From contig JBIIGV010000102.1 in NCBI GenBank assembly GCA_044236265.1, positions 1 to 10,061 of the forward strand: a DNA stretch of 10,061 nt, given 5' to 3'. Under the pieces are notes generated by a model. The model was not told the origin of the DNA. It worked only from the letters and a program-made list of their open reading frames with translations, and did not search any database. Shown here in pieces: positions 1 through 10,061 of this stretch. The translations under genes were made by a program, and so were the position numbers. How positions within the stretch are numbered: the stretch's first letter is position 1; every line of letters begins with the position of its first letter. The stretch comes from Oligoflexales bacterium (GTDB taxonomy: Bacteria; Bdellovibrionota_B; Oligoflexia; Oligoflexales; RGVZ01).

Positions 1-1317
1 ATCGCCACCGTCTCCCTGGGCTCACTGCTCACCGGACAGACGATTTCAACATCTTTAGCGACAGCTTTCAGTCTTGCACAAATCGGTGAATTCTCGTTCA
101 TTATTGCAGGCGTGGGACTTTCGCTAAATGTCATAAGCCCATCGATTTATCCCATTATTGTGTGCGTGTCACTTGTCACAACATTCTTTACACCCTATCT
201 AATCAGATCCGCTCCAATGGCTGCATCCTTTATCGAAGCACGACTGCCTGATAACACTAAAGTTATCTTGGAACGCTTTCACGGGTGGTCACAACGCCAG
301 CTTCCAAATCTGAGCGGCCACGCAAAAGAAAACGGGATTCGATGGTTAGCAAACGCAGTTGTGGTCATCACGATTTTCATTGTATCCGAATCGAAGCTCC
401 TTCCATGGGTGTCAAAGCAAATTTCAAACAGTAAATACGAAGCCGCCCTGAGCTGGGGCGTCACGTTCGCTGTCTCATCACCGTTTATTTGGGCCATGTT
501 CACGGCATTTGACGACCGAAAACAGACGCAGATTCATCCCCTGGATCGTCGTCGCCAGAATGCGGTACGCATCGTCGGTATGTTTCTAAGCAAGGCGGCC
601 ACAGTTCTCATCGTCGGCGCCCTCAGCACTGAGTTCTTTTCGTTGAAGATAGCCATTGCGATTACGGTCGTAGCAAGCTTTGCCATTTTCCTAATTTTCA
701 GAAGAAAAATCGGTCTCTACTATCATACTATCGAAAACTCTTTTATTTCCGGAATTGGCAAAAAACCTTCTGAGCTTGGAGCCGCTCAACGGCATGCTCA
801 TTTGATACCATGGGACGCCCATCTTGCGGAACTTGTGGTTGGACCGCTGTCAAAATTCAGAGGGCAAAGGCTCATTGATCTTCAGATTAGAGAGCAATTT
901 GGCGTAAACATTATTGTGATTATAAGAGCCGAAGAGACTATCGTTGCCCCAAATGCAAAGGAAGTTATCTTCCCCCATGATACACTTTTGTGTTTTGGAA
1001 CAGATGAACAGCTAGAAAATTTGTCAAATGAGATCAATAGAGGTCAAGAGACTAATAGCCAAAGAACTGATAGTTCTAATTACGCCTTGCGACAGCTCGA
1101 TATACCTGAGATCTCTATTGTCACCGGAAAAACGATCAAAGAATCTGGGATTCGCGATGTCTTCAATTGTATGGTTGTTGGCGTAGAACGCATGGGTGCC
1201 CGCATTCAATCACCGGAGTCAACTCTCATGATTAAACCAGGCGACTCCATCTGGCTTGTGGGTGATGTAACAGACTTGGGGCGATTAAAAGACTCTCTTT
1301 CGCAGTCGCCCACTTAG
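1..1317 (+). CDS. Cation:proton antiporter, CPA2 family, with two C-terminal RCK_C (TrkA_C) domains; 5' partial
   Basis: Frame is open from base 1 (IATVSLGSLLTGQTISTSLATAFSLAQIGEFSFIIAGVG...), giving the CPA2 motif LAQIGEFSFIIA upstream of the track's GTG at 112. Further hydrophobic helices follow, then two RCK_C-like repeats (GQRLIDLQIREQFGVNIIVIIR...PHDTLLCFG; GKTIKESGIRDVFNCMVVGVER...PGDSIWLVG). Stop TAG 1315-1317. Confidence 0.9.
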   Translation: MATVSLGSLLTGQTISTSLATAFSLAQIGEFSFIIAGVGLSLNVISPSIYPIIVCVSLVTTFFTPYLIRSAPMAASFIEARLPDNTKVILERFHGWSQRQLPNLSGHAKENGIRWLANAVVVITIFIVSESKLLPWVSKQISNSKYEAALSWGVTFAVSSPFIWAMFTAFDDRKQTQIHPLDRRRQNAVRIVGMFLSKAATVLIVGALSTEFFSLKIAIAITVVASFAIFLIFRRKIGLYYHTIENSFISGIGKKPSELGAAQRHAHLIPWDAHLAELVVGPLSKFRGQRLIDLQIREQFGVNIIVIIRAEETIVAPNAKEVIFPHDTLLCFGTDEQLENLSNEINRGQETNSQRTDSSNYALRQLDIPEISIVTGKTIKESGIRDVFNCMVVGVERMGARIQSPESTLMIKPGDSIWLVGDVTDLGRLKDSLSQSPT

Positions 1318-2303
1318 TTGTGACCCTCCATAACCCAATTAACCACGAATTGATCCATCCAAAAACGTCCGAAGTCATGGCACTTTTTATTCGAGATCCA
1401 TGCAGCGTGACCGCCCTTGCGAGTGATCATCGTCTGACATTGGGAATTACGTGGTAACTTCACGAATGGCAGCGGATCAATGATTGGATCATCTTCTGCC
1501 GTCAACAACAAAGTCCGACATTTAATGTCACCGATTAACGGAGCAGCGCTACAGCGTCTATAATAATCTTGACCATTTAAAAAACCACTGACAGGGGCTA
1601 CATACATATCGTCAAGCCTTGCAAGCGATATCGGGCCCTTGTTCCATGATTCTGGTAGGGCAGTAACTTTCTCTGGAAACTGCGCATTGAGCGACCGAAT
1701 ATGCTGCACCAAACGACCCGTGAAATAACGATCAAAAAGAAAATTCTTCCAGTGTGAGAGTCGTTCTGAACAAAGCGCAAGATCAATCGGCGGCGAAACT
1801 GCGACAACGCTATCCAAAAATGCCGGACAATCAGATCCGTATTCACCAACCATTTTTAGCGTTGCATTTCCACCCAATGATATACCGATCTGGGTTATTG
1901 GGGAATTGGGGTGCCGATGCGCGATCCACTCGAGCACCGCTTTTGCATCGCCACTGCGACCGCTATGATAAATTCCGGAGGCAAGCCCTAATCCTGGACC
2001 GCATCCTCGCATGTTCATCCGAACGGTCAATATCCCACGGCGAACAAAAGCCGAGGCAAGCCGAACAAGGTGTGTCGAGTCCTCAGAGCCAGTTAAGCCG
2101 TGGACAAGAAAAACGACGCGCCCACCTTGCGTCCATGTCGGAGGGCGATTTTCAATAACTGATAAAAATCCGTCATCAGCAATCGAGACGTTGCAGCGCT
2201 CAACAATCCCACCTACGTTCTTCGTCTGGGGCCAGATAATGCTGGCAACCGTCTGCACGGCACCATGACTGACTGGGCGTAATGGCTGAAAAGAAGACGA
2301 CAT
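1314..2303 (-). CDS. YheT-like alpha/beta-fold hydrolase (esterase/lipase)
   Basis: HGLTGS oxyanion region, RGCG, YHSGRSGD, nucleophile elbow GISLGG, Asp in AEDDPII, His in GGHAAW. N-terminal HGAVQT resembles the family GHLQT motif. Catalytic triad appears intact. Confidence 0.88.
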   Translation of the reverse strand: MSSSFQPLRPVSHGAVQTVASIIWPQTKNVGGIVERCNVSIADDGFLSVIENRPPTWTQGGRVVFLVHGLTGSEDSTHLVRLASAFVRRGILTVRMNMRGCGPGLGLASGIYHSGRSGDAKAVLEWIAHRHPNSPITQIGISLGGNATLKMVGEYGSDCPAFLDSVVAVSPPIDLALCSERLSHWKNFLFDRYFTGRLVQHIRSLNAQFPEKVTALPESWNKGPISLARLDDMYVAPVSGFLNGQDYYRRCSAAPLIGDIKCRTLLLTAEDDPIIDPLPFVKLPRNSQCQTMITRKGGHAAWISNKKCHDFGRFWMDQFVVNWVMEGHN

Positions 2304-2315
2304 TAGCTGGCCAAC

Positions 2316-2699
2316 CTATCGAATTCTGAAGCAGTTATATGTGCACGGCAAGAATGTACGCGACCAGCAAGCATTGACAGCTGTTTTTGCTGCGAATAAC
2401 GCATCCCAATGAATCCAGTAAGTCCAAAAAGAGGGATTTGATACGGGCCATGCATTACATTGAAATAAAATTGGGTAGACCTGCGTTGATACGAATACGC
2501 TACCGATCTCTATCGCGGGACCTTGGGCTCCGACTCCACCAACTCCTTGATCAGCGATCGTCTGAGAAGGCTCGACAGATGTCGAGACGCTTGTCGAGTC
2601 GTTATTGCCTTTTAGGCGATTGGGAGGCGTGATGTCGCCACAACTAGACGCAGCGCCTACAAAAATAAACGTCAGCATGAATAAATAGATTTTAGACAT
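2316..2699 (-). CDS. Putative lipoprotein with Ser/Thr/Gly-rich linker and small C-terminal 4-Cys domain
   Basis: MSK + hydrophobic stretch + AASS-C20 (lipobox-like); low-complexity linker; C-terminal FQCNAW...AAKTAVNACWSRTFLPCTYNC. GAGGG SD upstream. Ends 12 nt before the hydrolase start on the same strand. Confidence 0.7.
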   Translation of the reverse strand: MSKIYLFMLTFIFVGAASSCGDITPPNRLKGNNDSTSVSTSVEPSQTIADQGVGGVGAQGPAIEIGSVFVSTQVYPILFQCNAWPVSNPSFWTYWIHWDALFAAKTAVNACWSRTFLPCTYNCFRIR

Positions 2700-2894
2700 T
2701 CAACGCCCTCTAAGGAAAAGTCTTACGGTGAAACTTCTAGCAACAAAGTCAGAGGGATGCCAGCCAATTCTTCGACGGAACGAACCCAGTTCTCACCAAG
2801 AATGCTCAAATCTGGGCCGACCCAGCAGATGATAAGAGGGCAATTTTAAACCACTCTTTCACCTGAATTTGGAAAACCACCAAACGCAGCTGAT

Positions 2895-2921
2895 TATAAC
2901 TAGCGATGATCCTACCGATAG
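2895..2921 (+). promoter_or_regulatory. Sigma28 (FliA/SigD)-like promoter upstream of the CheA-like gene
   Basis: TATA(2895-2898)-N15-ACCGATAG(2914-2921) versus consensus TAAA-N15-GCCGATAA; exact spacing, CCGATA core, 25 nt before a chemotaxis-type ATG. Confidence 0.6.
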
Positions 2922-2924
2922 TCC

Positions 2925-2940
2925 CCTCTGAACAGAGGAG
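2925..2940 (+). promoter_or_regulatory. Shine-Dalgarno AGAGGAG of CheA-like gene, partly within a short hairpin
   Basis: CCTCT-GAAC-AGAGG (2925-2938) overlaps AGAGGAG (2934-2940), which ends 6 nt before ATG 2947. Confidence 0.55.
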
Positions 2941-2946
2941 TCCCGA

Positions 2947-4785
2947 ATGCAGGATCGCGAATTCTTAGCGATATATTTGGAAGAAGCGGCAGAACTATTG
3001 GCGCGCTGGGAACACATTTGTCTGACGATGGAGAATAGTCCGAGCGAAAGTAGCATGAACGCGTTATTTGGTACAGTCAACACGCTTAAAGAAGGATGTC
3101 TAAGCGTCGGACTTGGAGAGATGGGACTGTTCATGAAACAGATCGAAGATGGCATCCTCTTCCTGAAAAAAAATCCTGAATTCGCAAAACCTGCTGTGTT
3201 TGCAATTGTGCTAGATTGTCACTCGTGTCTGATCAACTGGTTCCGAAATTTAAAATCAAACCCAAATTTTGTTGACCCAGAGGCAGTTCACCATCAGAAG
3301 AGACTTCAAGCAGCTATCAGCACACCAAACCGCACAGCGCATATTCCTAGCTCAGCTGCAGTCGAGAAAATTGAGACACAACAACCAGATCTAAAGATCG
3401 AAATAATGGAACCTAAAGCTGACGAACTGGCGGTGCAGACAGTAAAATCTGTAAGTGCACCAATTGAGCCAGAACGTACGCAGCCCGTTCAAGGGCCGGT
3501 CACAGAAAAGACCTCGATTGTAAAAATCGTCGACGTTGATAAGGACAGTTCCGTCGTTTCACCGGAGATAAAAACCAAAGCTGGCAAGCAGACAAACCCT
3601 CAGCGCGCTGCAGCCCCAGCCAACAGCATTAGAGTCAACCTGGACAAAATCGATCAACTCATTCGAATGATCAGGGATATCTCAATCCAACACACTATGA
3701 TCACCCAAGCAAGCGTTTGTGATGAAATTAAAAACCCGATTACGAAAGAGGCGATCAATTCAACAGCAGAGATTCTGAGGGATCTTCAAAAACAGGCCCT
3801 CTCTCTGAAAACAAAGTCGGCGGCAAGCCTTCTTATCCGCGTTGAAAATGAAGCACGAGACACTGCAAAGTCACAGTCTAAACGTGTAAAAATCAAAACA
3901 ACGGGTGATCAATTTGAAATAGACCGTGAGGTCCTCGATGACGCAAAGATCCTATTGGTTCAGTTGACGTGCAATATCGTCGACCTTTGCATAGAGTCTG
4001 AATTGGCACGGAAAACGTCTCGAAAACCACCAGTCGCTAATCTACTTTTTGAGATCATACCATCAGCCAATTTTGTCCGCTTCAGGGTATCCCATGATGG
4101 ACAAGGCATATCGCCAATGGATGTCAGAGATATTGCCATCAAAAATCAGCTCATAACAGCAGATAAATTCAGTACAGCCGAGGAGGCTCTGAAACTTCTT
4201 TGCGTCCCTCACATTTCAAAAGAGACAAAATCCGACGAAGCAGACGCCAGAGATTCCGAACTTCTGAGCGTTGTAGACATGTTAAGAAAGCTGAATGCTA
4301 AGCTTACGATAAATAATTCGCATAAAAACGGCCCCACATTTGTCATGGAAATCCCCTGTAAAGCGCCAATGATTGACGCCATCATTGTCTCAATCGCTGA
4401 TCGTTATTATGCGGTGCCAATCACTGACGTCAGGGAAGTGGTGGATTTGAGCACATATGTTGCAGACCTTAGCGATACAAAACCACTAACAATTAACCTT
4501 CGTGGCGAGTCACTACCTTTATTACACCTAGAATCGCTTGAGGATTTTTCACCGGGAAAGGCTTCCAACTCAAGACTTGCCATCATTGCCTCCCAAAGCG
4601 ATTCGAATGTGGCATTTATGATCGACAAAATTGTAGGACAGCAAACCGTGGTTTATCAACAGTTCGACCCCGATGTTAAGTCCACTCCTGGGTACACGGG
4701 GACCACCGTTCTCACAAATGGTCATCCTGCAATAATTGTCGAGCCGTCGCTGATTCCAATAACAAGACTAAAAAGGGCCAGCTAA
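2947..4785 (+). CDS. cheA: CheA-like protein (Hpt - linker - dimerisation - HATPase-like - CheW domain), predicted catalytically inactive
   Basis: EFLAIYLEEAAELL Hpt start; ALFGTVNTLKEG (canonical FRxxHTLKG); SIRVNLDKIDQL dimerisation start; QLTCNIVDLCIE N-box; VSHDGQGI G1; GPTFVMEIP G3; CheW-like YAVPITDVREV...INLRGESLPLLHL...IDKIVGQQTVV...GYTGTTVLTNGHPAIIVEP. Confidence 0.88.
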   Translation: MQDREFLAIYLEEAAELLARWEHICLTMENSPSESSMNALFGTVNTLKEGCLSVGLGEMGLFMKQIEDGILFLKKNPEFAKPAVFAIVLDCHSCLINWFRNLKSNPNFVDPEAVHHQKRLQAAISTPNRTAHIPSSAAVEKIETQQPDLKIEIMEPKADELAVQTVKSVSAPIEPERTQPVQGPVTEKTSIVKIVDVDKDSSVVSPEIKTKAGKQTNPQRAAAPANSIRVNLDKIDQLIRMIRDISIQHTMITQASVCDEIKNPITKEAINSTAEILRDLQKQALSLKTKSAASLLIRVENEARDTAKSQSKRVKIKTTGDQFEIDREVLDDAKILLVQLTCNIVDLCIESELARKTSRKPPVANLLFEIIPSANFVRFRVSHDGQGISPMDVRDIAIKNQLITADKFSTAEEALKLLCVPHISKETKSDEADARDSELLSVVDMLRKLNAKLTINNSHKNGPTFVMEIPCKAPMIDAIIVSIADRYYAVPITDVREVVDLSTYVADLSDTKPLTINLRGESLPLLHLESLEDFSPGKASNSRLAIIASQSDSNVAFMIDKIVGQQTVVYQQFDPDVKSTPGYTGTTVLTNGHPAIIVEPSLIPITRLKRAS

Positions 4786-4886
4786 GGAACTGTATGTTGG
4801 TAGATATAACAAAATATCAGAACACATCACATAGAGCAGCCTCAGCTGCATCATGGGATATAAAAAATCTGCGCAAAAGATCGCTC

Positions 4887-4906
4887 TTCCCCATTTGTAG
4901 GGGGAA
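4887..4906 (+). promoter_or_regulatory. Hairpin pairing with the SD of the MCP-like gene
   Basis: TTCCCC(4887-4892)-8 nt loop-GGGGAA(4901-4906); the G-run is the only SD-like element before ATG 4910. Confidence 0.45.
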
Positions 4907-4909
4907 CCC

Positions 4910-6601
4910 ATGAACCAAAACTGGGGCGTAAAATCTAGAATGTATGCCATGCTGGGCGGCTTGATTGCATTCGTCGCTGTTTGCGCATATTTTGTAACAG
5001 CAGACTTACTACGCCTGATGTCCGCCGTTGAAGACACAAGGCGCTCCAATGATTATCAGTATCTTACGAGTCAAGCCGACCTAGCGCTATCAGATCTAAG
5101 CATTCATGGTCTCGAGATGCTAAACGAGAGCCATGCGGATGATTTTAAGGGGTTCGAGAAATCTCGCTATGAAGCCCTGGCCCAATTCAAGGTCGTAATG
5201 GAAGGAAATATTGATAGGCTGACAAAAGATGCCGCCAGATTTGACGTGACCGCGTCAGCCTCCGGATTCAAAGATACGATGAATACATTGTATTCCGCCA
5301 TTGAGACTCTTGGGACTAGCGCGCGAACCCGACGATTAACTGAGGAAGACAATATAAAATTTGAAAAATCCATGCAGGATTTGCGTGCAAACGGACGCAA
5401 ACATCTAAATCAACTAATTGACGTCACCAGTGCAAACTTGATATCCGCCGTCGAGCGCCAGAAGGTTGCCAGTGAAAGTCTTCAAAAGACACTACTCGGA
5501 GTCATTCTCACAACTGTCTTCGTACTCATCGTATTCGGCGTTTTAAACGTACGGCGCATGCTTGGCATTCTGTCCAACGCACAGTCAACACTAGGTTCCG
5601 CGATTAAAGACATGACTCAAACAAGTGGCTTCCTATCGGAAGCCGCACAGAAGACATCGACATCTGCATCAAGCGTTAGCTCAAAGCTCGAAAGCTGCAT
5701 TGACACTCTATCTGATTTATCCTCAAGGCAACATCAAATTGATAAGCACAATTTGAAGGCAAAACATGCGCTTCGAGAAATTAACTCAAAAGTCGATGAG
5801 GTCAGTCGCCTCATTGGCACATTGAACAAATCCATTCAAAACGGGAAAAGTTTTCTGGACCGCATCGATCCACCTTCGCCGCCAGCACAAAATCTTAAAG
5901 CATGCTTACAGATGCTGGAGGATATTTCAAGAAAGAGTCAGCTTCTATCAATCAATGCCTCCATCGAGGCTGTCCGTGCAGGATCAAGCGGCAAAGGGTT
6001 TTCTGCGATTGCAAATGAGTTAAGCGTTCTCCATATTTTGAGCGGTAAAGTCATTAACGAGATGACTTTAGCTCTTCGCGAAACTCCATCACACGAACCG
6101 CATTTACAACACCAATTGACGTCCGAACTTGATAAGCTTGCAAAAATATCTTTCAGCGCCATTGAGCTTACAAACAACATTCGGCATACAACAGAATCTG
6201 TATTCGAAAAATCAGGCGAAATAGATCGCGCCCTACTCTCTCAACAAAGAGCCAGTCACTTCGTCGCGGATCTAGCGCATCATCTCAACAGGGATTACGA
6301 GATGATAAATGGGGCTGTGCGCGACAGCGCCCATCTAGGAACTCTGCTTATGAAACAATGCAAACAGATGCATTACGCTTCAGATCAATTCCAGGTTGTC
6401 TTGCATGGGGGAATTCCAATATCAAACCTTGCCGATATCAGGGAGCCGATCCCCGAGGCAAAGCCTAATGAAGCAGACCAGCAAGAGATTGACCCAAGAA
6501 TGGACAAAATACTAACGCTTGAGCCATCAGGCCCATCAGCCGATTTAAGCGAAAAAACTGACACACAGGATGACGAGCATTTCAAAAGCACTGGAAGCTA
6601 G
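4910..6601 (+). CDS. Methyl-accepting chemotaxis protein-like receptor (2 TM, helical periplasmic domain), divergent
   Basis: TM1 MLGGLIAFVAVCAYFVTA, helical periplasmic region of about 160 aa, TM2 LLGVILTTVFVLIVFGVL, and MCP hairpin tip SQLLSINASIEAVRAGSSGKGFSAIANEL (canonical [29 protein letters not shown]). Acidic, Pro-rich C-terminal tail. Confidence 0.88.
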   Translation: MNQNWGVKSRMYAMLGGLIAFVAVCAYFVTADLLRLMSAVEDTRRSNDYQYLTSQADLALSDLSIHGLEMLNESHADDFKGFEKSRYEALAQFKVVMEGNIDRLTKDAARFDVTASASGFKDTMNTLYSAIETLGTSARTRRLTEEDNIKFEKSMQDLRANGRKHLNQLIDVTSANLISAVERQKVASESLQKTLLGVILTTVFVLIVFGVLNVRRMLGILSNAQSTLGSAIKDMTQTSGFLSEAAQKTSTSASSVSSKLESCIDTLSDLSSRQHQIDKHNLKAKHALREINSKVDEVSRLIGTLNKSIQNGKSFLDRIDPPSPPAQNLKACLQMLEDISRKSQLLSINASIEAVRAGSSGKGFSAIANELSVLHILSGKVINEMTLALRETPSHEPHLQHQLTSELDKLAKISFSAIELTNNIRHTTESVFEKSGEIDRALLSQQRASHFVADLAHHLNRDYEMINGAVRDSAHLGTLLMKQCKQMHYASDQFQVVLHGGIPISNLADIREPIPEAKPNEADQQEIDPRMDKILTLEPSGPSADLSEKTDTQDDEHFKSTGS

Positions 6602-6607
6602 TAATCA

Positions 6608-6626
6608 GGGATACACAACGAATCCC
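6608..6626. terminator. Weak hairpin in the 34-nt gap between convergent genes
   Basis: GGGAT-N9-ATCCC; only 5 bp and no good U tract. Confidence 0.2.
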
Positions 6627-6635
6627 AAATTGCAT

Positions 6636-8537
6636 TTAAACAGTTACAGTTGGCTGCTCAACAATCGTGACGTCTTTTCGCGGAAGTGACCACGTTAGAC
6701 CCACCGGATATCCGGCGATCGTTGGCGGCAAGATTGAAACCTTTAGACCGTGAGCAGAAAGCATCTGCTTTGCCAAGTCGACATGGTAGAGCATCTCTCG
6801 GCTTGGCGCCTCTGGGATTTGATTATGTTGTTTTGAAGGAAGGGAAAGAATGATTGTCGCCTGATCTTTGAAGCGCTTCTGTCTCACCACAAGCGGTAGA
6901 CTGATCGACTTCAAATCAACGCCTGCCAAAAGCCCCAGGTATAGATGAAAGAAACCACTGACCATGACAGCCGATGAGACCGCTGGATACATTTCCTCAG
7001 GACTTCCAAGCTGAGGAAGAGTTTCGAAGGTCATCGTTTGAAACTTACCGTCAGCACCAACAAGCCTTTGCGCCGAAATCAAACACTGACACCAGTCAGA
7101 GGTCTTTTCTGATTTATCACGGGTCGCAATGCCGTGCCAAAGTGCCGCCAGTTTACTGACAGACTCACAATCGTCAATCGCTTGTCGAGCAAGCATGGCT
7201 GCATTAAGAGATTGATCCAAAGCGCCAGCCGTCAAATGATCAAGTTCGAGCATGTCATCGTCAAGTTTGGAGCGTCCAGGATACGCGCCCTTTGTTTCAA
7301 CCAAAGATCTGAAAAACTTACGAGCTGCAAGATCGCGGTTTGTCCCCTGACTAAGTCCTTCTTTCCAGCGACCGCAAAAATTCGCCAGAGATTTCGCTTG
7401 CACAGCAAGTCCGCTCGCTGCGACGTCGTAGATGTTTTCGCAGACTTCGCGCATCTGCTGCATTTGTCGCAAAAACGATGCTGATGTATGCTGAAGCTGC
7501 TCTTGCAAACTTGCCAGATCACTCATACTCACAAGTTTTGCCTCAAGATCAGCCATCTCTGTATCGCGCTCACGCAATCGTGTCGTCATACTCTCAATGC
7601 GATCTTTGAGAAGGCGCATCTGTTGGCCGCGATGCTCATCTTTTGCAGCAACAATTGATTGCGCCTGTTTCACAATCTGTGTCCATGTGAGCGTAACGCC
7701 TTGGGCCGTTGTATCTTCGCTAGCCTTGACGAGTTGATGTTCTTTCACCCATGTTTCGAGTGCCTGTCGCTCTTTCTCGTCTTCTCGCTCTCGGGCAGAA
7801 ACTTGGGCCAAAGCAATCACAATCAGTACGCCCAAGGCACCATACAACAGCCAAAAGCTTTCACGCTGCGTCCGTAGTGCAAGTCCCGTTAGATTAGGAA
7901 CAACGCGGTAGATCCATCCATCTACATACAGCGGAAGAGCGAAACGCCCATCCGTCATTCGCCCATCGCCCCAAAGCCTGGCACCCTTTGCGCCCAATCC
8001 AAAACCAATGTCACGTTGAGCCACTAGCTTTCCCACCGCTGGATACAAAGAAACCCACACCTGGTCGAATACAACCTGCGCTGCAGCAAAAACAGTACGA
8101 CCATCGAACTGTTTCGACACAACGGAAACCAATACCGCCTCATCCTGCTCATTCGTCTGCCAAACCAATGTCGGCTTGCCAGATTTCACGATTTGGCAAA
8201 GGTCACTCACCGGCTTACCAGTTTGCGGCACGCGCGCAATCAACTGGCAATCCGCGTCGAGGAGATCAATCTGCGTGACCTCTCCAGGTCTGATATATGT
8301 CTGAAGAGACTGCGAAACTGTATTGATGTTACCCAATGAAAAGTTTTGCTGAATCTGTAGATCAGCCAATGCACTCCAGGCGATTGCGCTGAGTCGCCCC
8401 CGGGTTTCACCAACAGCCGATGCAAATTGGGTGCGAATACCTGCGAGACGCTGCATCTCGTCATTGAAACCTCGATCCACCATCGTCATAACGCCGGTGA
8501 AGATGAAAGCAATCGGTAAAAGCCTGATGGCACGCAT
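6636..8537 (-). CDS. Membrane protein with sensor-histidine-kinase-like architecture, degenerate catalytic motifs (putative pseudokinase)
   Basis: ORF is open from 8588; ATG 8537 preferred (GGGGGA SD 6 nt upstream, followed directly by TM1 LLPIAFIFTGVMTMV). Extracytoplasmic region of about 200 aa, TM2 FWLLYGALGVLIVIALAQV, coiled coil ending LVSMSDLASL (cf. LVQSEKLASL before H-boxes), C-terminus LAKQMLSAHGLKVSI...GYPVGLTWSLP (cf. LAIVKRIVEAHGGRI...GTTFTFTLP). The CDS is secure; the product is an inference. Confidence 0.6.
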   Translation of the reverse strand: MRAIRLLPIAFIFTGVMTMVDRGFNDEMQRLAGIRTQFASAVGETRGRLSAIAWSALADLQIQQNFSLGNINTVSQSLQTYIRPGEVTQIDLLDADCQLIARVPQTGKPVSDLCQIVKSGKPTLVWQTNEQDEAVLVSVVSKQFDGRTVFAAAQVVFDQVWVSLYPAVGKLVAQRDIGFGLGAKGARLWGDGRMTDGRFALPLYVDGWIYRVVPNLTGLALRTQRESFWLLYGALGVLIVIALAQVSAREREDEKERQALETWVKEHQLVKASEDTTAQGVTLTWTQIVKQAQSIVAAKDEHRGQQMRLLKDRIESMTTRLRERDTEMADLEAKLVSMSDLASLQEQLQHTSASFLRQMQQMREVCENIYDVAASGLAVQAKSLANFCGRWKEGLSQGTNRDLAARKFFRSLVETKGAYPGRSKLDDDMLELDHLTAGALDQSLNAAMLARQAIDDCESVSKLAALWHGIATRDKSEKTSDWCQCLISAQRLVGADGKFQTMTFETLPQLGSPEEMYPAVSSAVMVSGFFHLYLGLLAGVDLKSISLPLVVRQKRFKDQATIILSLPSKQHNQIPEAPSREMLYHVDLAKQMLSAHGLKVSILPPTIAGYPVGLTWSLPRKDVTIVEQPTVTV

Positions 8538-8584
8538 GACGTGTCCCCCCATTCTTCGCACCAAGCGGCGAGGGTCGGTAAACT

Positions 8585-8610
8585 CCATCGGCGGGTGCTG
8601 AAATCGTTGA
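8585..8610 (-). promoter_or_regulatory. Sigma28-like promoter upstream of the kinase-like gene
   Basis: Minus strand TCAA(8610-8607)-N14-GCCGATGG(8592-8585). GCCGAT core present; spacing is one short of consensus. Confidence 0.4.
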
Positions 8611-8692
8611 AAAATTTAGGCTCTCTTATGTAAAAGTTTAAGGCATGACCAAATTAATGTCATCCAATAATTTTCATGATGTCGCTTAAAGA

Positions 8693-9130
8693 TTATTTAG
8701 TTTCTTGAACTAATTCAATGAGCAAACCACCTGTTGATTCAGGATGGACAAATGCAATCAATGTGGAATGTGCACCTGGACGGGGAGAATCATCCACCAT
8801 CCTGACGCCCTTGGCTTTCATGCGCTCCAAGGCGAGGACAATGTCGTTTACGGTCACTGCAAGGTGATGAATACCGCCACCTTTCTTCTCAAGATATTTA
8901 GAAATGGGCCCATCGGACGTGCCCTCTTGGGGAGAGACGATCTCCAGTCGGGTTTGAGCCTGTGGAGCAGCCCCTGGCGCAAACATGGCCGTCATTGTCT
9001 TCTGGGGAACCACCAACTCGTCGCCAAGATGCTCAAGTCCAAGCACCTCCTGCAAGAACCATCGGCATTTGAGCGGATCTTTTGCTGCCAACCCCAAATG
9101 ATTGACCCCCAGAACCTCAAATGACGCCAT
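8693..9130 (-). CDS. mce: Methylmalonyl-CoA epimerase (VOC superfamily)
   Basis: Metal ligands in NHLGLA, RLEIV, GGGIHHLAV and LIELVQ; family-typical GPISKYLEKKGGGIHH and PRPGAH...AFVHPESTGGLLIELVQ. Start moved to ATG 9130 (GGAGGAA SD at 9143-9137) because the track's 9157 start lies inside a terminator. Confidence 0.92.
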   Translation of the reverse strand: MASFEVLGVNHLGLAAKDPLKCRWFLQEVLGLEHLGDELVVPQKTMTAMFAPGAAPQAQTRLEIVSPQEGTSDGPISKYLEKKGGGIHHLAVTVNDIVLALERMKAKGVRMVDDSPRPGAHSTLIAFVHPESTGGLLIELVQETK

Positions 9131-9145
9131 GATTGCTTCCTCCAG

Positions 9146-9183
9146 AAAAAAAACCACCCGCGGCTTTCTGCCCGGGTGGTTTT
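9146..9183 (-). terminator. Rho-independent terminator downstream of the 146-aa gene
   Basis: Minus strand AAAA-CCACCCG-GGC-AGAAA-GCC-G-CGGGTGG-TTTTTTTT: GC-rich stem with one bulge plus U8. A T4 tract on the + strand makes it possibly weakly bidirectional. Confidence 0.88.
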
Positions 9184-9232
9184 AATCTATCAGTGTGTCC
9201 CTAATTACAGAAGAGATAAGTAAGGATAGTGC

Positions 9233-9673
9233 TTAGTCAACGCGAATTCCAGCGCGCTCAAGAATATCTTTCAACTCCTTGCGCTGAGCTGGCTTAAGAC
9301 CTTTAGCGTTGCAAAGTTCAACCAGTGACTCACGGGCATTGCCGGTGATGTTCATGAACTCTTTGTCTTGAAGCATACGGAAGCGGCTCATCATGCGCTC
9401 AAATACTTCGTCGCGGTCAATATCAGCACCGGTTGACCACTTGCCTTTGCGCATAGCGTTTGTCGCCAGGGCTACAACGCGGCTGAAGCGAGCACCTTCG
9501 GTGCCGGAGCGACGGCTCTTGCCGGAACGCCCTTTAGCTCGCAGCTTTGCCAAAAGCTCGTCATAGGTAAATGCGAAATTGCTTTCGACTTCACGAAGCC
9601 CCAGCGGGGTATCTTGAACCGAAGACCAGATGATGTTGAGGGTATCGCCAGGGCGAAGCTCTACAGATGCCAT
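9233..9673 (-). CDS. Hypothetical cytoplasmic basic protein (146 aa)
   Basis: Strong SD GAGGAG 7 nt before ATG, biased codons (AAG, CGC, TTC, GGC frequent), own terminator, basic patch KLRAKGRSGKSRRS. No family recognised. Confidence 0.85.
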   Translation of the reverse strand: MASVELRPGDTLNIIWSSVQDTPLGLREVESNFAFTYDELLAKLRAKGRSGKSRRSGTEGARFSRVVALATNAMRKGKWSTGADIDRDEVFERMMSRFRMLQDKEFMNITGNARESLVELCNAKGLKPAQRKELKDILERAGIRVD

Positions 9674-9725
9674 GTTAATTCTCCTCTGAATTCTTATAGG
9701 ACATGAGATTTTTCAAGCGAACGGA

Positions 9726-9754
9726 GGTTTACTAAGGCATTTTATGGATGTCAA
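9726..9754 (-). promoter_or_regulatory. Sigma70-like promoter for the 146-aa gene
   Basis: Minus strand TTGACA(9754-9749)-N17-TAAACC(9731-9726) with AT-rich upstream tract; perfect -35, weak -10. Confidence 0.5.
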
Positions 9755-9868
9755 GCTTATTTATCTAAAATTTGAGCAGTTAGCACCCTATGATCATAGT
9801 TTGTCTTGCAACTATAAATAAATACAGGCTTAATTTAGGCGGACCTTCTATTTAATAGATAGAGACTT

Positions 9869-10061
9869 ATGGCATTACACCGTCCCCCTCTCATTTGTAA
9901 CCGCTTTGAAGTGGTTCTCGTCATTTTATTGAGTTTTATCATCGCCACGCGCTTAGTTTGGCTGCAAATTGACGAGCAACCCCGCCAAATGACTGATGAG
10001 TTTTTCACCACGGGGAACACCTTCAAACGCGCGTTAAGCCAATCATGTGCCTCTGGAGTAG
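9869..10061 (+). CDS. Probable ArnT/PMT-like (GT-C) membrane glycosyltransferase, 3' partial
   Basis: Manual translation MALHRPPLICNRFEVVLVILLSFIIATRLVWLQIDEQPRQMTDEFFTTGNTFKRALSQSCASGV, open to the window end. TM helix ending in R-L, then a DE dipeptide in the first external loop, as in ArnT/PMT families. Only 64 codons visible. Confidence 0.55.
   Translation, partial: MALHRPPLICNRFEVVLVILLSFIIATRLVWLQIDEQPRQMTDEFFTTGNTFKRALSQSCASGV

Follow-up and report, generated by a model that had tools for sequence, protein, structure and literature searches.

Introduction

The closest described counterpart of the protein reported here is CheA3 of Cereibacter (Rhodobacter) sphaeroides, which has a degenerate kinase domain that does not autophosphorylate, keeps its structure and CheW domain, and is found in arrays (PMC10782961). 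The first Hpt domain of CheA3 carries a His that can be phosphorylated, and a partner kinase, CheA4, is encoded in the cheA3 operon (PMC10782961). Of the 13,673 CheAs covered by a survey, the text drawn on here names CheA3 alone as kinase-dead, with the His kept (PMC10782961). Hpt domains that lack the His occur within Pseudomonas aeruginosa ChpA, where their role is open; ChpA itself is kinase-active and also has six Hpts that carry the His (PMC10782961). The same fold without the His, with His replaced by Asn in plant AHP6 and by Gln in the rice PHPs, is described for stand-alone eukaryotic proteins that inhibit the phosphorelay (PMC11497342). Caulobacter DivL is a histidine pseudokinase that acts by binding a response regulator; it has a class I architecture and is conserved across a large clade (PMC4211667). 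Paralogues co-assemble in arrays, and baseplates of mixed paralogues are described (PMC6759762). The protein of PMC11481889 is a hybrid kinase and not a CheA. Our search of the literature found no natural CheA that is dead at both sites; such proteins may be present in the supplementary tables of that survey of CheAs.

We analyzed a window of 10,061 nucleotides, positions 1 to 10,061 of contig JBIIGV010000102.1 from the genome of an Oligoflexales bacterium (GCA_044236265.1, here G000). It encodes a CheA homolog, CheA* (P0001 in the alignments), in which both the phospho-acceptor His and the ATP site are degraded. CheA* is a genuine pseudo-CheA that is under selection and restricted to one lineage; its receptor has degenerated with it, and its live ancestor can be traced. 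The kinase domain of CheA* is degenerate, as in CheA3. Unlike CheA3, it has a single Hpt domain, which is His-less, and the locus holds no partner kinase, CheW, CheR or CheB, so that the phosphorylatable His and the partner of the CheA3 type are both missing. In having an Hpt fold with Asn at the acceptor position (Gln in the related genome G012 and Thr in the third dead lineage, P0123), CheA* matches the pseudo-phosphotransfer proteins of plants. It differs from them in that its pseudo-Hpt is fused to a dead P3-P4 and a CheW-like domain, that an inhibitory role is our proposal, and that one dead lineage has Thr. In contrast to DivL, CheA* belongs to class II (CheA), has arisen recently, evolves fast and is known from one genus so far.

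Results

Architecture and fold of CheA*

The features of the locus are listed in Table 1. CheA* has P1, P3, P4 and P5 in CheA order, in agreement with the four-domain definition of CheA (PMC10782961). In a Pfam scan, the dimerization and CheW-like domains were recognizable, as originally predicted, with 27.4 bits for H-kinase_dim and 70.1 for CheW. Hpt (21.6 bits) and HATPase_c (18.2 bits) score below their cut-offs of 24.6 and 26.4, and the NCBIfam CheA models give 120-123 against cut-offs of 793-950.

Table 1. Features of the CheA* locus; positions are those of the window.
Feature	Position	Strand	Remarks
sigma28 (FliA)-like promoter, predicted	2895..2921	+	TATA-N15-ACCGATAG; ends 25 nt 5' of start codon
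Ribosome-binding site GAGGAG	2935..2940	+	6 nt 5' of ATG, read from sequence
Doubly dead CheA (CheA*)	2947..4785	+	612-codon ORF, 612 aa; P1-linker-P3-P4-P5, no P2
His-less P1 (Hpt) domain	2947..3330	+	Asn45 codon AAC at 3079-3081
P1 helices A-B	2947-3114 (residues 1-56)	+	best-conserved part of CheA*
Linker, disordered by prediction	3361..3582	+	pLDDT <50 for residues 139-212
P3 dimerization hairpin, eroded	3622..3804	+	Pfam 27.4 bits
P4 kinase-like domain	3817..4356	+	N, G1, F and G2 boxes degraded
P5 CheW-like domain, preserved	4378..4749	+	Pfam CheW 70 bits
Co-degenerate chemoreceptor (MCP*), 563 aa	4910..6601	+	MCPsignal 52 bits, 113 in G002
MCP* hairpin tip, retained	about 5900-6049	+	methylation helices eroded
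Convergent 650-aa gene, outside the system	6636..8588	-	synteny anchor

The AlphaFold model of CheA*, built from an alignment of 110 rows that are mostly live CheAs, has a mean pLDDT of 84 with all four domains folded, and its best fold matches by Foldseek are CheA structures. P1 is modeled as a helical bundle (pLDDT >85) and P3 as a helical hairpin. The G2 loop is predicted to close into a helix: it lies inside helix 429-449 of the model, whereas this box is coil in the live control, P0126. The linker of P0126 is modeled as folded helices (161-212). The live orthologues and P0123 have, where CheA* has its linker, a small helical domain with LGxIL/V repeats, which we take to be MshEN-like; Pfam MshEN gives no match.

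Both catalytic sites are degraded

Alignment with the CheAs of E. coli (6s1k, 8c5v) and T. maritima (1b3q) places Asn45 of CheA* at the phospho-acceptor His (ALFGTVNTLKE against AIFRAAHSIKG). The N box reads QLTCNIVDLC, the G1 box HDGQG and the F box LCVPHISK, while the G2 box, DARDSELLSV, has lost all three Gly. The first Asp of G1 is the adenine-binding residue. Every lesion that the original prediction had listed in P1 and the four boxes was confirmed on this alignment. We scored 16 key positions, labeled in E. coli style. Ten of the 16 are changed in CheA*, including 8 of the 12 scored in P4, and 11 of the 16 in P0003, a protein 82% identical to CheA*; the closest intact homologues have 0/16 changed. 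Among the 149 rows scored from a profile search, 126 have all 16 key residues and 17 have 15.

CheA* retains Lys48 and Glu67 in P1, Asn343 and Asp346 in the N box, and Asp384, Gly385 and Gly387 in G1. P0003 lacks Gly387, and the dead CheAs of P0123 and G012 have lost Asp346 and more. The acceptor position is occupied by Asn in CheA* and P0003, by Gln in G012 and by Thr in P0123. The other His residues of P1 (23, 92, 115 and 116) were considered as acceptors and rejected, all being absent from P0123. His23 aligns with E. coli His26 and not with His48. No P1 His is common to the dead lineages; another His taking over the acceptor position, named in the original prediction as evidence against a dead protein, is thus not conserved. 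CheA* presumably has no kinase activity.

The lesions are real and the gene is under selection

An assembly or sequencing error in CheA* was rejected. P0002 (99% identical) and P0003 carry the same lesions, and contig pieces of runs X2 and X7, from two other studies, show 1 and 0 differences over the parts they cover. Since the lesions recur in a protein that is only 82% identical, CheA* is not an assembly error, and the single sequencing error that the original prediction had discounted is excluded by independent data.

Over codons 220-612, contigs of one divergent strain, X12, carry 24 synonymous and 18 replacement differences from CheA*, which gives a pN/pS of 0.23-0.29 (binomial p 3e-6 to 5e-5). 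P4 alone has 15 synonymous and 10 replacement changes (pN/pS 0.20-0.25). The counts are 3 and 3 for P3, which is not significant, and 6 and 5 for P5 (p 0.03-0.06). Strain variants of MCP* comprise 15 synonymous and 10 replacement changes among the 25 differences listed. Because ordinary genes of the genus have a pN/pS of 0.02-0.22 (8 gene pairs), the constraint on CheA*, as measured with one strain, is real but relaxed two- to four-fold.

In a neutral simulation with point mutation only and no indels, an open frame survived in 9 of 2000 runs once sequences had drifted to 82% identity, and in 0 of 300 once they had reached 33%. Together with pN/pS, this rules out a neutral pseudogene. The frame is open in all homologues seen, and CheA* is not a pseudogene in the sense of a broken frame or of neutral evolution. 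It has the properties of a histidine pseudokinase, with catalytic residues lost and purifying selection on the gene. The view of CheA* as a maintained pseudo-CheA therefore holds: purifying selection acts on P3-P5 and on P4 alone, and the frame is open beyond neutral expectation. A kept promoter-like site and three dead lineages, described below, also fit this view.

Divergence has been rapid. Since the split of G000 and G012, core proteins have changed by 4-9%, the anchor gene product by 37%, CheA* by 73-77% and MCP* by 79%. Between the two genomes dN is about 0.9-1.1 for CheA* and MCP*, as against 0.3 for the anchor gene; dS is close to saturation.

CheA* descends from a live operon

Among 40 related genomes, the closest matches to CheA* are CheAs of about 600 aa with all motifs intact. 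The nearest (31-33% identity) belong to a compact operon of G002 and G010, ordered cheA-cheW-mcp-cheR/REC/cheB in G002. This operon resembles the CheA* locus in the size and domain order of its CheA and in its related MCP, and the G002 cheA has a promoter-like site at the same distance. It differs in having 16/16 key residues, a folded linker domain, cheW and cheR/cheB. CheA* derives from such a compact operon, cheA-cheW-mcp-cheR/cheB, which congeners still have in intact form.

The 650-aa anchor gene was matched in 12 of the 12 other genomes of the genus. At the anchor, G012 has the same two-gene remnant. Its dead CheA is 23-27% identical to CheA* and has a deletion of 50 residues in P4, its MCP is 21% identical to MCP* with no Pfam match, and the neighbors of the locus are 62, 74 and 100% identical to those of G000. 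G008 has at the anchor the end of a cheR-cheB fusion that is 65% identical to that of G002, with catalytic motifs present, before its contig ends. The G011 contig ends at the anchor, and the remaining 9 genomes have unrelated genes there. The marker-gene tree groups these genomes as ((G000,G008),G012) with support 98/96. With the cheR-cheB of G008, this topology implies either two losses of cheR/cheB or a single regain.

A third dead lineage, P0123, emerged when 1.84 billion representatives were searched with a profile; it is 33% identical and keeps the linker repeats. The search also returned P0122, the G012 protein, as dead. Of the other rows among the 149 scored, 2 lack P1 by truncation and 2 have odd P1 columns but an intact P4. 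Word-based searches for a wider family of dead CheAs recovered only P0002 and P0003, pattern scans of genome and metagenome contigs only distant homologues (20-29%, at 8 and 2 loci), and the Protein Atlas only generic CheA clusters. The dead form was found in only 2 of 21 genomes of the family. In a quick tree of 31 rows (the 4 dead proteins, 5 live CheAs derived from genomes and 22 of the 149 matches), the four dead proteins form one branch with an SH-aLRT of 96 and long branches. P0001 and P0123 have long derived stretches in common. The derived residues common to P0001 and the G012 protein (8/34 and 15/65) lie between two null expectations, so the sequences fit either a single death or parallel deaths of these two proteins.

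Receptor and genomic context

MCP* starts 124 nt 3' of CheA*. Its tip is 27/50 (54%) identical to live orthologues, against 80% for a live pair, and its arms are 14-21% identical, against 37-42% for live pairs. The loss of the methylation arms fits the loss of cheR/cheB. A tblastn search (E<=10) of the window and of the G012 locus found no remnants of cheW or cheR/cheB beyond noise. Only an MCP follows CheA*, and a P1-less partner kinase is absent from the locus.

The genome G000 (3.2 Mb, 89% complete) encodes three CheAs whose motifs are intact where assembled, one of them cut by a contig end. It further encodes three other MCPs, CheW, CheV, CheR and CheB, and a flagellar set with eight flagellin matches, FliM/N and FliA. 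At least half of the stretch is held by 10 of the 22 runs listed, mostly from lake water; none of the runs listed as holding it is an RNA dataset.

Upstream of CheA*, we identified a candidate promoter by its match to the sigma28 consensus. Like sites lie 21 nt 5' of the dead cheA start in G012 and 24 nt 5' of the live cheA start in G002; none was found near the G010 cheA start. G000, G012 and live G002 all retain a promoter-like site over a divergence that has brought their proteins down to 23-31% identity. Such sites occur in 97 of 20000 random 250-nt windows and at 9 of 2396 ORFs of G000, including CheA* and one MCP. The full CCGATA core is found upstream of only 1 of 8 flagellins, so the assignment to the sigma28 regulon is a prediction. 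A scan for sigma70 promoters and terminators gave no excess over shuffles. Joint expression of CheA* and the flagellar sigma28 regulon is likely.

Conserved surfaces of the dead proteins

Conserved columns were defined from 106 intact homologues; because a dead-protein profile served to select them, this reference favors likeness in P1 and P5. CheA*, P0003, P0123 and the G012 protein keep, respectively, 16, 17, 18 and 13 of 19 columns in P5 (intact mean 15.9), 27, 25, 17 and 14 of 69 in P4 (61.6), 6, 6, 7 and 5 of 12 in P3 (10.3), and 18, 17, 19 and 15 of 28 in P1 (24.3). Their Pfam CheW scores are 70, 69, 81 and 46, with 61 and 74 for live orthologues.

The structure of CheA3P1-CheY6 shows CheY contacting P1 through helices A-B (PMC2817712). 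Over these helices CheA* is identical to P0003 at 56/56 positions, which could reflect recent recombination, and to P0123 at 38/56 (68%), a pair that is 39, 29 and 35% identical in P3, P4 and P5. Live pairs have 34-38/56 (61-68%), and CheA* has 16/56 (29%) with G012. With the live CheAs of the cell, P3 of CheA* is 18% (C67) and 14% (C37) identical, compared with 30% between the live G002 protein and C67. For P1 and P5, identity to the live CheAs is only 17-25%, so binding to the partners of the latter is not implied. In these comparisons, constraint lies on P5, on the receptor tip and on the regulator-facing P1 helices, and not on the kinase core.

P5 is known to bind receptors and CheW (PMC6954272). 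A predicted complex of P5 with the MCP* tip scored 0.48, against 0.14 for the best control, and supports this contact weakly; at least 96% of contacts recur between runs, and partner pLDDT is at least 69. Among 157 solved pairs 116 reach the mark used for such predictions, as do 2 among 215 mismatched pairs; only 18 of the 157 solved pairs, but both mismatches, do so with a score of 0.60 or under. As like complexes have been solved (3ur1, 4jpb), the score may reflect the memory of the model. The array scaffold that had been proposed for CheA* is plausible, given P5 columns at the level of live CheAs and a neighboring receptor that keeps its tip.

Discussion

Selection still acts on the catalytically dead CheA*, so the protein likely works without chemistry. 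The reading that we favor, and to which we give somewhat less than an even chance, is that CheA* is an array-docked, non-catalytic decoy that lowers the output of live CheAs. CheA* would likely be made along with the flagellar genes. P5 would then likely dock it on the receptor tips of chemosensory arrays, and the His-less P1 helices would likely bind CheY/CheB-type regulators without phosphorylating them. We infer from this a location in the array, binding of regulators and, as a result of their capture, damping of the cell's three live CheAs. Such a protein would act in the manner of the plant inhibitors AHP6 and PHP, with P5 as its tether. Targets for a decoy are encoded in the cell, with the three live CheAs, the three other MCPs and CheW/CheV. 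G012 has lost the P1 face (29%), the receptor tip (23%, no Pfam match) and 50 residues of P4, so the decoy mechanism cannot hold there as stated; this genome may have advanced further towards loss. A broader proposal, which we consider possible though doubtful, is that the operon was turned within one genus into a two-gene, enzyme-free inhibitor in which MCP*, as a receptor lacking adaptation sites, would hold CheA* while P1 would capture CheY/CheB.

CheA* might instead be a scaffold only, with P5 replacing the deleted CheW and coupling MCP* to arrays while P1 does nothing specific. P5 is the sole domain with a Pfam match in all four dead proteins and keeps 4/4 of its most conserved columns in each of them, and cheW is absent from both syntenic loci. 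We regard this explanation as unlikely, since it leaves the top conservation of P1 helices A-B in P0001, P0003 and P0123 unexplained and since the receptor tip for P5 is itself lost in G012.

To about the same degree we doubt a slow decay, in which the operon is lost piecemeal, the two genes left have no positive role, and their frames stay open only because misfolded or truncated products, made from a still active promoter, are weakly selected against. The losses do appear stepwise, beginning with the catalytic residues and followed by the linker domain (which P0123 has and P0001 lacks), cheW and cheR/cheB; by the species tree cheR/cheB were lost twice, and tip and lid are lost in G012. The long-term dN/dS between G000 and G012 is about 0.45-0.5, with dS near saturation, and four genomes of the genus (91-95% complete) have no CheA match at all. 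However, three deep lineages hold the full frame over 1.4-6.7 changes per site, and the neutral simulation gave 0/300 open frames. The promoter-like site is kept, although loss of the promoter or deletion would be a cheaper route for a useless gene, and conservation clusters on binding surfaces.

The original prediction had also envisaged a dominant-negative subunit that heterodimerizes with live CheAs, and this part fares poorly. The CheA dimer phosphorylates in trans, so that CheA*, joined through P3, would silence a live dimer in both directions; a double lesion is what a poison subunit would need, P3 is present as a modeled hairpin, and live CheAs exist in the cell. With 14-18% identity to the P3 of two live CheAs and 6 of 12 conserved columns lost, P3 is not the best-kept domain, and we find heterodimerization improbable.

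A change of the P1 His to an amide might have created a CheY-P phosphatase in place of a missing one. Amide catalysis is used by the phosphatases CheZ, CheC and CheX, the acceptor position is Asn in P0001 and P0003 and Gln in G012, and no CheX match was found in the 89% complete G000. P0123 has Thr at this position, no acidic residue lies three or four positions upstream of Asn45, and Asn and Gln codons are one base from His codons, which makes a phosphatase very improbable. Least probable of all is residual activity through another His acceptor or through Asn343, Asp346, Asp384, Lys48 and Glu67, which P0001 and P0003 keep, as the G2 glycines are gone with the loop modeled as helix, unlike in the live control, no P1 His is common to the dead lineages, and P0123 and G012 lack Asp346 and more.

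CheA is treated as an obligate kinase, and a doubly dead CheA under selection would show that its scaffold and partner-binding roles are separable. The series within one genus, from live orthologue through P0123 and CheA* to G012, allows the order of conversion into a pseudoenzyme to be asked. CheA* also offers a natural case for testing the role of Hpt domains without the His, a question stated as open for ChpA (PMC10782961). The live ancestor of the operon survives in sister species. If the conversion of the operon were true, a bacterial decoy resembling AHP6 would tune flagellar signaling, possibly under the control of a receptor ligand.

Genes flanking the operon locus

The 650-aa protein encoded convergently with the operon, which serves as our synteny marker for the locus, is apparently membrane-anchored and half coiled-coil. 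NCBIfam searches returned no match and Pfam searches no real match for this protein, which has a single match in each of 12 other genomes of the genus. In one of these congeners, G011, contig C74 stops in a direct repeat right past this anchor gene, where the operon would start. The 146-aa protein is 100% identical to its copy in G012, the congener with a syntenic dead CheA and eroded MCP, and 84–99% identical at the other genus loci seen, a conservation exceeding that of EF-G and GyrB. Besides the weak Pfam match, a Protein Atlas look-up for it was blank. Queries with CheA, CheR/CheB and MCP from the present analysis found no match in the genus genomes G001, G004, G005 and G006 (91–95% complete), and chemotaxis has possibly been lost in this one subclade.

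Features of the window and of a related locus (window positions unless a locus is named).
Feature	Position	Strand	Remark
Periplasmic part of MCP*	5006-5479	+	
MCP* C-terminal tail	about 6565-6601	+	Likeness to acidic Phe-containing tails of intact relatives
650-aa protein (anchor gene)	6636-8588	-	
146-aa protein, no known family	9233-9673	-	Weak Pfam match only
Direct repeat, about 100 bases	L040:5283-5532 (G011:C74 end)		Directly past anchor gene

CheA linker and degenerate chemoreceptor

Tandem LGxIL/VxxG repeats occupy the P1–P3 linker of the live CheA orthologues (L024:8466-10286, L025:516-2333 and P0126) and of P0123, a third dead CheA lineage. This linker is predicted to form a folded helical domain. 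The repeats are a putative MshEN-like c-di-GMP motif; a Pfam MshEN search gave no match.

The tail of MCP*, the co-degenerate chemoreceptor, keeps its resemblance to those of intact relatives despite the loss of cheR/cheB. Its KSTG ending is common to the G012 protein. The tail might tether other CheR/CheB of the cell. The periplasmic parts of MCP* and its G012 counterpart share a DFKG motif and 24% identity, and are as similar as those of live orthologues (21%), which suggests that ligand sensing by MCP* may persist.
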